Virus record (IMG/VR): IMGVR_UViG_3300010366_000011
Span: 29,038 to 93,037 of that record
Direction: 5' to 3' (one strand)
Source of the DNA: a virus
Length of the DNA stretch: 64,000 nt
Position numbers and translations under genes: made by a program. This document shows, piece by piece, positions 1 to 64,000 of the stretch (positions are counted from its first letter, which is position 1; each line of letters opens with the position of its first letter). The notes under the pieces were generated by a model. The model saw only the letters and a list, made by a program, of their open reading frames with translations, ran no database searches and was not told the DNA's origin.

Positions 1-375
1 GACGAAGCCCTGCCAGACGTTATAGGTGACTGCGGATGCCACCGCCTGCACCCGCAGCGGCACCATCATCTTGAGGTTCGGCCAGTAGGGACTGTTTTGA
101 TTCCAGGCGTAGAAGCGGGCGTCGCGGTTTGTGAACAGACCGGAGAACTGCCCGGCCTCCGAGCGGTTGAGCTCGTGCTGGCGGCCCCGCTTCGTGCGGA
201 AGTTCCGGCAGTAGGCGCTCACGTCCGTCCAGGTGTAGGTGGTGTCGAGCGGGTTGTTGCCAAGCGCCATCTGGACGATGACCTGGTCCGGCTGACCTGC
301 GAGTGCCAACGGTGGCCTCCAGAGTTGCAGAGCGAGCGCGGTGACTAGGAGCGCCGCGAGGACGAGGCGTCTCAT
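1..375 (-). CDS. Minor tail protein (5' part; runs off the window)
   Basis: Read manually: ...TYTWTDVSAYCRNFRTKRGRQHELNRSEAGQFSGLFTNRDARFYAWNQNSPYWP..., typical of post-tape-measure tail proteins. The start is either ATG 375 (overlapping the TMP stop) or TTG 309 (GGAGG 6 nt upstream). Confidence 0.7.
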   Translation of the reverse strand, partial: MRRLVLAALLVTALALQLWRPPLALAGQPDQVIVQMALGNNPLDTTYTWTDVSAYCRNFRTKRGRQHELNRSEAGQFSGLFTNRDARFYAWNQNSPYWPNLKMMVPLRVQAVASAVTYNVWQGFV

Positions 376-3167
376 GCCAGTCCCGTGGAACCGGCAGACC
401 GGCCGAGCGTTCGTTGCGCCACGGAGCGGAGCGGATCGAACAGCGTCTGCGCAAGCCCGTCGGGGGTGAGGATGCCGAGCCCGGACACGTAGACATTGAG
501 GTTCACGACCCCCCCCAGTCCCCCAGCGCCTGCGAGCGGTGGGGCGATCACCAGCGACGACGCCGGGGGGATGATGGTCTCGCCGCCGTGGACGATGGCG
601 AACTGCGGGCTGCCGGTCGCGCCCGGCACGACACCGCCGGACTGGAAGCCGAGCACGTGGGCGATCGCACCCCCGGCGTGACCCACCGCCGAGATGGCCC
701 CGCCCACCGCCGAGATGGCACCGCCGATGGCGTCGAAGATCGGCTTCAGGAAGTTCCACACATCGGCGACCACCTGCTGGATCCAGTCCCACGCTCTCGC
801 CCAGAACCTGAGGAAGGCTCCGAAGATATCGGTGATGCCACCCCAGATCTCTCCCCAGTGCTTCCACAGCTCGTAGAAGGGGATGAGGAAGGGGGCGACG
901 AGAGCCATCACCAGGAAAAGGTGGTCCTTCACCCACGCCACGGCGTCACCGATGATGTCCTTGATCGCCTTCCACACCGTTGACCAGTGCGTGACCAGCT
1001 CGTAGGCCCCGACGATCAGCAGGCCGAGGACGAGGATGATCCCGCCCGTCGCGGCGATAATGGCGATGTTGGCTGCCACCCACGCCGCTGCGGTTGCGAT
1101 GGCGCTGGCGATCATGGAGGCGGCGGTCTCGGCGGCCATGATGCCCGTGCCCAGGAGATGCACACCAAACAGCACCAAGCGGGGGATCAGGTTGGACTCG
1201 ATGATCATCCCGACCGTCATCATGATCGGGCCGATCTCCACCATCCACTTGCCGAACTTGGCGCCGTTCACGGAGATGAAGTTGCCGATCTCCGTCTCGG
1301 CCGCCTTGATCCTGCCCGTAAAGGTGTTGCCGACCGCGTCGGCGGCGCCCTTGGTGCGGGCGTCGATCTGGGCCATCGCGGTGCTGGACTGGTTCTGCGC
1401 CGCGGTGAGCTGCGCAGCGGTGTCGGAGACCTTCTTCTGGGCGTCAGCCAGGGCTTCGGCGTCCTTCTGCGCAGCGACGCTCGCCTGCGCAGCGGCGACG
1501 TTGGCCGTGACAACACCTTGTTCGGACTGGGCAACCTGGTCCTGCGCGTCCTGCACCTTCTTGAGCGCCGCGGCGTACTGCGTGCTCCCCGGCAGCGAGG
1601 CGGCGAAGAGGTCGTTCTGCTTCTGCTGCGCGTCGGCTTGGGAGAGGTTGGCCTGGCGGAGCGCGAGCTGGGCATCGGCGAGCTGATTTCGCGCCGACGT
1701 CATTGCCGCTGAACCGGGCAGCGAGTCGGTCTGGAGCTTATTCAGCGCCGCCTGGGAGTCGGAGTAGGTCTTGTTGGCGTCCGTGACGCCGTACTGGGCC
1801 TCCTGGATGGCGAGCTGCGCGTCGGCGAGCTGGCGGCTTGTAGCGGTGCCGGAAGCTTGCAGGGTTGAGAGGTTGGCCGTGGCGTCGGCGAGCGTGTTGG
1901 CCGCCCTCTGCTGGCCGATCTGCGCCTTCCCAATGTTCTCCTGCGCGGTCGCCACGTCGGTGGCATCCGGACCCTTGGCGAGATCGTTCAGGGCCTTTTG
2001 TGTATCGATCACCTTCTGCGCCGCGTCCCGGGTAGTCTTGGCCGCGTTCGCGATGGCGATGTAGCCGGCCTCAACGTCCTTGGCCGCCGGGCCCGCGGCG
2101 AGGGTTGCGAACTCCTTCTCGGCCGTGTTCAGGTTCGCCAGCGCGTCCCGGTGGGCCTTGGCCGCCGAGGCCGCCTGTATCTGGGCCTGCCCCTCCTTGG
2201 CCGCCGATATCTGGGCTTGGTCGGCCTGGGTCTGCTGGACCTTCTGGAGAGCATCAACCGCCGCTGCGTGGTCCTTCTCGGCGGTGGCAAGATCCTTGAC
2301 GACCTTGGTCTGTGAGACCGTCTGGATATTGAGCTGGGCGAGCAATCTTCCCTTGCCCTGCTCGGCGAGCGTGACGTTCTGTGCCGCCTTGGCAAGGGAT
2401 GTGTGGGTGTCGACCGCGACGTTCTCAACCGTCGTCAGCTCTTTGATCGCGGTCGGCATGTCCTGCGTGGCCAGGTCCAGCTTGTTCAGGACCTGCATGA
2501 CCTCCGAGGCGGACTCTCCGTGCTTCGCCTCGGCGCTGATGACCTGGTTGATCGACCCGGCATACTCGTCATACGAATGGCCGGTGTTCTGGATCGTGTT
2601 CGCTAGTGCCGCCTGGTTCTGCTCGACACCCTGGCCGGCCTTGACCAGCAGGGCACCCACGACGGTGACTACACCACCCACGGCCGTGATCGCGGCTCCA
2701 ACCTTGGCTACTGCGTCCGGCAGGCTGTCCCAGGCGTTCTGGAGCCCTTGGGTAGCCTGGGTGATGACGTTGACCGCGGATGGGATCGGGCCAAGTGACA
2801 CGCCGGCCTGCATGGCGGCCATCTGCATGTTGTTGAACGCCGTCGTGCCGAACTGCGCGCCGCCGCTGAGAGCGGACCCCATCTTGCCGGCGGCGACGTT
2901 TACTTCCTCGCTCGCCGCAGCTGCGGCCTTGGCGGCTGCCGAGACCTCCTCCTCGAAGACCGCCTGGGCAGCGGCCTTGCCCTGCTCCTCGAGCGTGGTG
3001 GCGAGTGCCTTGCCCGTGGCGGTGCCGGCGTCCGCGCCGACCTTGGCTCCCGCCTCCGTCATCGGGCCGGCGAGGGCCTCCAGGATCTGAACCGCCTTCG
3101 GAGCCTCGCTCTGGAACTGGGTCAGCGAGAGCTGGAGCTGGGCGACGACTGGGTCGAGATAAGCCAC
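372..3167 (-). CDS. Tape measure protein
   Basis: 931 aa, Ala/Gln-rich helical, C-terminal hydrophobic and Trp-periodic segments, FQSGGVVPG...AIVHGGETIIP tail motif; lies downstream of the tail chaperone. Confidence 0.92.
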   Translation of the reverse strand: MAYLDPVVAQLQLSLTQFQSEAPKAVQILEALAGPMTEAGAKVGADAGTATGKALATTLEEQGKAAAQAVFEEEVSAAAKAAAAASEEVNVAAGKMGSALSGGAQFGTTAFNNMQMAAMQAGVSLGPIPSAVNVITQATQGLQNAWDSLPDAVAKVGAAITAVGGVVTVVGALLVKAGQGVEQNQAALANTIQNTGHSYDEYAGSINQVISAEAKHGESASEVMQVLNKLDLATQDMPTAIKELTTVENVAVDTHTSLAKAAQNVTLAEQGKGRLLAQLNIQTVSQTKVVKDLATAEKDHAAAVDALQKVQQTQADQAQISAAKEGQAQIQAASAAKAHRDALANLNTAEKEFATLAAGPAAKDVEAGYIAIANAAKTTRDAAQKVIDTQKALNDLAKGPDATDVATAQENIGKAQIGQQRAANTLADATANLSTLQASGTATSRQLADAQLAIQEAQYGVTDANKTYSDSQAALNKLQTDSLPGSAAMTSARNQLADAQLALRQANLSQADAQQKQNDLFAASLPGSTQYAAALKKVQDAQDQVAQSEQGVVTANVAAAQASVAAQKDAEALADAQKKVSDTAAQLTAAQNQSSTAMAQIDARTKGAADAVGNTFTGRIKAAETEIGNFISVNGAKFGKWMVEIGPIMMTVGMIIESNLIPRLVLFGVHLLGTGIMAAETAASMIASAIATAAAWVAANIAIIAATGGIILVLGLLIVGAYELVTHWSTVWKAIKDIIGDAVAWVKDHLFLVMALVAPFLIPFYELWKHWGEIWGGITDIFGAFLRFWARAWDWIQQVVADVWNFLKPIFDAIGGAISAVGGAISAVGHAGGAIAHVLGFQSGGVVPGATGSPQFAIVHGGETIIPPASSLVIAPPLAGAGGLGGVVNLNVYVSGLGILTPDGLAQTLFDPLRSVAQRTLGRSAGSTGLA

Positions 3168-3187
3168 AGGCGTCGCCCTTTCCGGAT

Positions 3188-3640
3188 TTAGGTCAGCGCC
3201 TTGCCGATCTCCTCCAGGAAGACGTTGACGGCGTGCGACTGGACCACGAAGTCAAAGGCAGGCTTGAGGTAGGGCATCGGGGGCTGGTCGTAGTGGCGCG
3301 ACCGGGAGTCGATGCCCTGGAAGCCGAGCTCGATGCGGCGGCTGTAGCGCATCGTCGGCCCGACGCTGATGGTCCAGAGACCTCCGGCCAGGCTCGGCCC
3401 GTCCACCATGATCGACCGCCGATGCGAGCCGGTCACCACTCCGGGGCCCGTGCCTCCTTGACGCGCTCGGGGGCCGGGCCGGCCGTGCAGCCAGCGCGCC
3501 TCCCCGCTTGAGTTCTCCTTGGCCTGGGCCTCCACCATGTGCCCTAGGCGAGAGAGCGCGGCCCTGCCGCCCTCCTGCGCCCGGCTGACCATGCTCTCAA
3601 GCGAGCGGCTAAACCCGTCCAGGCCCTCTAGCGTTGCGAT
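3188..3640 (-). CDS. HK97 gp10-like tail/neck protein
   Basis: LEGLDGFSRSL...PGVVTGSHRRSI...VGPTMRYSRRIELG...PPMPYLKPAF. The start is uncertain (ATC 3640 with a good SD, or ATG 3592). Confidence 0.75.
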   Translation of the reverse strand: MATLEGLDGFSRSLESMVSRAQEGGRAALSRLGHMVEAQAKENSSGEARWLHGRPGPRARQGGTGPGVVTGSHRRSIMVDGPSLAGGLWTISVGPTMRYSRRIELGFQGIDSRSRHYDQPPMPYLKPAFDFVVQSHAVNVFLEEIGKALT

Positions 3641-3850
3641 TGGCGGCCTCCTGGGCGTCGGCCCGGCCTTGCGCCTCGGCGGCGTCGTAGGCGAGATACC
3701 AGGCAACCTTCGCCGCTGGCAGGGTGTCCACGTACTCCACCGTCCAGCCCGGGAAGAGCCGGAGCACCCGGTAGCGCAGGTACTCGAGCGGGAGCGGGTT
3801 GCGCGTGTTGTGCCCGGCGGTTACTGCCCGGACGCGCTGGAGGATCCAAA
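3609..3850 (-). CDS. Tail assembly chaperone -1 frameshift extension (GT-like)
   Basis: The -1 frame after CCCTTTT reads WILQRVRAVTAGHNTRNPLPLEYLRYRVLRLFPGWTVEYVDTLP..., resembling T-type extensions. Confidence 0.7.
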
Positions 3851-4408
3851 AGGGATCTCGGCTGAGTCCGCCTGAGCTCCCTCCGGCACCGAGGAGAAGT
3901 CTGGATGCCCGGCGTCCCAGATCGCCGTCGCTGCGTCCCGGAGCTTCATGCCGTCGAGACGAGGAATCATCCGCAGGGAATCCACATCGAGACCGACGGG
4001 TTGCCCTGAGACCGCCCGGCCATGCACCAGCCGTGGCCGTTCCCGGACTACACCGGGCAGCGGCAGGTCGAAGTCCCACGACACGATCAGAGAGCATAGC
4101 GGGAAGTTTTTCTGCGTCGACACCTGGGTCGCCAGAGCAGTGGCCGACACCTGGAGAGCCATCGTCTGGCCGGCCCCCGCAGGCACGTCGGCGATGCTCA
4201 GGCCCTCCGTGGGCTGCGGGATGTCCGCTGAGGTGCGCCCGTTCGCCAGCGGCGTTGCCTGCTGGCGTAGCTGGGCGGACGCGGCTATCTGCGAGGCCAG
4301 CGCCTCGAGATCCATGTCGTCGCCGAAGGTGACCTCGGTTCGAAGAGTCGCCGAGTGACCGGAGGGAAGCAGGATCGTTTCCGTCGGAACATCCATCGGT
4401 GCTGGCAT
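3821..4408 (-). CDS. Tail assembly chaperone (G-like)
   Basis: ATG overlaps the major tail stop (TGATG); LIVSWDF motif; contains a slippery site near its 3' end. Confidence 0.75.
   Translation of the reverse strand: MPAPMDVPTETILLPSGHSATLRTEVTFGDDMDLEALASQIAASAQLRQQATPLANGRTSADIPQPTEGLSIADVPAGAGQTMALQVSATALATQVSTQKNFPLCSLIVSWDFDLPLPGVVRERPRLVHGRAVSGQPVGLDVDSLRMIPRLDGMKLRDAATAIWDAGHPDFSSVPEGAQADSAEIPFGSSSASGQ
3848..3854 (-). other. -1 programmed ribosomal frameshift slippery heptamer C CCT TTT
   Basis: X XXY YYZ pattern in frame with E-I-P-F of the chaperone; the shift joins it to the downstream frame. Confidence 0.75.
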
Positions 4409-5589
4409 CAGTAGACCCCCTGTGGGCTGATCGTCGTGATCTTCACCGGGGAGTATCCCACCGATCCCCCCGCGTCGGTGGTGTTGGCGATGCCCTCGAT
4501 GGTGGCCTCGGTCTCCAGATAGTGCTTGCCGCGGATGGCCTGGGTGGGGGAGATGAAGGCACACGAGTTCATGTGGATCTCCACCGAGCGGTTCGCCACG
4601 CCCTGCTGGATGAGGGTCACGTCCAGCGCAGGTTGCGTGTTGTTGATGTAGTAAGCCAGCTCGGTGTCATCCTCGTAGACGAGCAGCACCTTTCCCTTGG
4701 CGGTGATCGGGCCGCCGAAGATCGAATAAGGGTTCTGAACGCCCTGAGCTGTCCAGATGGGGGCGAGGTTCATACGGGCGATGGTGAGGTCCAGGCTCCA
4801 GAGTTTTGTGATGGTGGAGCCGGCGATCTTCGCGGTGCAGTTCCAGCCAGGGATGGGAGCTGTGGAGGAGAAGGAGATCGCAGGAGCGGATCCGGTCACG
4901 GGAAGCGCCGAGAAGACCTTGGTCGTGTAATTGAACATGTCCTCCGACGTGAACTTGAAGGCCACCTCGGAGACCTCGGCTCCCGCGAACTGGCGCATGT
5001 TGAACCCATTGAAGTCCGAGACCGTGAGAGCCGGGGCCTGGCCGTTGGACAGGTTGTAGGCCGAGAAGGTGTTGGTGAACGGGGCCACCACGGGCTGCAC
5101 TGTCTGGGCACTGGCGTGGGCAAAGCTCAACGGTGAGTTGAGGGTGAGAGTGAACGGCCCGGCGCCGCTCACCGATACCACCGAGCGGATCTCCGCCGTG
5201 GCACCCGTTCCGATCTGAAGGACGGTGGTGGCAGCCTCAGTGGCCGCAGTGGAGATCGTAGTGGCGCCGATGGCGGCCGATGACGACAGGGTGGTGGAGC
5301 CTCCGGAGGCGGTCCCGACCCCGCCGACGTCGCCCATGAGCGCAGCTAGCCAGAACCCGATGGCGTCCGGGAACACGTCGCCCTGACACGAGTATTCCCC
5401 GTCCTCGACTCCCTGGATCATCCCGTAGGTCTGGGCCATGGCACCGCGGAAGCCTTCGTCCGGGAGGTACTTGATCTGCGGGAGCGCGTTCGGCGCCTTG
5501 ATCGGGATGAAGAACGACGGGGCCACCGCGGTGAACTTCGTGGTCTCCCGGGCCACACCGAGCCAGGATAGGTTGACGGGATATGGCAC
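4408..5589 (-). CDS. Major tail (tube) protein
   Basis: SWLGVARETT...; phage tail tube-like with an internal Thr/Ser-rich inserted domain; upstream of chaperone and TMP. Confidence 0.85.
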   Translation of the reverse strand: MPYPVNLSWLGVARETTKFTAVAPSFFIPIKAPNALPQIKYLPDEGFRGAMAQTYGMIQGVEDGEYSCQGDVFPDAIGFWLAALMGDVGGVGTASGGSTTLSSSAAIGATTISTAATEAATTVLQIGTGATAEIRSVVSVSGAGPFTLTLNSPLSFAHASAQTVQPVVAPFTNTFSAYNLSNGQAPALTVSDFNGFNMRQFAGAEVSEVAFKFTSEDMFNYTTKVFSALPVTGSAPAISFSSTAPIPGWNCTAKIAGSTITKLWSLDLTIARMNLAPIWTAQGVQNPYSIFGGPITAKGKVLLVYEDDTELAYYINNTQPALDVTLIQQGVANRSVEIHMNSCAFISPTQAIRGKHYLETEATIEGIANTTDAGGSVGYSPVKITTISPQGVY

Positions 5590-5694
5590 AGCAGTCTCCC
5601 CTCTAGTGAATTGTCCTTAGATCGCCCTGCGAAGTGGTCCCTAGACGAGCGCGCCAAGAAGCCCCGCCAAGGGCTCCGGCACTATGAGGGGTAC

Positions 5695-6000
5695 TTAGTT
5701 CAGCGTGATCGAGCGGCCCCCGTTGGGTGGCAGGGGAACTACCGGGGCCATCAGCTTGGCCCGTGCAACTTGGGCCTCGGCGGAGTCCAGCCAGGTGGAG
5801 ACCCTCGTCTCGTACGAGTAGAGGAACTCCACCCACTCAGGCGAGCCCGTCGGCCCGATCAGCTTCTCAATGAGCATCTCGATCATCCACGCCGGCCCGA
5901 TGCTGGCCGCCATGCCCTGGCCCTGGAGCCCGGCCAGACGGCGCTGGTTGCTCTGTTGCAGAGTTACCAGACTCTCGGGCGTGACGGAAGGATCAGCCAT
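5695..6000 (-). CDS. Hypothetical protein
   Basis: 101 aa ORF, collinear and tightly packed in the operon. Confidence 0.6.
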   Translation of the reverse strand: MADPSVTPESLVTLQQSNQRRLAGLQGQGMAASIGPAWMIEMLIEKLIGPTGSPEWVEFLYSYETRVSTWLDSAEAQVARAKLMAPVVPLPPNGGRSITLN

Positions 6001-6005
6001 GTCGG

Positions 6006-6554
6006 TCAGGGAGTCGCCGGCGCCGTGGTGGCGTCGGGAGCGGGAGCCTCCATGGTAGGCGCGGCGGCCATGGTCTCGACGGATGCCGCAGCAACCGGGG
6101 GTCCTGGGATGGGCTCGGCGGTGGGTTCTGTACCCGTGCCGGGCGCGGAAGGCTCCGGCACGACGCCGCCGGAGTGGAAACCTTCGGGAGCCGTCGCAGC
6201 AAGCTCGCTGACCACGCCCGAGGGGTCTTGCACGAGAGCGGCGCCGATGTTCTCCGCCGTGGCCTCGGCCGCGGGGATCAGCTCGAGATGGGGACTGTTC
6301 ACGACCACGGCAACCTCTGTCGGCAGCGTGACCGCAGCACCCGTCTCCGGATGGGTATCGCCCGGGCTCAGGATATGGACCGGGGCAACCTCGACCACAT
6401 CTCCCGGGTGAAGGTCGGCGAGAGGTGGCGGATCCTGGCCCTCCGGCGGCGCTGCGTGACGGTGGACGCGCAGGATCGGCAGGAACGGAAAACTCATGGC
6501 GGCGTGGTGGATGAATCTGTAGAACCTGCCGTGGGGCTCCGGTGCCTCATCCAT
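6006..6554 (-). CDS. Hypothetical protein with Pro/Ala-rich C-terminus
   Basis: ATG 6554 with GAGGAG upstream; collinear. Confidence 0.55.
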   Translation of the reverse strand: MDEAPEPHGRFYRFIHHAAMSFPFLPILRVHRHAAPPEGQDPPPLADLHPGDVVEVAPVHILSPGDTHPETGAAVTLPTEVAVVVNSPHLELIPAAEATAENIGAALVQDPSGVVSELAATAPEGFHSGGVVPEPSAPGTGTEPTAEPIPGPPVAAASVETMAAAPTMEAPAPDATTAPATP

Positions 6555-6588
6555 CCCGTGTACTCCTCTCTCGCCGTTGGCGACGGCC

Positions 6589-6777
6589 TCAGTGATGCGG
6601 ATGTGAGATGTGCTTGATCTTGCGAGTCTTGTGGACCTTGACGTGCTTCTTGGCAGCGGCTCCCTTCGGTGCCGGCTGTCCATGGATCGCGGCGTGGTGA
6701 GCCTTGGCCTGAGCCTTTGGCTTGACCTGATGTACGGCGATTCGGTGCGTACGAAGTGCAATGTGATGGTACGCCAT
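6589..6777 (-). CDS. Small His/Lys-rich basic protein
   Basis: MAYHHIALRTHRIAVHQVKPKAQAKAHH...; GGAGG SD; TGATG coupling. Confidence 0.5.
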   Translation of the reverse strand: MAYHHIALRTHRIAVHQVKPKAQAKAHHAAIHGQPAPKGAAAKKHVKVHKTRKIKHISHPHH

Positions 6778-6974
6778 CAGACCTCCTCGCATGGCCGGTA
6801 GTGCTCGGCGAGCCAGTGGACCTCCCAGAGCGCCCGGCTGGCGAACATGACCTTGCACTCGTAGCAGGCGGGTTTGTACCGGAAGAGCGTTCGCCAGCTT
6901 CGGCGCCAGAACGGCTCGGGGACGGCGACGATCTCTCCCAGGTCGGGATCCCAGCCTTCGACAGGTTCGTTCAT
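6777..6974 (-). CDS. Small C2H2 zinc-finger protein
   Basis: CYECKVMFASRALWEVHWLAEH = Cx2Cx3Fx8Hx4H; ATGA coupling. Confidence 0.55.
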   Translation of the reverse strand: MNEPVEGWDPDLGEIVAVPEPFWRRSWRTLFRYKPACYECKVMFASRALWEVHWLAEHYRPCEEV

Positions 6975-7504
6975 GCCGTGAACCATACCTGCACCCACCA
7001 CGTTACCTGGTTACGGATCCACACCGTGCCGTCATCGCTTCGCACCGGCAGTTCCGAGCCCACGTGGATATGGCCATGCTGCGGATCCCCCTCGCCGGCA
7101 CAGAACACCATTCCGCCCATCGTCTGGTCGGAGCGGATCCGGGTCTTGATCGCCTCGACCAAGGTGTCATAGTCGTCCATCGCCAGCTCGGCCATGTCCT
7201 CGCCCTGGCCTACCACTGCGAGGCGCGCCGAGCGGAACATCACGTAGAGCGAGACCTCGAACCAGGTGGCCTTCCATCCGCTGAATACCGGGGAGGTCTC
7301 CCGGTACTCGTCGTCAGTGTGGATCCAGACGAACGCAACAGCATCCGAGGCGACCCCGGCCGGCGCCGTGAAGTCCCGGCCGCCCATGAGAACCCGGGGG
7401 CTCCGGTAGACGGTCGACAGTCCCGGGACGGGGGGAGTGGTGAACCAGGCTTGGATCAGCGCCCGCAGATCCTGGCGCTGAGTGACCGCCGACGGACCGG
7501 GCAT
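6971..7504 (-). CDS. Putative tail terminator/completion protein
   Basis: 177 aa; D-x-LVEAIKTRIRSDQTMGG motif; position in the head-tail region. Confidence 0.55.
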   Translation of the reverse strand: MPGPSAVTQRQDLRALIQAWFTTPPVPGLSTVYRSPRVLMGGRDFTAPAGVASDAVAFVWIHTDDEYRETSPVFSGWKATWFEVSLYVMFRSARLAVVGQGEDMAELAMDDYDTLVEAIKTRIRSDQTMGGMVFCAGEGDPQHGHIHVGSELPVRSDDGTVWIRNQVTWWVQVWFTA

Positions 7505-7873
7505 CTACCGGTCCGGTCGGAGCGGTCCGTCCAGCTTCTCCAAAAGCGCCCTGCCCTCCTTGCACGGTATTCCGGGAGCACCGCAGTAGCAGGCGCCCTC
7601 CCAAGGGTCGGATGGGTCGCTGACCATGTCACCCCAAGCCAGGTGCGGATGATCCTCGCACACGTAGCCAGTCCCGAGACAGAACGGGCAGGCAGGATCT
7701 ATGCCGCCGGGCCCGCAGACGAACTCCTCCACGATGCTGCGCAGTGGTGGCGCCGGAGGGGAAGAAGGCCGCGCTGGGGCTGTTGGCGTGTGGTGCGAAT
7801 GGCCGAGCACTTCCCCGTCTCCGGCCCCGTCCTCCCGGGCGCTGGGGGGGCTAGCGAGCCGGGAAGATCTCAT
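7505..7873 (-). CDS. Hypothetical Cys-rich protein
   Basis: CPFCLGTGYVCEDHP...CYCGAPGIPC. Confidence 0.5.
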   Translation of the reverse strand: MRSSRLASPPSAREDGAGDGEVLGHSHHTPTAPARPSSPPAPPLRSIVEEFVCGPGGIDPACPFCLGTGYVCEDHPHLAWGDMVSDPSDPWEGACYCGAPGIPCKEGRALLEKLDGPLRPDR

Positions 7874-8063
7874 CAGGATTCCGTGATCCGAGCAGGTCGA
7901 CAAAGCCTGAGTGGTGCATGGTCGCGGTGGCCGATGTGACCACGCCTGCGTGCTCAAGCTGGTCCACCAGAGCCTTGAGATTGGCGATCACGGTCTGCTC
8001 CGCCTCTCTCTGTGCTTCCACGCTGCCGGGGATGTTCCCGCTGATAATTGCCTGCCAGGTCAT
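7851..8063 (-). CDS. Hypothetical protein
   Basis: 70 aa, AAAGGAG SD. Confidence 0.55.
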   Translation of the reverse strand: MTWQAIISGNIPGSVEAQREAEQTVIANLKALVDQLEHAGVVTSATATMHHSGFVDLLGSRNPDEIFPAR

Positions 8064-8087
8064 TGTTACCCGTCTCCTTTCCGGCTG

Positions 8088-9593
8088 TCAGAACAGCCAC
8101 CATTTCCAGGTCGGGGCGGCGGCGCCGGTCCAGGAAATCGTCTTGCCGCTGGGCACGATGACCGTCCCCGAGGTCAGGCCCGTCACCACGCCGTCCACGG
8201 TGATGGCGGTCACCGTGCCGCCGGTAATGGTGACGGCGGCATCTCTCCAGAAGGTGTTCTGGTAGGCGACGGTGCTGGCGGGGACGGCGGGAGCAGTTAC
8301 CGCGCCCTTGCCGGCCTGGAGGCTCTTGATGTCGAGGTTGGCGGCGCCCGTGACGATAGGAGCAAACGGGGTGTCGTTCGTCTGCAAGCCCACGGACCCA
8401 TAAAGGCGGTTGCCCGGATCGTAGATGTGCGCCTGCGGAGCGAAGCCACCAGCACCGTCCTCATAGTCGAGGACGTCGATCACGATCTTGCTGTAGGTGT
8501 TGCTGGCCGATACATTCAGGCAGACGGCGCAAGCCTCGATCGAGGCGTAGCCGATCCAAGCGCCGTGGAAGCTGGTCCCATCCTGGCAAAAGATGCCATC
8601 GGCGCAGTAGATGGCACGCATCGACTGGATGCAGGTGTGCTCACCCACCAGAATCGGAAAGTAGGCGCCCTCGCATGAGTACCAGACACCGTTGCAGTTG
8701 TCGTTGTTGCCCGTCTGGGGCATCCCCAGTCCGAACTGCCATGTGTGGGCTGGTATGGTGGCCGTGGGTGGGTTCTGGTCCGCCTGGCTGCCCAACCTCC
8801 CGAAGTTGAACTCCGCGAGGCAGCGGGCATCGAGGCCGGAGACCGTGGAGTTGGCTGGATAGACGAAGGCAATCCCGTCGATGTAGAGCAGCATGTTGGA
8901 GAAGAGCGGATCGCTGATGCTCCACGATGGCCCGTAGCCTTCGGCCGGGGTCGGGCCGCCAAGGATGGATGCCTCTCCGAAGCCGCTGAGCGTGATGCTC
9001 ACGCCCGTGGCGGTGGCGGTCGCATTCTGGCTCAGCGTGACCTGCGTCGCCGACTGGCGGGAAGCTATCCAGGTGCCCAGGGGGATCCCAGCACCGGTGA
9101 CGTAGCGCCCGATGTCCGTAGCGACGAAGGCCGCAGTGGCGCTGGTCACCACGGCCGAGTTATTGGTGGTCACTCCATTGTTGAACGTGCGCCCGCTGGC
9201 GTCGTTGGAGCCGTCGGTCCTCGTTGTCTTGAAGACCGTCCCCGACTGCTGGGTGACCGTCTGGTGCCAGTGGGGAAGCGAGGTCGCATCCCCGGCGCCC
9301 ACCAGCTCCAGGACGAACTTCTGCCCCGTGACCGGCATGATCGGCAAGGGCACGATCGCATTGCCCCGGGTCGCTCCGCCCTGGACATAGGACCCGTTGA
9401 GCATGTAAATACCGGCCGGGAAGAACAGCCGGGCGAAGTAGGTCCCGTTGGCGATTCCATTGGCGACCTCGGTGGAGATCGCGTTCCACAGGGCCGCGCT
9501 GTCGTCGGTGGACCCGTCTCCCTTGAGGTTGTAGGCGGTCTTGGCGTTGACCCCAGCGGACAGGGTCGCGGAGGATGGCACCGACAGCCCCAC
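8088..9593 (-). CDS. Pectin-lyase-like beta-helix virion protein (tailspike/receptor-binding candidate)
   Basis: YNLKGDGSTDDSAAL...LFFPAGIY pectate_lyase_3-type N-terminus; GTG start 9593 with GGAGG. Confidence 0.7.
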   Translation of the reverse strand: MGLSVPSSATLSAGVNAKTAYNLKGDGSTDDSAALWNAISTEVANGIANGTYFARLFFPAGIYMLNGSYVQGGATRGNAIVPLPIMPVTGQKFVLELVGAGDATSLPHWHQTVTQQSGTVFKTTRTDGSNDASGRTFNNGVTTNNSAVVTSATAAFVATDIGRYVTGAGIPLGTWIASRQSATQVTLSQNATATATGVSITLSGFGEASILGGPTPAEGYGPSWSISDPLFSNMLLYIDGIAFVYPANSTVSGLDARCLAEFNFGRLGSQADQNPPTATIPAHTWQFGLGMPQTGNNDNCNGVWYSCEGAYFPILVGEHTCIQSMRAIYCADGIFCQDGTSFHGAWIGYASIEACAVCLNVSASNTYSKIVIDVLDYEDGAGGFAPQAHIYDPGNRLYGSVGLQTNDTPFAPIVTGAANLDIKSLQAGKGAVTAPAVPASTVAYQNTFWRDAAVTITGGTVTAITVDGVVTGLTSGTVIVPSGKTISWTGAAAPTWKWWLF

Positions 9594-9594
9594 G

Positions 9595-9888
9595 TCACGC
9601 CTCCTTGCAGGTGAACGCCTGCCCCGTCGTCGCCCCGACGATGGTGACCGGCTCCTGGATGATGTAGGAGGACTCCATGACGAACGAGGCCGGGTTCGCC
9701 GGGATGCGGATGCTGCCCTGCCCCTGAGTGGCCGGCGCCGTGAAGTTGATCCAGAGGTCCCCGGTCGAGAGGTTCTGGACGAACAGATAGGAGCGGTTGG
9801 CGTTGACCGGAGCAAGCTGCTGGGACGTTCCGCCCGTAGCGATCGTGCCGGACCGGTCGGTGGAGAGGAGGCCGAACGGGTTGGGCAT
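9595..9888 (-). CDS. Small beta-rich virion protein
   Basis: MPNPFG...NANRSYLFVQNLSTGDLWINF; AGGAGGAG SD. Confidence 0.6.
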   Translation of the reverse strand: MPNPFGLLSTDRSGTIATGGTSQQLAPVNANRSYLFVQNLSTGDLWINFTAPATQGQGSIRIPANPASFVMESSYIIQEPVTIVGATTGQAFTCKEA

Positions 9889-9899
9889 CGTCTCCTCCT

Positions 9900-10820
9900 T
9901 TACCGGACCCTGCGGTAGCGGTCCAGGGCGTCGGCCGCCAAGGTGAGGTTGTGCAACTCGGAATCCTCGGAGCCCTGCACCATGCGGCCCGACTGCATGG
10001 ACTCGAGCACGATCGCATCCGATCCCCGGGTGCGAATCAGCGCCGTGGTCAGGAAGATCACGGCCTGCTTGACCGCATCCGGTATGGCCGAGACCCCCAC
10101 CCCGGCGACATGGGGGTAGACCAGTGGGGGTGAGACCGTGATGGCGTTCCCCGCCACCCCCGTGACCAGCAGGCCCCGCTCCGTCGCCGCGGGCGTCCCC
10201 GTCGCCGAGTAGGTGCCGTCGTAGACCGTCAGGTGCGTTCCATTCGTGGCGTAGATCCCGGTGGGGTCCGCCACGGTGAGCACGCTGGCTCCGACACTGG
10301 TCGGGCTGGCGAGGATCGAGTTGGCGTAGCCGTTCACGTAGGTCCACTGGCAGAACAGCCGCTGGCCCGGTATGGTGATCGGGCCAAACTGCAGGGGGCC
10401 CTGGTTCGTGGTGGGCAGCCCGGCCACCGGCTGCGTCACCGTGAAGCCGTGCGTATCCACGAAGATTCCTGACAGGTCGGTGAGTGCCGAGACGGAGCTC
10501 GGCGTCGAGCCCGACCGGAAGTCCGTCACTGCAACGACAGGCCAGTTGCGCGGGTGGACGAATATCTCCCCCATGCGATTGACGCCGATCCGCTCGGTCT
10601 CCGTGTCGGTCGTCGCCCCGAGTACCTGATCGCAGAACCCGTCGGCGATTGACGACGCCCTGGCGATGATCTCCGCCAGCCTCGTGGCCTGCTCGAGGGC
10701 GGTGCCGCCGGGCATCAGGTTGCTCAGGTCAACGCCCGTGGGAGTTACCTGGTACTCGGCGACCGTGATGTAGGGCGCCGGGGAGTAGGGCGTACTCACT
10801 CCGACGACGGGCGTCGCCAT
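9900..10820 (-). CDS. Head-to-tail adaptor/connector
   Basis: IIARASSIADGFC...TYVNGY...IPDAVKQAVIFL...ALDRYRR gp6/gp15-like pattern. Confidence 0.7.
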   Translation of the reverse strand: MATPVVGVSTPYSPAPYITVAEYQVTPTGVDLSNLMPGGTALEQATRLAEIIARASSIADGFCDQVLGATTDTETERIGVNRMGEIFVHPRNWPVVAVTDFRSGSTPSSVSALTDLSGIFVDTHGFTVTQPVAGLPTTNQGPLQFGPITIPGQRLFCQWTYVNGYANSILASPTSVGASVLTVADPTGIYATNGTHLTVYDGTYSATGTPAATERGLLVTGVAGNAITVSPPLVYPHVAGVGVSAIPDAVKQAVIFLTTALIRTRGSDAIVLESMQSGRMVQGSEDSELHNLTLAADALDRYRRVR

Positions 10821-11294
10821 TCAGACCTCCTGCGGGTTGACGAAGAACTCCCATCGGGCCACGGCCGGCAGCGCCCCGGTTCCCACCGTCTTTCCTCCCC
10901 ACCGGCCCGACCGGTCGATGGTGAAGTCCCCGTGCCACACCCCGAGTGCGTCGCGGACCGCTGCCGGGCTTGTCGTGGTCCCGTCCTCCCGCAACGCGGT
11001 GAGCGTCACCGCCGTGGGGTCCCCCGGCGTCGTGACCGTGGACCCGTCGGCGTGCTGGACTGGTGCCATGATCCCCGTCCCCCGGGTGACGACCCAGGTC
11101 GTCGTTCCCTGACCACTCGTCACCAGCATGTCTTCGGCGTCGATGTGGATCGGGAAGCTTCCTGAGCCGGGGAACCCCGCCGCCGATGCCACCACGAGCG
11201 TCGTGGCCGTCGAGGAGATCGCACCCACCAGCACCGTGGCGAAGTAGAAGCGTGTCGTCACCCGCGCGACCGCCCCGATCTCGTAGGTGTTCAC
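10821..11294 (-). CDS. Virion structural protein (Ig-like)
   Basis: DPTAVTL...RDALGVWHGDFTIDRSGRW with an inserted Thr-rich domain. Confidence 0.6.
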   Translation of the reverse strand: MNTYEIGAVARVTTRFYFATVLVGAISSTATTLVVASAAGFPGSGSFPIHIDAEDMLVTSGQGTTTWVVTRGTGIMAPVQHADGSTVTTPGDPTAVTLTALREDGTTTSPAAVRDALGVWHGDFTIDRSGRWGGKTVGTGALPAVARWEFFVNPQEV

Positions 11295-13744
11295 GGTCCT
11301 CTCCCAGTCGAGTCAACAGGCGACGCTTCCCCAGGGGACCCGCTCGATGCCACCGCCGAGCCAACCGCTGTGTCAGTGGCTACCGATACGTAGGCAGGCC
11401 GGACAACCGCCGTGGCCGTTCCTGCGGGGATGCTGCTACCCCGGATGATTGAGCGCAGCAGGTTTACAGCGGTGGTGACCAACGCCTGCAGGCCACGAGG
11501 GAACCCGCGTGACACCTTCGCCCCCAGCGTTGCGCTGGCGCTCAGGGGTTTCGTGAACCCCTGGACGACCGAAACCCCGGCGGCCACCGACCCGCTCAGT
11601 ACTTTGGCCGGCAGACGCTGCACCGTCGGGGCCGTGCTGGCCGCGACGCTGAGACGCCTTGCTGCCTGCTTGACGACCTGGGTCGCCGTCGCCAGCGATG
11701 CTGCCAGGGTCGCCGAGAGGAACTTGCCAGCGCTGAGGGCCGCTGACGTGGTTACGCCAGCCGACAGGCTCCGGGCTTGCCCCTTGGTGACGCTCGGGGT
11801 CAGGGTTCCCGAGACCGCCATCCCTTTCGCCGTTGACCGGCCCAGCGCAGGTGACGTGGTGAGCGCTCCCGTAGCGACCTTGCCAATCTGGCGGACCTGG
11901 CCCGCCGCCGTCGCCAGCGATGCGGTGAGCGTGACGAGGCGTGCCCGGAGCGCCACCAGGGCCGGGCTCACCGTCACTGTCACCACCAGCGACCTCGATG
12001 GTGCCTTGGCCACCGCCGGTCCCGCCGTGACGCCTACGGCGGTCACCTTGCCCACCTGACGGCTCATGGCCGGCACCGTGGTTGCCTGGGCGCTCCGCGC
12101 CGTCTGGGCCTGCTTGCTCATGGTCACGGCGCTGGTCGCTGCCGCTACGAGAGAGGTGGCAAACCCTCTCGCCACCGAAGCCGCCGCGACGATGCTGGTT
12201 AGCACCCCCTTCCCGGCCTGCCGACTCACGGTGACTCCAGATGTCACCGCGGTGGCCAGTGGGTGCCCGGCCGACTTCGTGACCGCGGCTCCCGTGGACA
12301 CCGCTGCGCTCCGCCCCAGCCCGATCCCCCGAGCGAGAGCCGCAGTCATGGCAACTGAGGCGCTCAGGAGCTTCGCCAGGCCCCGGGCGCCCAGAACGGG
12401 AGCGGCGGTCACGGATGCGGTGAGACCCTTGCCTGGCTGGCGCCCGAGTGCTGTTGCCGTCGTCACGCCTGTGCTCACGGGGTGGCTCGCTGACTTCGTG
12501 ACTAATGGCCCGGCGCCTACCGAGGCTGCAAGAGATCTGCTCGCCTGACGGATGGCGCTGACCGAGAGCGAAGCGGCGACGGCAAGTGTCCTAGTCAGCC
12601 CCCGGGCCAGTGTGGCCGCCGATGTGACGCCCGGAGCGAACACCTTCCCGGCCTGGCGACTCAAGGATGGACCTGTTGAGACACCGGCGGTCAGAGGGTG
12701 GCTGGCAATAGACTTTGTCGCTACTGCCGTCAGCGTGGCTGCCACCGATCTGGCACTCGCCACTGCCCGGGCAAGAGATGGCAGGGCAGCAAGCGCCACG
12801 CTGCGCACAGCGCCCGTCGACCGCCCGATCGTCGGTACCGAGGTCAGGTTGGCTGTCCGGACCGCTCCGGCCTGTTTGGTCACCTGGGGAGAGGTACTTG
12901 TTGCCGCTGATCGGGCGGCCCCAGCACTCTTCACCAGCGAGGGCCCCATTGTGGCCCCCACAGACCGGCGAGCCCCTACCTGGCGCGCGAGCACCGGTGA
13001 AGCCGTGACGCTGGGAGTGAGGGTCTTGGTGAAGGTCTGCGCGCCGCCAGCGAGGATCTCCACCACGACCATGTTGTGTTTCACGCTCGGAGCGGTGTCG
13101 TTGATCGTTACGACCGTCCCCGAATTGGTCGTGTTGGCGTTCTGCATCTGCACCCAGAACGCCTCGGCGTCGGTGGAGTTGGTGAGCACCCCGGAGTTGC
13201 CGTTGATCGTGGAGGTCTGGGCGGTGCCCACGGTCGGGCCTGTGGCGTTGGTGTAGTTGTACACGACCCCGATCACCCGGCTCCCGGCCGCCGTGGTCGT
13301 AACCGATTTCGACGGCAGGGTGGCACTCGTCTGGGGATCTGTAGCCGTCGCGCCGTTCTGGGTGGTGGCGGCCCCCGTGAACACGATGGGCAGGATGAGG
13401 CTGTCGGGGTTCGCCGTCGCCCCGCTGTTCTGGGTGAAATTCGCCGTTACGGTCATGTTGGTCTGCGCCGAGGGGCACGAGGCGTACCACACCTCGCAGC
13501 TCCCTCCGACGTTGCCGGTCGAGAACGTGTTCGACCGAGCTCCCGTGATGAGCGCCCACGTGAGGTGACTGCCAAGGCTGTCCGTCATCGACGACACGGA
13601 CTGGGAACTGGTCGAAGGACCTCCGACACCCACACACACGACGATGACCGAGTTCGCCGGGGGACTGAAGGTGTTGGACGTGATCGAGGTCGCGGGGGCC
13701 ACGCCTTTGGCGGCCGGGGTCGACGCATCGATGGTGAGAGCCAC
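11291..13744 (-). CDS. Large virion protein with N-terminal beta domain and ~20-aa Ala/Thr/Ser/Arg repeats
   Basis: 817 aa; the C-terminal two-thirds is degenerate repeats (e.g. TKTLTPSVTASPVLARQVG, ARRSVGATMGPSLVKSAG). Confidence 0.7.
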   Translation of the reverse strand: MALTIDASTPAAKGVAPATSITSNTFSPPANSVIVVCVGVGGPSTSSQSVSSMTDSLGSHLTWALITGARSNTFSTGNVGGSCEVWYASCPSAQTNMTVTANFTQNSGATANPDSLILPIVFTGAATTQNGATATDPQTSATLPSKSVTTTAAGSRVIGVVYNYTNATGPTVGTAQTSTINGNSGVLTNSTDAEAFWVQMQNANTTNSGTVVTINDTAPSVKHNMVVVEILAGGAQTFTKTLTPSVTASPVLARQVGARRSVGATMGPSLVKSAGAARSAATSTSPQVTKQAGAVRTANLTSVPTIGRSTGAVRSVALAALPSLARAVASARSVAATLTAVATKSIASHPLTAGVSTGPSLSRQAGKVFAPGVTSAATLARGLTRTLAVAASLSVSAIRQASRSLAASVGAGPLVTKSASHPVSTGVTTATALGRQPGKGLTASVTAAPVLGARGLAKLLSASVAMTAALARGIGLGRSAAVSTGAAVTKSAGHPLATAVTSGVTVSRQAGKGVLTSIVAAASVARGFATSLVAAATSAVTMSKQAQTARSAQATTVPAMSRQVGKVTAVGVTAGPAVAKAPSRSLVVTVTVSPALVALRARLVTLTASLATAAGQVRQIGKVATGALTTSPALGRSTAKGMAVSGTLTPSVTKGQARSLSAGVTTSAALSAGKFLSATLAASLATATQVVKQAARRLSVAASTAPTVQRLPAKVLSGSVAAGVSVVQGFTKPLSASATLGAKVSRGFPRGLQALVTTAVNLLRSIIRGSSIPAGTATAVVRPAYVSVATDTAVGSAVASSGSPGEASPVDSTGRGP

Positions 13745-13853
13745 TGGTCAGGGCCCCCGGTGAAACGAGTCCCGGTCGGTGCCTTCAGGATCCGGTCGGT
13801 GAACCAGCCAATAAAGGAACCAGCGGAGTTTCCAGACGAGCGCGCTCATTTGA

Positions 13854-14501
13854 TTAAGAAACGCTAACGGTCCATGTGAAGCTGATCGAGTCACCGTTGT
13901 TCACATTGATCACCAGAAAGTCGGCCTTCGCGAGTAGCGATCCTCCGGTGATGCCCGTCTGGCCCGGGGGGTTGCCGGGAGCAACGTTGTCCGAGATGGC
14001 GATGGTGGCGATGGCCGAAGAACCGTTCTGCGCGCGCACGACCGTCAAGGCGGTGGTCCCGGACCCGGCGGTCACCTGCATGACCTCGGTGCGGATCTGG
14101 ATGTAGTTGTTGTTGCCAGGCGTGAAGGTCGCAGACGTGTTCAGGGTGGTAGCGGAACTGGACCCCACCACCCCACCGGCTGCCACTGTGGCCTGCGCCG
14201 GCTGGGTAGTGGAGTCGGAGAGAGCGGCCTCCGTGATGGCTCGGGTGGCCGTGGCCGTCATGGTCCCGGTGACCCGGTAGGAGTCGTTGGTCGTAGTCGT
14301 GGTCACCTGCGAACTGGTCCCGGTGACCCGGGCCTCGGCCGACTCCGTGAAGAGCGCCACATCGGTGTTCGCCGCCGCGTAGGCGTCCGCTGGGTCCAAA
14401 CCCCAGCAGAGGATCTTGGGCTCGGCCTGAGTGGGGGACGAACCGATCATGCGCCCCGTGAAGACCTCTCTGCCCTTTCGGGTCACGACGGTAGCGGCCA
14501 T
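13854..14501 (-). CDS. Virion structural protein
   Basis: MAATVVTRKGRE...ITEAAL...ADFLVINVNNGDSISFTWTVS, typical of tail-fibre N-terminal/baseplate-like domains. Confidence 0.65.
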   Translation of the reverse strand: MAATVVTRKGREVFTGRMIGSSPTQAEPKILCWGLDPADAYAAANTDVALFTESAEARVTGTSSQVTTTTTNDSYRVTGTMTATATRAITEAALSDSTTQPAQATVAAGGVVGSSSATTLNTSATFTPGNNNYIQIRTEVMQVTAGSGTTALTVVRAQNGSSAIATIAISDNVAPGNPPGQTGITGGSLLAKADFLVINVNNGDSISFTWTVSVS

Positions 14502-14504
14502 GGC

Positions 14505-14867
14505 TTACGATCCTTTCTCCCAGCCGCGCCGCCAGGCGTCGGCGATCTGAGCAAGCAGGCTGCGGTCAGCGGTCTCGGTGGGCTTGATCTCGGCGATAGG
14601 TGCCCCGCACCTCTTGCACGCGTCCCGCCGTGGGTCGTTGGTGTAGCCGCAGTTCGGGCAGGGACGCGTGAGACCGCTGAGCACGCCCATGTCGACCGTC
14701 ACGGGGTCTTGGGCAACCAGAGGCCGCCCGCAGCGGCACATCCCCGGCCGCCTAGGGTCTTCCGTCCCGAAGCCACAGTCCTCGCAGCGCGACCGCCTGG
14801 TGACCGCGACCTCAAGAGTGGCGAGCCACTTGGCCTCGGCGAGGGCACCTACCTCGCTCTCGCTCAT
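14505..14867 (-). CDS. Double zinc-ribbon protein
   Basis: CEDC..CRC and CPNC..CKRC. Confidence 0.55.
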   Translation of the reverse strand: MSESEVGALAEAKWLATLEVAVTRRSRCEDCGFGTEDPRRPGMCRCGRPLVAQDPVTVDMGVLSGLTRPCPNCGYTNDPRRDACKRCGAPIAEIKPTETADRSLLAQIADAWRRGWEKGS

Positions 14868-15274
14868 GCCAGCGATGGTGGAGGTACCTCTGGCTCACTC
14901 GGCGCGGGTGCCGATGCTTCCGTCGCCTGTGCCAGTTCGCCAAGGGGCAGCTCGCCCAGGTCGGCATGCACCCGGTCGATGTCGGAGAAAGCGATCAGGT
15001 GGTCGATCGGCTTGCCGGGCCCGAAGCCGATCCCCAGGTGGGTATCGATCAGGATGACCGGGTAGCCCGAGATGGTGCGGATGTGGCCGAGCGGGTGATG
15101 GGCCAGCACCGTCTCACCAACCGGATTGCCGTCGTCGTCCTTCCGGTCGTCCTTCACGGCTTCGCCAGCCTCGTTCAGCACTGGCGTGAGGTAATCCCGG
15201 AACGTCACCACCAGATGCCCGCTCGGGCCAGCCTCGTCGATCAGGCTCTGGACGAATGCCCTGTCAATGCTCAC
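14864..15274 (-). CDS. Hypothetical protein
   Basis: GTGA coupling; collinear. Confidence 0.55.
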   Translation of the reverse strand: MSIDRAFVQSLIDEAGPSGHLVVTFRDYLTPVLNEAGEAVKDDRKDDDGNPVGETVLAHHPLGHIRTISGYPVILIDTHLGIGFGPGKPIDHLIAFSDIDRVHADLGELPLGELAQATEASAPAPSEPEVPPPSLA

Positions 15275-15561
15275 TGGTTCATCGCCCGGGAGAGGTTCAC
15301 TGCCGACGGACGGTCGGCCTCGGTCGAGCCCTCGGGCAGCCACCCCAGAGCCTCTGCGCACGCCCGGCAGGTGATGAACCGGACCAGGCGGCCGTCCTCG
15401 GTGGCCTCCTCCACCTGGTGGGTGTGGCCGTCCGGACCCCCCACGCTCAGCACATCGGTCGCGTCGACAACCTGCTTTCCGTCCCGCACGATCAGCGGAC
15501 CGGACCTCTCCGCGATGTACCTCGTGGGGCGCTCGCTCTCAACTTTCGTCGGGGTGGGCAT
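15271..15561 (-). CDS. Hypothetical protein
   Basis: AAGGAG SD before MPTPTKV. Confidence 0.5.
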   Translation of the reverse strand: MPTPTKVESERPTRYIAERSGPLIVRDGKQVVDATDVLSVGGPDGHTHQVEEATEDGRLVRFITCRACAEALGWLPEGSTEADRPSAVNLSRAMNQ

Positions 15562-15832
15562 CGGTGTCTCCTTCCATTCGGTCACATCTCAGGCACTGGC
15601 GGCCATGGTTTCCTGGGAGGCGGCGCCACAGCCGGGCGCCACAGGGGCACTGGTGAGTCGAGCGCCGGGTGTAGGGATTGAGCGCCGCCCGGAAGCACCC
15701 GCCAGCGAGCATGATCCGCTCGTGCTCGCGGTTCTCCACGACGACCGCCCCGCCGCCGAACGGCTGGTGGTAGCGGGTGCCCCCGACCTCCATCTCGATC
15801 GCTCCCCTGTCGGGAGCCATGATGCGGGTCAT
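15539..15832 (-). CDS. Hypothetical protein with C-terminal Zn ribbon
   Basis: TGATG coupling; CPCG...CLRC. Confidence 0.55.
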   Translation of the reverse strand: MTRIMAPDRGAIEMEVGGTRYHQPFGGGAVVVENREHERIMLAGGCFRAALNPYTRRSTHQCPCGARLWRRLPGNHGRQCLRCDRMEGDTDAHPDES

Positions 15833-16362
15833 CAGAGCTGGAACCCATAGGCGTCGGCAGCGGCATTGGTGTTGCCTGAGCCTCCGGCCGGCAGCGTGAC
15901 CACGATGGCCGTGTTCACCGCGGACGCCGGGATGGGCTGGGAGAAGTGGACGCTGAGCGGGGATGCCCCGACCAGCACCCCAGCAGGGAAGGTGAAGATG
16001 AACGAGAGCGTCCCCGTGATGACCCCCGTCACGGTGGCAACGACGGGGAGACCCGCCGTGGCGCCCGAGGCGGTGAGGATGAACCCGTTGATGTAGGTCG
16101 TCTTCCCGGCCGCCGCAGCGAGCGTGGCGACCGCGCTGGCATTCGCCACATTGCCCGAGGACGCGGTGATTGGGGTACCGGTGGCCACCTGTGCCGCCAT
16201 CGTGGCGATAGTGCAGGTGCCGTCACCGTTGTCCGTGACCTTGTAGACGTTGCCGGCGGCGTCCGTCAGTGCGATGAGCGGAGAGTCGGGGGCACCGTTC
16301 TGGCCGGTGAGGAAACTGCCGATCAGGTTGCCTTCGGCCTTAACGCGTGAATTGAGGCCCAT
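15832..16362 (-). CDS. Putative head decoration/structural protein
   Basis: 176 aa Ala/Gly/Thr beta-rich; GGAGG SD; first collinear gene after the capsid gene. Confidence 0.55.
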   Translation of the reverse strand: MGLNSRVKAEGNLIGSFLTGQNGAPDSPLIALTDAAGNVYKVTDNGDGTCTIATMAAQVATGTPITASSGNVANASAVATLAAAAGKTTYINGFILTASGATAGLPVVATVTGVITGTLSFIFTFPAGVLVGASPLSVHFSQPIPASAVNTAIVVTLPAGGSGNTNAAADAYGFQL

Positions 16363-16529
16363 CTATGCCTCCTAAGGGAGAGGATCGAGCGGCGGTCACG
16401 AGAGTCAACGGAGCAGTCGGCGCCTGAGCGTTTGTGAAAGTTTCTTCACACTGCAAAACCAGCGCTAACTCTGTCGGTATCTCTTCGTAAACTTGGGATT
16501 ACCAACCTACGGAAAGGGACCGGGGAGAG

Positions 16530-17066
16530 ATGGACGCCGCATCGAAAGTGTGCACTGGCTGCGGCCAGGTCAAGCCCCTAACCGACTATGGGAAGCGGGC
16601 AGCATCGAGGGACGGCCTTCAATACAAGTGCAAGTCGTGCGTCTCAACCTACGGCGCCAGCTACTTTCAGCAGAACAGGGAACGGAAAGCGGAGTACCAG
16701 CGAGCATGGGTCGAGGCAAACCGAGACCGACACAATGCCAGAACTCGGCAGTGGTACGCGGAACATCCCGGTCGCCAGGTGATTGTCCACCGCAAGTGGC
16801 GCTACGGACTCAGCGAGGAGGAGTACAACCGCCTCTGGGAAGCTCAGGGAGGCACCTGTGCTATCTGCGGAGAACCGGATCCTGCACGTCACACGCTGAG
16901 CGTGGACCACGACCACGCCACAGGCGCGATCCGAGGTCTGCTCTGCACCAAACACAACTCAGCTCTCGGATTGCTCAACGATGACCTTGAACTGGTGGAG
17001 CGGGCAGCGGCCTACCTGCGCCGCTACGCCGCTCCACCAGCAACCATCAACGAAGCGGCGGGCTAA
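16530..17066 (+). CDS. Endonuclease VII-family (His-Me finger) putative free-standing homing endonuclease
   Basis: YGLSEEEY...QGGTCAIC...LSVDHDHATGAIRGLLCTKHNSALG EndoVII motif; N-terminal CTGC...CKSC; antisense to the surrounding operon. Confidence 0.88.
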   Translation: MDAASKVCTGCGQVKPLTDYGKRAASRDGLQYKCKSCVSTYGASYFQQNRERKAEYQRAWVEANRDRHNARTRQWYAEHPGRQVIVHRKWRYGLSEEEYNRLWEAQGGTCAICGEPDPARHTLSVDHDHATGAIRGLLCTKHNSALGLLNDDLELVERAAAYLRRYAAPPATINEAAG

Positions 17067-17194
17067 GTGTTCGCCGCTCCGTAAGTCGGTCTGATTCCTT
17101 GGATACTGCCTGAGAACAATGGGGCATACGCCGTGAGTGCTCCGAAAGCGTACGTGCTCACGTCCCAGGTGAACTGCACTGTCGGCCACGCGAT
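17063..17194 (-). CDS. Major capsid protein, exon 2
   Basis: IAWPTVQFTWDVSTYAFGALTAYAPLFSGSIQGIRPTYGAANT*; in frame with exon 1 after splicing; absent from the ORF track. Confidence 0.85.
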   Translation of the reverse strand: MAWPTVQFTWDVSTYAFGALTAYAPLFSGSIQGIRPTYGAANT

Positions 17195-17486
17195 CTGGAG
17201 GTTTGTTACCGCCAACGGCGGGGCCGGTCATTTCTGCCGGCCTCTCCCGGTCTCCCGGAAGCACGGACTATACCTTCGCCCCAGTGGGGCGCCCCGTGCC
17301 TAGTCTCTGAACCTTCCCGTCGAGCAATCCTCAGGCGGGCTCGGCTGCTGATTGCCCCTACCGGTGCGTTCTTGAACCGTCGCGCTCACCCTTTCGGATC
17401 ACGCTGTGGTCGCACCGTCTACCGGGGTGTCCCAGCAATTCTCGGGGTTTGTCATCCGCTTATTACTAAGCGGCGGAGCCTAGTGG
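17195..17486 (-). mobile_element. Group I self-splicing intron (292 nt, no internal ORF) in the major capsid gene
   Basis: Core motifs P AAUUGCUGGGACACCCC (17440-17424), Q AAUCAGCAGCC (17353-17343), R UUCAGAGACUAG (17311-17300), S AAGGUAUAGUCC (17276-17265). P1 GAGU^C-CACUA-GGCUC has a U.G pair at the 5' splice site. P2 has a GUAA loop and P9 a GAGA loop; terminal G at 17195. Confidence 0.92.
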
Positions 17487-19184
17487 ACTCATGTACTCCT
17501 GAACCGCGGTCCACTCCCATGCCGAGGGGATCTGCGAGTTCGGCACCGGGAGCGCCCACGTGAGGATCATGGCGTTGCCCGGCGGCATGTACGGGTGGAC
17601 CCGGATGTCCACCATGCGCCTCGTGGGAGACGACTGGTTCGTAATCCCCGTCACGATGGCGCCGATCATGGCGTCGTTGGTCTGGCCGGCGGGGAACGTG
17701 ATCCGGTAGCTCGAGCCCGACGGGTTGATCTTGATCAGGTCGCTGAGCTGCGACGAGTCACGTGCCGCCATCCACAGGTCTTCGGGGTCGGCGTATGTCT
17801 TCTCCCAGAGCTGCAGGAAGGCGTTCTGGAACTCGACGCCCGGGTTGCCGCTGGAGAGAGCGGCGTTCAGCCTGGTGTTGTACCCCCCCCGGGTACCATC
17901 GGAGACGATCGACATCATGCCGTCGCAGTCCGAGGCCGAGGCCGACGTGTCGCCACCGGTGGGCACCTTGGCCGTGGCCGTGAGCAGCGACGTCACACCA
18001 CCTGCGCCGATGGTGAAGGTGTTCCAGCCGGTCCTGCCCTGAAGGGCCCTCGTGGCGTCGCCCGGGTCCGCGCCTCCGGCGTTGGCCAGGTTGGCATAGA
18101 CGTTGTATCCCAGTGCTCCCTGGGCGTCGGTGCCGACCTTGACATCAATGACCTGGGTGACGCCGTTGGCGATGTTCACGGTGACGAGGGAAGACGGGAC
18201 CGACTCGCCGAACTCGGCCTGGCTCGTGACCTTGATGTAGACGTTCGTGCCTCCGGAGCCGGATCCGGTGATCCCGCCTTCCCCGGTGGCCGGGGCTCTC
18301 CCGGTACCGGTGACGGTCCCCGGAGCCGCAAGGGCACCCGAGCCACCGGAGTCCGTCGTGCGGCCGGCGAGGATCATGCGCTCGTCGGCGATCATGTGGG
18401 CGGTGAGCAGGACATATTGGCTCAACTGCCTGATGTCCTGGAATCCCTGGCCAGCGAATTGCGCCTCCCACGACACTTGATCCGACCAGGAGAATTGCTT
18501 GTAAGTTACTGTTTGGTCGTCGACAGTGTACGAAATCTTGGGTCCACGGATCAGGTAGAGGTTCTGCGCCGCACCCAAGTTGAAGTTGGTTTGGGTCACC
18601 TCGGTGATCCCGTGCCGTGTCGCCGCTCCGGCGGTGCCGATGCCCGAGCCCGTGAACCCGGTGATCCGCTTGAACCGGCGCACCAGGCCCTGGCCGGGCT
18701 GGCGAGGCAGGCGATTCCGAAGAGGGGAGAAGGTGGGCACGATGTACTTGGCCGGAGCCTCAAGGTCGAATGGGACCAGGCCCGTGCCCAGAGGCGACGT
18801 GGTCGTGATGTCCTTCATGACCTCGGCCTGCGCCGCCCGGTACGCGGTGATCTGCGCCTGCACGGATGCCAGAACCTCGGCACTGGTCCCCTTGAATATC
18901 TGGCCGATCAGGGGGTCCGAGGCGAACTGCGTGTAGATGTCTGCGGCGTTGGTCTTCTCGATCAGGCGTCCCTCGGCGAGGACCCGCCGCGTGCTGGGCT
19001 CGAGGTTCCAGCCGGTCTTCAGCCGGGTCTCTCCCGCCAGTGTGGAGCGGAACGAGTCGTCGATTGCCGTCTTGAACGCCTCGAAGCGTGCTGCCAGGGC
19101 CCGTGGGTCGGGCCTACCCAGAGAGTCGTGCCCGTAGTTCTCTACGAGGTCGCCCCCCAGGTCCTTCTCCAGATTCACTCCCAT
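17487..19184 (-). CDS. Major capsid protein, exon 1 (spliced product ~609 aa)
   Basis: Follows the protease; PFDLEAPAKYIVPTFSPLRNRLPR...; FN3/Ig-like insertion. The unspliced ORF ends at QEYMS-PLGSAA* inside the intron. Confidence 0.9.
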
Positions 19185-19194
19185 GTCTTGTCCT

Positions 19195-21561
19195 TTAGGT
19201 GGTGGCCGGCCTGTCCAGCGCCGCTGCCCTCGCGAGCTCGTCGGTGGCGAGGCCGCGGAAGCCCTGGGCCATCGTCGGATCCGACATCGAGGCCGCCTGG
19301 TCCATGTAGTAGGCGGCCTTCTCGCGGTGGGCGTCGGCCGGGGAGGACTGCGCCGGTCCGTTGGTGGAGATCCCCGCCCGGCGTGGCGTCGGGGGGACTG
19401 GTGCCTTGGCGATACGCTCCACCGTCTCTTCCACCTTTGCCATCCTCCCGCCCAGGGCCTCGATGCCCTCGAGCGGCTTCATGGCCGTGGCAAGTTCCTT
19501 GTGGAGTGTTGCTGCGAAATCGCTGGGGTCGAACCCCTGTTGAGGGGCCTTCACGACGATCGGCGGGTTGAGCGCCTGCGCAAGCCCTTCAGCGAGCTGG
19601 CGCTGAGTCTCCTGTATCCCCGTCAGAACTTTCACCAGGTCCGGCTCGGCGCCGTAGTACATCGGGCGGCCGTTGGTGAGCGGCCCTTCGAGCTCCCCCT
19701 CGGAGATTTCGCCCTGGAGATAGGACCGCAGCCCGGACACAGCCTGTAGGAGGCAGTAGAGCGACCAGTACTCATCGTCGCCATCCGCCAGTTCATCGGC
19801 CTCCTGCTGGATCAGGGTGGCGAGGCCCCGGCACGCCTGCGCGTAGGCGTCGTGGTGATCCTGATCTCCGTCCCAGCCCGTCCCGCCCCCGTCGATACCG
19901 TCGTCCTGCTTGGTCAGGAGCCGGTCGGCGTGAAGCAATCGCCGCGCCAACTTGAGGAGTTCGGAGGCCGCCACCTTCCCGTCATCGGAGACCTCAACGC
20001 CGAACTTCTTCGCCGCGGTCTTAATCCTTGAGAGCGCACTAGCCTTGTCGTCGGCAGAGAGACCCTTGGTCTGGGGAAGCCGGGCAAGAGCGTTGCGGAC
20101 ATGGGCGGCAGCATGGATCGGCAGCATCCGCAGATCACGAGGGACCGTCTTGCCCTGGTCGTCTTTCGTGCCTCCGTCCTTGATGAAGGCGAACGCGGAG
20201 TCTGGGAGATCGTTGATCTCCGCTGTTGAAGCCTCACCCTTGTGGAGTTCGGCTCCGAGCGCTTTCCCCAGCGACGCGCGGCAGATGGCAATGGAGCGTG
20301 ACTTGCGGGCTTTATCGTCGGGGTAGCGGGCCTTCATGTCATCGGAGTCATAGAGGTCCGTGATGCAGCGCTCAAGCTTGGGGTCGTCGGGGACATCCTT
20401 CGTCAGCACGTCCGCGAGTGCCTTCTCCAGGTCGGCTCCGCTCATCTTCTTGTCGCCGTTGCCGAAGGATCGGTGGTGCATGCCGGCGTCGCGCTTCTCC
20501 CCGCACGAGTCGCATTTGCCATCCCCATCGTCGTCCACGAAGGCGTGGGGATCGGACGGATCTTTCTTGGCCTGCTTCTCCACACCCGACATAGCCTTGG
20601 CCACAGCAGCGTCCACCGCTATCTGCAAAGCCTCGAGCGTGAGCGTCACGGGGGCACCGGCGGTCGCCTGGGGTACCTGGGCTGCCTGCTTCTCCATCTT
20701 CGCCACCGTGGCCTGGTGCAGTGCTTCGGGTGCTTGGGGACCGGCGTCGAAGGTGGGTGCCAGCAACGTCTGGGCCGCTGCCTTGGCAGCGGCGTCATCT
20801 CCCCCGTCTTCGGCCCCGCTGTCCTCAACCCGGGGCGGGTCCTTCGGGTCGTGAGCGTGCTCGTGCGGAGTCCCGTCGCCGTGGTCGAAGTGCCCATCGA
20901 GCGGAGAGTGCGGATGCGCGTGAGAGTGGGCCCCGTCCTCGTGGACGTGCATGTGGGTGTGGCCGGCCGAGGTCGAGACCTTGACGAGCTCCCCGTCGGC
21001 CTGACGCAGTAGCTCCTCAGTCCGCACCAGGCCTTTGTCGGCCACAGGCGTAATGCCGGGTGGCAGGGTGATGCTGGGGTCCTTCTCGGCCGACTTCGCC
21101 AACGTGAGCACGCAGGTGGGGTTCGCTGGCCGGTCGACCAGGCTGATCTCGATGATCTGGCCCCCCACGATCCTGCCGTTCGGGGCTCTGGCATCCTTGC
21201 GAATCCGGGGGTTCTTGATCCCCACGCTGTAGCCGGTCAGCACGTCTTCGTCCACTAGGCGCTGCGCGTCGGAGTCGACCACCTTGGACATGAGCCAGTG
21301 CCCGTCGCTTTTCACCTCGTGCTCGGTACCCTTGCCAACCGGACGGTGCATGTCATGGGAGAGCCGAACATTAGCTCCCGAGTCGAACCACTCCGGGACC
21401 GCTCCGGCGAGCCAGTCGGGGTCAAGGATCTGGGCATCCAAGTCCAGGTCGTCGCCCGCCGCCTTGCCATAGACGAGCAGATTGCCAGCGTCGTCCCTGC
21501 GCTTGTCGAGGACGTCCCCGAAGTAGACGTACGTGAGATCCGGCGCGGAGCGAGCGGGCAT
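19195..21561 (-). CDS. Capsid maturation protease / scaffold fusion
   Basis: HK97-type protease motifs (DLDLDAQI, NVRLSH, GYSVG, EISLVDRPANP) plus a long multi-domain C-terminus. Confidence 0.85.
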   Translation of the reverse strand: MPARSAPDLTYVYFGDVLDKRRDDAGNLLVYGKAAGDDLDLDAQILDPDWLAGAVPEWFDSGANVRLSHDMHRPVGKGTEHEVKSDGHWLMSKVVDSDAQRLVDEDVLTGYSVGIKNPRIRKDARAPNGRIVGGQIIEISLVDRPANPTCVLTLAKSAEKDPSITLPPGITPVADKGLVRTEELLRQADGELVKVSTSAGHTHMHVHEDGAHSHAHPHSPLDGHFDHGDGTPHEHAHDPKDPPRVEDSGAEDGGDDAAAKAAAQTLLAPTFDAGPQAPEALHQATVAKMEKQAAQVPQATAGAPVTLTLEALQIAVDAAVAKAMSGVEKQAKKDPSDPHAFVDDDGDGKCDSCGEKRDAGMHHRSFGNGDKKMSGADLEKALADVLTKDVPDDPKLERCITDLYDSDDMKARYPDDKARKSRSIAICRASLGKALGAELHKGEASTAEINDLPDSAFAFIKDGGTKDDQGKTVPRDLRMLPIHAAAHVRNALARLPQTKGLSADDKASALSRIKTAAKKFGVEVSDDGKVAASELLKLARRLLHADRLLTKQDDGIDGGGTGWDGDQDHHDAYAQACRGLATLIQQEADELADGDDEYWSLYCLLQAVSGLRSYLQGEISEGELEGPLTNGRPMYYGAEPDLVKVLTGIQETQRQLAEGLAQALNPPIVVKAPQQGFDPSDFAATLHKELATAMKPLEGIEALGGRMAKVEETVERIAKAPVPPTPRRAGISTNGPAQSSPADAHREKAAYYMDQAASMSDPTMAQGFRGLATDELARAAALDRPATT

Positions 21562-21639
21562 TGGGGGCCTCCTTCGATGATGGATGAACGCAGGTTCCGG
21601 CTGCGGTGGGAGAGAATGGAGGTACAGAAAGGGGGCTCA

Positions 21640-21792
21640 ATGGACCAGTGCAAGGTCTCCGGTTGCACCGAGGAAGCGGTCCCGGAATGCGTCCTCAGGT
21701 TCCAGATGGTGGACACCGAGACCGTGGTCTACGACGACGACACCCGGCTCCATGAGGCGACGGTTTGCCGGTACCACAAGGGCGGCCAGTGA
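21640..21792 (+). CDS. Small Cys-containing hypothetical protein
   Basis: MDQCKVSGC...VCRYH; AAAGGGGG SD; first gene of an antisense cassette. Confidence 0.5.
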   Translation: MDQCKVSGCTEEAVPECVLRFQMVDTETVVYDDDTRLHEATVCRYHKGGQ

Positions 21793-21992
21793 AGTCCAAG
21801 CGAATTGGGTCCTGGTACACCATTGCTCTTTGGGCCTTCATAGTCCTGGCGTTGGGAGCGTGGACGAACATCCTCGACGGGTACTTCGCTCCGGACCGAC
21901 TCGTGCATCCCCTCTCACTGCTCAACTGGGTGGACGCCGCATTCTTCTCGGCCGGAGTCGTGACTTTGTGGTGGGCAAGGAGGTCCGAATGA
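21789..21992 (+). CDS. Small membrane protein
   Basis: Two hydrophobic helices; GTGA coupling. Confidence 0.55.
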   Translation: MKSKRIGSWYTIALWAFIVLALGAWTNILDGYFAPDRLVHPLSLLNWVDAAFFSAGVVTLWWARRSE

Positions 21993-22153
21993 GCATGGGA
22001 CTCATGGAACACATCACTGAGCACTTCAGCGAGTCGGGATTATGTCAATGCCCATGTGACGAATGCACGCTGCCACTGAGTCAGTTCTGCATCTGCCTAG
22101 ACTGCCCCTGCGAGAGCGACGCGGATCACGGCGCGGTGGTTCCCGATGCCTAG
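21989..22153 (+). CDS. Small Cys-rich (metallothionein-like) protein
   Basis: LCQCPCDECTLPLSQFCICLDCPC; AGGAGG SD; ATGA coupling. Confidence 0.55.
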   Translation: MSMGLMEHITEHFSESGLCQCPCDECTLPLSQFCICLDCPCESDADHGAVVPDA

Positions 22154-22442
22154 CCGGTCCTGCCCCCACATATGGGAGCCCGTACCGCAACCTCCGTACC
22201 TGACGGTTCAGGGGATCGACGCCCGGTGCTCTCTCTGCGGTGCCCGGGTCATCGCCACACCGCATGTGGTCACCTACGTACCGGGGGACCCCCACGTGAT
22301 CACCTACATTGAGACACCGTGGCACCCGGACATCGAGGTCCTACCGGACGGTCGCCGAGCTGTTCCCCTTAGGCCGGGCGTGGACATCAGAGCGGCGATC
22401 AGGGAAGCTTCTCGGATCTTGGGCGAACGTCCGGATGCCTGA
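22146..22442 (+). CDS. Hypothetical protein
   Basis: CPH..CSLC; overlaps its neighbours. Confidence 0.5.
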   Translation: MPSRSCPHIWEPVPQPPYLTVQGIDARCSLCGARVIATPHVVTYVPGDPHVITYIETPWHPDIEVLPDGRRAVPLRPGVDIRAAIREASRILGERPDA

Positions 22443-22635
22443 GCCCACACCCGCTCCCGTGGAGCCCGGCTGGTACGTCATCGTCCCCGAGTCCGGCACA
22501 TCCATGCCGAAGGTAGCTCTGGTCTTCGAGCAGCACGGCCACCTGATGGTGCGGGCCGAGTCGCTCGGGGATCGCGACCTCGACTCCCGGGGCCTGTATC
22601 AGGGCTGGCGCTGGGGGCCACGGATCCCGCTGTGA
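22435..22635 (+). CDS. Hypothetical protein
   Basis: MPEPTPAPVEPGWY...WRWGPRIPL. Confidence 0.5.
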   Translation: MPEPTPAPVEPGWYVIVPESGTSMPKVALVFEQHGHLMVRAESLGDRDLDSRGLYQGWRWGPRIPL

Positions 22636-22842
22636 ACCTGCCGGCGGTCTGCAGTTGCGGCTGGCCCGTCTCATTCGACGTCTGGGCACCTGACTTCGGC
22701 CAAGGTCCGTGGTCGGACCTCCGCCGTCAGTGCCCACTGTGCCAGCGATGGCTCAGGCTTCGGTGCCTATTCTCTCCGGCCGGTACGTTCACACTTGCTG
22801 TGGTGCTGCCGGCCGGAGTCCTTCGGGGCTTCGGGCACCTGA

Positions 22843-25551
22843 CTACGCCTCCGCCATCGCTTCTTCGCTGGCAGGCGTCGAGTCGTCAGGTGCCGGGGGA
22901 TTGGCCATCTCGGCCGATGCCAGAGCACAGCGGCAACCGGGGTGGACCGGCGGGTCTCCGTTGGGGAAGTCGTCGTCTATGGAGATGACCCCGGTGTCCT
23001 CGTTCTCCTGACACTCCGGACAGACCAGATCGTCGTCCGCCGCCAGGAACCGCTGCGCCTCGATCCCGCTGGCGGCGTACTCGTCTTGTGTGGCCACCGT
23101 CACCGCCCTGGCCGTCTCCGTGGTGGCGATCAACTCCGCCCGGGCTGGGTCATCCAGCAGGCCCCGGATGGCGTCGGCTACCACCGACATGGGATCTCCG
23201 TTGTCGATGCCGTCGGCCAGGGCCTGCGCCAGGTCGTCAAGGCGGTTGTCGGCAATGGAGCGGATGTCCACAGCGGCGTCCGAGAGCATCCCGGCCAAGC
23301 CCCGAGACCCGTCACCTCCGAGCAGAGCCGCCTGAGCTCGCCAGTTGGTCAGCGTGTCTTCCGGTACCGCGTCGTCGCCGGCAAGGGCCGCCTGGGCACC
23401 TGCCGAGCCCGTCACGTACGCCTCCGACCGCAAGTCAACCATCAGCTCTACCCGGCGCGCCTCCGGCGTGAGGTTGGCAGAGAGGACGGTCTTGGCGTGC
23501 GCCCTGTTCGAGGGGTCCGCCGCCTTGCCCACCTGATTGGCGTAGGCCCGGACCGCTCCGGGGATGTCACGGACCAGGTTGCGGAATGCCGTACGAACCT
23601 TCGTGGTGTACTTCCGGGCGACGGCATCACGTGCCGAGTGTAGCGGGCGCATCCTGCCCCGCTCCGAGGCTAAAGGGTCCTGGCTTACTCCCTTCACTGC
23701 GGCCATCGTGGCGAGGCGGGTGGCGTCCATGTCAAAGCTGGCTCCGATGTCATTCAGAATGCCGCCGACCTTCATCAGTGGGGACCCGAACTCGAATGGC
23801 CTCCATGTCCCGAGCTTGGCCCGCTTCGCCGCGAAGGTCAGGAATTTCTTCGCCTCCTCATCGGCGCTCGGAGCCCCTGGTGCTACCAGAGGCGTGGTCG
23901 GGGTCGGGGATGGCGCAGGCGACTGCGACCCTGGCTGAGGTGGCTTGGTGTCGGGAGGCACGCCAGGTGGTGTCGCATCCGGGAGCGCCGTCATGGACCC
24001 CCGGAGAGGCTGGATGGTGGCGCCGGCCACGATCATCGGCTCGTTGGCCTCCGGGATGTCGTCGAACACAGGTAGGCCCCGCTCAGCCCGGCGCTCGTTC
24101 ACCGTCCACACGCCGTCGCGCTGCTCGGTGGAACGGGTCTTGGCGATGGCGTCCTCGTCCTCGTCCTCGATGCCCTCGAACTGGAAGGTGAGCAGGGGGT
24201 CCATGCCCACGTAGCGGATAGCGAGGTGGTTGATCCAACCTGTCATCCACAGGAGATAGGGGCGGATACCGCGGCGGTAGAGCGTGTCCTCCATCGACTC
24301 GGAGAAACCCTTGCCCCCCAGTCCTCCACGGGACGGCTCGAAGCCAAGCTCAATAGGCAGCAAGTCGAAGTAAAGGCAAATGAGCTTTATCAGGAACTCG
24401 TCAAAGAGGGGCGTGTACTTCTCCCCGAACTGGGGCATCGCGTCCGGCTTCATGCCCCGCGGTAGGATCCGGAGCCGGTGGCGCTCGGCTGTGTTGCCGG
24501 AGAGAAGCTCGTTGAGGATGGTCTCCCACTGCAAGGCCAGCTCCGGTGGCCAGTCGGCGTCGACCAGGATCCACGCCTCCGGTTGCACCCCGGAGTTGTA
24601 CTCGGCCCTGATCCACTCCTGGCGCTTCAGCCAGAGGTCCAGATCCGAGAGTACCTGCTCAACAGGGCCGAACCCATAAGGTGTATCATTTCTCACTAAC
24701 TTAGGGAAGTAGCCCATCTCGTCGGCTGCAAACTGCCCGTCGGCTCCGCCGCTGTCCTGGTATTCGCCTCTGGGGAAGCCGTAGATGAACTGTTGGTACG
24801 CCGGTGCGGGTGCCTGCGGGCGATTACCACTCACGTCGAGCAACGGCTTGATTGTGGACCCGTCCACGCTCATCAATGAGTGCAAACCACCGTCCATGGT
24901 CCGCCACGGGTAGACGGTACAGGCATCGAAACGGAAGTGATCCTCAATGCACATCGATAGCCAGTCGGCGAACTGGAGGCCGCGGAGCCGGTCCGGCCAC
25001 TGGAACCACCGGGTTACCCGGTCCACGTCGTCGGCGAGGTCAGTGGCGAGCTTCTGGCGGACGGCCCGCTGGTCCCCGTTGGCTTGCGCCATGGCGATCC
25101 GCCGGACTGCCACCTGGTTCGGGACGATGGCCCAGTCCAGATAGGCCAGCTCCTGCTTGCGGATCTCGATCGCCCGCCGGATGATGCCGATGTCCGACGC
25201 CTGGCGCAGCACCCGCCACGGCACCGCCTGCGTCCCGACGCCCGGAAGGTTCCACGAGGGCGGGTACTCGCTGCGCCGAGGGTACGGGTGCCCATCGGGC
25301 GACGGCGGTGAGATGGGCGCCGGGATGACCGGGACGCCGGGGCCGAAGGCGTACTGCTGGCCGAAGTTGTCCCCTCGTGGCAGCGCCGCTGAGCCATCCG
25401 GCCTGGTGTGCAGGCCCGTGCCCATCTGCCCGCTTCCGACCGCGGCGAGCTGGCCCGGTGAGTACTCGGCCACCTGAGAACCGGGCGGCAGAGTCAGACC
25501 CGCTTTCACCATGCGCTCGACCGTGGAACCGTCCAAGACGATGCGGCTCAC
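22843..25551 (-). CDS. Portal protein fused to a MuF/gp7-like head morphogenesis domain
   Basis: Portal motifs (VDGSTIKP, YGFGPVEQ, WTVNERRAERGLP) plus C-terminal RAELIATTETARA...CPECQEN...PPVHPGCRC. Confidence 0.9.
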   Translation of the reverse strand: MSRIVLDGSTVERMVKAGLTLPPGSQVAEYSPGQLAAVGSGQMGTGLHTRPDGSAALPRGDNFGQQYAFGPGVPVIPAPISPPSPDGHPYPRRSEYPPSWNLPGVGTQAVPWRVLRQASDIGIIRRAIEIRKQELAYLDWAIVPNQVAVRRIAMAQANGDQRAVRQKLATDLADDVDRVTRWFQWPDRLRGLQFADWLSMCIEDHFRFDACTVYPWRTMDGGLHSLMSVDGSTIKPLLDVSGNRPQAPAPAYQQFIYGFPRGEYQDSGGADGQFAADEMGYFPKLVRNDTPYGFGPVEQVLSDLDLWLKRQEWIRAEYNSGVQPEAWILVDADWPPELALQWETILNELLSGNTAERHRLRILPRGMKPDAMPQFGEKYTPLFDEFLIKLICLYFDLLPIELGFEPSRGGLGGKGFSESMEDTLYRRGIRPYLLWMTGWINHLAIRYVGMDPLLTFQFEGIEDEDEDAIAKTRSTEQRDGVWTVNERRAERGLPVFDDIPEANEPMIVAGATIQPLRGSMTALPDATPPGVPPDTKPPQPGSQSPAPSPTPTTPLVAPGAPSADEEAKKFLTFAAKRAKLGTWRPFEFGSPLMKVGGILNDIGASFDMDATRLATMAAVKGVSQDPLASERGRMRPLHSARDAVARKYTTKVRTAFRNLVRDIPGAVRAYANQVGKAADPSNRAHAKTVLSANLTPEARRVELMVDLRSEAYVTGSAGAQAALAGDDAVPEDTLTNWRAQAALLGGDGSRGLAGMLSDAAVDIRSIADNRLDDLAQALADGIDNGDPMSVVADAIRGLLDDPARAELIATTETARAVTVATQDEYAASGIEAQRFLAADDDLVCPECQENEDTGVISIDDDFPNGDPPVHPGCRCALASAEMANPPAPDDSTPASEEAMAEA

Positions 25552-25560
25552 GCTTTGGTC

Positions 25561-25869
25561 TCACCTGCCCATGCGTTGGCGGACTGAGAAGCCCGGCAGG
25601 CCCAGTCCAAAATCTGGCTCGGCCGAGCGGGGACGGACAGGAATGCGTAGCTCAGTGGCGTCCGGGGAGATCGTCAGCTCGTCGGCAAGTAGCCCGACGG
25701 TTGGCACACCCATAAAGGTGAACGACTCCTCGCATAGCTTGCACCAGATTCGGACCGTCGCCGCAAACCCACGCGGCTCGTCATCCTCGTCATCGGAGAG
25801 CAACCGATTGACCTCGACCTGAGCAACGAAGTCCTCGTGGCGGCACGGACGGTCGGGGTCGAATGTCAT
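25561..25869 (-). CDS. Hypothetical protein
   Basis: CRHEDFVAQVEVNRL...CKLC; ATGA coupling. Confidence 0.6.
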   Translation of the reverse strand: MTFDPDRPCRHEDFVAQVEVNRLLSDDEDDEPRGFAATVRIWCKLCEESFTFMGVPTVGLLADELTISPDATELRIPVRPRSAEPDFGLGLPGFSVRQRMGR

Positions 25870-26372
25870 CGGCGGGCGATCTCCTCTCGCAGGGCATCGA
25901 TGTGCTCGAGTACAGTAGTGATCCCGCCCTGGGTGTGTTCGTCCAGCCGGTCGAGCACCTGTTCCACGTCCTCAAAGGTCTTGGCCGCCCTGGCGTCGGC
26001 AGCCTCGTTCTGGAGGTTCTGACCCACCATGAGAGCGGGCAGCAACACGAGCTGGATGAAGTTCTGGCTCACCCACGTGATGACCAGGATGAACCCGCCC
26101 GCGGCGAGGAACCCTATGCTCGGGGGGATCACCTTGGCCGCGACCAGCGTGGCCGGCAGGGCGCAGAACGACAGCAGGCAGAAGATCCAGAAGGTTGTCA
26201 TAGTTCCGACATGCGTCGTCAGAGCCAGAGCCAGCCGCTTGTTGAAACGCTGGTAGGGCGTCTCGGCGGGTAGGTGGTCCACAACCCTGCCGTGGACAGC
26301 ATGACCCAGACGCGTCCAGCCATGTGCCGGCCTGAGGCTCACGGTCTGCTCGGCCAACGCTTCTTCGCTCAC
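25866..26372 (-). CDS. DUF1003-like membrane protein
   Basis: FNKRLALALTTHVGTM...WVSQNFIQLVLLPALMVGQN...DARA. Confidence 0.65.
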   Translation of the reverse strand: MSEEALAEQTVSLRPAHGWTRLGHAVHGRVVDHLPAETPYQRFNKRLALALTTHVGTMTTFWIFCLLSFCALPATLVAAKVIPPSIGFLAAGGFILVITWVSQNFIQLVLLPALMVGQNLQNEAADARAAKTFEDVEQVLDRLDEHTQGGITTVLEHIDALREEIARR

Positions 26373-26716
26373 CCGGCCAGCTTCTCCCGGAGCAGGTAGC
26401 CCTCGAGCTGCCACACCTGACGAACAGCGTGCTCGTAGGCCAGGTCCCGGCCCAGATCAGCATTGAAGTTCTCCGGCGACGCTGGGGCCGAGAGACCGAT
26501 CACCACAAAGCCGTTCCTCATCACCAGCATGCAGACAGTCACGACCTCAAGCCCGTCCGGGATCACGTGGCTTCCGGTGGCGGAGCCGTCGGCCAAGCCG
26601 GCCGCGGTGATGAAGTACCGGTGGGCGATCCTCTTCTCGATGTCGGCCAGCGACACCCTGGGCGCCACGGCGACGGCTGCCGCAACCGCGTCGTCCTCCT
26701 CGAGCCCGTTGCTCAC
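26369..26716 (-). CDS. Gp49-like phage protein
   Basis: APRVSLADIE...TVCMLVMRNGFVVIGLSAPASPENFNADLGR...VWQLEGYLL. Confidence 0.8.
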   Translation of the reverse strand: MSNGLEEDDAVAAAVAVAPRVSLADIEKRIAHRYFITAAGLADGSATGSHVIPDGLEVVTVCMLVMRNGFVVIGLSAPASPENFNADLGRDLAYEHAVRQVWQLEGYLLREKLAG

Positions 26717-27015
26717 CCTTCCGCTCCTTCCGTGGGTGGCCAGCCCTTCAGCCGTACCACCTTGCCCGTGGGCGGGACGCCAGCCGAGCGCCTCTGTTCC
26801 CTGATCCGCCGGCGCCTGGAGTCCCGGTTGCCTGCCTGAGCCTCTGCCGCATCCAGCGCGCCCCGCAGCGCCTCCACCGTCTCTGCTGCCATCTCGCAGG
26901 CGCGCATGTAATTGGCAAGCTGCTCCCTGAGTGCGTTGTTCTCCGCCTCAAGCCTTCGGCACTCGGAGCACCCCACCACCGGGACCGGAACCGCAAGATC
27001 GGGAACGTGGCTCAT
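26713..27015 (-). CDS. Hypothetical coiled-coil protein
   Basis: CSECRRLEAENNALREQL; coupled starts and stops. Confidence 0.5.
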   Translation of the reverse strand: MSHVPDLAVPVPVVGCSECRRLEAENNALREQLANYMRACEMAAETVEALRGALDAAEAQAGNRDSRRRRIREQRRSAGVPPTGKVVRLKGWPPTEGAEG

Positions 27016-27176
27016 CCGCGCCGGCCGGCCGCCGCACCACAAAGGTGCCGGTGCTGCTTGTCGGGATGCTGCAGGTCCCGCTTCACCTGCTTGGGCGTGG
27101 GGCGTCCCTTCCTCTCGCCGGGCCGGCACCGGTCGGGGACCGGAGTCGTTGCCATCCGATGCCCCAGACGCTTCAT
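27012..27176 (-). CDS. Small basic hypothetical protein
   Basis: AGGAGGAG SD; ATGA coupling with TerL. Confidence 0.4.
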   Translation of the reverse strand: MKRLGHRMATTPVPDRCRPGERKGRPTPKQVKRDLQHPDKQHRHLCGAAAGRRG

Positions 27177-28708
27177 GGCACTCCTCCTGCTGGATTCGGC
27201 GTGGATCGGTCCTCGATCGGCTTGCCGCACCACCGGCAGACACGAGCGCCGGCGATGTTCGGCTTCTCACAGTGCGGACACGGCGGGGCGGCAGATCGCA
27301 TCCAGCCCTCCGTGGATGTCGGCACCAACACCGAGTAGGCACCCGAGCCGCCGTCGACCTGGTCGTCATGGGCCCCATGAGGGAAAACGTCATACTCCGC
27401 CAAGCAGTCCTCGTTCCAGGGCGCCTCAAGCATCTTGACATTACCCGCCTGCCACTGGGACGCAAGCGGATCCGCCCGCAGCACCTTGTCACCGCTGGAG
27501 GTCCGCCAGTTTACCGAGAAACCACCGAGCAGAGGCACCAGCGTCCCCGTGATGTAGAGCTCCCCCTCCGAACCTGGCTCCTGTTCGATCCAGACGGGGC
27601 ACTCCCGGCCGTCCTGGATGGCCGTGTGACGCATCCGCTCCTGAAGGTCTTTGGCCCGCCACCGGCCCCGCCGGACATCGGCGATGAAAAGCTGGCCGTT
27701 CGGCGCCCGGCCGAGCTTGAACCCCACCGTCCAGTCCGGGTCCGACTTCTCCCGCTTCTTGCCGGCAGCCAGATCCCACCACCGGACGAAGCGACAGTCG
27801 GCCGGCAGCGCCGAGACGATCTCCACCGTCTCCCGGGGGAACATGCCGCCCTTGCGCGGCGAGGGCCGGCCCTGGTACTGCGCTGCGAACCAGTACGCTC
27901 CGCCCGGGGAGTCCCGGAGCTGGATCAGGTAGACCTTTTCGAACATCTCGACCCACAGGGGCTCGCCCTCGTCCCTGCCAAGCGGGTCATTCTCCTCGGC
28001 CAGCGCCGGGAGACGGACCTCGGAGAAACCGGCCTTGCGGATCAACTGGCCGCCGATGTCCTGCTCGTCCCATCGGGTCATGATAACCAGAACGGACGAT
28101 ATCTTGTGGAGCCGGGTCCGGCCGACGGCCAGCCACCAGTCCCAGTGCTTCCTCTGGACTACCTCTGACTGCGCCTCTTCGGCATTCTTGACCGGATCAT
28201 CGATGATCAGCAGGTCGGCAGGCTTTCCGGTGACCGGGCCCCCGATGCCCGCCGTCCGCATAGCCCCCCGGCGGCCAGTGATCTGCCAGCGGTTGGCGGC
28301 GGAGGAGTCCGACCGGACGGACACGCCAAACACCGAGGGGCCGAATTCCTCGAGCACGTCGCGGGCCTTGCGACCCCACTCCGAGGCGAAGTCGGCTTCG
28401 TAGCTGGCCAGGATGACGCTGCGGTCGGGAAATCGTCCGAGATACCACGCTGGCCCGAAATGGGAGCATAGCGAGGACTTCCCATGCTGAGGCGGTACCG
28501 TCACCACCGCCCGGACCGGTTCGAAGGCCGCCCGGACGATCAGGTGGTTGACAAACTCAAGATGTGGGGCCGGCCTCCACCAACCTCGGCTTGCCAGGAT
28601 CGCCAGGGCCGCCGGGCTCGTCCTCGCCGCTGCTATCTGAGCTTCGTGCAGCGAGAGCGAGGAAGCGGACTCCGGCGTCCACGACGCGCGGGTCGTTCGT
28701 TGGCTCAA
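27173..28708 (-). CDS. terL: Terminase large subunit
   Basis: Walker A PPQHGKS, Walker B LLIIDDP, IMTRW, nuclease WDLA...HDDQVD; start uncertain. Confidence 0.93.
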   Translation of the reverse strand: MSQRTTRASWTPESASSLSLHEAQIAAARTSPAALAILASRGWWRPAPHLEFVNHLIVRAAFEPVRAVVTVPPQHGKSSLCSHFGPAWYLGRFPDRSVILASYEADFASEWGRKARDVLEEFGPSVFGVSVRSDSSAANRWQITGRRGAMRTAGIGGPVTGKPADLLIIDDPVKNAEEAQSEVVQRKHWDWWLAVGRTRLHKISSVLVIMTRWDEQDIGGQLIRKAGFSEVRLPALAEENDPLGRDEGEPLWVEMFEKVYLIQLRDSPGGAYWFAAQYQGRPSPRKGGMFPRETVEIVSALPADCRFVRWWDLAAGKKREKSDPDWTVGFKLGRAPNGQLFIADVRRGRWRAKDLQERMRHTAIQDGRECPVWIEQEPGSEGELYITGTLVPLLGGFSVNWRTSSGDKVLRADPLASQWQAGNVKMLEAPWNEDCLAEYDVFPHGAHDDQVDGGSGAYSVLVPTSTEGWMRSAAPPCPHCEKPNIAGARVCRWCGKPIEDRSTPNPAGGVP

Positions 28709-29057
28709 ACGTCATCGCCTGCCGCACGTCCGCCGAGACGTCCAAATGGTCACGCCGGGCCCACCGGTCGGGGAAGCGCCGTGCCAGAAACTCAGCCGCA
28801 GCTCGCCAGTCCTCCGGGATGGCCTGCTGCCACTGGGCCACCATCCTGACCTCAGCTCGGGCTTCCGCTTCGCGAATAGCGTCGCGAAAGGCTCGATACT
28901 GACCAGTGCGTTCCCGCTCTCCGCGCTCCATCCAGCGCCAGAAGGTGGCTCGGGAAATACCGGCGTACCCGGCCGCTGCCTCAAGGTAGTTTCCGCTGCC
29001 GACCGCCGTCGCAATCCGCTCCCGGACAGCGTCGGTGAGCTTGGATGGTCTTCCCAT
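28557..29057 (-). CDS. terS: Terminase small subunit
   Basis: MGRPSKLT HTH...DWRAAAEFLARRFPDRW; directly upstream of TerL. Confidence 0.8.
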   Translation of the reverse strand: MGRPSKLTDAVRERIATAVGSGNYLEAAAGYAGISRATFWRWMERGERERTGQYRAFRDAIREAEARAEVRMVAQWQQAIPEDWRAAAEFLARRFPDRWARRDHLDVSADVRQAMTFEPTNDPRVVDAGVRFLALAARSSDSSGEDEPGGPGDPGKPRLVEAGPTS

Positions 29058-29199
29058 GGATGCTCCCGAGAGTCAGTGGGGGCAGGAGTATATTTCACGC
29101 CCTGCTGGCCAATGTCAACACCTGGCCCTTTACCTGCGAGGATGCAACACCGAGCTTGGGCGCAATCACCCCACCACCTCGGATGCCGAAGTGGCATGC

Positions 29200-29631
29200 T
29201 CACGACTTGTTGGGCGGGGCCTCGGCGGGTCTGGGATGGCCACAGGCGTGGCAGAAGGGATGCTCAGCCGGCCGCAGGCGATGACACGTCCCGCAGTACC
29301 AACGCTTTGGCGGACGCCAGGTCGGGTTCTGCAGGCGGAACACGATCTCCTCTGCCAGATCGGACAGACGTTTGTCCACCCGGCGCTGGTATGAGCGCAC
29401 CGACGCCCTGGCCTGATCCGGGATCGGTGCATCGACAGCCCCGCGCGCGCTACCTACCTCCGTCAGGCTTCCACCGTATGAGGGACTGGCGGCAAACTGG
29501 AGGAGGCGGTAGGCCGCCAGGACTCTAGCGACACTGGGGGGCATCGGCCTCTCCCTACTCCCGTTGGGCGGAGCCATGCCCGCGGGCTCGGGCCTGACAG
29601 GTGGCCGATCCACGCGTCGCACGCTACCCAA
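29200..29631 (-). CDS. Hypothetical protein with C-terminal Zn ribbon
   Basis: YCGTC...FCHACG; start uncertain. Confidence 0.5.
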   Translation of the reverse strand: MGSVRRVDRPPVRPEPAGMAPPNGSRERPMPPSVARVLAAYRLLQFAASPSYGGSLTEVGSARGAVDAPIPDQARASVRSYQRRVDKRLSDLAEEIVFRLQNPTWRPPKRWYCGTCHRLRPAEHPFCHACGHPRPAEAPPNKS

Positions 29632-29728
29632 TCCTGTGTCGCCCTCCCAATCAGTGACACCCGAATTTCGCGGAGTTTAGCCTACCGGCGCTCCACTCCC
29701 CTTTCTTTGAAAGATTGTCACTGGGGGC

Positions 29729-29773
29729 TTGACAGTCCCATCTGTCGGGTGTATGGTCTACCTACAAGGTAAA
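29729..29773 (+). promoter_or_regulatory. Sigma70-type promoter followed by ACAAGGTAAA motif
   Basis: TTGACA-17-TATGGT, then 6 nt, then ACAAGGTAAA. Confidence 0.75.
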
Positions 29774-29995
29774 TTCAACGACGAAGGGAGACCCAAACTC
29801 GACAGGATCCCAAGTGAAAGGGCGAGGGCCGCCGGTCCGGCCTAGCCCTGGGCTCGCTGGGCCAACATAGCCCGGTGGTTCGAGGCGGCCGGGGGAAACC
29901 CCGGTACGTACAGGCCAGCCGGGTTGAGGCCCTTCCCGGGGCAACTAGGGTCGAGAGGCGCCACGCGGGTGGTCTTCGGGCCCTCGCCCTTCGCC
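29764..29995 (+). ncRNA. Candidate structured ncRNA / long 5' leader
   Basis: Perfect 13-bp long-range stem 29818-29830/29979-29991 enclosing nested hairpins (e.g. CCGGGG-GAAA-CCCCGG). Confidence 0.45.
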
Positions 29996-30034
29996 GCAGC
30001 CCACAAGGTAAATCTCACCCGAAGGGAGATCCAC

Positions 30035-30163
30035 ATGGCGAAGACCGCTGTTACCCCTGCTCCGAAGCCGAAGCCTGTACCGAAGCTGCTTGTCGGCTCC
30101 GGTGCTCCCTACTGGGACCTGGGCAATCCGCACCAGATTCTCTACGTTCCGAGGGCGCGCTGA
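30035..30163 (+). CDS. Small hypothetical protein
   Basis: AAGGGAG SD, preceded by ACAAGGTAAA at 30003. Confidence 0.5.
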   Translation: MAKTAVTPAPKPKPVPKLLVGSGAPYWDLGNPHQILYVPRAR

Positions 30164-30320
30164 TCCCCCCAGCCGCCTTGCCACCCACGATCGGGGGTTG
30201 GGCTCTGGCTCAGCCCCCGAGAAAGGTTCAAGACCATGAAGCTGTCCTTCGATCACGGCCAAGCGGTCCAGTTCACCGCCGTGTGGCCGGGGCGCTTGCC
30301 CGCGAGGAGGTGCCTGCCTG

Positions 30321-30644
30321 ATGGCCGATGACTGTCCCGCCTGCAGCTTCCCAGATGGCGCCCGGGAGCCGCATATTTGCCTTGGGCCGGCTCCTCCGGG
30401 GTCCTGTTGGCCAGCAGATGTCGAGGCTGCCTTACTGGCCGATCTGGTCTCCGCTGCTGGTATCGCGGAGACGGCTGGCGTGAAGCTGAACACCGTCCGG
30501 GTGTGGAGGCGCCGGTGGCCGACCTTTCCCAAGCCCCTCGAGGCTCCGGGTGTCGACCGGAAACTCTGGCGGTGGTCGGAGGTCAAAGCATGGCTGGAGG
30601 GCGGCCTCGCTGCCCGCCGCGGTGACGAGGGAGCTACGTCATGA
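30321..30644 (+). CDS. HTH DNA-binding protein (AlpA/excisionase-like)
   Basis: LVSAAGIAETAGVKLNTVRVWRRRWPTFPKP...WRWSEVKAWL. Confidence 0.7.
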   Translation: MADDCPACSFPDGAREPHICLGPAPPGSCWPADVEAALLADLVSAAGIAETAGVKLNTVRVWRRRWPTFPKPLEAPGVDRKLWRWSEVKAWLEGGLAARRGDEGATS

Positions 30645-31228
30645 AAGCTCTTACGCTCACCCAGCCCTGGGCCACCCTCGTGGCGATCGGTGCCAAATCG
30701 ATCGAGACCCGGTCCTGGCGGTCCGCCTACCGGGGACCACTGGCGATCCACGCCTCGGCCAGCATGCCGGAAGCTTTCCGACACCTATGCGTCCCCGGCC
30801 CGGGCTACACCCGTAACGCCATCTGGGATGCGTTCCAGACTGCCGGCGTCAAGGGGCCCCGCCGCACTGATCGTCGGGTTACTACTGGCAACCTTCCCCT
30901 CGGCGCCGTAGTGGCAACGTGCGAGCTCGTGGACTGCGCTCTCATCGGCGGTCCGTACTCGTTCCGGACCGGCCTCGTGGAGGGCGACGAGGGTGACTAC
31001 CCAGGCCGGGCCGTCCTGGTGCGCCGGGAGGCTATGTTGTCGTGGGATCCCCCCGGTGGGGTACTCATCCTTGACGATGCTGAGACCCGGTGCACCGACG
31101 TATCGTCCGAGCTCCCCTTCGGCGATTTCACCCCCGGCCGCTGGGGGTGGATCTTGGACAACATCATCGCCCTTTCCGAACCTATTCCCGTCAAGGGCGC
31201 GCTCGGGCTTTGGGAGTGGCAACGATGA
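30641..31228 (+). CDS. ASCH domain protein
   Basis: MKALTLTQPWATLVAIGAKSIETRSW...YRGPLAIHA...PIPVKGALGLW. Confidence 0.9.
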   Translation: MKALTLTQPWATLVAIGAKSIETRSWRSAYRGPLAIHASASMPEAFRHLCVPGPGYTRNAIWDAFQTAGVKGPRRTDRRVTTGNLPLGAVVATCELVDCALIGGPYSFRTGLVEGDEGDYPGRAVLVRREAMLSWDPPGGVLILDDAETRCTDVSSELPFGDFTPGRWGWILDNIIALSEPIPVKGALGLWEWQR

Positions 31229-31485
31229 TCCGTTTCCTCGCACAGCTCGCCGCTGCCGGCATCGTCGGGTTTGCCCTCACCGTCCTGGCTGCCCTGGCGG
31301 CCACCCTCATGCTGATCGCCTTCGGTCTTCTGATCCTGGTTTGGCTCGCGGGCTTGATCTGGGTAGCCGCCACCATTGGGGGAATGAAGGCGGTTGTTTG
31401 GCTCGCGGATTGGAGCCGGCGCCGGATTGAGAAGCACTACGGTGCCTCCCACCAGGAGCTTCCTGATTGGTTTGACCGGCCATGA
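31225..31485 (+). CDS. Membrane protein
   Basis: Long hydrophobic stretch; ATGA coupling. Confidence 0.55.
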   Translation: MIRFLAQLAAAGIVGFALTVLAALAATLMLIAFGLLILVWLAGLIWVAATIGGMKAVVWLADWSRRRIEKHYGASHQELPDWFDRP

Positions 31486-31649
31486 CCGTCCTCGGTTTCG
31501 CCCTCGCGGTCCTGGCTGCCCTGGCGGCCACCCTCATGCTGATCGCCCTGGTAGCACTTCGGCTCGTCCTGCTTCCCGTGATCCTCCTGGTCACCGTGTG
31601 GGCGGTGCTGCTGCCCAGGCCCCGGAAGAGAAGTCGCCGGCGACGGTAG
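31482..31649 (+). CDS. Membrane protein (paralogue of the preceding gene)
   Basis: MTVLGFALAVLAALAATLMLIAL...; shares a 39-bp exact repeat with the preceding gene. Confidence 0.5.
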   Translation: MTVLGFALAVLAALAATLMLIALVALRLVLLPVILLVTVWAVLLPRPRKRSRRRR

Positions 31650-31651
31650 CC

Positions 31652-31837
31652 ATGTCCTGGGATTTGCTGGAGCTGTCGGGCATGGCCGGCCTCGCTGTCG
31701 CCCTAGCCGTGTTCGCCCTGGGCTGCTTGCTGATCGCGGTCGCCCTGGCGGGGTGGTGGCTCTGGCAGGTAGTCCGCTATCTCCGATGGCGACTTGCCAA
31801 TCATCGGAATCAGATGTATGATGACCGTACAAGGTAA
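31652..31837 (+). CDS. Membrane protein
   Basis: MSWDLLELSGMAGLAVALAVFALGC... Confidence 0.45.
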   Translation: MSWDLLELSGMAGLAVALAVFALGCLLIAVALAGWWLWQVVRYLRWRLANHRNQMYDDRTR

Positions 31838-31838
31838 A
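31794..31838 (+). promoter_or_regulatory. Sigma70-type promoter followed by ACAAGGTAAA motif
   Basis: TTGCCA-17-TATGAT, then 6 nt, then ACAAGGTAAA. Confidence 0.7.
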
Positions 31839-31859
31839 CCTCCCCGAAAGGAGCCCACC

Positions 31860-32159
31860 ATGAACCTCCCTGCCCACCGAGCCGCCTTCATCGCCTGCCC
31901 CAGCGACCACTCGCTGGACAACATCACCGGGTACCACGTCCGGGTGACCGTGACCGACGAGGGTCACATCGTCAACGGCCCGGTCATCGCCGTGGTCGAA
32001 GGCGCCACCAACTACGGCGCTGCTCTCGAGGTCGTCCACGCCTACCGGGATGCCCACCCGAAGGGCTACGCCATCATTGACCAGATCCACGCCTGCGGGC
32101 ACTCGTCGGCAGACTGGGACTGGGCCGAGCGGGCGGAGATTGTCGCCCAAGTCGGATGA
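31860..32159 (+). CDS. Hypothetical protein
   Basis: AAAGGAG SD, downstream of a promoter. Confidence 0.65.
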   Translation: MNLPAHRAAFIACPSDHSLDNITGYHVRVTVTDEGHIVNGPVIAVVEGATNYGAALEVVHAYRDAHPKGYAIIDQIHACGHSSADWDWAERAEIVAQVG

Positions 32160-32631
32160 CGTGCGACGCCACGACCTAGGCACCGGACTCGGGGAACGCC
32201 TCCGGCTGGCTCGGGAAGAGCTGGGCTGGCCGGTTATGGAGTGAAGTTGACAAGGCGGCGCGGGCGACCTACGAAGAAAGTATCGAGCAGCCCAAAGGCA
32301 CTGGGTAGGGCAGAGGATGGCGGGACTGACGGACTACCTCCTTATCTTCTCCCGCCCATCTCAGGGGACACGGGCCTCGCAGACCTTGCAGCGGACAGCG
32401 GTGAGCTTCAGAGCCGTGACGTCGTCTGTGAACATGCGCCGCAGGATTCGCTCCGGTACACCTCGGTGGCCGCAGAGGGTAGGCCAGTACTGGCGGATGC
32501 CATCGGGGTCAAGGCCCTTGTTCGGATCAAGGATATGGCGCTTGCCAGCCGCGTAGGAATTGGTTGTGAAGATATCCGCGGGATCCATTGGCCCAAAGAG
32601 TATCCCCCCTGCCCCGACGTGGGTCGAGGAT

Positions 32632-33018
32632 TCAGGGCAGTTGACCCTTCGGCCCGGTCATCTTCGGGTGCCCAAGTCGATCACGGGGAGGCTCCGGCGT
32701 ACCGTGCAGGTAGCGATCCTTCCACCAGCAGACCGGACAGTCCCCCTGCTCATACGGCCAGTCAGGTTCCGGACCGGGATCTTGCCAACCCTCCCCGACG
32801 ACTACGCTCGTGATTCCCTCACTAGCACCGCATCCTATACATCGGCACCACGTGCCCATCAGAACCGCAGCAGGCCCGAGACGGGGCCACCCGTGGAGGT
32901 AGACTAGCTCCTTCGGCGCCATGGGTTCTGGTTTGGGCTCCGTCACCGGGTCAACATACAGCGCGCGGTGGACGCTCGCCGCTACCACGTGAACCAGGCC
33001 AACAGTTCGGTCGGTCAT
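32632..33018 (-). CDS. Hypothetical protein (Cys motifs)
   Basis: CRCIGC...CPVC. Confidence 0.45.
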   Translation of the reverse strand: MTDRTVGLVHVVAASVHRALYVDPVTEPKPEPMAPKELVYLHGWPRLGPAAVLMGTWCRCIGCGASEGITSVVVGEGWQDPGPEPDWPYEQGDCPVCWWKDRYLHGTPEPPRDRLGHPKMTGPKGQLP

Positions 33019-33022
33019 CAAT

Positions 33023-33424
33023 CTACCCTTCCTCGCCGCGCTCACCGAGTTCCTTGGCCACCCTCCGGAGCACGTCGGCGACCTCGCCAGCCGTGCGATC
33101 CTCATCATCGTTCCAAGCCGCGATGTTGTCCCAACCCAGGCGACGAATGAAGCTCTCCAGAGAGCGCTCCGCCTGGCCGACGAAGTGCCTTCCCCGCCTG
33201 AGGCGGGCATCTGCCCGGATCGCCCCCGCCGCGCACCAGCGTTGCGCTCTCGGGTCCTCCGGCTGGCACACCGCCCCACCGCCATCCCTCGCACCCACGC
33301 CCTGGACCCAGCCCCCGAACTGAACCATGTCGGCGGCTGCCAGAAGGTGAGCAATGGTATCTGCGGTCGGCTCGGCCGGCAGCGTGGCCCCGGCGCCGCC
33401 CCTGCCCCGCCACGGCCAGGTCAC
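33023..33424 (-). CDS. DUF6197-like phage protein
   Basis: GWVQG...WCAAGAI...IAAWNDDEDRTAGEVADVL. Confidence 0.6.
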   Translation of the reverse strand: MTWPWRGRGGAGATLPAEPTADTIAHLLAAADMVQFGGWVQGVGARDGGGAVCQPEDPRAQRWCAAGAIRADARLRRGRHFVGQAERSLESFIRRLGWDNIAAWNDDEDRTAGEVADVLRRVAKELGERGEEG

Positions 33425-33645
33425 TTCGAGGCCGCCAGCCAGGTGACCTCCGCCTGGGCACGCGCGAGCAGGTCAGGGTCCGTGTTCCGACCATGCTCGA
33501 GGTCGCTGTAGACCTGGGCGGGGATGCCCAAGGCTTTCGCCAGATCCCGCAGGCTGAGGCCCGCCCCGACCCGTGCCTCCCAGAGCCGCTGGGCAGCTGA
33601 GGTTGTGAGGGTAGGAACGGGACGGGCCCCGCCGCATCGGTTCAC
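33421..33645 (-). CDS. XRE-family HTH protein
   Basis: LWEARVGAGLSLRDLAKALGIPAQVYSDLEHG. Confidence 0.75.
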   Translation of the reverse strand: MNRCGGARPVPTLTTSAAQRLWEARVGAGLSLRDLAKALGIPAQVYSDLEHGRNTDPDLLARAQAEVTWLAASK

Positions 33646-34127
33646 GCCGGGTCGATCACCGTGGCGGTGAGGGTGTTGCCCTCCCGGTGGATCTTGACAC
33701 TCAGGCCGGCCTTGCGCGCCAGGGTGTAGACCTGGGCGCTGGCCGTGGCGTGCGGCGTCTTCCCGCCGGTGGGGCCGACGCTCGGAACCGTGATGACCAG
33801 CGTGCCGTCGCGCTGCAAGGCCTCGAGGTACTCGGCGTTGCGGCTGCCGGCCCGGACCCGGCCGCTGGCGCCGGTCGGAAGGTGAATCTTGTCGGCCGCG
33901 TAGAAGTGTGGTTTGCCCTCGCGGTCGATGACCCGGGCCTGAAGGATGCCCTTGCCCCGGGTGCGGCGGTAGAAATCGAAGGTGAAGATGCCGCGCTGTC
34001 CGTCGACGGCGATCTCCTGGCCCTTCGCAAAGGCCGGAGGCTCCGGTGCTTCGGGCACGAGTACAGCAAGCTCCTCGACGGGCTCGGTGGCTTCGGGTGC
34101 GGCGTCAAGCTCTGCAGCGTCAATCAT
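33642..34127 (-). CDS. Hypothetical protein
   Basis: 161 aa with coupled stop and start. Confidence 0.6.
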   Translation of the reverse strand: MIDAAELDAAPEATEPVEELAVLVPEAPEPPAFAKGQEIAVDGQRGIFTFDFYRRTRGKGILQARVIDREGKPHFYAADKIHLPTGASGRVRAGSRNAEYLEALQRDGTLVITVPSVGPTGGKTPHATASAQVYTLARKAGLSVKIHREGNTLTATVIDPA

Positions 34128-34339
34128 GGACCTTCCCCTTGCTCGGACGACGGGCCTTGTTCCCGCCGATCAAGCACCAGTATCCGCACTCTGTCACCAA
34201 AAGCAATGGGTAATGCTCAGAAAGCACGTGAACAGTCCTTAACCCTTCGGTACGTCGAAGGTCTCCAGATGACGCAGGTGCTGGCGGGTGATGGCCGGGA
34301 GGCCGTTCCACCAGCCCCGCAGGCGACGCAGCCAGCGCC

Positions 34340-35569
34340 TCACGCCAGCTCCGGATGGAGGGCCGCCAGGCGCTCGAGCGCCACGGCGGTGTACTTCGGG
34401 ACCAGCTCCATGAGTCTCGCCCTCCGACCCCCCAGTTCGCATGCGACGGCGGTGCTGCCGCTCCCGCCGAAGGGATCGTAAACCAGCGCGCCCGGTTCAC
34501 TCGAATTTTCCAGAGCGCCGGTGATCAGCCCCAGGGGTTTGGTGGTCGGGTGCAGCTCGGAACGCTTCGGTCGGTCGACGTCAAGCACGGTGCTGGCGGC
34601 CTTGCCGTACCAGGGAAGCTCGCCCGCTCCCGTTCCCGTTGCTCCATAGAGCACATTCTCATGGCGGTAGTGGTAGTCCGAGTGACCGAGCACCATGGTG
34701 TCCTTCTTCCAGACCAGACTGCGCTCGAGGCGCCAGCCGGCGGCCCGGATCGCCCGCACGAAGATCAGCCAGTGCCGCCCTGCCGGGGCGGCACTGTAGA
34801 AAGGAGCGCTGGGGATCAGGTGCGAGGTGGCCACCCGGAACACCCGGGCGAGGAGGTCGGGAAGCTCCGCCAGGTGGTCGTTGTCGATCGTCAGGGCATC
34901 CGCCGTCTTCCCCTCGTAGTCGACGCCGTAAGGCGGATCCGTCCACAGCAGGTCTGCCAGCTTGCCGTCGAGAAGCCTCGCCACGGCGTCGGGGTCGCGG
35001 CTGTCCCCGCACATGAGCCGGTGCTCGCCAGCCACCCAGACCTGACCCGACGCCACCTTCCACTTCGCTTGCAGGGCCTCGGCGGCGTCGACGTCCTCGG
35101 CAAGACAGTCTTCATCACCAGCCGATCCCCCGGTACCGATCCCAACGCCGATCCCCTTGCCGAACCCTTCTAGCATGAGGGTCAGACCGGCGTGCAGATC
35201 CATAGCATCCATGTCAATCGAGCCCATGAGCGCCTCGTAGGCTTTCGGGCTGGCCTGCGCCAGCGCCGAAAGTGGGTCGACCAGCGCCAGGGCCAGGCGC
35301 TCCTCTTCCGGGCTCAGGTCGATGTAGCTGACCGGTACGACCGGCTCGTTGCGGCTGAGGGCAAGCGCCACGCGCAAGTGGCCGTCGACCACATGGCCGG
35401 TGCGTTCGTTGACCGTGATCTCCGAGATCCACCCCAGGGCCTCCAGGGCACCCTCGAGGGCTTCCCGCTGGTCGAGCGGGTGGATCCTCCAGTTGTCCGG
35501 ATGGGCCAGGAGGCTGCCCGGATCCATGAGGCCCGCTCCGGTAAGCCGGTTGCGCCAGGGATCAGCCAT
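34340..35569 (-). CDS. ParB-like N-terminal domain + N6/N4 DNA methyltransferase
   Basis: VVDGHLR; WTDPPY; HPTTKP; DPFGGSGST. Confidence 0.9.
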   Translation of the reverse strand: MADPWRNRLTGAGLMDPGSLLAHPDNWRIHPLDQREALEGALEALGWISEITVNERTGHVVDGHLRVALALSRNEPVVPVSYIDLSPEEERLALALVDPLSALAQASPKAYEALMGSIDMDAMDLHAGLTLMLEGFGKGIGVGIGTGGSAGDEDCLAEDVDAAEALQAKWKVASGQVWVAGEHRLMCGDSRDPDAVARLLDGKLADLLWTDPPYGVDYEGKTADALTIDNDHLAELPDLLARVFRVATSHLIPSAPFYSAAPAGRHWLIFVRAIRAAGWRLERSLVWKKDTMVLGHSDYHYRHENVLYGATGTGAGELPWYGKAASTVLDVDRPKRSELHPTTKPLGLITGALENSSEPGALVYDPFGGSGSTAVACELGGRRARLMELVPKYTAVALERLAALHPELA

Positions 35570-35737
35570 CGAAGTCCTCCGGCGCATCCATGGACGTGTC
35601 CATTCCCTGGGGCGCAGGCGGAGGGTGAATCCCTGAGCCGTTACGCGCCCTCCACTCCAGATCGCCATGCAGCCGGTGGGCCAGGGGGCGGAGCACATCA
35701 CCCACCCAGCGGGCAGCCGTGGCCAGCCGGTGGCGGA

Positions 35738-35956
35738 TCACGAGAAAACCACCGCCAGCCAAAACTCACCAAGCGGGTCTGCCCGTACCGATAAGCCCCG
35801 CGCCTCCGCCACGCGCAGCATCATCTCAGCGTTCTCGACGTGGACTGTGAACTCTCGCCGTCCCTCGCCGGTATGCACCCAGACCATGCCCAGCTCCACT
35901 TCCAGCGTAAAGCTGGGATCGTCGGTATCGAAAGGGAGAAGAGGCTCTGCCGTCAC
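35738..35956 (-). CDS. Hypothetical protein
   Basis: PLLPFDTDDPSFTLEVELGMVW...; GTGA coupling. Confidence 0.5.
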   Translation of the reverse strand: MTAEPLLPFDTDDPSFTLEVELGMVWVHTGEGRREFTVHVENAEMMLRVAEARGLSVRADPLGEFWLAVVFS

Positions 35957-37110
35957 GACAGCCGCCGGGGAGCCTCGCCGGTGAAGCCCTCGTACCGCTG
36001 CAGGGTCAGGGCGACCATCCAAGGGTTGGCGTCAATGGCTCGCGCGGACCTACGGAGCTGCTGGCAGGCAATAACGGTGGTCCCGCTGCCGGCGAAGGGG
36101 TCCAGCACGGAGCCCCCTGCAGGCGAGGAGTTGCGAATCCCGATCGCCGCCAGCTCCACCGGCGTGCTGCGAGGCCGGCGCGGGATCTCGAACACCGATG
36201 TCTGGGTGTTGTCGCCGTGCCAGCGGCTGGCGTCGCCCCGGCCTCGCCCTGCGCGACCGGTGCCGGGAAGGTAGCCATACAGCAGATCGCCATGGGCCTG
36301 GTTGTACCCAGGCTCGTCGGTGGCAGGGCCGTCCTGCACCCACGCCAGCGATTCGTGCAGCCGCCACCCCGCCGCCTCAACGGCCTCCCACGTTTCCAGA
36401 ACGGCTGCCGGCGGTGCCAGGACGTAGAACGGGCTCCGGGGCTCCAGGAAGGCCGAGACGTTGCGAAGAGCTCCAACCAGCGGGACGCCGGCTGGCGGGC
36501 TCGTCCAGACCATGGCCGCCTTGGCCCCGGCCATGAGCGCTGCCACGTCGTCTCTGGCGAGCACGTCGCCGCACATCACCCGATGGGAGCCGGCCGCCCA
36601 GAGCTGGCCCGGCTCCACCCCCCACTGCTCGAGGAGATCATCGCCATCCGGAACGTCGTCCTCGGTGACTGGCTGCTGGCCGAGGCCGGCGCCGACCGTG
36701 GTTGCCAGATCCTCGAGCATGGCAACGATCGCGGGGTTGTCCGTGCTGATATCTGCCAACACCACGCCCAACTTTTCTCTATCGGCGACTGCCATGGCTG
36801 CGATGGGGTCCAGGGTGGCAATAGCCAGAGCCTCCTCCGCCTCGGAGAGCTCGACATAGCTCACGGGCACCGTGGGGTCGCCACGGCCGGCCGCCAGTTC
36901 AACCCGAAGGTGTCCGTTCACCACGTAACCCGTAGAGCGATTCACCGTGACCCGCTGGATCCACCCCAACTCATCCAAGCTGCCGGTGGTGGCCTCGGCC
37001 TGCCGGCGGGGATGCAGCCGGAAGTTCCGAGGGTTGGCGACCAGCGCCTTCGGATCTTCGTCACCCTGGCCGACGATCCGCGTCCGCCAGCGGGGCGGCG
37101 CCTCCGGCAC
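35953..37110 (-). CDS. ParB-like + DNA methyltransferase paralogue with degenerate catalytic motif
   Basis: Collinear with 34340-35569; retains DPFAGSGTT but has WTSPPAG in place of DPPY. Confidence 0.8.
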   Translation of the reverse strand: MPEAPPRWRTRIVGQGDEDPKALVANPRNFRLHPRRQAEATTGSLDELGWIQRVTVNRSTGYVVNGHLRVELAAGRGDPTVPVSYVELSEAEEALAIATLDPIAAMAVADREKLGVVLADISTDNPAIVAMLEDLATTVGAGLGQQPVTEDDVPDGDDLLEQWGVEPGQLWAAGSHRVMCGDVLARDDVAALMAGAKAAMVWTSPPAGVPLVGALRNVSAFLEPRSPFYVLAPPAAVLETWEAVEAAGWRLHESLAWVQDGPATDEPGYNQAHGDLLYGYLPGTGRAGRGRGDASRWHGDNTQTSVFEIPRRPRSTPVELAAIGIRNSSPAGGSVLDPFAGSGTTVIACQQLRRSARAIDANPWMVALTLQRYEGFTGEAPRRLS

Positions 37111-37452
37111 TAGACGGCGAGCTCGGGGTCCCAGAGGCGGTGGTCGGGGCAGGTCACGGTGTAGGTGGCCGTGCCGACGTACTCGGCGATCAGCTCGTCC
37201 GTTCTCTTGCACCCTTCGCGCAGGCACATCCCGCCCGGGTCCTCGTGGGTCACGGACGAAATGATACGCAGGTGGGTGTGCCGCCGTCGAGAAGCCCGGC
37301 GGGGCTTCGCTCTGGCGTCGGTAGCTTCCATGATGTTCCTAATTGTATGGGCACCTCCCGAAGTCCACAAGCTGCTTTGTCTACAAGTTCCCTCGTCTCC
37401 TTGTCATCCGATAACTGGCTAAATCTACAATCTTAGAATCGTCCCGCATGGC

Positions 37453-37497
37453 TTGACACCCTACCGCCCCAGATGTATTCTGTGACTACAAGGTAAA
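37453..37497 (+). promoter_or_regulatory. Sigma70-type promoter followed by ACAAGGTAAA motif
   Basis: TTGACA-17-TATTCT, then 6 nt, then ACAAGGTAAA. Confidence 0.8.
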
Positions 37498-37519
37498 CCT
37501 ACCGGAACGGAGACTGATC

Positions 37520-37831
37520 ATGGACTCGCAGATCACCGCAATCACCGCCGCGATCAAGGGCGTCAAGTGGACCCCCAACGTGTTTGGCGGCGTCGACATC
37601 CTTTATGCGGCCTACGGCAACTACCCCCGGGCTCCGCGGCTGCGCCTGGCGCTGGACGACACGGACCTTCAGGTCCACCTTTTCGAAGGCCACGTTTGCA
37701 CTGGCTCCATGCGATTCGACTCCGGGATCCCGACCGTCGTAGTCACCTCAGCCGTCGCTACCGCGGTGGACGAGGTCACCCAGACCACCTGGTCGGCCAG
37801 TGTCGGCCGCCGGATCAGCCGCGCCGTCTAG
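37520..37831 (+). CDS. Hypothetical protein
   Basis: GGAG SD, downstream of a promoter. Confidence 0.65.
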   Translation: MDSQITAITAAIKGVKWTPNVFGGVDILYAAYGNYPRAPRLRLALDDTDLQVHLFEGHVCTGSMRFDSGIPTVVVTSAVATAVDEVTQTTWSASVGRRISRAV

Positions 37832-37867
37832 TCCCCATCCGCCTTCCCCCAAAGAAGGAGCCCGTTC

Positions 37868-38140
37868 ATGAACCACCAGTCGCAAGTCCCGCCCGTTGTC
37901 TATGCCTACCTCCGCAACATCGGCACCGATCCCCGCAGCCACCCGACGATCGCTCAGGTCTTCAAGCCCGGCCGCGGATGGGTCCGCTACCCGGGCCGCA
38001 AGTTCATCAGCGCCTCGTGGGCTCAGAAGCTCCGGGCCTCGGAAGGCGTCACGCACCTGGGCCTGCGGGTCGCCCCTGGCCGGGTCGCCGACTTCAGCGT
38101 CGCCGAGATCCTCCGGCGTAAGCCCTGGCCGGTGGCCTAG
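37868..38140 (+). CDS. Hypothetical protein
   Basis: AAGGAG SD. Confidence 0.65.
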   Translation: MNHQSQVPPVVYAYLRNIGTDPRSHPTIAQVFKPGRGWVRYPGRKFISASWAQKLRASEGVTHLGLRVAPGRVADFSVAEILRRKPWPVA

Positions 38141-38379
38141 TCGCTGTAGCTGAAGGGAACCGTAGAAGCGTCGGACCCCCCGGGATGGGGGGTCCTTTGT
38201 GTTGCGGCCTCGAGAACCTCGAGCGCCGTTTCGATGGCCCGCTGGCAGATCGCCGACCAGTTGATCTTGCCCGGCGCCCGGTCCATGCGGTCCCGCAGGG
38301 AATCCGGCAGGTAGACGTTCAGGGGACGGTGCTGGCGCTGCCGGCGCGGCGGTGGCCTCCAGGTCGGGTCTGTGGTCAT
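38137..38379 (-). CDS. Ribbon-helix-helix (Arc/CcdA-like) protein
   Basis: LNVYLPDSLRDRM...INWSAICQRAIE. Confidence 0.6.
   Translation of the reverse strand: MTTDPTWRPPPRRQRQHRPLNVYLPDSLRDRMDRAPGKINWSAICQRAIETALEVLEAATQRTPHPGGSDASTVPFSYSD
38173..38200 (+). terminator. Putative intrinsic terminator
   Basis: GGACCCCCC-GGGAT-GGGGGGTCC followed by TTTGT, after the two + strand genes. Confidence 0.55.
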
Positions 38380-38705
38380 CGCGCCACCGCTGGGAAGCTC
38401 GAGCTGTAAAGCGGCTCGGGAGCGGGGCCCCATATCTCCCCGACCTCGGTAGCTCCGCCGGGGCATACGTAGGCCCTGACCGACTCCCGGGCCCGGGTGG
38501 CATCGCAGGTCACCACCCCGCAGGCTGGGCACCACACGAAGATCCGCTGAGTCCGTCCGTCCGGCGCGGTGGCGACGATCCGCTCGAGGTCCCTGCCGCA
38601 GTGCTCACACATCACCGGCACCGACCCGGTGGTCACCGATGGGTCCCAGCCGATCAGGGCGTTCCAAGCGCTGGCAGCGTCCTCTCCCGGCCATGGCCTG
38701 TCCAC
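38376..38705 (-). CDS. Hypothetical Zn-ribbon protein
   Basis: CEHC...CPAC; abuts the rsr stop. Confidence 0.5.
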   Translation of the reverse strand: MDRPWPGEDAASAWNALIGWDPSVTTGSVPVMCEHCGRDLERIVATAPDGRTQRIFVWCPACGVVTCDATRARESVRAYVCPGGATEVGEIWGPAPEPLYSSSFPAVAR

Positions 38706-40394
38706 TTAGAACTCCCCGGCGGCGAAGCTGCGGACGATCTCCGGGAGGCTGGCGTCGAGGCCCACGCAGTGAAGCGTGAGTGGATCGAGGGTGTCACCGA
38801 TGCCTCCGGGGGTCGGCGTGAAGGCGCAGTCAATGAACCTGACCCCGGGTGCCACCTTCTTGCGGAGGCTCTCGAGCGCGATGGCCGGGTGCATCGAGCC
38901 CGCCCAGGTGGCGTTGTCGGTCAAAGCCACGATGGTCTCCGCCGGCAGACCCTCGGCTTCGCACCAGCGCATGGGCACCGAGGCATCGGTTGCCTCCGGT
39001 CGCATGTGGCTCACCGCGGCCACCGCTCCATGGAACCGCATCCGGGGACTGATGGTGAGGGCGATCGGCCTGGTGGTGAAGCCCAACACGAAGTACTCGG
39101 GCTCGGTGCGGGCGATGACCAGCGCCATGGCCGCTGCCGCCTCGGCCGCCGTGATCGGGTAGTCGGCCACCCGGTAGGTGGTCATGGAACCCGACACGTC
39201 GACCGCGATCAAGGTGCGCTTGCCGGTGGGCTCAACCCCAACCATGGCCGCCTCGAAAGCTTCCTCGAGAGCGTCATTGATCTGCTGGACCGGCGTCCAG
39301 GTGAGAGAGCCCCTTACCCCGTGGCCTTGGCCGTAGATCCGCCCGGCGAGTAGGACTGCCATGGGATGCACCCTGGCCTTGCTCAGCCGCTCCGGGCTCG
39401 TCAGCGTGGCCACGGCGCGCTTCAGGCCCTCGCTGAAGGGCTTGACCACTCCCAAGCTGGTGAGCCGTCCCAGGTTGCGAAGCAGCGCCGTCGGCGGCAT
39501 GGACTCGAGAAGGGCTGCCCAGACCTCCGGGCTGTCGTGCAGCTCGGTGGGAACCGTCTCCCAGGGCATCCGGTACACGCTGATGAGCTGGGCAGCGCGC
39601 TTGGGATCCCGGGTCGCCTGCAGCTCCTCAAAGATGCCGATGATCTCCGGGAAGCCCGCCGGCCGGTCGACGCCCGTGTCCGCCTCGCCCTTGCCAGCAG
39701 CCCAGGCAAGCAGGGGAGAGGGCCTGGCGTGGCTCAGGCGGAGCAGATCCCGGTGCGACCAGCCGTTGCGCTGGCGGTACTTCACGAGCTGGTAGGCGAG
39801 AGCGGCATCCTTCCGGCGCTGGATCTCAGCTCCGCCCATCCCGCTCTCGGGGTCGAGCATGCCCTCGTCAAACCCGGGGAGCTGAGGACTCATGGCCCCG
39901 CGGCTGTCGTACCAGGCAGCGATGGCCCGCCGTGCTCCCCGGCCCCATCCACCCATGGCGTCAATCGCAGCGGCGAAGTCAAAGATGTGAGTGCCGATCC
40001 GGCAGACCATGGGCACGGCGCCATAAGCCAGGGTGCGGGTGCGGTCGTCGCCAAGCTTCGCCGCCATGGCGAGGGCGAGGATGGCCGGGTCATTCTTCGG
40101 CGCCCGTCCGGTGTCGCTGATCTCGGCGATGCGCGCTACGGTGCGGGGCCCATCCTGGGCGATGCACCGACGGACCACCGCGGCGTTCTCCAAGGTCAGC
40201 TCCCGCTCACCGCTGTAGTAGGTCCCTCCTGCCGTTCCAAGAATCAGGAACCGGTCGAGCCTAGTCCAATCGTCAACCAGGAAGGTATAGCCGCCGGCCT
40301 CGTTGCGGCCCATGCGGGCCTCACGCCCTGGGATCGGCTGGCTCTGGGGGGTCCGGCGTGGATCGAGGTCTCGAAGGTACTGCTTGACCGCCAT
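38706..40394 (-). CDS. rsr: Ro60/TROVE domain RNA-binding protein (Rsr)
   Basis: NEAGGYTF, RLDRFLILGTAGGTYY, KYRQRNGWSHRDLLRLSH, ALLRNLGRLT, RVHP, vWA MIDAS DVSGSM; ATG 40394 with GGGAGGG SD (562 aa). Confidence 0.95.
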   Translation of the reverse strand: MAVKQYLRDLDPRRTPQSQPIPGREARMGRNEAGGYTFLVDDWTRLDRFLILGTAGGTYYSGERELTLENAAVVRRCIAQDGPRTVARIAEISDTGRAPKNDPAILALAMAAKLGDDRTRTLAYGAVPMVCRIGTHIFDFAAAIDAMGGWGRGARRAIAAWYDSRGAMSPQLPGFDEGMLDPESGMGGAEIQRRKDAALAYQLVKYRQRNGWSHRDLLRLSHARPSPLLAWAAGKGEADTGVDRPAGFPEIIGIFEELQATRDPKRAAQLISVYRMPWETVPTELHDSPEVWAALLESMPPTALLRNLGRLTSLGVVKPFSEGLKRAVATLTSPERLSKARVHPMAVLLAGRIYGQGHGVRGSLTWTPVQQINDALEEAFEAAMVGVEPTGKRTLIAVDVSGSMTTYRVADYPITAAEAAAAMALVIARTEPEYFVLGFTTRPIALTISPRMRFHGAVAAVSHMRPEATDASVPMRWCEAEGLPAETIVALTDNATWAGSMHPAIALESLRKKVAPGVRFIDCAFTPTPGGIGDTLDPLTLHCVGLDASLPEIVRSFAAGEF

Positions 40395-40418
40395 GTGTTC
40401 CCTCCCGGGCTGTAGGGT

Positions 40419-40550
40419 GCCGGATGAGTAGTTGGCATCGGGTTTTGGCGCTCTGGCCGCTGAGCTACAGGGTGCCCCTTGAGGACCCTGGCAGGATTTG
40501 AACCTGCGACCTCCCCATCCAGAGTGGTAACCGACGTCATCCGACCCGGC
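40419..40550 (-). ncRNA. yrlA: YrlA-type Y RNA (tRNA-mimic)
   Basis: Terminal stem GCCGGGUCGGAUGAC.../...ACUCAUCCGGC. It encloses T-arm GCAGG-UUCAAAU-CCUGC, a closed acceptor-like hairpin CAGGGU...ACCCUG, then D-arm UAGCUCAGCGGCCAGAGC (permuted order). Directly upstream of rsr. Confidence 0.88.
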
Positions 40551-40555
40551 TAGAC

Positions 40556-40586
40556 AGTATGTGCATACGTAGGACCGGGCTGTCAA
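40556..40586 (-). promoter_or_regulatory. Promoter for yrlA-rsr
   Basis: TTGACA-19-CATACT, 5 nt before the RNA 5' end. Confidence 0.65.
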
Positions 40587-40621
40587 GGCTTCGGTAGCAG
40601 CGTCAGGCGGTAGAGGGGTAC

Positions 40622-40742
40622 GGGGACCGGATGAGTTGTGGACGTCGGATGGCCCGGTTTCCCGGGTTGCAGGTTCTTGGCCTGCGGGTCTCGGGCATAT
40701 GCCCGTGGCAAGATAACCGACTGATCCTCCGACCCAGTCCCC
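40622..40742 (-). ncRNA. Y RNA-like ncRNA #2
   Basis: GGGGACUGGGUCGGA...GUCGGUUAUC...ACUCAUCCGGUCCCC: same terminal motifs as yrlA, with three internal hairpins. Confidence 0.75.
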
Positions 40743-40757
40743 TACCGGTCTTTGAGT

Positions 40758-40836
40758 GCCGGATGAGTGTTCGGGGTGGGAGAGCCCGAAGGCGTCTCAG
40801 TCCAATGAGATAACCCACTAACCCGTCCGACCCGGC
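40758..40836 (-). ncRNA. Y RNA-like ncRNA #1
   Basis: GCCGGGUCGGA...GUGGGUUAUC...ACUCAUCCGGC; internal UCUCA/UGAGA and GCC-UUCG-GGC hairpins. Confidence 0.75.
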
Positions 40837-40841
40837 CCGGG

Positions 40842-40872
40842 ATTATGGGCATATCCTCCGGCGGGTTGTCAA
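40842..40872 (-). promoter_or_regulatory. Promoter for Y RNAs #1/#2
   Basis: TTGACA-19-CATAAT, 5 nt before the RNA 5' end; same geometry as the yrlA promoter. Confidence 0.65.
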
Positions 40873-41001
40873 GGGTAGCGACCAGCTCACGTCCTGGTTC
40901 CCACGGGGGCTCGCCGCTCACCACCCGTAGCTGCAGGTGCCAGTGGGCATCGAAGATCGCCCCAGGTTCCCAAGGTCCCTCGCCGCTCACCACGGTCAGC
41001 T

Positions 41002-41289
41002 TCATCGCATGATCCGATCCAAGTCCCGCTCAAGCCGGGCCCGGCGAGCCTCCGGTGACCAGTAGCCCTCATCCGGGCCCGGGAGCAGACTTGGCGTCGC
41101 CGGCCCCTGGCTGGCCACGACAGGCTCTTTGCCGGCGTGGGTGGGGCAATGATCTCGAGATGGGTGTTGGTGCGCCCAGCCGTGATCAGCGGCCCAGCGC
41201 CGGGCCTCTATGCGGTCGACGTGATCCGGCGTCCTGGTGTCACAGGTCGGGTGGTCGCAGCGAATCCAGATGTGCTCCTCGACGCTCAC
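41002..41289 (-). CDS. Hypothetical Zn-binding protein
   Basis: IRCDHPTC...GW...DHCPTH; GTGA coupling. Confidence 0.55.
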   Translation of the reverse strand: MSVEEHIWIRCDHPTCDTRTPDHVDRIEARRWAADHGWAHQHPSRDHCPTHAGKEPVVASQGPATPSLLPGPDEGYWSPEARRARLERDLDRIMR

Positions 41290-41732
41290 CGGATCACATC
41301 CGCATAGACGATGGTTACCCGATCATCAAGAAGAGGAGCGATCGCCGGGCCTACCTCCGCCCAAGCGAGCCGGCCATTTCCGCACCCAGGTCTGGTCAGA
41401 AGGATGGCCTCCAACCCCATACGATCCGCCAGATCCATTAGCTCCCCACAGGACCTGCCGATCAGAGCGAGGTCTGCGGGCTGACGCCAATGGTGCTTGA
41501 CCGGGAAGCTGATCAGCATCGGCTCGCCCGGCATAAAGAGATCAACGACGTGGTTCCCGCGACGCCGGATGGATTCGCCAAGGATCTTCGGTAGTCGGGG
41601 GTACCGCTGGGCTGCCTGGGCTGCCGTCCCCCGTCCCATGACCGCGGTCCCATCCTTGCGGGTGGCACCGTTGACCGTGATGCAGCGGGCGTCGCCCGGC
41701 AGCCGCCAGAGGTCCCCGCTGGCTTGCTTCAT
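41286..41732 (-). CDS. Macrodomain (ADP-ribose binding/hydrolase, DarG/TARG1-like) protein
   Basis: GDLW...ITVNG...VMGRGTA...ISFPVKHHW...RPGCGNGRLAW; ATGA coupling. Confidence 0.8.
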   Translation of the reverse strand: MKQASGDLWRLPGDARCITVNGATRKDGTAVMGRGTAAQAAQRYPRLPKILGESIRRRGNHVVDLFMPGEPMLISFPVKHHWRQPADLALIGRSCGELMDLADRMGLEAILLTRPGCGNGRLAWAEVGPAIAPLLDDRVTIVYADVIR

Positions 41733-42028
41733 GCCGGCCATCCTCCCACCGGGTCGTATGCGATACCAAGCTCGCAGCCGTTGTCGACCTCGTCCGGTGT
41801 GGCCTGTCGGCTCGCCCATCCCTGGGTAGCAGCACAGCGCAGGCAGCGCCATTGCTCGCGGCTCCGGTCCCAGCGCCAATGGGTCTCTACTCCGCACGAC
41901 CCACAGGGCTGTACGGCGGGGTGCTCGGACGGAGACCCGGGGATGGCGGGGCCAGGACCGGTGTCGAAGAGGCGAGTAACCAATGAAGACTCCCTTTCCC
42001 TATCCGCGCTTGCTGGGCTTCTCCGCAC
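41729..42028 (-). CDS. Hypothetical Zn-ribbon protein
   Basis: CGSC...CLRC. Confidence 0.45.
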   Translation of the reverse strand: MRRSPASADRERESSLVTRLFDTGPGPAIPGSPSEHPAVQPCGSCGVETHWRWDRSREQWRCLRCAATQGWASRQATPDEVDNGCELGIAYDPVGGWPA

Positions 42029-42245
42029 AGGTCACCCAGTGGTTCAGGTGGAGCGCCTTCCCTGCTCGCTCGTCCTTCGGCACCACTCGGTAAGTCCCCG
42101 CCGTCTCGTTGATCTCTATGTTGCCGTCGGAGCTCGGGCCAACATCGATCGGCGCTGAGATGCCGGTCCTGAGATGGCGAAGCCAGAGCACCGGAGCCCG
42201 GCATCCGTCCTGACGACAATATCCCCGCCTGCTGCGCTGGGTCAC
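42000..42245 (-). CDS. Hypothetical protein
   Basis: CRAPVLW...PIDVGPSSDGNI...HLNHWVTC, a common actinophage-type pattern. Confidence 0.55.
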   Translation of the reverse strand: MTQRSRRGYCRQDGCRAPVLWLRHLRTGISAPIDVGPSSDGNIEINETAGTYRVVPKDERAGKALHLNHWVTCAEKPSKRG

Positions 42246-43903
42246 AGGAGCATTCCCTGGGCTTCGGCCCACGATCTGGCAGTCGCCTTCGCCCATTGCT
42301 TGGGTTGGGCTACTCGCCAGCAGGCAAGGCGAGCATAGTCGGCGCTCAGGTCCAGCCCGACACCGTGGCGGCCGAGGGCCTGGGCAACACCGACGGTCGT
42401 ACCCGTTCCGCAGAAGGGATCGAGAACCACAGCCGGGCGGGATGGGGGCGGGATCCAGCGGTCAAGGTGGTACTCGCGCCACGGGCCAACCTTGGGGCGA
42501 GCGGAATAGTCCTGCTTGCCGCCCCAGTTCTGGCCCTTCGACGCGCTGGCCATACCGTGAGCAATCGCCTCCGCATGACGCATGCCACCATTCCCGCTCC
42601 TTGGATGGTCCGTAAAGGGGGTGCAGGCGCAGGCATAGCCAAGGATGGTGGCCTGCGTGCTACCGACAGGGGCGTTCCCGTTCATCCCGCGAGAGTTTCC
42701 ATTTGGCTCGCTCCCATCACGCTTTCCCGGACAGCGCTGGGTGGTCTCGTGATCCACTTCGAGCCGCTTCTCCACCACCGGTCTCCGCCCCTCGCCGCAG
42801 CGCAGGCAGATGGCAGGAGGGCTCCAACCCAGAATGATCCGACGAGGCAGCTCCGTCGGGAAGGCCGCGAAGTGATCTATGTCGAGCATTGTCATGGGCT
42901 GGGTGACTCCCTGGCGAAGCCTGTCCTCCACCATCCGCCAGAGCGCCACCAGCCCGGGGTAGACGGGATCGAGCGCTTGCGGGTAGTCAAAGAGCCCTCC
43001 CCCCTCATAGCCAACCGGCTTCTTGAGTGTTCCCTTGCGGATCTCCTGCCACTCACCGCCGACCTCCACGAAATAGTCCGGGAGCGACAGCGGCTCGGTG
43101 GCCATGCGCCAGATAGAGCCGGGCAGTTTACCAAGCGGATTGGTCTCACTTGGCCCACCATCACCGGCGCCGCTGGAGTAGATGTCCCGGATCTCGTCCA
43201 CAGCGCTGTAGTAGCTCTCCGATTTGGTCAGGTGGTAGAGGTACTCGAAGTCGTCCCGGGTCCGGTCCTGCACGCTCTCTGGCAACCCGTTCGCCTTTTC
43301 CCAGATCCCCACCTGGCGGGCGATCCAGCCCATGCCGCGGTACTCGGTGCATCCACACTCTAGGCACCCGACCACCCAGTGGTGATCCCCTTGTCGGTGG
43401 GTGCATCGGCAGACCCCCGAGGCCACGCCATCCTCGCAGCCGATGATGAACCGCTCGGGAAGTAGCTGGCGGGACTTGGAACGTCCGAAGGCTGCCTGTT
43501 CGTAGCGGTCGGGCGCGTTGCGCCGGGTGGCCTTGATCTTGTTGGGCGACCCGTCTGCGGCCACTCCACCTCTATGTCCGGTTCCGCTCAACGTCGACTT
43601 CTCTGAGATCCCATCGTTGTTGTGTCCCCCGCTTCCCGACCGCTTGTCGCCCAGGTTGATCCAGACCGAGCCGTCCGGCGTGAGCACCCGCCAGCATTCG
43701 GCCATGACGGTCCACAGCGCCTCAAGATAGAGACTGGGATGGCTCTCGTCGCCCACCTGGCCGCTGTAGTGGCTCTGGCTGTCGAGGTAGCTCCGCAGGG
43801 CGAAGTAGGGGGGGCTGGTCACGATCAGGTGCACCGAGGCGTCGGCCAGCGGGATCCGTAGGGCGTCGCCTCGGAGAATCAGAGTTGCCGGCGTGGGGCT
43901 CAT
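42242..43903 (-). CDS. DNA (N4-cytosine type) methyltransferase with large insertions
   Basis: VTSPPYF, RVLTPDGSVWINLGD, HFAAFPTEL, VLDPFCGTGTT. Confidence 0.9.
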   Translation of the reverse strand: MSPTPATLILRGDALRIPLADASVHLIVTSPPYFALRSYLDSQSHYSGQVGDESHPSLYLEALWTVMAECWRVLTPDGSVWINLGDKRSGSGGHNNDGISEKSTLSGTGHRGGVAADGSPNKIKATRRNAPDRYEQAAFGRSKSRQLLPERFIIGCEDGVASGVCRCTHRQGDHHWVVGCLECGCTEYRGMGWIARQVGIWEKANGLPESVQDRTRDDFEYLYHLTKSESYYSAVDEIRDIYSSGAGDGGPSETNPLGKLPGSIWRMATEPLSLPDYFVEVGGEWQEIRKGTLKKPVGYEGGGLFDYPQALDPVYPGLVALWRMVEDRLRQGVTQPMTMLDIDHFAAFPTELPRRIILGWSPPAICLRCGEGRRPVVEKRLEVDHETTQRCPGKRDGSEPNGNSRGMNGNAPVGSTQATILGYACACTPFTDHPRSGNGGMRHAEAIAHGMASASKGQNWGGKQDYSARPKVGPWREYHLDRWIPPPSRPAVVLDPFCGTGTTVGVAQALGRHGVGLDLSADYARLACWRVAQPKQWAKATARSWAEAQGMLL

Positions 43904-44081
43904 ACCTCGAGGCGGACCTGGTTTCGGGACACGCCGCTCACCTCCTCGGCATGCAGGCTGTCTGGGGCGTGTAGCGGGCACAGCGGATCTTTGGCCTCCT
44001 CCGGCGCAGGGCAGGTGCAGCGCCCGTGGTTCGGACACCAGGTGGCGGCCAGGCCGGTACATCTTGGACGAGGCTCGCGGC

Positions 44082-45266
44082 TCATGAGGGAAACTCACTC
44101 CATACCCGGTCGTCCAACTCACGGCCAGCGGCCTTCCTGCCCACCCGGTACATCGCCGTCAGGTTCGCCCGGTCGTGGTGCGCCCGGGTTGCCTCTCCCC
44201 AACGCGGCCCGTCCGGGTAGCTCAGATCCTCGGCACGGTACAGGGTCCCATCGTCGGCCAAGACGTGGCCATTCCGGAAGTCAAACACCCCGTCGCGCAT
44301 GGGCGCCAGCGGACTCCACTCACCCCATTGCTTAAAGAAATACGGCACCCCCGCGGCCACGCTCTGATCCCGGATTGTCCGTGCCCAGTCAGGATGCATC
44401 GGCCTAGCACCTGAGCCGCTCTCACCACCGACGATCACCCACGAAATCGATGGTGGACTGTCCACGCTTTCCCAGTGCTTGCCATCGGGAGTCAGGCGAG
44501 GAAAGCCAATCCATCGGTCAAGGCGGATCGGCCCGAGCAGCGGCTCGCAGGAGAGGAAGCGCACGGCGGCTGGCGTCTGCAACAACAGGGGGATACGTTG
44601 ATCGGCCCAGCGCTGGTTCTCCACACTGACGCCGAGCCAGACATTCGGAAGTACCGTCGGCCACCATCGTTCACCGTCCATCCAGTCGTACGGCGGATGC
44701 ACGCAGCCCTCGGGCGGATCACCCAAGCTCATGCGCCAGTCAGCGAACATCTTGGCGCGCCCGGAGCCGACTACCGCCTGGGCCTGCTCCAACGTGACAT
44801 CCCCGACCGGCGACGCCTTCGCCGGCTCACCCGGCCTCCACAGCGTGGGGCCGACGTATACCGGCCCTCTATCGGCTAGCTTCTCGAACCACGAGAGCAT
44901 CCGGCGAGGGCGCTTCGTGAGGATCTGGTAGATGTGCTGCGGCGTCTGCGCCATCACGCGCCACACGGCGTAGATGAACCAATCCGGCACGCCGTCGTGG
45001 AATAGGTCACTCATGCTATTGACGAAGATCCGCCGGGGCGTCCAGTGAAACGGCTTCCCCAGCACGTCAGGGTGGATGGTCAACCCAAACCCGGGCCCGC
45101 TTGTCTTCGGATTCCCGTCACACCGGTACCGGGCAGATCCCATCGCCTTGAGGCGCCTGGCGTCCCGCAGCGCGTAGCAGTTGTCACACCCCTCCGACAC
45201 CCGGTCGCAGCCGGTGACGGGATTCCAAGTCGCGTCGGTCCATTCGATCGCGCTCTTGTCACTCAC
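44082..45266 (-). CDS. Phage Gp37/Gp68 (DUF5131) protein
   Basis: IEWTDATWNPVTGCDRVSEGCDNCYA, FVNSMSDLFH, LTKRP, NVWLGVSVEN, FLSCEPLLG, WVIVGGESG, FFKQWG. Confidence 0.92.
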   Translation of the reverse strand: MSDKSAIEWTDATWNPVTGCDRVSEGCDNCYALRDARRLKAMGSARYRCDGNPKTSGPGFGLTIHPDVLGKPFHWTPRRIFVNSMSDLFHDGVPDWFIYAVWRVMAQTPQHIYQILTKRPRRMLSWFEKLADRGPVYVGPTLWRPGEPAKASPVGDVTLEQAQAVVGSGRAKMFADWRMSLGDPPEGCVHPPYDWMDGERWWPTVLPNVWLGVSVENQRWADQRIPLLLQTPAAVRFLSCEPLLGPIRLDRWIGFPRLTPDGKHWESVDSPPSISWVIVGGESGSGARPMHPDWARTIRDQSVAAGVPYFFKQWGEWSPLAPMRDGVFDFRNGHVLADDGTLYRAEDLSYPDGPRWGEATRAHHDRANLTAMYRVGRKAAGRELDDRVWSEFPS

Positions 45267-45610
45267 GGGGGATCTTCCCGCTCCGGTTGTCGTCCGTCCA
45301 GACCTTCCGGGCACCACCTTCTGGAGTAGTGGCCGAGAGCCGCCGGAGAATCATGGGCAAGTCGCTGGGCCGCCACAGCTCGGCGCCGATGGCCTCCGCC
45401 CACTCCCGCCGGGCGAGAGTGCATGACGAGCCAGCCGTTGCGGTGGGCGGCCTCGATGATGGCGCTCTGTAGCTGGGCTTCGGTCATCTCCCGGTCGAGA
45501 AGCTGGCTCCCGGTGAGGCGTGAGCCCCGCCGCGCCGGACGTGATCGAGGTTTGCGTGCCTTGCTGGCAAGCTGGGCCTCGACCACGTCGGCGTCGGTGG
45601 GCTCGTTCAT
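45260..45610 (-). pseudogene. VRR-NUC nuclease remnant with internal deletion and frameshift
   Basis: N-part MTEAQLQSAIIEAAHRNGWLVMHSRP and C-part REWAEAIGAELWRPSDLPMI are in different frames; no PD...ELK core lies between them. Confidence 0.6.
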
Positions 45611-46026
45611 CAGCCGTCGTCCCTTTGCCGGAGCACTTCTCGAAGGATCTCCGGTGGCAGGGTGCGTTCCGGTACCTGGCGGTCGCATTCGCAGAGCCAG
45701 ACTCGACCGTAGCCATCCACGGTGACGAGGTCGATCTCGGACGAGCCGCAGGCAGGACAAGGACCGACCGGAAGAAATGACATGTCGGGCCGATCCCAAT
45801 CAGGTTCCTTCGCCCCATGCTGTCGCTGCCAAGCGATCATGGCCTCGGAGATCCGGCGAGCGTCTGCCACTAGGTGTGGGTCGGAGACCTCATCCGCCCA
45901 GAGCGCGACCATGCCCGGGGCATGGCTGTCTCGGCCGCGCAACAGGAAACAGGGCTCGCCGGTGGCCTCGCAGCCCGCCGCGGTCTTGCTGGCGTAGTCG
46001 GGAGCCCCGTGCTCGGCGTAGCCCAT
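45610..46026 (-). CDS. Hypothetical protein
   Basis: EPCFLLRGRD motif plus a C-terminal Zn ribbon. Confidence 0.6.
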   Translation of the reverse strand: MGYAEHGAPDYASKTAAGCEATGEPCFLLRGRDSHAPGMVALWADEVSDPHLVADARRISEAMIAWQRQHGAKEPDWDRPDMSFLPVGPCPACGSSEIDLVTVDGYGRVWLCECDRQVPERTLPPEILREVLRQRDDG

Positions 46027-46862
46027 CAGGACTCCTGCGGTGCCGGGCCGAGGATGATGACGGGCGCTCCGGCCGCTTCCCTGACCTGCGTGACCGCGGC
46101 CTCGAAGGCTTCGCGCTCGAGGCGGTCAGCGTCGATGACCTTGTACATCAGCTTCAGGGGCGGGCCGATCCGGAATCGGAACATGATCCGCACATCGGTG
46201 AGCGGAGCACCCATGAACATCGGGAGACGAACCACGAAGCTGGCGGGGATCTCCAGAGTGCCAGCCTCACCTGCTGTGGCGTTGACGGTCTCCGCCCACT
46301 TCAGTTGCCGGGCGCCACTCTGGAGCCTGTGGCCCGCGGTCCAGTCCGCCTTGAGGGTGCCCTGTAGTGTCTGGGCGATCTCAAGCATGGTGGCGGCGTC
46401 CGGGTCGACCACCTGGCTTGCCCGATCTTCCAGGATCTCGGCGAACATCTCTTGGGAGAGCGGCCTCTCGTTGAGATCGGGACGGAGCCACTCCTCCCAC
46501 TCCGGCGTCCGCCGCTGGATCATCTTGACTCGGTAGTCCCGCCAGCCTGCAGCGTTGCCCTTGTCATCGTTCAGGACTGCCGCGAGCACCTTCGGGCCGT
46601 CGTCGGCGTAGGCGACCAGAGGATAGGCGCTGTCCTGGCGCTGGGCGAGCGCCAGCATGAAGCTCACCGGGTCATACACCTGGATACTTCCGGTGGGCCG
46701 CTCGGGGTTGGAGCGACGGCTGGTCTCGTCCAGCGTGACCCAACCCGAGCCGGGGACGTAGACGGTCGCCCATCCCGGCCCGCCGAGCACCGGCCCCTGC
46801 TTGACCCCGGCCGCATCGAAGGCCAGGTCCCTCACCGCGTCTGCTTCCACTCTGTCCGTCAT
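46026..46862 (-). CDS. DUF2303 family protein
   Basis: AVLNDD...GWRDYR...TPEWEEW...SQEMFAEILED...IPASFVVRLPMF...FRFRI. Confidence 0.8.
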   Translation of the reverse strand: MTDRVEADAVRDLAFDAAGVKQGPVLGGPGWATVYVPGSGWVTLDETSRRSNPERPTGSIQVYDPVSFMLALAQRQDSAYPLVAYADDGPKVLAAVLNDDKGNAAGWRDYRVKMIQRRTPEWEEWLRPDLNERPLSQEMFAEILEDRASQVVDPDAATMLEIAQTLQGTLKADWTAGHRLQSGARQLKWAETVNATAGEAGTLEIPASFVVRLPMFMGAPLTDVRIMFRFRIGPPLKLMYKVIDADRLEREAFEAAVTQVREAAGAPVIILGPAPQES

Positions 46863-46901
46863 ACCTTTGTCGCTCCCCTCGTGGTTCGGTGGTGCTCGGG
46901 C

Positions 46902-47249
46902 CTACTCCTTGGACGTCTCGGCGCTGTCCGGGAACATGCGGGCGTTGGCTGGATCGTGCCGGACCAGCTCATGGGTCTCGGGATCTTCCCAGTAGACCTT
47001 CTCCTCGCGGTCATGCTCTGGAAGGACCGTCGTGACGTGGTCGATCACGTGCAGGTAGTCAGCGCCCTTTGCGCCGGGCTTGACCTCGATCTTGATGGTG
47101 ATGGTGCCCTTCTTGCCAACGAACCCGACCCGCTCAACCAACTCGGCGAGCTTCGCCGTGACCTCGTGGTCAAATGCCCCGCCTCGGTGCCTTGCGAGCC
47201 ACGTGCTGGCAAGCGTGATGCTGGATTTTGGTGCCTGTGCCTCTGCCAT
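46902..47249 (-). CDS. Hypothetical protein (usual DUF2303 partner)
   Basis: LAELVERVGFVGKKGTITIKIEVKP...LVRHDP. Confidence 0.7.
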   Translation of the reverse strand: MAEAQAPKSSITLASTWLARHRGGAFDHEVTAKLAELVERVGFVGKKGTITIKIEVKPGAKGADYLHVIDHVTTVLPEHDREEKVYWEDPETHELVRHDPANARMFPDSAETSKE

Positions 47250-47306
47250 ACCTCTCCTCTCTTGCTGCCATCGTGATCCGCTTGGGCTGGGTGATGCCTT
47301 GCCGGG

Positions 47307-48662
47307 TTACCAGTCGCCGCCTCCACCTCCAGAGTCCCCTCCTCCGCCGAAGTCGAAGCCGCCGCCAGATGAGGATGGGTCGTCGTACGACGGGGGCGGG
47401 TCGTAGCTGGGCGCTGTAGGTGGATCGTACGTGGGTGCGGGGTCGTAGCTGGGTGGCGGCTCATAGGATTGCGGGCTCCGGTCGTCGTCGTCCCACCTGG
47501 CTTCGTCGGGATCATCGACCAGATCCTCCATGGCCTCGTACATGATCACATCTTGTAGCCAGGGGTCGCCGCCGTACCAGCCGCCACCCCAGGACCGCCC
47601 CATGTAGCTGCCTGCCGGGTAATAGAACTGCCTGACACCGTTGCGATGACGGTGTCGGAGTGGCTCGGGCTCTTCGGCCACGGTCCCGGCCATGCGGGTC
47701 ACCGTACCGGTTCCGGCGATGCCGACGGCCACGGTGTGGGGACTCGGCCGATAGATGGTCTTCGCTTCCAGCATGGAGCGCCGCCCTCCGGCGACGATCT
47801 CACCGATGGTCGACCAATCCTCCGCCGTCTTCGCGTGGGCCATGTTGCCCCCGGCGTTCTCGTAGGCGCTCTGGGCCGAGAGATAGGCATTGCGCCGGGC
47901 CTCGTCGGTGCTGTCGGCCAGATCCGAGTGCGCAACCAGGTCCGAGCCGAGGTCGTTCCAAGCGGCGGTGACCTTCGTCTTGCCGGTCCGGCGAGCTTGC
48001 TTGCTCCGTCGGCTGACCATGATCAGGGACACTCCGCCGGTTCCCAGACCCAGGAGGATCAGGATCGGACCGAGAGGGTTTGCATGCGAAGGCGGCGGCT
48101 TCGGCTTGCCTGCCTCGGTCTGGGCTGCATAGGCATTCTGAATCGAATCCACGAAGTCCGAGACCATGGGCAGGAGACCCTGCTTGCCATGGGCTCGAGC
48201 CGCAGCGATGGCCAGCATGTCGGCTGTGCCCGATGGGCTCCCCGGCGGCGTGCAGCCCGCGGTCCCAGTAGGGCACGGCTTCACGATTGAAGAGGTCGCC
48301 CGGAAGAAGTGGCTCTGGGGAAGCACCATCCCCACCGTCGCCGGGATTGCCGTGGTGGTCGCCAGGCGGTAGGTGGTGGTCTCGACTGCAATGGGAGCAA
48401 GCGGTGTCGGGCCAACCGCCGAGTCGGGCAGGATGGCGATCAGGATCGGCGTGGTGGCATGGTCGAGCTTGCCTCGCAGCGCAGCGGTGTCACTCGGGCT
48501 GATGGAGCTGGCAACCGCCGGATCGACTACCAAGCGGCTGGTGCGGAAGCCGGCGGCGGCGTTGTCTACGGCGTCACGGGGCATGGCTCCGGCGAGACCG
48601 GACGTGAGCACCACCCACAGGAGGGTGGCGAGGAGAACCGTCGCGTGCTGGCGTCTGGTCAT
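47307..48662 (-). CDS. Secreted/membrane protein, TPM-like architecture
   Basis: Signal peptide, extracellular domain, one TM helix, C-terminal SYDPP repeats and GGGFDFGGGGDSGGGGGDW. Confidence 0.65.
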   Translation of the reverse strand: MTRRQHATVLLATLLWVVLTSGLAGAMPRDAVDNAAAGFRTSRLVVDPAVASSISPSDTAALRGKLDHATTPILIAILPDSAVGPTPLAPIAVETTTYRLATTTAIPATVGMVLPQSHFFRATSSIVKPCPTGTAGCTPPGSPSGTADMLAIAAARAHGKQGLLPMVSDFVDSIQNAYAAQTEAGKPKPPPSHANPLGPILILLGLGTGGVSLIMVSRRSKQARRTGKTKVTAAWNDLGSDLVAHSDLADSTDEARRNAYLSAQSAYENAGGNMAHAKTAEDWSTIGEIVAGGRRSMLEAKTIYRPSPHTVAVGIAGTGTVTRMAGTVAEEPEPLRHRHRNGVRQFYYPAGSYMGRSWGGGWYGGDPWLQDVIMYEAMEDLVDDPDEARWDDDDRSPQSYEPPPSYDPAPTYDPPTAPSYDPPPSYDDPSSSGGGFDFGGGGDSGGGGGDW

Positions 48663-49259
48663 GAGCTGGTTCCTTTCGTTGTCGTGGCGGAGTCTCCGCC
48701 TGGTATGGATCGGAGATGGCGTTCCGGTACCTCGCCGAACAAGCTGGCCCCGCACAGCCTGCAGACGGTCGGGTTGTCACTGAGATCCGTGGCCCCACAG
48801 TTGGCACATGACGGGCACTGAGCTTCGGTGGTGGGTTCGGTCACTGTGGCCTGCAATAGGAACCGACCAATACGGTCCCGCAGGATCGCGGCCTCGAAGT
48901 CGTCCGGCCGGCGTCCCGCCGCCACTTCATGTGCCAGTTCGGCAGCGTCTTCAAGCAACGCCCAAGCGTCCACCCACATTCGCCGGACAGCTTCGCTCTC
49001 CCCCTGCGCCCAGAGCGGGGTCTCGGTCACTTCGATTCCGGCGTCCAACACATCCCCCACCGTCGGCCATGCGGATGTCCGGGTTGAACCGGAGTACCAC
49101 AGTGCTCGCAGATAGTCGGACTTTCCAAGAGATCGTCTACTGCAAGGGCTTCTTTGGCTGCGCATGCCCGGCATGGTCTGACGGTACTCACCCGGCACCG
49201 ACATCCGGTCTCGGCGATTCCCTTCAAAGCGGCACGGAGATTGGCGATTCGCAGCTCGT

Positions 49260-49658
49260 TCATCTCGGCCTCGGCTCGGGGAGGTAGGTGATCCGTGCCG
49301 CCCGGATCGTCCACAAGTACGACCGTGCCAGCAGTCGCACCACCCAGGAGGCGTGCTTGCTCACCGCAAATTCAGCCGCGAACCCTCGGCAACGGAGAGC
49401 CAGCCCGATCCGAATTGGCATGAACGCTGCCACCACGGTCCCTGCTTGGAACCATGATGGGTGAGCACTCGCCAGCCCTCCAAGGGCCACCGCCAGAGTG
49501 GGGCTCTCGCCGCGGCCGGTTACCACGAAGATCCCGTCGTCCAGCGTGAATACCGCCTCTTCCGGGGCGTCGCTCTTTCCGGCGTCGACCGATTCCCGCA
49601 GCGCGGTCATGAAATCGACTACCTCCTGGCGGGTCGGGTCGGTCAGGCCGCTCACCAT
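49260..49658 (-). CDS. Hypothetical protein
   Basis: Collinear with coupled neighbours. Confidence 0.45.
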   Translation of the reverse strand: MVSGLTDPTRQEVVDFMTALRESVDAGKSDAPEEAVFTLDDGIFVVTGRGESPTLAVALGGLASAHPSWFQAGTVVAAFMPIRIGLALRCRGFAAEFAVSKHASWVVRLLARSYLWTIRAARITYLPEPRPR

Positions 49659-50101
49659 GCTCCTCGCCAAATCTCAGGGGCGCTGCCGCCCACCGCGATG
49701 GCGAGGCGGTCCGCGCTGTCCCGGTGGATTGTCTCCAGGTCACCCCGCAACAGCCGGTCGATCTGGACCCGGTAGACCTCCGGGTCGCCTCCGAAGGTCG
49801 CCGCCATCTGGGTGGCGAGGCGCCGGACACCGAAGTCGTTTCCGTGCTCATGGTAGGCAAGCATCAGCGTGGTGCGGCGCAACCTGGGGACGATCGGCTC
49901 TGCCGGCAGCATCCTCTTCGGCCCGGCTTTCGCCGCCGGGTTGGATCCACAGCTCCGGCAGTACGTCGAGAGCCCGTCCCGGCGAGCTGTATTCGGGAAG
50001 AAGTCGCTCCGGACCTTGTCGGTGTCGCAGCCAGGGCAAAACTTCCCGGTGGGCGCCGAGACCAAGATGGGCAACTGGATCGGCTCAGGCACCGGGCATG
50101 G
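49652..50101 (-). CDS. Zn-ribbon + HTH-like protein
   Basis: KFCPGCDT...FFPNTARRDGLSTYCRSC; start uncertain. Confidence 0.5.
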   Translation of the reverse strand, partial: PCPVPEPIQLPILVSAPTGKFCPGCDTDKVRSDFFPNTARRDGLSTYCRSCGSNPAAKAGPKRMLPAEPIVPRLRRTTLMLAYHEHGNDFGVRRLATQMAATFGGDPEVYRVQIDRLLRGDLETIHRDSADRLAIAVGGSAPEIWRGAW

Positions 50102-51530
50102 CTCCGTCGGGCATCTCCCACTCGGGCTCGTCGGGGCCGGTCGGGGCCGAAGGCTCCGCGGGAGCGCACACAACCGCGTCACCATCAGCCCCTTCCTGGC
50201 CCCCCGGCCGCGGGACGTTGATCCCGGGCGCCTCGTCCCTCAAGCGGCGCGCCTGATCATAGGCCCGTCGGATCTGAGCCAGTAGGATTTGAATGCGAAC
50301 CGCGAAGCCCTCGTCAGCATCAACCCGATCAGCCACCAGATGCTCCGCGTAGGTGACCGTCGAGTGATCCCGCCCGAAGGCGTCGGCGAGTTGCAGCACC
50401 GACTGCCCCGTCAAGGCCCTGGCGACGTACATGGCGACATGGCGGGCTTCGCTGATGCGCTTCCTCTGGCTGACAGAGAGAAGCGAGGTGATGGACACTC
50501 CGAACACCGCTGCGGTCTCGGCGAGGATCAACTCAAGCGGGAAGCTATCGAACCGTTCCACCAGCGGGTGATCCTTCTGCAGGTGCTCGGTGATCTCCGA
50601 TGCCTGGGAGTAGATCCGATCGACGCAGATCGGGCATGCGTAGACCCCCGGACCAGCCACCTGGTTCTTCGCCCTGGGTGGACCCTTGTGGATCATGCCA
50701 CCCGGCGGAGCCCCTTTGTCGCCGTAGAGCTGGCCGTGGGCTCGCAGCTCATGCTGGCCCCGTCCCCACTCGTTGCGGTCGCTGCCGCCGGAGCACCCCG
50801 GCTTGCGGCACGGGAACTTGAATGCTGAAGGAGCTTCGCCCCGGACGACCTTCCGTGCCCGCTGGTCGGCGGCGTACCGCTGGGCCGTCTGGCGCTCGCA
50901 TTCCCTGCACCAGCTTGCCCACCTGGAGCGGCGTGGCCTCTTGGCTGTCAGGCCCACCTGGCGGTAGTGATCGAGGTCCAACGGCTGGTCGAGACCACAC
51001 TTCGTGCAGACTTTGGACGCGGGGGAAGCGGGGGGCGTTGCGAGGGGAAAGGTCCCGCCCGTGTCCCCCGCCACCGTCGCTGAATCGGTCTGGGTCCCCT
51101 GCGCTGGCCGGGGATCGGGGGAGACGACCACTGCCGAAGTACCCGTCTCCCCGGGGGCGGCCCGGTCGGCACCGTGACTTGCCCTCTCTGTCCCCGACGT
51201 TGGCACTGGCCGGAGGGCTGCGCCCCTTCGCCCCTCCGGCCAGAGCACCTTTGGATCGAGCATGAGCGCGACCGCCATGGCCTCAGCTACCCAGCGGGGT
51301 AGCTCGCCGAGGGTATAACGGGTCGCGGTAATGGCGTTGATCAGCTTGAAGGCTTTGGGCAGGTCGAAGTCTCCACCGCGAGCGTTGGCCTCGCGAACGA
51401 ACGCCGCGGCGATACCCGTGATGCCCATCGGGTCACGGGTGGAATGACGTTGGCGCCAGAGGGCGAGACGCAAGGGCTCAGGATCGATGCACCGCATGGC
51501 CGGGTCGAAATCCTGGGGCTGGGCACTCAT
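50085..51530 (-). CDS. Multi-zinc-finger protein with DnaA domain IV-like HTH
   Basis: CTKC/CREC, two C2H2-like fingers, and ...EARHVAMYVARALTGQSVLQLADAFGRDHSTVTYA (DnaA C-terminal signature). Confidence 0.75.
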   Translation of the reverse strand: MSAQPQDFDPAMRCIDPEPLRLALWRQRHSTRDPMGITGIAAAFVREANARGGDFDLPKAFKLINAITATRYTLGELPRWVAEAMAVALMLDPKVLWPEGRRGAALRPVPTSGTERASHGADRAAPGETGTSAVVVSPDPRPAQGTQTDSATVAGDTGGTFPLATPPASPASKVCTKCGLDQPLDLDHYRQVGLTAKRPRRSRWASWCRECERQTAQRYAADQRARKVVRGEAPSAFKFPCRKPGCSGGSDRNEWGRGQHELRAHGQLYGDKGAPPGGMIHKGPPRAKNQVAGPGVYACPICVDRIYSQASEITEHLQKDHPLVERFDSFPLELILAETAAVFGVSITSLLSVSQRKRISEARHVAMYVARALTGQSVLQLADAFGRDHSTVTYAEHLVADRVDADEGFAVRIQILLAQIRRAYDQARRLRDEAPGINVPRPGGQEGADGDAVVCAPAEPSAPTGPDEPEWEMPDGAMPGA

Positions 51531-51976
51531 CAGACCACCGTCCTTCCCGGGGTGGGTTCATCCGAGGGTGGCGGAGTGGGGATCTCGATGTTCAGGGACT
51601 GGCCGTTGGCCCAGACCCTGATTTCGGGCTCCGGCACTACCCACTCGGCACCGAGACCTCTCAGGAACAAGCGCCAAGCTGCCTCACGAATTGTTGTGCC
51701 GGCCCGCTCGAGGTATAGAGCCACCAGCTTCACGCTCATGTATTGCAACGGTAGGGAGAGGAAAAAGTCCCTGTGATACTGGGCGAGAGGGTAGCTCGGC
51801 CCGGCCATCCCATGAAGAATCTCAGTCACCGCAGGTGCTACAACGATGATCCACTGCGCCAGAAACAAGCCGGCGAAGAGTGCCCTTTTCGTGGTGGGGG
51901 GACCTTTGCGGCCAGCGGCATAGGAGAACCCAACTGATGATCCCAAGGCAATTACGAATCCGCCGACCCAGCTCAC
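51530..51976 (-). CDS. Membrane protein
   Basis: Several hydrophobic helices. Confidence 0.5.
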   Translation of the reverse strand: MSWVGGFVIALGSSVGFSYAAGRKGPPTTKRALFAGLFLAQWIIVVAPAVTEILHGMAGPSYPLAQYHRDFFLSLPLQYMSVKLVALYLERAGTTIREAAWRLFLRGLGAEWVVPEPEIRVWANGQSLNIEIPTPPPSDEPTPGRTVV

Positions 51977-52260
51977 GGCTGGACTCCCTGTACCACAGCG
52001 AGCGAGTAGGCGGTGTAGTCGACCGCTGCCTGCTCCTCCGGCGTCCGGTCGCTGAGGTCGGTCAGGAGAGCCAGATCCAGCATGGACTCGGCGACCTGTG
52101 GGGTTAGGACGATCACCGGCTCGGCAAGAGCCTTCCGGAGCTGGGCAACCTCATCGGCGAGTGAGGTCACCCATGTCGGGACGACGCCCTCCCCCAAGAG
52201 GGCTGCGGTGAGATAGTCCAGTCGGCTCATCAGAACCTTGGCGGCCTCAAGCGCCGTCAC
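51973..52260 (-). CDS. Hypothetical protein
   Basis: GTGA coupling. Confidence 0.5.
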   Translation of the reverse strand: MTALEAAKVLMSRLDYLTAALLGEGVVPTWVTSLADEVAQLRKALAEPVIVLTPQVAESMLDLALLTDLSDRTPEEQAAVDYTAYSLAVVQGVQP

Positions 52261-52745
52261 TCGTACGCCTCCGGATCCTCGTCACTGCCGTCGTCTTCCT
52301 GCCCAAGCAGAGCCATCTCGGCCTCGGGGATCAGATGCTCAAGGAGGGCTTCGGTTGGATCCGGCCGAGCGAGTTCCACATCCTGCCAAGGCTTCGGGGC
52401 CACCGCGGCGGCCCGAGCTACCTCAGCATCAGATGCCGCTGCGATGCTGGCTCGCAGCGCGTCCATGAAGCTGACCACCGGCGCTTCGGCCTGGGAGCTG
52501 ATGGGCTCGGCCCGTTGCGCCAGGTGGTCGACCAAGGCTTCTGTTGCTGAGGCAACCGTCGCGTCGAGCGGGTCTGGCTGTAGCTGGATCTGTCCACTTC
52601 CCGGCCCGTGCGGATCGCTGCTAGGGAGCTGGCTGCGGTCGCCGACCCTGGCTGCTCCGTGGAGGGCTCCGCCGCATCGGCACCGGCAACGTTTGGTCTT
52701 CGCGTGCTCGCAGGAGTTCGCCTGGCGGTCGGTGAGGGGCCTCAT
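52257..52745 (-). CDS. Hypothetical protein with Cys cluster
   Basis: CEHAKTKRCRCRCGGALHG. Confidence 0.55.
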   Translation of the reverse strand: MRPLTDRQANSCEHAKTKRCRCRCGGALHGAARVGDRSQLPSSDPHGPGSGQIQLQPDPLDATVASATEALVDHLAQRAEPISSQAEAPVVSFMDALRASIAAASDAEVARAAAVAPKPWQDVELARPDPTEALLEHLIPEAEMALLGQEDDGSDEDPEAYE

Positions 52746-52978
52746 CTCAGACCCGCCTCAACCAAGACCTGCAGGCCGTCATCTTCCCCACGATCACCGC
52801 TGCCCGACGGCTGCCGCTTGCTGTTCGGTCATGAAAGCCAGCGGCTCCCGGGCCTGGTCAGCGAACGGGTCTGCGTCGAAGAGATACAGAACGCCGGTGG
52901 CCCGGTTGTAGCTGAGGCGCTTGCCGTAGCTGCCCTCCTGGCGCCACCATCCGAAGTCCCGGTCATAAAGCCGTGGCG

Positions 52979-53446
52979 TCATGGGAGCTTGACCTCCTGG
53001 CCCTCATGGCAGTCGCACTCGCACCGGTGCCAAGCGTAGTCGTCATCCAGGCGCTTGCCCATACAGCAGCCGGGTGGGAAATCGGCTGCGAAGTGGTGCC
53101 TCTCACGGCATGCAATCGACAGGGTCGGCTCCGGAATGGGCTTCACGATCTCGGCGAAGAGGTCTGCGATCTGTCCGGGGTTCAGCCCAAGCGATTCGCC
53201 CGCGGCCACGAAAGCGTCGTACATCGTCGCCTCGCTCGCGGCCCGCTGGACCTTGTTGTCGACCTCCGCCTGCTCCGCGGCCGGAACATCAGAGTCCCGG
53301 GGGAAACGTGGGGCTCGGACACCCCGCTTGTACTCCGCCGGTGGGGCATCTGGCTCGAGGCCAAGGAGAGTCAGGTCGCTGGGTAGTAACTCGCCGTCGA
53401 GAAGGGTCCACCCCTGCTCGAAGCTGCCGGTCGCAATGAAACCCAA
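52979..53446 (-). CDS. Hypothetical protein
   Basis: C-terminal CECDCH. Confidence 0.45.
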   Translation of the reverse strand: MGFIATGSFEQGWTLLDGELLPSDLTLLGLEPDAPPAEYKRGVRAPRFPRDSDVPAAEQAEVDNKVQRAASEATMYDAFVAAGESLGLNPGQIADLFAEIVKPIPEPTLSIACRERHHFAADFPPGCCMGKRLDDDYAWHRCECDCHEGQEVKLP

Positions 53447-53473
53447 GGTGGTGCTCCCTTCGTCGGCTCGGCG

Positions 53474-53932
53474 TTACCTTGTACCGCTACCGTACACATC
53501 GATTCGGGATCCGTCAAGGATGAACTTTGCGACGGCTTCACGGACCTCACCGATCGGCCCTGGCTCCGCCCAGGTCGGGATCTGCAGGCCGAGCTCCGTG
53601 GCCTTGGCCGGGTTGTCATGGACCCAGTCGTGACACGCAGCGCAGGCGTCCAGGAGGTTATGGGCGTCGTTCGTGCCGCCCCTCGAGCGCAGCTTGCGGT
53701 GATGCAGATGCCGGGCCCCTTCCTGGCAGCCCGGCAATCCGATCTCGCACTGGCCTCCGCTCCGCTGGCGGATGAGGCGCCGAACCGCGTCAAGCTCCCG
53801 CTCGTAATCGTTGCTGGGGTTGGCCTTGAGAGGCCCGCCGCGACGCATGGGCCTGCTCCGCGGGCGAAACCCTCGGCCCCGGCGCATAGGTGCCTTGGGT
53901 GCTGGCATGGACGTGTGCCGATGAAGGCTCAC
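53474..53932 (-). CDS. HNH endonuclease
   Basis: RSGGQCEI...HLHHRKLRSRGG...NLLDACAACHDWVH. Confidence 0.8.
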   Translation of the reverse strand: MSLHRHTSMPAPKAPMRRGRGFRPRSRPMRRGGPLKANPSNDYERELDAVRRLIRQRSGGQCEIGLPGCQEGARHLHHRKLRSRGGTNDAHNLLDACAACHDWVHDNPAKATELGLQIPTWAEPGPIGEVREAVAKFILDGSRIDVYGSGTR

Positions 53933-54171
53933 GCGCCCATTGCCCGCTGACGCTGGCGAGCGTCGTCCTCGGTAGTGCCGGCAACTCCAAGCCGCCTGAC
54001 CAGCTCCCGGACGGCTTCCCCGGCGAAGCGCCGATGGCCGCCGAGGGTGCGGACGTAGGCGAGCTTGCCCTCGCTTGCCCACCTGGCCACCGTCTTGGGT
54101 GAGACATGGAGCAGCCGGGCGACATCGCCCGCTCGCATGTACTCGGGATACTCCTCCTGCCTCGCTGCCAT
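53929..54171 (-). CDS. BldC-like (MerR/Xis-type HTH) regulator
   Basis: MRAGDVARLLHVSPKTVARWASEGKLAYVRTLGGHRRF; AGGAGG SD. Confidence 0.85.
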   Translation of the reverse strand: MAARQEEYPEYMRAGDVARLLHVSPKTVARWASEGKLAYVRTLGGHRRFAGEAVRELVRRLGVAGTTEDDARQRQRAMGA

Positions 54172-54214
54172 GGTTCCCTCCTTGCTCGGTGCTGCCTGGG
54201 CTGCTGGTACTGCC

Positions 54215-54799
54215 TTACTCGGGGATCGGCCGGCCAATGCGCTCTGCGCCTTCCAGCAACGGCCAGGTCTCGGGCGCTGCCCTCGGCATCGGCCGGATGG
54301 GGCGCGCTGCTGGCTTGAGGTGCTCCCGGTGGGACGGTTCGACCGCCTGCAGATGGCGCTGGTGGGTCTGGCGCTTGGCGGCGTAGATTTTCAGAAAGTG
54401 GGCGCGCTCGGCGACCAGCTCATCCTCGAGGAGGTTGGCACACAGTTCCTGCCAGCTCCCCCGGAGGGTGTTCACCGCCTCGCCGATCAACGGGTTGGAC
54501 CACGTCGGCTCGCTCCAGGACCCCAGGGTGCGCACCGCAGCGATGACCTCCTGCCAAGCTTCATCGGCCTCCGGTGTGGGGTCGACCGCGAGAGCGATCA
54601 CCCGCTCACGGATCTCGGCGACGCTCTGGGGGGGCCACTTCTCGGTGGAGCACCAGTGGACCACCGCCGCTTGGGTCTTCTCGAAGTCAAGATCGGCGAT
54701 CAGGCGCGCCCACATCTTGATCGTTCCCTCCGGCCAGTCGACCCGCGGGTAGCTCGTGCAGAAGACATCGATCACCAACAGTGCTTCCTGATCGTTCAT
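54215..54799 (-). CDS. Replicative helicase loader/inhibitor (G39P-like)
   Basis: WARLIADLDF...KWPPQSVAEIR...DEAW; directly after the initiator. Confidence 0.65.
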   Translation of the reverse strand: MNDQEALLVIDVFCTSYPRVDWPEGTIKMWARLIADLDFEKTQAAVVHWCSTEKWPPQSVAEIRERVIALAVDPTPEADEAWQEVIAAVRTLGSWSEPTWSNPLIGEAVNTLRGSWQELCANLLEDELVAERAHFLKIYAAKRQTHQRHLQAVEPSHREHLKPAARPIRPMPRAAPETWPLLEGAERIGRPIPE

Positions 54800-55596
54800 G
54801 GCTGTATCCCCCATTCCTCACGGACCTTCGCTATTGCCGCCTGAGTGCGCTCGTAGGGCGTACTCGGTTTGCTGTTTCCGTTGCCTACGTGCCTTGCAGC
54901 ATCTCTTGCTGCAAATGTGACCGCATTACGCATCCACTTCCTGAAGGCCGCATCCCAGTCGCGTATGCCCCCTGCATTTGCGGTAGCCAGATGGTGATCC
55001 CGAAACTGAGCAACTTCGTCGAGTGGGTTCACGGTAGGTGTTTCCTTTGCCGCCCAGGAGAGCAGGGCTGGCGAAGGAGTCCAGTCTGGGGGGATGCCGG
55101 TGGTCGTCCTTCGCGGGCGCGCGCGCGCCGCACTACTCTCCTGCTTTATCTCCTCAGTAAAAATGGGGAGGGGGTCGGCAGAGCGCGGTGAGGTAACCCC
55201 TTTTCCCTCGTCAGGTAACCCCTTTTTCTCGGAAGGGGTAACCTCGTAACCCCTTTTCTCGGGCTCCAAAGGGGTAACCTCCTGACCCCTTTTTGGTGTG
55301 GTGACAATGTACTGAGTGTACTGCCCTCGCCCCTGATGGGGAGGCCGCTTGATCGTGAGCCATCCTCTATCCGCCAGAATTTGCAGGTGATTTCGCACGG
55401 TCAATTCGGAGAGGCCAGTTTCGTCAGCCAGCAGCGCTGTTCCCGGATAGCAACTGTCCCCCTTTTCGGCCATGTGAAGGGAGAGGGTCAGCGCGACGTG
55501 ACGCGTCGTAGACGGTAACTGGCTGTCCTTGGAGGCGATAGATGCTCGCCAGGTGAGCAGCGGAGAGAGACGGCCCGTCCCGTCGAAGACGGTCAT
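54796..55596 (-). CDS. Replication initiator (N-terminal wHTH, C-terminal DnaT-like)
   Basis: CYPGTALLADETGLSELTVRNHLQILADRGWL; IPPDWTPS...FRDHH...DWDAAFRKW. Confidence 0.8.
   Translation of the reverse strand: MTVFDGTGRLSPLLTWRASIASKDSQLPSTTRHVALTLSLHMAEKGDSCYPGTALLADETGLSELTVRNHLQILADRGWLTIKRPPHQGRGQYTQYIVTTPKRGQEVTPLEPEKRGYEVTPSEKKGLPDEGKGVTSPRSADPLPIFTEEIKQESSAARARPRRTTTGIPPDWTPSPALLSWAAKETPTVNPLDEVAQFRDHHLATANAGGIRDWDAAFRKWMRNAVTFAARDAARHVGNGNSKPSTPYERTQAAIAKVREEWGIQP
55191..55294. repeat. Iteron-like repeats (putative origin) inside the initiator gene
   Basis: AGGTAACCCCTTTT x2, GTAACCCCTTTT, TGACCCCTTTT, and AAGGGGTAACCT x2. Confidence 0.65.
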
Positions 55597-56048
55597 TCGT
55601 CCCTGTCGGCGCCGCGGACCTGTTGCAGCAAACCTGAGTCGGGTATACTCAACCTGCTTTCTTTCCGATCATGTCGCTGCCCTCCTCCACGGTGAACAGC
55701 GACCAGCTTGTCCGAGGGGCCCCTTCCAGCGGGGTCCTTCGTTGTTTACTGGATCATGCCTCAAGCTTGGGGGGTTTGTCCACTACCCGCCGCCTTGCTC
55801 CGGACCCGGAGCTTCCCCTACAATGGGGCTGTGGACCTTCGGTTTCTCCGCCCCCCTCAGGGGAGGGGCGTCGAGATCGGCTAGGTTTACCTTGTCGGGA
55901 GCGCCCTCCTTCGGGAGGGCGCTCGCCGTTCCGGGGTCCTCGGTTGCCCGCAGCCGCCAGCGGAGCCGGAATCCGGGGCTGGCACCTGCCCATACCAGGG
56001 CAGCGTGCTGCTGGCTTAGGCTCCGGCCGCTTATGGGCTTGCGGGGCT

Positions 56049-56842
56049 TCATACTCCCGCCTCCGGCCGCCAGGGGCGATGCTGGTTTGCTTGCCGCCAG
56101 AAGTCGGCCTCGTCAGCTCGCATGAGCAACAGGTGAGCGATCACGTCGTCGGTCGGCGTCATACACCCGCCCCAGGTCTCGTCGTAGTAGCCCACAGGGT
56201 GAAGGCATAGGGCCGAGAGGCAGAGCATGGTCGAGTCATCTTCGCTCTTGCCGTCCTTGTGGCGTGGAGAGAGAGCGAGGGTGGGCCGGAGCCGGCGGAA
56301 AAGGTAGGTGACCCGGGACCGGGGCGAGGTCTCCAGGAAGGTTCCGGTCAGGTCGTAATGCCTCCACTGGCGCTCCGAGAGCAGGCCGCGGAGCTTCTCG
56401 CGAGCTCGGTACTCGGCCTCAAGGCCCCAGGCATCGGTAGCGCCGAGGGTACGGAGCGTCAGGTTGAGCCGGTTCATGGAGTGGTCAGGCGAGACGGGTA
56501 GTGTGACCGCATAGCGTTTCCCGTCCGTCTCCATGATGTAGACGTCTTGGGAACGCCGGAAGCTAAACCAGTGGTTAAGGACCTTGCCGATCTCCTCCGC
56601 GGTGTTGCAGTGGGTAGGGGCCTCCGGATAGGCCGGCTCGCTCATAGACCGGAAGCGATCGGCGAGCGGGTGCCTCCGGTGAAGTACCACCGTCTCTCCC
56701 GGGATGTAGACCGGGATCCCCTGCCAGTCCCCCTTCAGGGTCGAGGCCAGGTCCACTCGCCACCGGAACGTCTCCCACGAGTCCTCGACCGCGGTAGCGC
56801 GCTGGACGTGCGGCGGCTGATGGTCGGCCCGAAGAAGCCTAT
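56049..56842 (-). CDS. Hypothetical protein
   Basis: Long ORF with protein-like C-terminus (LCLHPVGYY...DDVIAHLLL...FWRQAN); start uncertain. Confidence 0.6.
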
Positions 56843-57229
56843 CCGCCAGCGGTTCGTCCGACAGCCGTAGCTTTTGACCCAGCGACGGGGATCTCGCGCC
56901 TGGCGCTCCGGGCCTTCCGGGTCCTGCGAGGGTTCGGTGCTGGCGCTTCCTCTGGCGCTTGCGCTGCTTGCTCGTCGGCACCCGCTTCCTCCTTCTCCAG
57001 CACAAGGTAGGCCATGTGGTCGGGTTCAAACCCCTGAACCCTGACGGGTCCCTTGTCGGTCTCTACAAAGATGGCGTAGCCGGCCCGGAGCATGTCGCTG
57101 ATGAGCTTCTTCGCTCTCTCCCGGTCTGCCCTCCCTGGCCCGACGGTGATCTTGAGGTCCCCCTTGCTGATCGAGAGAACCTCGATCAGAGCACCAGGCC
57201 AGATGTCGATGTGCGCTTCGGCTACTGCC
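56839..57229 (-). CDS. Hypothetical protein
   Basis: GGAGAGG SD before MAVAEAH; ends in AGG. Confidence 0.55.
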
Positions 57230-57872
57230 ATTGGTCCTCTCCTTTCAACGGGATATTGCCACCTCCATTGGCTTGGTACTGGCGGATCCCATAAGTAATG
57301 GCACGGAGACACCAGAGGAAATGGACTGTGTATGCTGAGAGGTCATACTCCCAAGCATCTATGAATTGGTACGACTTGCCGCCAGATGCCGTCCAGATAA
57401 ATGTGGCTAGGGCTTCGTACGAGCTATGGAGATTCAACGCCAACTCCGGCCGCAGGAGAGCGTTCCGGAGAGCCGCGAGCAGGTGGCCTTCCTCCGCTTC
57501 CGTCAGTTCAACGCTCCAGTCCGCAAGGTGACTCATGACCACCTCATTGAGCGCGGTCTCCGAGAACTCCTTGATTCCCAACGCTGACTGGCTAGCGAGT
57601 TTTTGAGCCCAGTAGTCAGGGTTGATCGGGCCTGTGCCGAAAAACTCGAACATATCGGTGAGACGGGAGAATGTGTAGGTGCCCATATCGCCGTGGATCG
57701 TCAGAGAACCAGGCCACGTCAGGATCTCGAACCAGTAGCTACCCGATTTTGGGGCACGGAAAAGTAGGTGTCGGTATAACCCGGCATCATGTAGTACCTG
57801 CATAGTGTGGTGCCTTGTATCCTCCTCGAAGCGGTCCTGCGTGGCAAACAGGGTATCGATTCTCGGGCTCAC
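57222..57872 (-). CDS. Conserved phage hypothetical protein
   Basis: GLYRHL...WFEILTWPGSLTIHGDMGTYTFSRLTDMFEFF...INPDYWAQKL; lower GC than its surroundings. Confidence 0.75.
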   Translation of the reverse strand: MSPRIDTLFATQDRFEEDTRHHTMQVLHDAGLYRHLLFRAPKSGSYWFEILTWPGSLTIHGDMGTYTFSRLTDMFEFFGTGPINPDYWAQKLASQSALGIKEFSETALNEVVMSHLADWSVELTEAEEGHLLAALRNALLRPELALNLHSSYEALATFIWTASGGKSYQFIDAWEYDLSAYTVHFLWCLRAITYGIRQYQANGGGNIPLKGEDQWQ

Positions 57873-58597
57873 TAATTACCTCCTCTAGTGATGATGGCTT
57901 CAGGCATTGGCAATCGCCAGGAGCACAGTGGCATGGCAGGGATGATCGAGACGGCACCAGCAGCGGCCTCATACTTTGGCGACGGAGTCACGTTACGGCT
58001 CCCCTGTAGCGTTGCTTTCCTCCTGAACCAAGGTTGTTCGTCTGGTACCGCCATCCCCTTGCCATACACGGTATCCGTAGGTCGGTGGGGCTCCTCACGG
58101 TAGCGCCGGCTTGCGACAATACGGAATCGTGATCAGATGCGCGGGGGGTGTTCGGCCGCCGGTTGACTGCGGTGGCTTGGGCCGTGCAGAACTGGCCATC
58201 TGCGGTCACCCAGCGGAGGATGTTCGGGTTGTTGTTGGCCTCTTCGACCACGACATCTCTGGCGCCGGGGTAGTTGGCGAGAATCTCCGCGCCCGCACCT
58301 ACGCTCGTATCCGCAGCGTGCGTGTACGACTGGGAGAAGGGGTTTCCGCAGGCTCCGAGTTCCACCGTTGCTGCGCACAGGACTACGGTCACAAGTCTCC
58401 TCATGGCAGTTCGACCTCCTCTTTGCCCATGTCCCCTCACCGCCCGGCTGCTTTCCAGAGCGCTTGGTACTCGGTCCACTCCACGATCACGGCGATGGGC
58501 TCCGCGGCGCCGATCACCCACGGCTCGCCGGTGTCGACAACGCGGTCGATGATAGATTCGATGTTGCTTGCGGTCACGTCGATGTCTCCATCCGGTG

Positions 58598-58849
58598 TCA
58601 CAGATCCTCCTCGTAGTCGGGTACCCGTCGGGACTCAACCCCGCTCGGTGTCAGGATGGCGTCGTGCTCGCCGAGCCAGGCCACGATGGTGCCCAGCAGG
58701 AAATCTGGGTCGTACGTGTCCACGAAGTGGCCCTGGCGCTCAAGCACCTTGCGGATATGGGCGCCGAGCATGGCGTTCGGTTCCCGGCGCTCTCGGTACG
58801 CCTGGGCGATGGCTGCAGCCTGCTGGGGGTTCCGCGGTTTCGGTGTCAA
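58598..58849 (-). CDS. Hypothetical protein
   Basis: TTGA coupling with the methylase stop. Confidence 0.45.
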   Translation of the reverse strand: MTPKPRNPQQAAAIAQAYRERREPNAMLGAHIRKVLERQGHFVDTYDPDFLLGTIVAWLGEHDAILTPSGVESRRVPDYEEDL

Positions 58850-59589
58850 AGCAGCACCTCCTGACCCAGTCGTGCCACCGCGATCTCGCAGTAGCGTTCG
58901 TCCTCTTCGCATCCGATCGCCTGAAACCCGAGATCCTTCGCCGCCCGCAGCGTGGTACCGATCCCCATGAACGGGTCGGCGATTGTCGCCCCCGGGGGGC
59001 ACTTCGCCACCAGGGCGCGCATGAGCGCCAGGGGCTTCTCGTTCGGGTGGTGCCGGTCCCGCTCGGCGGTGAAGTTGGGGCTCGGGGCGTTGTACCGCAG
59101 GACGCTGCTCCCACGGTGACCGGTGAACTCGCCGAGACCCTGGCCGTGGCCCATGACGTAGATCTCCTCGGTGTTCGGCCGCCAGGGCATCGAGAGGTCG
59201 CCCATCCCGACATGCTCGCCCTTCTCCCAGACCAGGATGTGCTGGGTGCCGGCCGGCCTGGGGGCCTTCCAGCTTCCGAAGACCAGGGCCGGCTTGCGGG
59301 CCTTAAGACTCCCGCCGCTAGCAGTGACCGCCGACAGGTTCCACTGGGCGAGAGCGACATCTCGAACGTAGGTGGAGCCGTCGCCGTTGATCTTGACCCC
59401 GCGGAACTTCGAGTCCACGTCCTGGGGGCGCCTCCCCCGACCTCCGCGGTAGCGATCTTTGTTGCTCGTGTAGTCGATCCCGTATGGCGGGTCGGTCACC
59501 AGGATCTGGGCCTCCAGCCACTCGGGGATCTCCAAGCAGTCGCCGTGGTAGATGACCACGCTGTCATCGCGGTAGTACGGCGTGGTCAT
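58846..59589 (-). CDS. DNA methyltransferase (N6/N4)
   Basis: YHGDCLE, VTDPPYG, HPNEKP, DPFMGIGTT. Confidence 0.9.
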   Translation of the reverse strand: MTTPYYRDDSVVIYHGDCLEIPEWLEAQILVTDPPYGIDYTSNKDRYRGGRGRRPQDVDSKFRGVKINGDGSTYVRDVALAQWNLSAVTASGGSLKARKPALVFGSWKAPRPAGTQHILVWEKGEHVGMGDLSMPWRPNTEEIYVMGHGQGLGEFTGHRGSSVLRYNAPSPNFTAERDRHHPNEKPLALMRALVAKCPPGATIADPFMGIGTTLRAAKDLGFQAIGCEEDERYCEIAVARLGQEVLL

Positions 59590-60047
59590 GTCGACGCTGA
59601 CCTCATCTGGTACCCTGCGGCGATGGCTTCGCTGACCTCGACCGGAGTGGCTCCTTCTTCGAGCGCCACCCGGCGGGCTCGGGCTCGCAGGCGCATAGCA
59701 ACGTGGGCCGCCGCGTTGGCTTTCACCACTTCCCGGGTGGCCTCTGTAATCGCCTCAAGGGCAACCCCGTGCTCGACCTCCGGCGTGGGTTCAGGGTGTG
59801 GGGTGTCACGCTCCGTTCCTTCGACCTGCTCGAACTCGACCATGACGCTCACGATGCGATTGTCGGCAAGCCGTACTTCGAACCTGCTTCCACGCGGGAA
59901 CTCCCGGAGGGGGGTGTAGTCGCCGAGTTGGCGGGCGGCTGCGTACACCTTCTTAGCGATCTTGTCGACCAGTGCCCGTTCCCGGCCGAAGATGCTTGTC
60001 ACCACGATTTCGTAGAAGTAGGCGCCGTCGTCCTCGGCCTCACCCAT
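59586..60047 (-). CDS. Hypothetical protein
   Basis: Coupled ORF. Confidence 0.55.
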   Translation of the reverse strand: MGEAEDDGAYFYEIVVTSIFGRERALVDKIAKKVYAAARQLGDYTPLREFPRGSRFEVRLADNRIVSVMVEFEQVEGTERDTPHPEPTPEVEHGVALEAITEATREVVKANAAAHVAMRLRARARRVALEEGATPVEVSEAIAAGYQMRSAST

Positions 60048-61131
60048 GACTACCTGCCCGTCGCTTGGCCTCGAGGAGGTCGTTCATCTCCTTCGTGAGT
60101 GACTGCGTTGCCGCGTCGGCCTGAGCTGCGGTCCACTGGTCGTAGCCCCAGGCGTCCAGGTTGTCGATCCCGGCCGCGCTTCCGATCTGCCGGAGCCCAT
60201 CCGCCTGGGTTGGGACCTTGTGGCCGGCGTGATGCGCGATGGCCTGCACGAGCGTGCGGTGAAGATCCCGCTGGGATTGGCTCATGGGTGCGGCCGGGTC
60301 GCCCACGGTCTCGACCTTCTCGGCGGACGCTGCCTGGCTTCCGCCGGGGCCCGGCTTCCAGTCGTCATCCTTGCTCGGTTCGATGTCGGCCCCGTCGCCA
60401 GCCCGGGGGTCGCACGTCGGGTGCCACGCCTTCTTGTTGGTCTTGTTGTAGACGATGCTCTCGCCCTTTTCGATTGGCTGCTTGCAGACCACGCAGGTGC
60501 TCGGGAACTTCGCCTTGATGATTGGGTACTCGCCCTGGCGCTGTCCCCCGCCATTGCTCACGGGAACCTCATCGCCACCGTTGCGCGCCCGGTAAGCGGG
60601 ATCCTCGACGTCCTGGGTGAAAATGCCTGATGTGCTGGTCGCGGCGCGGGTGGCGGCAACCTGGGCACGCTTGACCGCCATGGCGACGATCGTGTTCCAC
60701 GGCTCCTTCGGGACATCCTTCGTCCGGCCGCTGTCCTGGTAGGTGATCGTGTGTGCGTCCCGACCGGTCTCGTCATAGCCGCAGTAGCCGTCAGCCTCCG
60801 CGACCACCACATCGGGGGTGTCGAGGCGATGGACCGTGCAGCGGTAGGTGACGCCGTATTTCATTCCGGCCGGATCCAGGTCGGTGGAGACCACGTTGAT
60901 CCTGTAGCCCATGCGGGCCCACTTCAGCAGGACTTCAGCGCCGGCCTTGTAGAGGCTGGGCTTTTTCGTCCCCGGGATGATGCCGTAGTCGACGTTTTCC
61001 ACCAGGACCGATTTCTGGATCTCCCGGATAGCCTTCGCGTCGGCCTGCAGGGCGGCGGGGTCGAGGCGATCCAGGACGGTGGTGCCGTGCTCGGGCAGGA
61101 CTGCGAGGTCGCTGCCCGGATTGTCTGCCAT
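60040..61131 (-). CDS. Putative recombination/ssDNA-annealing protein
   Basis: DYGIIPGTKKPSLYKAGAE...NTIVAMAVKRA...SGIFTQDVED, plus a Zn ribbon; function inferred. Confidence 0.55.
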   Translation of the reverse strand: MADNPGSDLAVLPEHGTTVLDRLDPAALQADAKAIREIQKSVLVENVDYGIIPGTKKPSLYKAGAEVLLKWARMGYRINVVSTDLDPAGMKYGVTYRCTVHRLDTPDVVVAEADGYCGYDETGRDAHTITYQDSGRTKDVPKEPWNTIVAMAVKRAQVAATRAATSTSGIFTQDVEDPAYRARNGGDEVPVSNGGGQRQGEYPIIKAKFPSTCVVCKQPIEKGESIVYNKTNKKAWHPTCDPRAGDGADIEPSKDDDWKPGPGGSQAASAEKVETVGDPAAPMSQSQRDLHRTLVQAIAHHAGHKVPTQADGLRQIGSAAGIDNLDAWGYDQWTAAQADAATQSLTKEMNDLLEAKRRAGSHG

Positions 61132-61170
61132 GTGTTCCCCTTTCGTGTAGTGGTTTCGGGCTGTCGTGCG

Positions 61171-61674
61171 TTACTTCGTCTTGCGCCGGGCTCGGGCTTC
61201 GTCGGCCTCGCGGACCATCAGCTCGGCGAGGTAGTCCTCGGCCAGCTTGGCAATGTGGCCCCGGCTGATGCCGGTCAGAACCTCGAGCTGGCCGAGGCTC
61301 AGGTCATCGGGCGATCCGGGCTCGGCTTTGCGTGCCCGGGCCAGGAGCGGTGCCATGGCGGTGCGCGCCTTCTCCGCCTGGGCGAGCCCTTCTCGGCGCT
61401 GACGGGCAAGCTCGGCGAGCTGGGCCACGAGCGGGGTCTCACCGATCCGCTTCATACGCCAGACACCCTGGCTGTCGGTATCGACGTCAGCGCGAAGGCT
61501 GGGCTCGAACCGGGGATCTCTCCGCAGGTGGTGAAGTACTGCCTGTCGGCTCACCCCGTTCCGGTGAGCGATGGCGTCAATCCGCACCGTGGTCGATTGC
61601 TCCTCACCCTCGGCGGTCGTACTGTCGAAGAACTCGGCCAGCAGCTTCGCCGGGTCGAGCTTCGTGTTTGCCAT
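61171..61674 (-). CDS. Double-HTH DNA-binding protein
   Basis: IAHRNGVSRQAVLHHL and LSLGQLEVLTGISRGHIAKL. Confidence 0.6.
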   Translation of the reverse strand: MANTKLDPAKLLAEFFDSTTAEGEEQSTTVRIDAIAHRNGVSRQAVLHHLRRDPRFEPSLRADVDTDSQGVWRMKRIGETPLVAQLAELARQRREGLAQAEKARTAMAPLLARARKAEPGSPDDLSLGQLEVLTGISRGHIAKLAEDYLAELMVREADEARARRKTK

Positions 61675-61703
61675 GCTGGTTCCTCCGTTTCTTTTGGGGA
61701 GCT

Positions 61704-62186
61704 TTACCGGCAGTCATTCTCCTTCGCCCCGCACTGCCCGTCGCAGCCCTGGTTGCGGTGGCAGGAGCCGCAACGGACGGCACTGCGAGAGCCAGCATCT
61801 TCGGGGTAGACGTCCGCGACGCTGATACCAAGCGAGTCGAGCACTGCCCGGCCCCGAAGCGTGATAAAGGTCCGCTGCTGCATGTGAGCGTCGCGGTCCG
61901 CTCCTGCCACCATGGCCATGGTGATCTTGCCGCTGGCGACCTCCGCCCGGATCCGTTCCGCGGCGATGGCGAGGTCATGTGCGTTCAGCCCCAAGACTGC
62001 TGCCTCCGGCGTCGAGAAGGTCTCGCTGCCCCCGCAGCCATCATGGGTGCAACCGTAGACCCAGGCGCCGGTGATGCGCCTCGCGACCACGCCGATTTGC
62101 TTGCCGCTCGATCGATGGATCACTCGGAGCACCGCGGTGGTGGCGGTGCTCTCGAGGATGAAGCGGGATTCTGTGATGGCACTCAT
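61704..62186 (-). CDS. Hypothetical protein
   Basis: GGAGGAG SD; preceded by ACAAGGTAAA. Confidence 0.6.
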   Translation of the reverse strand: MSAITESRFILESTATTAVLRVIHRSSGKQIGVVARRITGAWVYGCTHDGCGGSETFSTPEAAVLGLNAHDLAIAAERIRAEVASGKITMAMVAGADRDAHMQQRTFITLRGRAVLDSLGISVADVYPEDAGSRSAVRCGSCHRNQGCDGQCGAKENDCR

Positions 62187-62207
62187 CTGGCATCTCCTCC
62201 GGTCAGG

Positions 62208-62231
62208 TTTACCTTGTAGGTCTATCGTACA
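62208..62231 (-). promoter_or_regulatory. TG-TACGAT -10 box followed by ACAAGGTAAA motif
   Basis: Same 6-nt spacing as the other three copies; no clear -35. Confidence 0.55.
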
Positions 62232-62235
62232 CCCG

Positions 62236-62691
62236 TCAACAGTCCAGGTGGGTATTCGCCTTGAGGCTCATCTCGGCGATTCCGTACTCCTCTCGGCCTT
62301 CCGCGAGGGCCAGTGCTCGCTGGAGGCCCCACTCGAACCATGTCCAGCCACTGAGCATCTCGCCAGAAGGCTGGAGCTTCCGGGCCTGTTCGATCTCCTG
62401 GCGCAATTTGGATTTGTAACTGGCATCCTGGTCGGGGACAATGCCGCCGGGATCGGCAACGTGGCCCTTTTTCACCATCCAGGCCATGAGATCCTGGGCA
62501 GCTTCGTTGTCGGTCGACCGCAACTCGGGCATGTCGTTGATGGGTACCTTGGGCGACCAGCTCCAGCCGCCGGGCTGCTCGATCACCATGCCGAGGTAGA
62601 TCCCGGCCGGAGTCTCGACTCGCCGGGCAGATCCTCCGTCGAAGGTGCGCTCGTCCAGGTCGGTGATGGTCAGGTCGTAGGTCGTGCTCAT
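62236..62691 (-). CDS. Hypothetical protein
   Basis: AGGAGG SD; ATGA coupling. Confidence 0.55.
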   Translation of the reverse strand: MSTTYDLTITDLDERTFDGGSARRVETPAGIYLGMVIEQPGGWSWSPKVPINDMPELRSTDNEAAQDLMAWMVKKGHVADPGGIVPDQDASYKSKLRQEIEQARKLQPSGEMLSGWTWFEWGLQRALALAEGREEYGIAEMSLKANTHLDC

Positions 62692-63107
62692 GCAGATCCC
62701 TCCTTCAATCGGGGGGTCGGGATGACCTCCCAAGGGCCTTCGGTCCTGGTGCAGTGCCGCCGGATGATGCGGTACGTGTAACCGGTTTTGCCGGCGTGTC
62801 GGCCGGTGCCCTCCGGGTGCGCGAGCGCGGTTGCGATGCGCCGGGCTCCATGCTCCGGGGTCTCAACGTGGGGACTGGGAGCGGAGCGCCACTCAGCTTC
62901 GCCGGGGGCTCGCTCCTGAATTTGGTACTCGTCCCAGGTGGTGGTCGACACGGTGTTCTCTTGCACGGCCTGAGCGTGAAGGAGGGCGGAGATAGCCTGC
63001 AAGGTCTCCAGCGGGCCCTCGAACACCCACGCGTCGATCCCCTGCCGATCAAGATCGCACAAGAGTTCTACCACCGAGGGGTCGTTCTGATCGGCGCGGT
63101 CCGTCAC
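62688..63107 (-). CDS. Hypothetical protein
   Basis: AGGAGG SD; GTGA coupling. Confidence 0.5.
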   Translation of the reverse strand: MTDRADQNDPSVVELLCDLDRQGIDAWVFEGPLETLQAISALLHAQAVQENTVSTTTWDEYQIQERAPGEAEWRSAPSPHVETPEHGARRIATALAHPEGTGRHAGKTGYTYRIIRRHCTRTEGPWEVIPTPRLKEGSA

Positions 63108-64000
63108 CGGGTACCTCCTTCCTGTTGGGAAACAGGCTGGCCGTTCCGGTCCACCTCGTACACCGGTCCGGCGCATCGGGGAGCCTTCACCTTGTCCGGG
63201 AACTGAGCGTTCTTGTGGACCACGATGTCGCTCAGCAATACCGGGCAGGCGACGTAACGCTGGTGCGGCCACCAGCCGGGAGCCGCCCAGCGGTCGGCAT
63301 GGAAGGTCGAGGGCGCGAAGTGCAGTCCCCCGCCACACTCCCGCTCGCCGCCGTCCCAGTCAGGAGCCTCCGGAGTGGTGCCAGGGACGTACGAGAAGCC
63401 GTGGGAACTGCGGAACTCGCGGTCCACCACCTTGTAGAGCGTTACCACCTCAGCGTCAGTGGAGACTCCGTAGAAGTCGCACCACTCGGCGGCAGTGGTG
63501 ATCGTCGGAAGCTGGATCTGGACGCCTCCGACCACCTTGGTCCGCAGACCGATCATGGTGACGGCGACGTACTTACCGGCCCGCACCGTGGCGGAGTCCC
63601 CTGCCCGCACCGTGGCGGAGCCCCCTGCCTCCACCGTGGCGGAGCCCCCTGCCTCCACCGTGGCGGAGCCCCCTGCCTCCACCGTGGCGGAGTCCCATGC
63701 CCGCACCGTGGCGGAGTCCCATGCCCGCACCGTGGCGGAGTCCCATGCCCGCACCGTGGCGGAGCCCCATGCCCGCACCGTGGCGGAGCCCCATGCCCGC
63801 ACCGTGGCGGAGTCCCATGCCCGCACCGTGGCGGAGTCCCATGCCCGCACCGTGGCGGAGTCCCCTGCCCGCACCGTGGCGGAGTCCCCTGCCTCCACCG
63901 TGGCGGAGCCCCATGCCTCCACCGTGGCGGAGTCCCATGCCCGCACCGTGGCGGAGTCCCCTGCCCGCACCGTGGCGGAGCCCCATGCCTCCACCGTGGC
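63104..64000 (-). CDS. Octapeptide-repeat (beta-solenoid) protein, 5' end outside the window
   Basis: (ATV[R/E]A[W/G][D/G]S)n followed by LYKVV...CGGGLHF...KVKA domain. Confidence 0.8.
   Translation of the reverse strand, partial: ATVEAWGSATVRAGDSATVRAWDSATVEAWGSATVEAGDSATVRAGDSATVRAWDSATVRAWDSATVRAWGSATVRAWGSATVRAWDSATVRAWDSATVRAWDSATVEAGGSATVEAGGSATVEAGGSATVRAGDSATVRAGKYVAVTMIGLRTKVVGGVQIQLPTITTAAEWCDFYGVSTDAEVVTLYKVVDREFRSSHGFSYVPGTTPEAPDWDGGERECGGGLHFAPSTFHADRWAAPGWWPHQRYVACPVLLSDIVVHKNAQFPDKVKAPRCAGPVYEVDRNGQPVSQQEGGTR
63579..64000. repeat. 24-bp coding tandem repeat, at least 17 copies
   Basis: Minus-strand unit GCCACGGTG(CGG/GAG)GCA(T/G)GGG(A/G)CTCC. Confidence 0.95.

What the first reader, a model, noticed from the sequence alone, without database searches (positions are those of the whole stretch)
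17063..19184. Major capsid gene split by an ORF-less group I intron; the C-terminal 43 aa are hidden
Seen: canonical P/Q/R/S elements, a P1 with U.G at 17487 and a terminal G at 17195. Splicing gives QEYMS|IAWPTVQFTWDVSTY...; without it the capsid protein is truncated. Phage group I introns are best known from DNA-metabolism genes, so one in the most abundant virion gene makes splicing essential. An alternative in-frame register exists (GGAGU| ... |ACCUCCAG, giving QEYLQIAWP) but would need a terminal A instead of G.
Basis: partly seen in the sequence, partly recalled or inferred. Interest (0 to 1): 0.8.

Follow-up and report, generated by a model that had tools for sequence, protein, structure and literature searches.

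The report
Self-splicing intron in phage capsid gene
The major capsid gene of this uncultured high-GC phage is interrupted by a real 292-base self-splicing group I intron, so gene callers lose the last 43 residues; introns in phage capsid genes have been described before.

Summary
Rfam's group I intron model hits window 17244-17504 (-) at 58.8 bits (cut-off 50, E 2.4e-12). Removing 17195-17486 joins ...QEYMS to IAWPTVQF... This is exactly how uninterrupted homologues read (P0002, 78% identical: ...QDYMSIAWPTMQF...). The two exons match consecutive positions of one PHROG profile (3-454, then 456-489). A modelled homologue has the HK97 capsid fold. Seven invariant residues of the family lie in exon 2, so splicing is needed for a complete capsid protein.

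The intron belongs to a covarying family: 48 of 72 predicted pairs show compensatory changes. I found this family in 31 IMG/VR contigs, mostly inside major capsid genes of several sequence families, with up to five copies in one locus (L059). Intron insertions cluster near this site. One relative carries an intron 4 nt upstream and another 7 nt downstream.

A convergent Endonuclease VII-type gene abuts the capsid stop. It recurs beside the only other close intron-bearing allele (L030). It lies inside a related intron in L042. It is not found downstream of the capsid gene in any of about 114 intron-less relatives. This fits collaborative homing, which is untested here.

Capsid-gene introns are already documented (LittleE, crAss-like phages). 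Verdict: a new member of a known kind, of modest interest.

The parts
17487..19184 (-). Capsid exon 1 (566 codons, ATG 19184-19182 to AGU 17489-17487)
   Evidence: Matches phrog_13692 positions 3-454, E 6.9e-81. 78% identical to uninterrupted P0002.
17195..17486 (-). ORF-less group I intron, 292 nt, from C17486 to the terminal G17195
   Evidence: RF00028 at 58.8 bits, E 2.4e-12. Homologous introns in 24 aligned copies show 48 of 72 pairs with compensatory changes. Fold z-score -3.4.
17476..17490 (-). P1: exon GAGU + intron C (17490-17486), loop CACUA, guide strand GGCUC (17480-17476); U17487.G17479 marks the 5' splice site
   Evidence: Read directly from the sequence. The helix is present in the MFE and centroid folds.
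17456..17473 (-). P2 hairpin CCGCUUA-GUAA-UAAGCGG; it contains the in-frame stop UAG at 17468-17466, six codons into the intron
   Evidence: All seven P2 pairs covary across the family (columns 52-70).
17244..17447 (-). Catalytic core. P3 17447-17443/17296-17292; P4 17438-17432/17351-17345; P5 plus extension with a GAAA loop, about 17427-17356; P6 17339-17316; P7 17305-17301/17270-17266; P8 17291-17277; P9 17261-17244 (GAGA loop)
   Evidence: Rfam alignment and the RNAalifold consensus with pair counts. P7 was read by eye, because it is a pseudoknot and RNAalifold cannot draw it.
17195..17242 (-). Peripheral hairpins P9.1 (17242-17222) and P9.2 (17221-17209), then the tail UAACAAACCUCCAG ending in G17195
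   Evidence: P9.1 covaries. The L030 intron carries compensatory versions of both hairpins.
17063..17194 (-). Capsid exon 2: 43 codons (IAWPTVQF...GAANT) plus TAG
   Evidence: Matches phrog_13692 positions 456-489, E 1.5e-5. Aligns with the C-termini of all uninterrupted homologues. Seven invariant family residues lie in the equivalent segment of P0002: W556, P557, S566, Y568, A577, P578, G586.
16530..17066 (+). Convergent free-standing Endonuclease VII-type gene (178 aa). N-terminal CxxC...CxxC ribbon, C-terminal nuclease motif. Its TAA (17064-17066) overlaps the capsid TAG. Candidate homing endonuclease.
   Evidence: PF02945 E 1.4e-22, residues 88-164. A homologue sits in the same convergent place in L030. 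An Endo VII ORF lies inside a related intron in L042.
19195..21561 (-). Upstream head-module gene (788 aa): prohead protease/scaffold-like N-terminus plus DUF6582 (context only)
   Evidence: Weak matches to phrog_80, phrog_617 and phrog_21715; DUF6582. Its N-terminal domain is conserved upstream of the capsid gene in relatives.

Best explanation
Window 17195-17486 (-) is an ORF-less group I self-splicing intron inside the HK97-fold major capsid gene of an uncultured high-GC tailed phage (an IMG/VR record of 93 kb). The late transcript folds into the ribozyme. P1 presents U17487.G17479. A free guanosine attacks after U17487, and the released exon end then attacks after the terminal G17195. This joins AGU to AUC and gives a 609-aa capsid protein (...QEYMS-IAWPTVQF...). 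An in-frame UAG six codons into the intron stops ribosomes before they reach the ribozyme core. Shown here: the intron's identity, its boundaries, colinearity with intron-less homologues, and conservation of exon 2. Inferred, not shown: that splicing actually occurs and is efficient. Also inferred: the intron spreads or persists as a mobile element. It is absent from the closest relatives found. It belongs to an intron family that occupies capsid genes in many environmental phage contigs. The abutting Endonuclease VII-type gene is its likely trans-acting homing endonuclease.
For: RF00028 full-length hit at 58.8 bits against a cut-off of 50, E 2.4e-12. It is the only such hit in the 93-kb record. 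Exon 1 matches phrog_13692 positions 3-454 and exon 2 matches 456-489. Uninterrupted homologues read straight through the junction: P0002 (78%), P0004, and the C-terminal fragments P0005 (84%) and P0006 (78%). 78 of the 80 best IMG/VR relatives do the same. The chosen junction is the best of 93 in-frame U...G alternatives. In the AlphaFold model of P0002 (pLDDT 75.8), the exon-2 equivalent forms two confident terminal strands. Foldseek gives probability 1.00 to the SPO1, SU10, HK97 and other capsids. Seven invariant residues lie in exon 2. In 24 homologous introns, 48 of 72 pairs keep pairing through double changes. For the mobility inference: there is no intron in about 114 relatives. A homologous intron with an Endo VII gene in the same place occurs in L030. 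An Endo VII ORF lies inside a related intron in L042.
Against: There is no transcript or protein data, so splicing itself is untested. P1 has only 4 exon base pairs plus 1 intron pair. I found no convincing P10 pairing with the 3' exon. The subgroup was not assigned. For mobility: the window's nuclease has CxxHN where its relatives have CxxCN. PMC6083498 reports that the C61S mutant of T4 Endo VII is inactive; by my reading of the CxxCN motif, the His sits at the equivalent position. The record has a second Endo VII paralogue far from any intron. Most intron-bearing contigs of the family have no Endo VII homologue nearby.
Confidence: 0.93

Rival explanations
1. The Endonuclease VII-type gene and the ORF-less intron form a collaborative-homing pair, like S-PM2 F-CphI with the psbA intron. 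The nuclease cuts intron-less capsid alleles of co-infecting relatives at or near ...TACATGAGT^ATCGCGTGG.... The intron disrupts that site in its own genome. Repair copies the intron, and probably the nuclease gene 128 nt away, into the cut genome. This extends the main reading rather than replacing it.
For: PF02945 E 1.4e-22, with the motif at the C-terminus. PMC6083498 reports that layout for F-CphI and its 'endonuclease clade'. The two stop codons overlap, and the nuclease gene ends 128 nt from the insertion site. The same convergent arrangement occurs in L030, the only other close intron-bearing allele. No Endo VII lies downstream of the capsid gene in 36 intron-less metagenome loci or 80 IMG/VR loci; the only hit, L085, is 2 kb upstream. 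A homologous Endo VII ORF lies inside a related capsid intron in L042, and another lies next to a related intron in a major tail gene in L053/L054.
Against: The window and L030 are related, so the co-occurrence may reflect a single event. The DNA of the closest intron-less alleles (P0002, P0005, P0006) could not be fetched, so their downstream neighbours are unknown. The CxxHN substitution may impair the enzyme. A second paralogue in the record suggests that such nucleases are scattered free-standing elements. No cleavage data exist.
Confidence: 0.45
2. The intron is a decayed, non-splicing remnant. In that case the capsid gene is a pseudogene in a defective or misassembled contig, or the truncated 572-aa product is the functional protein.
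For: No expression data. P1 is short and P10 is weak. The record is a metagenome assembly estimated 89% complete.
Against: All core elements score above Rfam's cut-off, and the helices match a covarying family. Exon 2 is intact, in frame, and 38 of 43 residues identical to P0002's C-terminus (alignment). It carries seven invariant family residues. No homologue ends at the junction except P0007, which itself looks intron-interrupted. An independent sample (L030) has the same kind of interruption.
Confidence: 0.04
3. Splicing uses another register, for example the reader's GGAGU|...|ACCUCCA alternative, and gives a slightly different junction peptide.
For: GGAG (17499-17496) can pair with CUCC (17200-17197) in the MFE fold.
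Against: That register needs a terminal A rather than G and gives QEYLQIAWP. The close homologues P0002 and P0004 read YMSIAWP (P0003: YMAVAWP), and the PHROG profile is colinear with the S|I junction.
Confidence: 0.02

Closest known systems
Mycobacteriophage LittleE capsid-gene intron and BAKA tail-gene intron (Cluster J; Pope et al. 2013, PMC3706429)
   Same: An intron that the authors judged most likely group I, inside the major capsid gene of a phage of a high-GC Gram-positive host, with U at the exon end and G at the intron end. Splicing was shown by RT-PCR and N-terminal sequencing. BAKA's related intron is ORF-less and 265 bp, a size similar to this one. Those genomes also carry many free-standing HNH endonucleases.
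   Different: LittleE's capsid intron is about 820 bp and encodes a LAGLIDADG-like ORF. It lies near the N-terminus of the mature protein, whereas this one lies 43 codons from the C-terminus. blastn found no DNA similarity between this intron and any phage GenBank record. The capsid sequence family is different.
S-PM2 psbA intron with free-standing F-CphI (collaborative homing; Zeng et al. 2009, as described in PMC6083498 and PMC3984707)
   Same: [quoted passage not shown]
   Different: The host gene there is psbA in a T4-like cyanophage. Cleavage specificity was shown there and is not shown here. The window's enzyme has CxxHN in place of CxxCN.
Multi-intron major capsid genes of crAss-like (Delta/Zeta) phages, and intron-rich Jug phages (PMC7886860, PMC12880540)
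   Same: Group I introns interrupt core virion genes, including the MCP gene, in metagenome-assembled phages. [quoted passage not shown] Gene callers truncate such genes.
   Different: Those are Bacteroidota phages with unrelated capsid sequences. This window has a single intron, but its distant relatives in IMG/VR (for example L059) carry up to five.
Classical phage group I introns (T4 td, nrdB and nrdD; SPO1 DNA polymerase; Twort)
   Same: The same ribozyme class and the same two-step guanosine-initiated mechanism. An in-frame stop occurs early in the intron.
   Different: Those sit in DNA-metabolism genes. From my own knowledge, the T4 td type (subgroup IA2) has extra helices P7.1/P7.2. Here P7 is followed directly by P3', and there are P5-extension and P9.1/P9.2 hairpins. 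The subgroup was not assigned with a tool.

Membership tests
Group I catalytic intron (Rfam RF00028) | Covariance-model score at or above the curated gathering score over the whole model | tested here: met
   58.8 bits against 50, model positions 1-253 of 253, E 2.4e-12. The same result came from the whole-record search.
Group I catalytic intron (Rfam RF00028) | Conserved core helices P3-P9 with the P, Q, R and S sequence blocks | tested here: met
   Rfam alignment. P3, P4, P5, P6, P8 and P9 were recovered by RNAalifold on 24 homologues. P7 was read by eye.
Group I catalytic intron (Rfam RF00028) | 5' exon ends in U, paired with G of the internal guide sequence in P1 | tested here: met
   GAGU|C (17490-17486) pairs with GGCUC (17480-17476), giving U17487.G17479.
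Group I catalytic intron (Rfam RF00028) | Intron ends in G (omega-G) | tested here: met
   G17195. It is the only U...G junction that restores the homologues' sequence.
Group I catalytic intron (Rfam RF00028) | Base pairs supported by compensatory changes in relatives | tested here: met
   48 of 72 predicted pairs have at least one double change that keeps the pair.
Group I catalytic intron (Rfam RF00028) | P10 pairing between the guide sequence and the 3' exon | tested here: inconclusive
   By inspection, there is no convincing complement to AUCGCG next to the P1 guide strand.
Group I catalytic intron (Rfam RF00028) | Guanosine-dependent self-splicing with exon ligation | not testable with these tools
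   This needs in vitro transcription with GTP, or RT-PCR from infected cells.
HK97-fold major capsid protein | HK97 fold | tested here: met
   AlphaFold2 model of the uninterrupted homologue P0002 (pLDDT 75.8, pTM 0.68). Foldseek probability 1.00 and E down to 2e-11 against the SPO1, Pa223, SU10 and HK97 capsids.
HK97-fold major capsid protein | Position in a head-morphogenesis module | tested here: met
   It lies directly downstream of a protease/scaffold-like gene, and that pairing is conserved in relatives. The best tblastn hit in the phage collection is annotated 'major head protein'.
HK97-fold major capsid protein | Presence as the major virion protein | not testable with these tools
   This needs virion proteomics.
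Collaborative homing pair (ORF-less intron + free-standing DHHRN/Endo VII-motif endonuclease, F-CphI type) | Endo VII catalytic motif (CX2-4C, DHDH, R, CX2C, N) | tested here: inconclusive
   PF02945 E 1.4e-22. CAIC, DHDH, R and N are present, but the last Cys is His (CTKHN), whereas L030, L042, L054 and the paralogue have CxxCN.
Collaborative homing pair (ORF-less intron + free-standing DHHRN/Endo VII-motif endonuclease, F-CphI type) | Nuclease motif at the C-terminus, as in the endonuclease clade rather than the resolvase clade | tested here: met
   The motif spans residues 88-164 of 178. The clade description comes from PMC6083498. No tree was built here.
Collaborative homing pair (ORF-less intron + free-standing DHHRN/Endo VII-motif endonuclease, F-CphI type) | Free-standing nuclease gene adjacent to an intron that lacks its own endonuclease | tested here: met
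   The stop codons overlap and the gene ends 128 nt from the insertion site. The same layout occurs in L030.
Collaborative homing pair (ORF-less intron + free-standing DHHRN/Endo VII-motif endonuclease, F-CphI type) | The nuclease cuts the intron-less allele at the insertion site, and the intron protects the host genome | not testable with these tools
   This needs a cleavage assay on intron-less and intron-containing targets.

The most novel reading that the evidence does not exclude
The intron and its abutting Endo VII-type nuclease act together as a weapon aimed at the capsid gene. The nuclease would cut the conserved ...VQ(E/D)YMSIAWP... coding site in co-infecting intron-less relatives. 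This would spread the pair and could cripple the competitor's late gene expression. The clustering of independent intron insertions within about 11 nt of this site, and the family's strong preference for major capsid genes of at least four unrelated sequence families, would then mark capsid genes as a main arena of intron and endonuclease conflict among environmental phages.
Probability: 0.3. Interest if true: 0.6.

Novelty: new member of a known kind. Interest (0 to 1): 0.35.

Why it matters
In practice, gene callers truncate this capsid protein (572 aa with a false tail instead of 609 aa) and hide a conserved C-terminus. The same error affects many IMG/VR contigs, where related capsid genes are cut into up to six pieces. 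That damages capsid-based phylogeny, clustering and structure prediction. Biologically, the most abundant virion protein depends on efficient ribozyme splicing. The finding also adds an uncultured high-GC phage example to the few documented capsid-gene introns. The intron family found here (capsid and tail genes; Endo VII, DUF559 or HNH endonucleases inside or beside the introns) is a ready data set for studying how ORF-less introns and free-standing endonucleases converge on the same conserved site.

Tried and rejected
The contigs of the closest intron-less alleles (P0002, P0005, P0006) and of the probably intron-bearing P0007 could therefore not be fetched, so I could neither compare the homing-site DNA nor check for a neighbouring nuclease in those alleles.

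(2) blastn of the intron against 50,697 phage GenBank records found no match.

(3) A single-protein scan of IMG/VR with the capsid found nothing. An alignment-based scan was needed.

(4) The five genome-contig hits to the 19-mer share only that short stretch and are not homologous introns.

(5) Pfam has no family for the capsid protein, and phrog_13692 is unannotated. The capsid assignment therefore rests on fold, context and one annotated distant hit.

(6) L030 is a palindromic, error-rich long-read contig whose two arms are 96% identical. Its exact splice register could not be settled: the U...G rule gives a -1 frameshift, and an in-frame join would need a terminal A or an uncounted G. Only the 7-nt offset of its insertion site is used here.

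(7) L016 has the same length as P0004's contig but is a different, 39%-identical gene.

(8) The intron subgroup was not assigned, because no subgroup-specific models are on hand.

(9) A low-threshold Rfam scan found no further group I intron in the window.
Full report
**What is there**

On the minus strand, an ATG at 19184 opens a 572-codon ORF that ends at a UAG at 17468-17466. Rfam's group I intron model RF00028 matches 17244-17504 (-) over its full length at 58.8 bits (gathering score 50, E 2.4e-12), and the classical P, Q, R and S blocks align. It is the only group I hit in the window, even at a permissive threshold. It is also the only one in the whole 93,037-bp IMG/VR virus record, of which the window covers bases 29038-93037.

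**Boundaries**

The 5' exon ends ...CAG GAG UAC AUG AGU at U17487. GAGU|C (17490-17486) pairs with GGCUC (17480-17476) across a CACUA loop, which gives the U.G wobble that defines a group I 5' splice site. The intron ends ...GGUAACAAACCUCCAG at G17195. Exon 2 runs from AUC at 17194 through 43 codons to UAG at 17065-17063.

Removing 17195-17486 (292 nt) gives a 609-aa protein reading ...AVQEYMS-IAWPTVQFTWDVSTY.... Three independent lines fix this register:

- Exon 1 matches phrog_13692 at profile positions 3-454, and the 43-aa exon 2 matches the same profile at 456-489.
- Uninterrupted homologues read straight through the junction. P0002 (78% identical) has ...AVQDYMSIAWPTMQFTWDVSTY.... So do P0003, P0004 and the C-terminal fragments P0005 (84%) and P0006.
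- Of 93 in-frame 'exon ends in U, intron ends in G' combinations within +/-40 nt, this one matches the homologue best, at 19 of 22 residues against 14 for the next best.

**Anatomy of the intron**

- P2 is CCGCUUA-GUAA-UAAGCGG (17473-17456). It holds the in-frame stop that ends the mis-called ORF six codons into the intron.
- The core follows: P3 17447-17443/17296-17292, P4 17438-17432/17351-17345, an extended P5 with a GAAA loop, P6 17339-17316, P7 17305-17301/17270-17266, P8 17291-17277 and P9 17261-17244 with a GAGA loop.
- Two extra hairpins come next, P9.1 (17242-17222) and P9.2 (17221-17209), and then a short tail.
- P7 runs directly into P3', so there is no P7.1/P7.2 insertion.
- I saw no convincing P10.
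- The subgroup was not assigned.
- The intron is 292 nt, which I judge too short to encode an endonuclease.

**It is a major capsid gene, and exon 2 matters**

Pfam has no family for the protein, and the PHROG family is unannotated. An AlphaFold2 model of the uninterrupted homologue P0002, built with 54 aligned relatives, has pLDDT 75.8 and pTM 0.68. It matches HK97-fold capsid proteins (SPO1, Pa223, SU10, HK97 itself) with Foldseek probability 1.00.

The gene follows a 788-aa protease/scaffold-like gene, and that pairing is conserved in relatives. The best tblastn hit in the phage collection is annotated as a major head protein.

In the model, the exon-2 equivalent (P0002 residues 554-596) forms two confident terminal strands. 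It carries seven of the family's invariant residues: W556, P557, S566, Y568, A577, P578 and G586. No homologue ends at the junction. A complete capsid protein therefore requires splicing. That inference is strong, but splicing itself was not observed.

**The intron is a member of a widespread, covarying family**

A 19-mer from the P5'/P4' strands (GGGGCAATCAGCAGCCGAG) occurs in 31 IMG/VR contigs. blastn shows 70-80% identity to the window's intron over about 230-280 nt, often in several copies per contig. Rfam's gathering score is reached at 27 places in these loci.

An alignment of 24 copies gives a consensus structure of 72 pairs, and 48 of these keep pairing through changes on both sides. 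This is good evidence for a functional RNA rather than a chance match.

**Where these introns sit**

I built a family HMM from uninterrupted capsid proteins. It shows that many of these contigs carry distant capsid homologues (27-32% identical) cut into pieces at seven or more regions. These are L059, L057/L062, L061, L058, L041/L068, L039/43/44, L047, L050 and L046.

L059 has five intron copies in 3 kb, and three of them lie within the last ~45 codons. The window's junction lies between HMM positions 530 and 531. In L057 and L059, a more divergent intron sits 4 nt upstream (CU|C...G|CAGUAU, restoring QDYLSISWP as in the uninterrupted L061).

Other members interrupt other late genes:

- major capsid genes of other sequence families: phrog_10 in L048, L066 and L067, and PF05065 in L049;
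- in L042, flanking exons that read like a T7-type capsid protein by eye, a call not confirmed with a tool;
- a major tail protein gene in L054.

Among the copies I examined, this intron family was found mostly in highly expressed late structural genes.

**Sporadic distribution among close relatives**

None of the 80 best IMG/VR relatives (40-48% identity) has the intron. 78 of them span the junction in one alignment, and the other two are cut by contig ends. Of 37 metagenome loci, only L030 has an intron.

L030's intron is clearly homologous in its core. Its P2, P9.1 and P9.2 hairpins are compensatory variants, and it is inserted 7 nt further downstream (ATCGCGT|intron). L030 is a noisy palindromic long-read contig, so its exact register is unresolved.

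P0007 (66% identical) ends ...QDYMS followed by unrelated residues, so it probably has an intron at or next to the same site.

So there are at least three distinct insertion points within about 11 nt of this conserved coding site. This is the pattern expected for mobile introns and endonucleases that target conserved sequence.

**The neighbouring nuclease**

ORF 16530-17066 (+) is convergent with the capsid gene, and its TAA overlaps the capsid TAG. It has an N-terminal CxxC...CxxC ribbon and a C-terminal Endonuclease VII motif (PF02945, E 1.4e-22, residues 88-164).

PMC6083498 describes this layout for F-CphI. F-CphI is the free-standing Endo VII-motif homing endonuclease next to the ORF-less psbA intron of cyanophage S-PM2. 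It is the founding case of 'collaborative homing'.

Evidence gathered here in favour of a link:

- A homologue sits in the same convergent position in L030.
- No Endo VII homologue lies downstream of the capsid gene in the roughly 114 intron-less relatives. The only hit, L085, is 2 kb upstream.
- An Endo VII ORF lies inside a related intron in L042.
- Another lies about 360 nt from a related intron in L053/L054.

Cautions:

- The window and L030 may represent a single evolutionary event.
- The window's enzyme has CTKHN where its relatives have CxxCN.
- The record has a second paralogue at bases 632-1222, far from any intron.
- Other members of the intron family are associated with DUF559 or HNH endonucleases instead.

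I put the collaborative-homing reading at about 0.45. My evidence for it is independent of that note.

**Comparison with what is known**

Group I introns in phage capsid genes are documented. Pope et al. 2013 (PMC3706429) showed splicing of an intron in the LittleE major capsid gene, which they judged most likely group I, and described an ORF-less 265-bp intron in a BAKA tail gene. They also cite a capsid-gene intron in lactococcal phage Tuc2009. Yutin et al. 2021 (PMC7886860) describe crAss-like MCP genes split into five fragments by group I introns. Jug phages average 18.5 group I introns per genome (PMC12880540).

This finding is therefore a new member of a known kind. It is well supported and useful for annotation. 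Its modest added interest lies in the capsid-directed intron family and the candidate nuclease partner.

**Verdict**

| Item | Result |
|---|---|
| Observation | Confirmed |
| Confidence in the intron and its junction | 0.93 |
| Novelty | New member of a known kind |
| Interest | 0.35 |

Noticed in passing
L059:2184-5300 (also L057/L062, L061, L058, L041/L068, L039/L043/L044, L047, L050, L046): In IMG/VR contigs, distant homologues of this capsid gene are cut into several exons by introns of the same family. L059 has five intron copies in about 3 kb, with three inside the last ~45 codons. Insertion points fall in seven or more regions of the protein.
   Followed up: partly
L042:746-1387; L057:2155-3105; L061:2038-3039; L039:3457-4299; L050:4684-5430: The larger insertions in these related capsid genes encode endonucleases of different families: Endo VII (L042, inside a Rfam-scored intron), DUF559/Vsr-like PD-(D/E)xK with HTH domains (L057, L061, L039) and HNH (L050).
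   Followed up: partly
L030 (whole locus, 5097 nt): This JGI contig is its own reverse complement at 96% identity with indels. That is what an unsplit hairpin long read looks like. Its many frameshifts make base-level conclusions unsafe.
   Followed up: yes
L030:1322-1664 compared with window 17195-17486: The same intron lineage and the same neighbouring nuclease occur in both, but the insertion point is 7 nt apart and the P1 guide sequences differ. How one lineage moved 7 nt is unexplained. Reverse splicing, illegitimate repair or contig noise are possible causes.
   Followed up: partly
G000:C1:632-1222 (= L076:632-1222, outside the window): A second Endo VII-type gene (196 aa) has the same zinc-ribbon plus C-terminal nuclease layout and an intact CxxCN. 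No intron lies nearby.
   Followed up: partly
L076:1-310 (start of the virus record, outside the window): The record begins with a tandem repeat whose unit encodes an eight-residue peptide (PWRSPMPA or similar in one frame). It may be a terminal or assembly-end repeat.
   Followed up: no
window 40432-40537 (-): There is a sub-threshold Rfam match to YrlA (Y RNA-like): 34.1 bits against a cut-off of 69, E 0.0013. Earlier scan notes place a Ro60 (rsr) gene next to it.
   Followed up: no
window 19195-21561 (-): The 788-aa protein upstream of the capsid gene combines a protease/scaffold-like N-terminus, a His-rich stretch (HTHMHVHEDGAHSHAHPHSPLDGHFDHGDGTPHEHAHD) and DUF6582. It is an unusual head-assembly fusion.
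   Followed up: no
window 17063-17066: The stop codons of the convergent capsid gene (TAG, minus strand) and nuclease gene (TAA, plus strand) overlap in the four bases CTAA, so the two transcripts would be antisense at their 3' ends.
   Followed up: no

What the first reader, a model, noticed from the sequence alone, without database searches (positions are those of the whole stretch)
38706..40872. Phage Ro60 (Rsr) locus with an array of three different Y RNAs and two matched promoters
Seen: a complete TROVE-vWA gene is preceded by three non-coding units (40758-40836, 40622-40742, 40419-40550). All share the 5' motif GGGUCGGA...GU(C/G)GGUUA(U/C)C and the 3' motif ACUCAUCCGG, which pair as a terminal stem, but their interiors differ completely: two small hairpins, three hairpins, or a tRNA-like domain. 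Two TTGACA-19-CATA(A/C)T promoters each sit 5 nt before an RNA 5' end. Known: bacterial Rsr binds Y RNAs whose variable domain recruits partners (PNPase in Deinococcus), and yrlA/yrlB flank rsr in Salmonella. Inference: this phage encodes a modular RNP with one Ro ring and three interchangeable RNA adaptors, possibly redirecting host RNA decay/repair or countering tRNA-targeting defences. I recognised no rtcB in the window.
Basis: partly seen in the sequence, partly recalled or inferred. Interest (0 to 1): 0.92.

Follow-up and report, generated by a model that had tools for sequence, protein, structure and literature searches.

The report
Phage Ro60 with three Y RNAs
An uncultured soil phage carries a gene for the ring-shaped RNA-binding protein Ro60 (Rsr), preceded by three small structured RNA genes of the Y RNA family; the arrangement is real but ordinary, because similar arrays of two to five Y RNA genes sit beside Ro60 genes in many other phages and bacteria.

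Summary
A complete TROVE+vWA rsr gene lies at 38706-40394 on the minus strand. Upstream are three units, at 40836-40758, 40742-40622 and 40550-40419. All three share GGGUCGGA...GGUUAYC at the 5' end and ACUCAUCCGG at the 3' end, and their interiors differ. Two TTGACA-N19-CATAMT sites each end 5 nt before a unit, and this pattern occurs nowhere else in the 93-kb phage record.

Comparative evidence shows the units are Y RNA genes. A covariance model built only from units at six other rsr loci finds exactly these three in the window. The terminal helix is 100% paired across 15 units, and 7 of its 13 pairs show compensatory changes. At 240 rsr loci, all 284 model hits lie on the rsr strand.

U3 is a YrlA-type permuted tRNA mimic. 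U1 and U2 keep the Ro-binding stem but lack the full tRNA-like domain.

The arrangement is not unusual. Forty-three of the 240 loci have three or more units, and mycobacteriophage Cali appears to have three. Phage Ro60 with two upstream Y RNAs has already been studied experimentally (Thermus phage phiLo, 2025). Expression, Rsr binding and any anti-defence role remain untested. Verdict: a new member of a known kind, of moderate interest.

The parts
40842..40872 (-). P1: promoter-like site. TTGACA at 40872-40867, 19-nt spacer, CATAAT at 40847-40842. It ends 5 nt before U1.
   Evidence: the pattern occurs only twice in the 93-kb record. The consensus scan missed it because that scan allows spacers of only 16-18 nt. 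Function is inferred.
40758..40836 (-). U1: short Y RNA, 79 nt. It has the Ro-binding terminal stem, an upper stem, UUAUC, a V-arm-like hairpin and a small UUCG hairpin. It has no tRNA-like domain.
   Evidence: R1 60.4 bits. Leave-window-out model R2 43 bits, E 8.8e-7. Fold. Same architecture as L003 283-359 and as Acidimicrobiaceae MAG L164 1888-1966.
40622..40742 (-). U2: intermediate Y RNA, 121 nt. It has an 11+2 bp terminal stem and three hairpins. The middle hairpin (GCAGG, 7-nt loop, CCUGC) has the same stem as U3's T-arm but a non-T loop. There is no D-arm.
   Evidence: R1 70.4 bits. R2 34 bits, E 5.8e-5. MFE -58.7 kcal/mol, z -3.35.
40556..40586 (-). P2: promoter-like site. TTGACA at 40586-40581, 19-nt spacer, CATACT at 40561-40556. 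It ends 5 nt before U3.
   Evidence: It shares CTTGACAnCCCG and TATGCnCATAnT with P1. L001 has TTGACA-N19-TATACT before its first unit.
40419..40550 (-). U3: YrlA-type Y RNA, 132 nt. T-arm at 40507-40491 (loop UUCAAAU), closed acceptor-like hairpin at 40490-40468, UA, then D-arm at 40465-40450. The Y stem replaces the anticodon arm.
   Evidence: Rfam YrlA 34.1 bits, E 1.4e-5, below the gathering score of 69. R1 74 bits. R2 58 bits, E 8e-10. ARAGORN's 'tRNA-Gln' at 40483-40560 is an artefact of the T-arm; the Rfam tRNA model gives only 17.3 bits.
38706..40394 (-). rsr (Ro60 ortholog), 562 aa. GGGAGG ribosome-binding site at 40406-40401, ATG at 40394, 24 nt after the end of U3.
   Evidence: Pfam TROVE + vWA_Ro60. 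phrog_850. PDB matches to Ro60 chains 9NEN and 1YVP and to D. radiodurans Rsr 2NVO at E 1e-93 to 5e-98. The N-terminus aligns from residue 1 with homologues, and the DxSxS MIDAS residues D399, S401 and S403 are invariant.
38376..38705 (-). 109-aa ORF with CxxC...CxxC, starting directly after the rsr stop codon. Possibly co-transcribed.
   Evidence: No Pfam or PHROG match. Not found at other rsr loci. Whether it belongs to the system is uncertain.
38173..38195 (.). GC-rich palindromic hairpin between the minus-strand rsr unit and convergent plus-strand genes. Candidate terminator.
   Evidence: 10-bp stem. Only the plus-strand T-tail was scored.

Best explanation
The locus is a phage Ro60/Rsr ribonucleoprotein cassette with three Y RNA genes. 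Shown: the three units are members of one structured-RNA family that is found specifically next to rsr and on its strand. They share a sequence-invariant helix (GGGUCGG paired with CUCAUCC across a C-C mismatch) flanked by covarying base pairs, an upper stem ending in GG, and UUAYC. Inferred by homology: host sigma-A-type RNA polymerase starts at P1 and P2, exactly at the first paired nucleotide of U1 and U3. P1 would yield a U1-U2 precursor and P2 a U3-rsr(-orf109) transcript, from which U2 and the 3' ends are trimmed. Rsr would bind the conserved helix of each RNA; its 5' strand, GUCGGANG, is this clade's version of the GNCGAAN0-1G / GGUCCGA Ro-binding motif. The three different distal modules would then present different surfaces. 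U3 is a tRNA-shaped module, like the one that tRNA enzymes recognise in Salmonella and M. smegmatis YrlA. U1 and U2 are hairpin modules that could contact PNPase or other exoribonucleases, as in the RYPER complexes of Deinococcus and of Thermus phage phiLo. The net effect would be to retarget or gate host structured-RNA decay during infection.
For: The motifs are unique in the 93-kb record. In a MAFFT alignment of 15 units from 6 loci, 90.1% of cells are paired versus 73.5% in shuffles. Fourteen pairs show double changes, 0 of 500 shuffles reach the observed values, and slid controls give 37-52% pairing. The terminal helix is 100% paired, with 7 of 13 pairs covarying. Model R2, built without the window's sequences, hits only U3, U1 and U2 in 64 kb on both strands (58, 43 and 34 bits). 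R1 finds only these three in the whole record. R1 gives 124 + 83 + 77 hits at 240 rsr loci, all on the rsr strand and none inside rsr. U3 has an Rfam YrlA hit at E 1.4e-5, on a par with mycobacteriophage Cali. Rsr is complete and canonical. Promoter-like sites abut units ten times versus 0.5 expected by chance. Literature: YrlA and YrlB lie upstream of M. smegmatis rsr and are processed from one precursor, and YrlA was found in 22 phages (PMC4201824). Y RNAs are modular (bioRxiv 10.1101/312249). PhiLo Ro60 binds two upstream Y-like RNAs and host PNPase (PMC12135203).
Against: There are no expression or binding data, and no RNA run holds the sequence. U1 and U3 do not fold significantly better than shuffled sequence. 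U3 is below Rfam's YrlA gathering score, and the metazoan Y_RNA model gives no hit at E<=10. The promoters have an unusual 19-nt spacer and were not called by the consensus scan. Open reading frames overlap the units: an 87-aa ORF at 40742-41005 over P1 and U1, and a 626-aa TTG-started extension of rsr over U3. However, the overlapping part shows no codon-position GC bias, and homologues start at the ATG. The partner proteins and the biological role are entirely inferred.
Confidence: 0.85

Rival explanations
1. Only U3 (YrlA type) is a functional Y RNA. U1 and U2 are decaying duplicates of its stem module with no role of their own.
For: U2's middle hairpin has the same GCAGG/CCUGC stem as U3's T-arm but a non-T loop, which looks like a degenerate copy. 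U1 folds no better than shuffled sequence.
Against: Short units of 60-79 nt are the commonest class at rsr loci (127 of 284 hits). U1 has close structural counterparts at L003 and in an Acidimicrobiaceae MAG (L164). The terminal helices of U1 and U2 are perfectly paired, with sequences that differ from each other and from U3. U1 has its own promoter-like site. Short second Y RNAs such as YrlB and Yrl2 are bound by Ro in studied systems (PMC4201824, PMC12135203).
Confidence: 0.07
2. The units act in cis as leader, processing or attenuator elements that control rsr mRNA, for example by Rsr binding its own 5' UTR. They would not be stable trans-acting RNP components.
For: U3 ends 24 nt before the rsr start codon and shares promoter P2 with it. 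In related loci the last unit also ends 25-45 nt before rsr. No terminator was found between the units and rsr.
Against: In M. smegmatis the same layout yields stable, Rsr-bound YrlA and YrlB processed from a precursor (PMC4201824). Twenty-eight of the 284 units lie downstream of rsr. U1 and U2 are separated from rsr by a second promoter. A cis role could also coexist with the trans role.
Confidence: 0.05
3. The units are tRNA-derived pseudogenes or repeats, or parts of protein-coding ORFs: ARAGORN's tRNA-Gln, the 626-aa rsr extension, or the 87-aa ORF.
For: ARAGORN calls a tRNA-Gln at 40483-40560. Long ORFs cover U1 and U3.
Against: The Rfam tRNA model scores 17.3 bits against a threshold of 29, and there is no anticodon arm or free acceptor end. 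Homologues of Rsr begin at the ATG at 40394, which has a GGGAGG ribosome-binding site. GC by codon position over the P1/U1 part of the 87-aa ORF is flat at 0.61/0.57/0.64. RNA-level covariation and strand-specific model hits are not expected of coding sequence.
Confidence: 0.02

Closest known systems
Mycobacteriophage cluster C (Bxz1, ET08, Cali) Ro gene with YrlA (Pedulla 2003; Chen et al. 2014, PMC4201824)
   Same: A tailed phage of a high-GC host encodes a full Ro60 ortholog with a YrlA-type RNA upstream on the same strand. Rfam YrlA scores are similar: 36.1 bits for Cali versus 34.1 here. By my reading, Cali's 485-nt gap also holds three units: short, YrlA, short.
   Different: The gene shows only about 67% nucleotide identity, over about a quarter of its length. 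The Ro-binding motif differs: GGCCGAN...CAYCAUGUCU in Cali versus GGGUCGGA...CUCAUCC here. The order of units differs, with YrlA in the middle in Cali and next to rsr here. R1 does not reach Cali's units at E<=0.1.
Mycobacterium smegmatis YrlA/YrlB-rsr locus (PMC4201824)
   Same: Several Y RNAs lie directly upstream of rsr on the same strand and are processed from a common precursor. One is tRNA-like and the other has only a possible T-arm, much as U3 compares with U2. The YrlA gene lies hidden inside an over-extended rsr ORF annotation, as it does here.
   Different: M. smegmatis has two RNAs, not three. It is a cellular locus, not a phage one. Its YrlA has a 7-bp acceptor stem cleaved by RNase P, whereas U3 has 6 bp plus an extension.
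Thermus phage phiLo Ro60 with Yrl1 and Yrl2 (NAR 2025, PMC12135203; PDB 9KOP, 9L5Y)
   Same: A phage Ro60 with more than one Y-like RNA gene immediately upstream. Binding was shown experimentally, as was a ternary complex with host PNPase. This is the proposed working model for the present locus.
   Different: The protein is only distantly related (E 1.2e-5 to 9KOP, versus 1e-95 to D. radiodurans Rsr). PhiLo's RNAs are described with a CGAA motif and one or two hairpins, and no tRNA-like module is reported.
Salmonella Typhimurium rsr-yrlBA-rtcBA and Deinococcus radiodurans Yrn1/Yrn2-rsr (RYPER)
   Same: One Ro ring with two or more Y RNAs that share a Ro-binding stem and differ in their effector module. 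The YrlA layout of T-arm, acceptor stem and D-arm, the GNCGAA-like motif and the YUAY motif are all present.
   Different: There is no RtcB or RtcA here. The Y RNAs are upstream, not downstream as in Salmonella. The promoters look like sigma-70-type sites, not sigma-54/RtcR-dependent ones.
Metazoan Y RNA families (several Y RNAs per species bound by one Ro60)
   Same: The concept of several Y RNAs with a conserved bulged Ro-binding helix (GGUCCGA-like 5' strand) and divergent loops. The window's Rsr is as close to Xenopus Ro60 (1YVP) and to Ro60 entry 9NEN as to D. radiodurans Rsr.
   Different: The Rfam Y_RNA model gives no hit at E<=10. A resemblance of U1's 5' half to vertebrate Y RNA sequences is only my recollection and was not tested.

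Membership tests
Bacterial/phage Y RNA (YrlA lineage, Chen et al. 2014) | Encoded within 4 kb of rsr and on the same strand | tested here: met
   All three units lie 24-442 nt upstream of rsr on the minus strand. At 240 loci, all 284 hits are on the rsr strand.
Bacterial/phage Y RNA (YrlA lineage, Chen et al. 2014) | The 5' and 3' ends pair in a long stem that carries a conserved 5'-strand Ro-binding motif (GNCGAAN0-1G, resembling GGUCCGA) | tested here: met
   The terminal helix is 100% paired with 7 covarying pairs. The 5' strand reads GUCGGANG in all three units, one substitution (A to G) from the published motif.
Bacterial/phage Y RNA (YrlA lineage, Chen et al. 2014) | Conserved YUAY at the start of the variable loop | tested here: met
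   UUAU in U1 and U2, UUAC in U3. GGTTA is invariant in all 15 aligned units.
YrlA proper (tRNA-like effector module; Rfam RF02553) | T-arm, closed acceptor-like stem, UA, and D-arm, in that order | tested here: met
   Met for U3 only: GCAGG-UUCAAAU-CCUGC, CAGGGU...ACCCUG, UA, GCUC-AGCGGCCA-GAGC. U1 and U2 lack it and are therefore YrlB-like, not YrlA.
YrlA proper (tRNA-like effector module; Rfam RF02553) | Score at or above Rfam's gathering threshold (69 bits) | tested here: not met
   34.1 bits, E 1.4e-5. Relatives, including mycobacteriophage Cali, score 36-45 bits. The threshold therefore excludes this whole branch, which includes the phage group where YrlA was first reported.
Bacterial/phage Y RNA | Stable small RNA bound by Rsr in vivo | not testable with these tools
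   No RNA run holds the sequence. The phage is uncultured.
Ro60/Rsr protein | TROVE (HEAT-repeat ring) plus a C-terminal vWA domain with a DxSxS MIDAS motif | tested here: met
   Pfam PF05731 and PF25045. D399, S401 and S403 are invariant in 22 homologues. E 1e-93 to 5e-98 to solved Ro60/Rsr structures.
Metazoan Y_RNA (Rfam RF00019) | Match to the covariance model | tested here: not met
   No hit at E<=10 in 40300-41000.
tRNA | Full cloverleaf with anticodon arm; Rfam tRNA model at 29 bits or more | tested here: not met
   17.3 bits. The ARAGORN call at 40483-40560 uses only the T-arm and flanking sequence.
RtcB-linked RNA repair operon (rsr-yrlBA-rtcBA) | RtcB ligase encoded with rsr | tested here: not met
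   No PF01139 match in the 93-kb record, which is 89% complete by CheckV.

The most novel reading that the evidence does not exclude
The three Y RNAs are functionally specialised adaptors that direct one phage Ro ring to three different host partners during infection. The tRNA-shaped U3 would act as a decoy or sensor for tRNA-directed host defences such as anticodon nucleases, or would recruit tRNA enzymes. U1 and U2 would recruit exoribonucleases. The separate promoters P1 and P2 would let the phage dose the adaptors independently of Rsr. More broadly, multi-member Y RNA arrays of up to five units, in two size classes, would be a general and so far undescribed feature of Ro biology in bacteria and phages.
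Probability: 0.15. Interest if true: 0.7.

Novelty: new member of a known kind. Interest (0 to 1): 0.4.

Why it matters
Ro60 is a conserved RNA-surveillance protein and a major human autoantigen, and what it does in phages is still largely unknown. This locus is compact (about 2.2 kb) and appears self-contained. It has candidate host-type promoters, one canonical Ro60 and three structurally distinct Y RNAs, so it could be cloned and used to ask which partners each Y RNA module recruits. The survey made here also shows that arrays of several Y RNAs are common at rsr loci. They come in a short class (60-79 nt) and a tRNA-like class (120-139 nt). They occur in phages and in many bacterial phyla, and are mostly unannotated. 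This widens the published picture of one or two Y RNAs per species. It also gives a covariance model (R1/R2) for annotating them and for avoiding false tRNA calls and over-extended rsr ORFs.

Tried and rejected
- The search for related loci with the single protein found nothing in viral contigs. The alignment query worked.
- The Rfam gathering-threshold scan of the window reported no Y RNA family, only a group I intron.
- The consensus promoter scan found no sites in 38000-42000, because it allows spacers of only 16-18 nt.
- Sequencing runs: no RNA holder is listed. The only full holder may be the source sample. The second run covers only a 32-nt T-arm-like piece from another organism. This gives no evidence on expression and no independent variant.
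- The Annual Review paper on bacterial Ro60 (PMC10870794) is not held.
- Neighbouring small ORFs (109 aa downstream; 87, 95 and 203 aa upstream) are not conserved at other rsr loci. I therefore rejected the idea of a conserved protein partner encoded in the cassette.
- A strict regex descriptor found units at only 7 loci. The covariance model replaced it.
- Considered and rejected: a real tRNA-Gln, an N-terminally extended Rsr, and REP-like repeats.
Full report
**What is there**

The window is the 3' 64 kb of a 93,037-bp IMG/VR virus record. The record is linear, 89% complete by CheckV, 66% G+C, and comes from a soil metagenome. It is a tailed phage: large terminase, portal, head protein/protease, tape measure and tail spike were all recognised.

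On the minus strand, an ORF from ATG 40394 to 38706 encodes a 562-aa protein.
- It carries TROVE (7.6e-35) and Ro60-type vWA (1.4e-36) domains and belongs to phrog_850 'RNA-binding protein'.
- It matches Ro60 chains 9NEN and 1YVP (Xenopus) and Deinococcus Rsr at E 1e-93 to 5e-98. It matches the Thermus phage phiLo Ro60 only at 1e-5.
- Homologues align from residue 1, and the DxSxS MIDAS residues are invariant.
- A GGGAGG ribosome-binding site lies at 40406-40401.
- The 626-aa TTG-started ORF that gene finders may report is therefore an over-extension across U3. The same trap was described for M. smegmatis (PMC4201824).

**The observation**

There are three units:
- U1: 40836-40758, 79 nt
- U2: 40742-40622, 121 nt
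- U3: 40550-40419, 132 nt

Each begins with a terminal-stem strand that contains GGGUCGGA. An upper-stem strand ending in GG and the motif UUAYC follow. Each unit ends with ACUCAUCCGG.

Counts over the whole 93-kb record, both strands:
- ACTCATCCGG occurs three times, only at the units.
- The exact GT[CG]GGTTA[TC]C pattern occurs only at the units.
- TTGACA-N19-CATA[AC]T occurs twice, at 40872-40842 and 40586-40556.

Each -10 hexamer ends 5 nt before the first paired G of U1 or U3. The two promoter-like sites also share CCCG after the -35 hexamer and TATGCnCATAnT around the -10. The consensus scan missed them because it allows spacers of only 16-18 nt.

MFE folds give a closed terminal stem in all three units. 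The interiors are two hairpins (U1), three hairpins (U2), and T-arm / closed stem / D-arm (U3). Stability alone is significant only for U2 (z -3.35; U1 -0.52; U3 -1.51).

**Are they real RNA genes of one family?**

I collected 240 rsr loci: 80 from metagenomes, 80 from IMG/VR and 80 from GTDB genomes.

*Closest relatives.* A strict descriptor (GGTCG[GA]..GGTTA..TCATCC plus terminal pairing) found 19 units, all on the rsr strand. They included 3 at L001, 4 at L004 (the same contig as IMG/VR L081), and 2 at a truncated L003.

*Covariation.* A MAFFT alignment of 15 units, made without structural guidance, aligned both ends cleanly. On it:
- 90.1% of cells are paired, versus 73.5% in shuffles and 37-52% when partners are slid.
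- 14 of 22 pairs show changes on both sides, and 0 of 500 shuffles reach the observed values.
- The 13-bp terminal helix is 100% paired. Six pairs are invariant: the GGGU.GG / CU.AUCC core, which contains a conserved C-C mismatch. Seven pairs covary.

*Covariance models.*
- R1, built from this alignment, finds only the three units in the window and in the whole record.
- R2, built only from 14 units at six other loci (A6), still finds exactly U3, U1 and U2 in 64 kb on both strands. Scores are 58, 43 and 34 bits (E 8e-10, 9e-7, 6e-5), with nothing else at E<=1. This is the independent test.
- Across the 240 loci, R1 gives 124 + 83 + 77 hits. Every one is on the rsr strand and none is inside rsr; 256 lie upstream and 28 downstream.
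- On the 124-hit alignment, 91.4% of cells pair and 16 of 19 pairs show double changes. That alignment was fitted to the model, so it leans towards the structure.

**What each unit is**

*U3* matches Rfam YrlA at 34.1 bits (E 1.4e-5), below the gathering score of 69. Related units score 36-45 bits, including 36.1 for mycobacteriophage Cali, which belongs to the phage group where YrlA was first reported. The threshold is therefore too strict for this branch. U3 has the YrlA order:
- a GNCGAA-like motif (GUCGGAUG)
- an upper stem, the anticodon-stem analogue
- YUAY (UUAC) opening a long variable arm
- a T-arm with loop UUCAAAU
- a closed 6-bp acceptor-like stem
- UA
- a D-arm with GG in its loop

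These are the features defined in PMC4201824 and confirmed structurally in bioRxiv 10.1101/312249. ARAGORN's tRNA-Gln call is an artefact, since the Rfam tRNA model gives 17.3 bits against a threshold of 29.

*U1* keeps the stem, YUAY and a variable-arm-like hairpin. A small UUCG hairpin replaces the tRNA core. It has close architectural counterparts at L003 and in an Acidimicrobiaceae MAG (L164 1888-1966), directly upstream of rsr.

*U2* has three hairpins. The middle one has the same GCAGG/CCUGC stem and 7-nt loop size as U3's T-arm, but a non-T loop. A GAAA-capped hairpin follows, and there is no D-arm. I read U2 as a diverged tRNA-like module, comparable to M. smegmatis YrlB, which has 'a possible T-arm'. 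This last reading is inference.

**How it most likely works**

*Shown:* family membership, the covarying stem, and linkage to rsr on the same strand.

*Inferred from the known systems:*
- P1 drives a U1-U2 precursor. P2 drives U3-rsr and perhaps the 109-aa CxxC ORF, ending near the hairpin at 38173-38195.
- Transcripts would start at the first paired base, so U1 and U3 would need no 5' processing.
- Rsr binds the invariant helix and protects the ends.
- The different heads tether or gate the ring. The tRNA-like head of U3 would engage tRNA-recognising proteins. The hairpin heads would engage exoribonucleases such as PNPase, as in Deinococcus RYPER and phiLo (PMC12135203).

The locus sits among three DNA methyltransferase genes, DUF5131, DUF2303 and a protein with a DnaA-type helix-turn-helix domain. 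That is the non-structural part of the genome. No RtcB is present, and there are no genuine tRNA genes. An anti-defence role is possible but untested.

**How unusual is it?**

It is not very unusual.
- By the clade-biased R1 model, 43 of 240 loci have three or more units, including 13 of the 80 IMG/VR loci. The maximum is five.
- Lengths are bimodal, at 60-79 nt and 120-139 nt. A T-loop motif is present in 114 of 284 hits.
- Mycobacteriophage Cali's 485-nt gap upstream of Ro holds, by my reading, a short unit, a YrlA unit and another short unit. Each has GGCCGAN...UCGGUUAYC...CAYCAUGUCU and a 7-15 bp terminal helix.
- The literature already has YrlA in 22 phages, YrlA+YrlB upstream of M. smegmatis rsr (PMC4201824), and two Y-like RNAs upstream of phiLo Ro60, with binding and PNPase recruitment shown (PMC12135203).
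- I found no paper describing arrays of three or more. The library is incomplete, however, and Chen et al. explicitly expected more Y RNAs to be found.

Promoter-like sites that abut a unit recur: 10 of 284 units versus 0.5 expected by chance, including TTGACA-N19-TATACT at L001.

**Origin**

The closest Rsr in the protein database is 81% identical and comes from a 3-kb JGI contig. The next best are at most 59% identical. The nearest genome-derived proteins are from Acidimicrobiales/Acidimicrobiaceae MAGs at 49-51%. The Y RNAs of the Acidimicrobiaceae MAG L164 carry the same GGGUCGG / CUCAUCC core. This weakly points to an Actinomycetota host or donor, possibly Acidimicrobiia.

**Earlier scan notes**

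The scan had already noted the YrlA-type mimic at 40419-40550 (e1-6001045). It had also noted the phage's conjugation genes and the capsid-gene intron. These notes agree with what I saw but were not used as evidence.

**Verdict**

This is a new member of a known kind. The general prevalence of Y RNA arrays is the more useful by-product. Interest is 0.4.

Noticed in passing
L001 2369-2431; L017 941-1008; L004 2039-2102: In related arrays, some Y RNA heads match the Rfam tRNA model above its threshold (46, 34.2 and 34.1 bits, model positions about 5-66). They are non-permuted tRNA bodies (D-arm, anticodon-like arm, T-arm) grafted onto the Ro-binding stem in place of the acceptor stem. This topology differs from the permuted YrlA type of U3.
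   Followed up: partly
240 rsr loci (L001-L160, L163-L242): Arrays of two to five Y-like RNAs are common next to rsr in phages and in Verrucomicrobiota, Chloroflexota, Myxococcota and Actinomycetota. There are two size classes (60-79 and 120-139 nt). All 284 model hits are on the rsr strand.
   Followed up: partly
L162 (Mycobacterium phage Cali NC_011271.1) 1972-2325: The unannotated 485-nt gap upstream of the Ro gene appears to hold three Y-like units, not one: a short unit, a YrlA unit at 2067-2218, and a short unit at 2242-2325. Their own shared motifs are GGCCGAN, UCGGUUAYC and CAYCAUGUCU.
   Followed up: partly
L017 1179-1251: A bona fide tRNA gene (62 bits) sits directly after a run of Y-like units about 1.3 kb upstream of rsr in this metagenome contig.
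   Followed up: no
window 17244-17504 (-): A group I intron (Rfam 58.8 bits) lies next to the gene at 17466-19184. An earlier scan note describes it as an intron in the capsid gene.
   Followed up: no
window 34340-35701, 35953-37227, 42242-44122 (-): Three separate N6/N4 DNA methyltransferase genes flank the rsr cassette, suggesting a cluster for evading restriction.
   Followed up: no
window 40483-40560 (-), 38706-40586 (-), 40742-41005 (-): Three annotation traps. ARAGORN calls a false tRNA-Gln on U3's T-arm. A 626-aa TTG-started ORF extends rsr over U3 and P2. An 87-aa ORF, whose ATG overlaps the preceding stop codon, runs through P1 and U1 with flat codon-position GC in that part.
   Followed up: partly
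window 41286-41897 (-): A 203-aa protein two genes upstream of P1 matches phrog_335 'phosphatase' (5.7e-19) and has no Pfam hit. Any link to RNA-end chemistry is unknown.
   Followed up: no
window 40836-40800 (-): From memory only, the 5' half of U1 (GGUCGGA...GUGGGUUAUCUCAUUGGA) resembles the 5' part of vertebrate Y RNAs. The Rfam Y_RNA model gave no hit, so this is an untested recollection.
   Followed up: no
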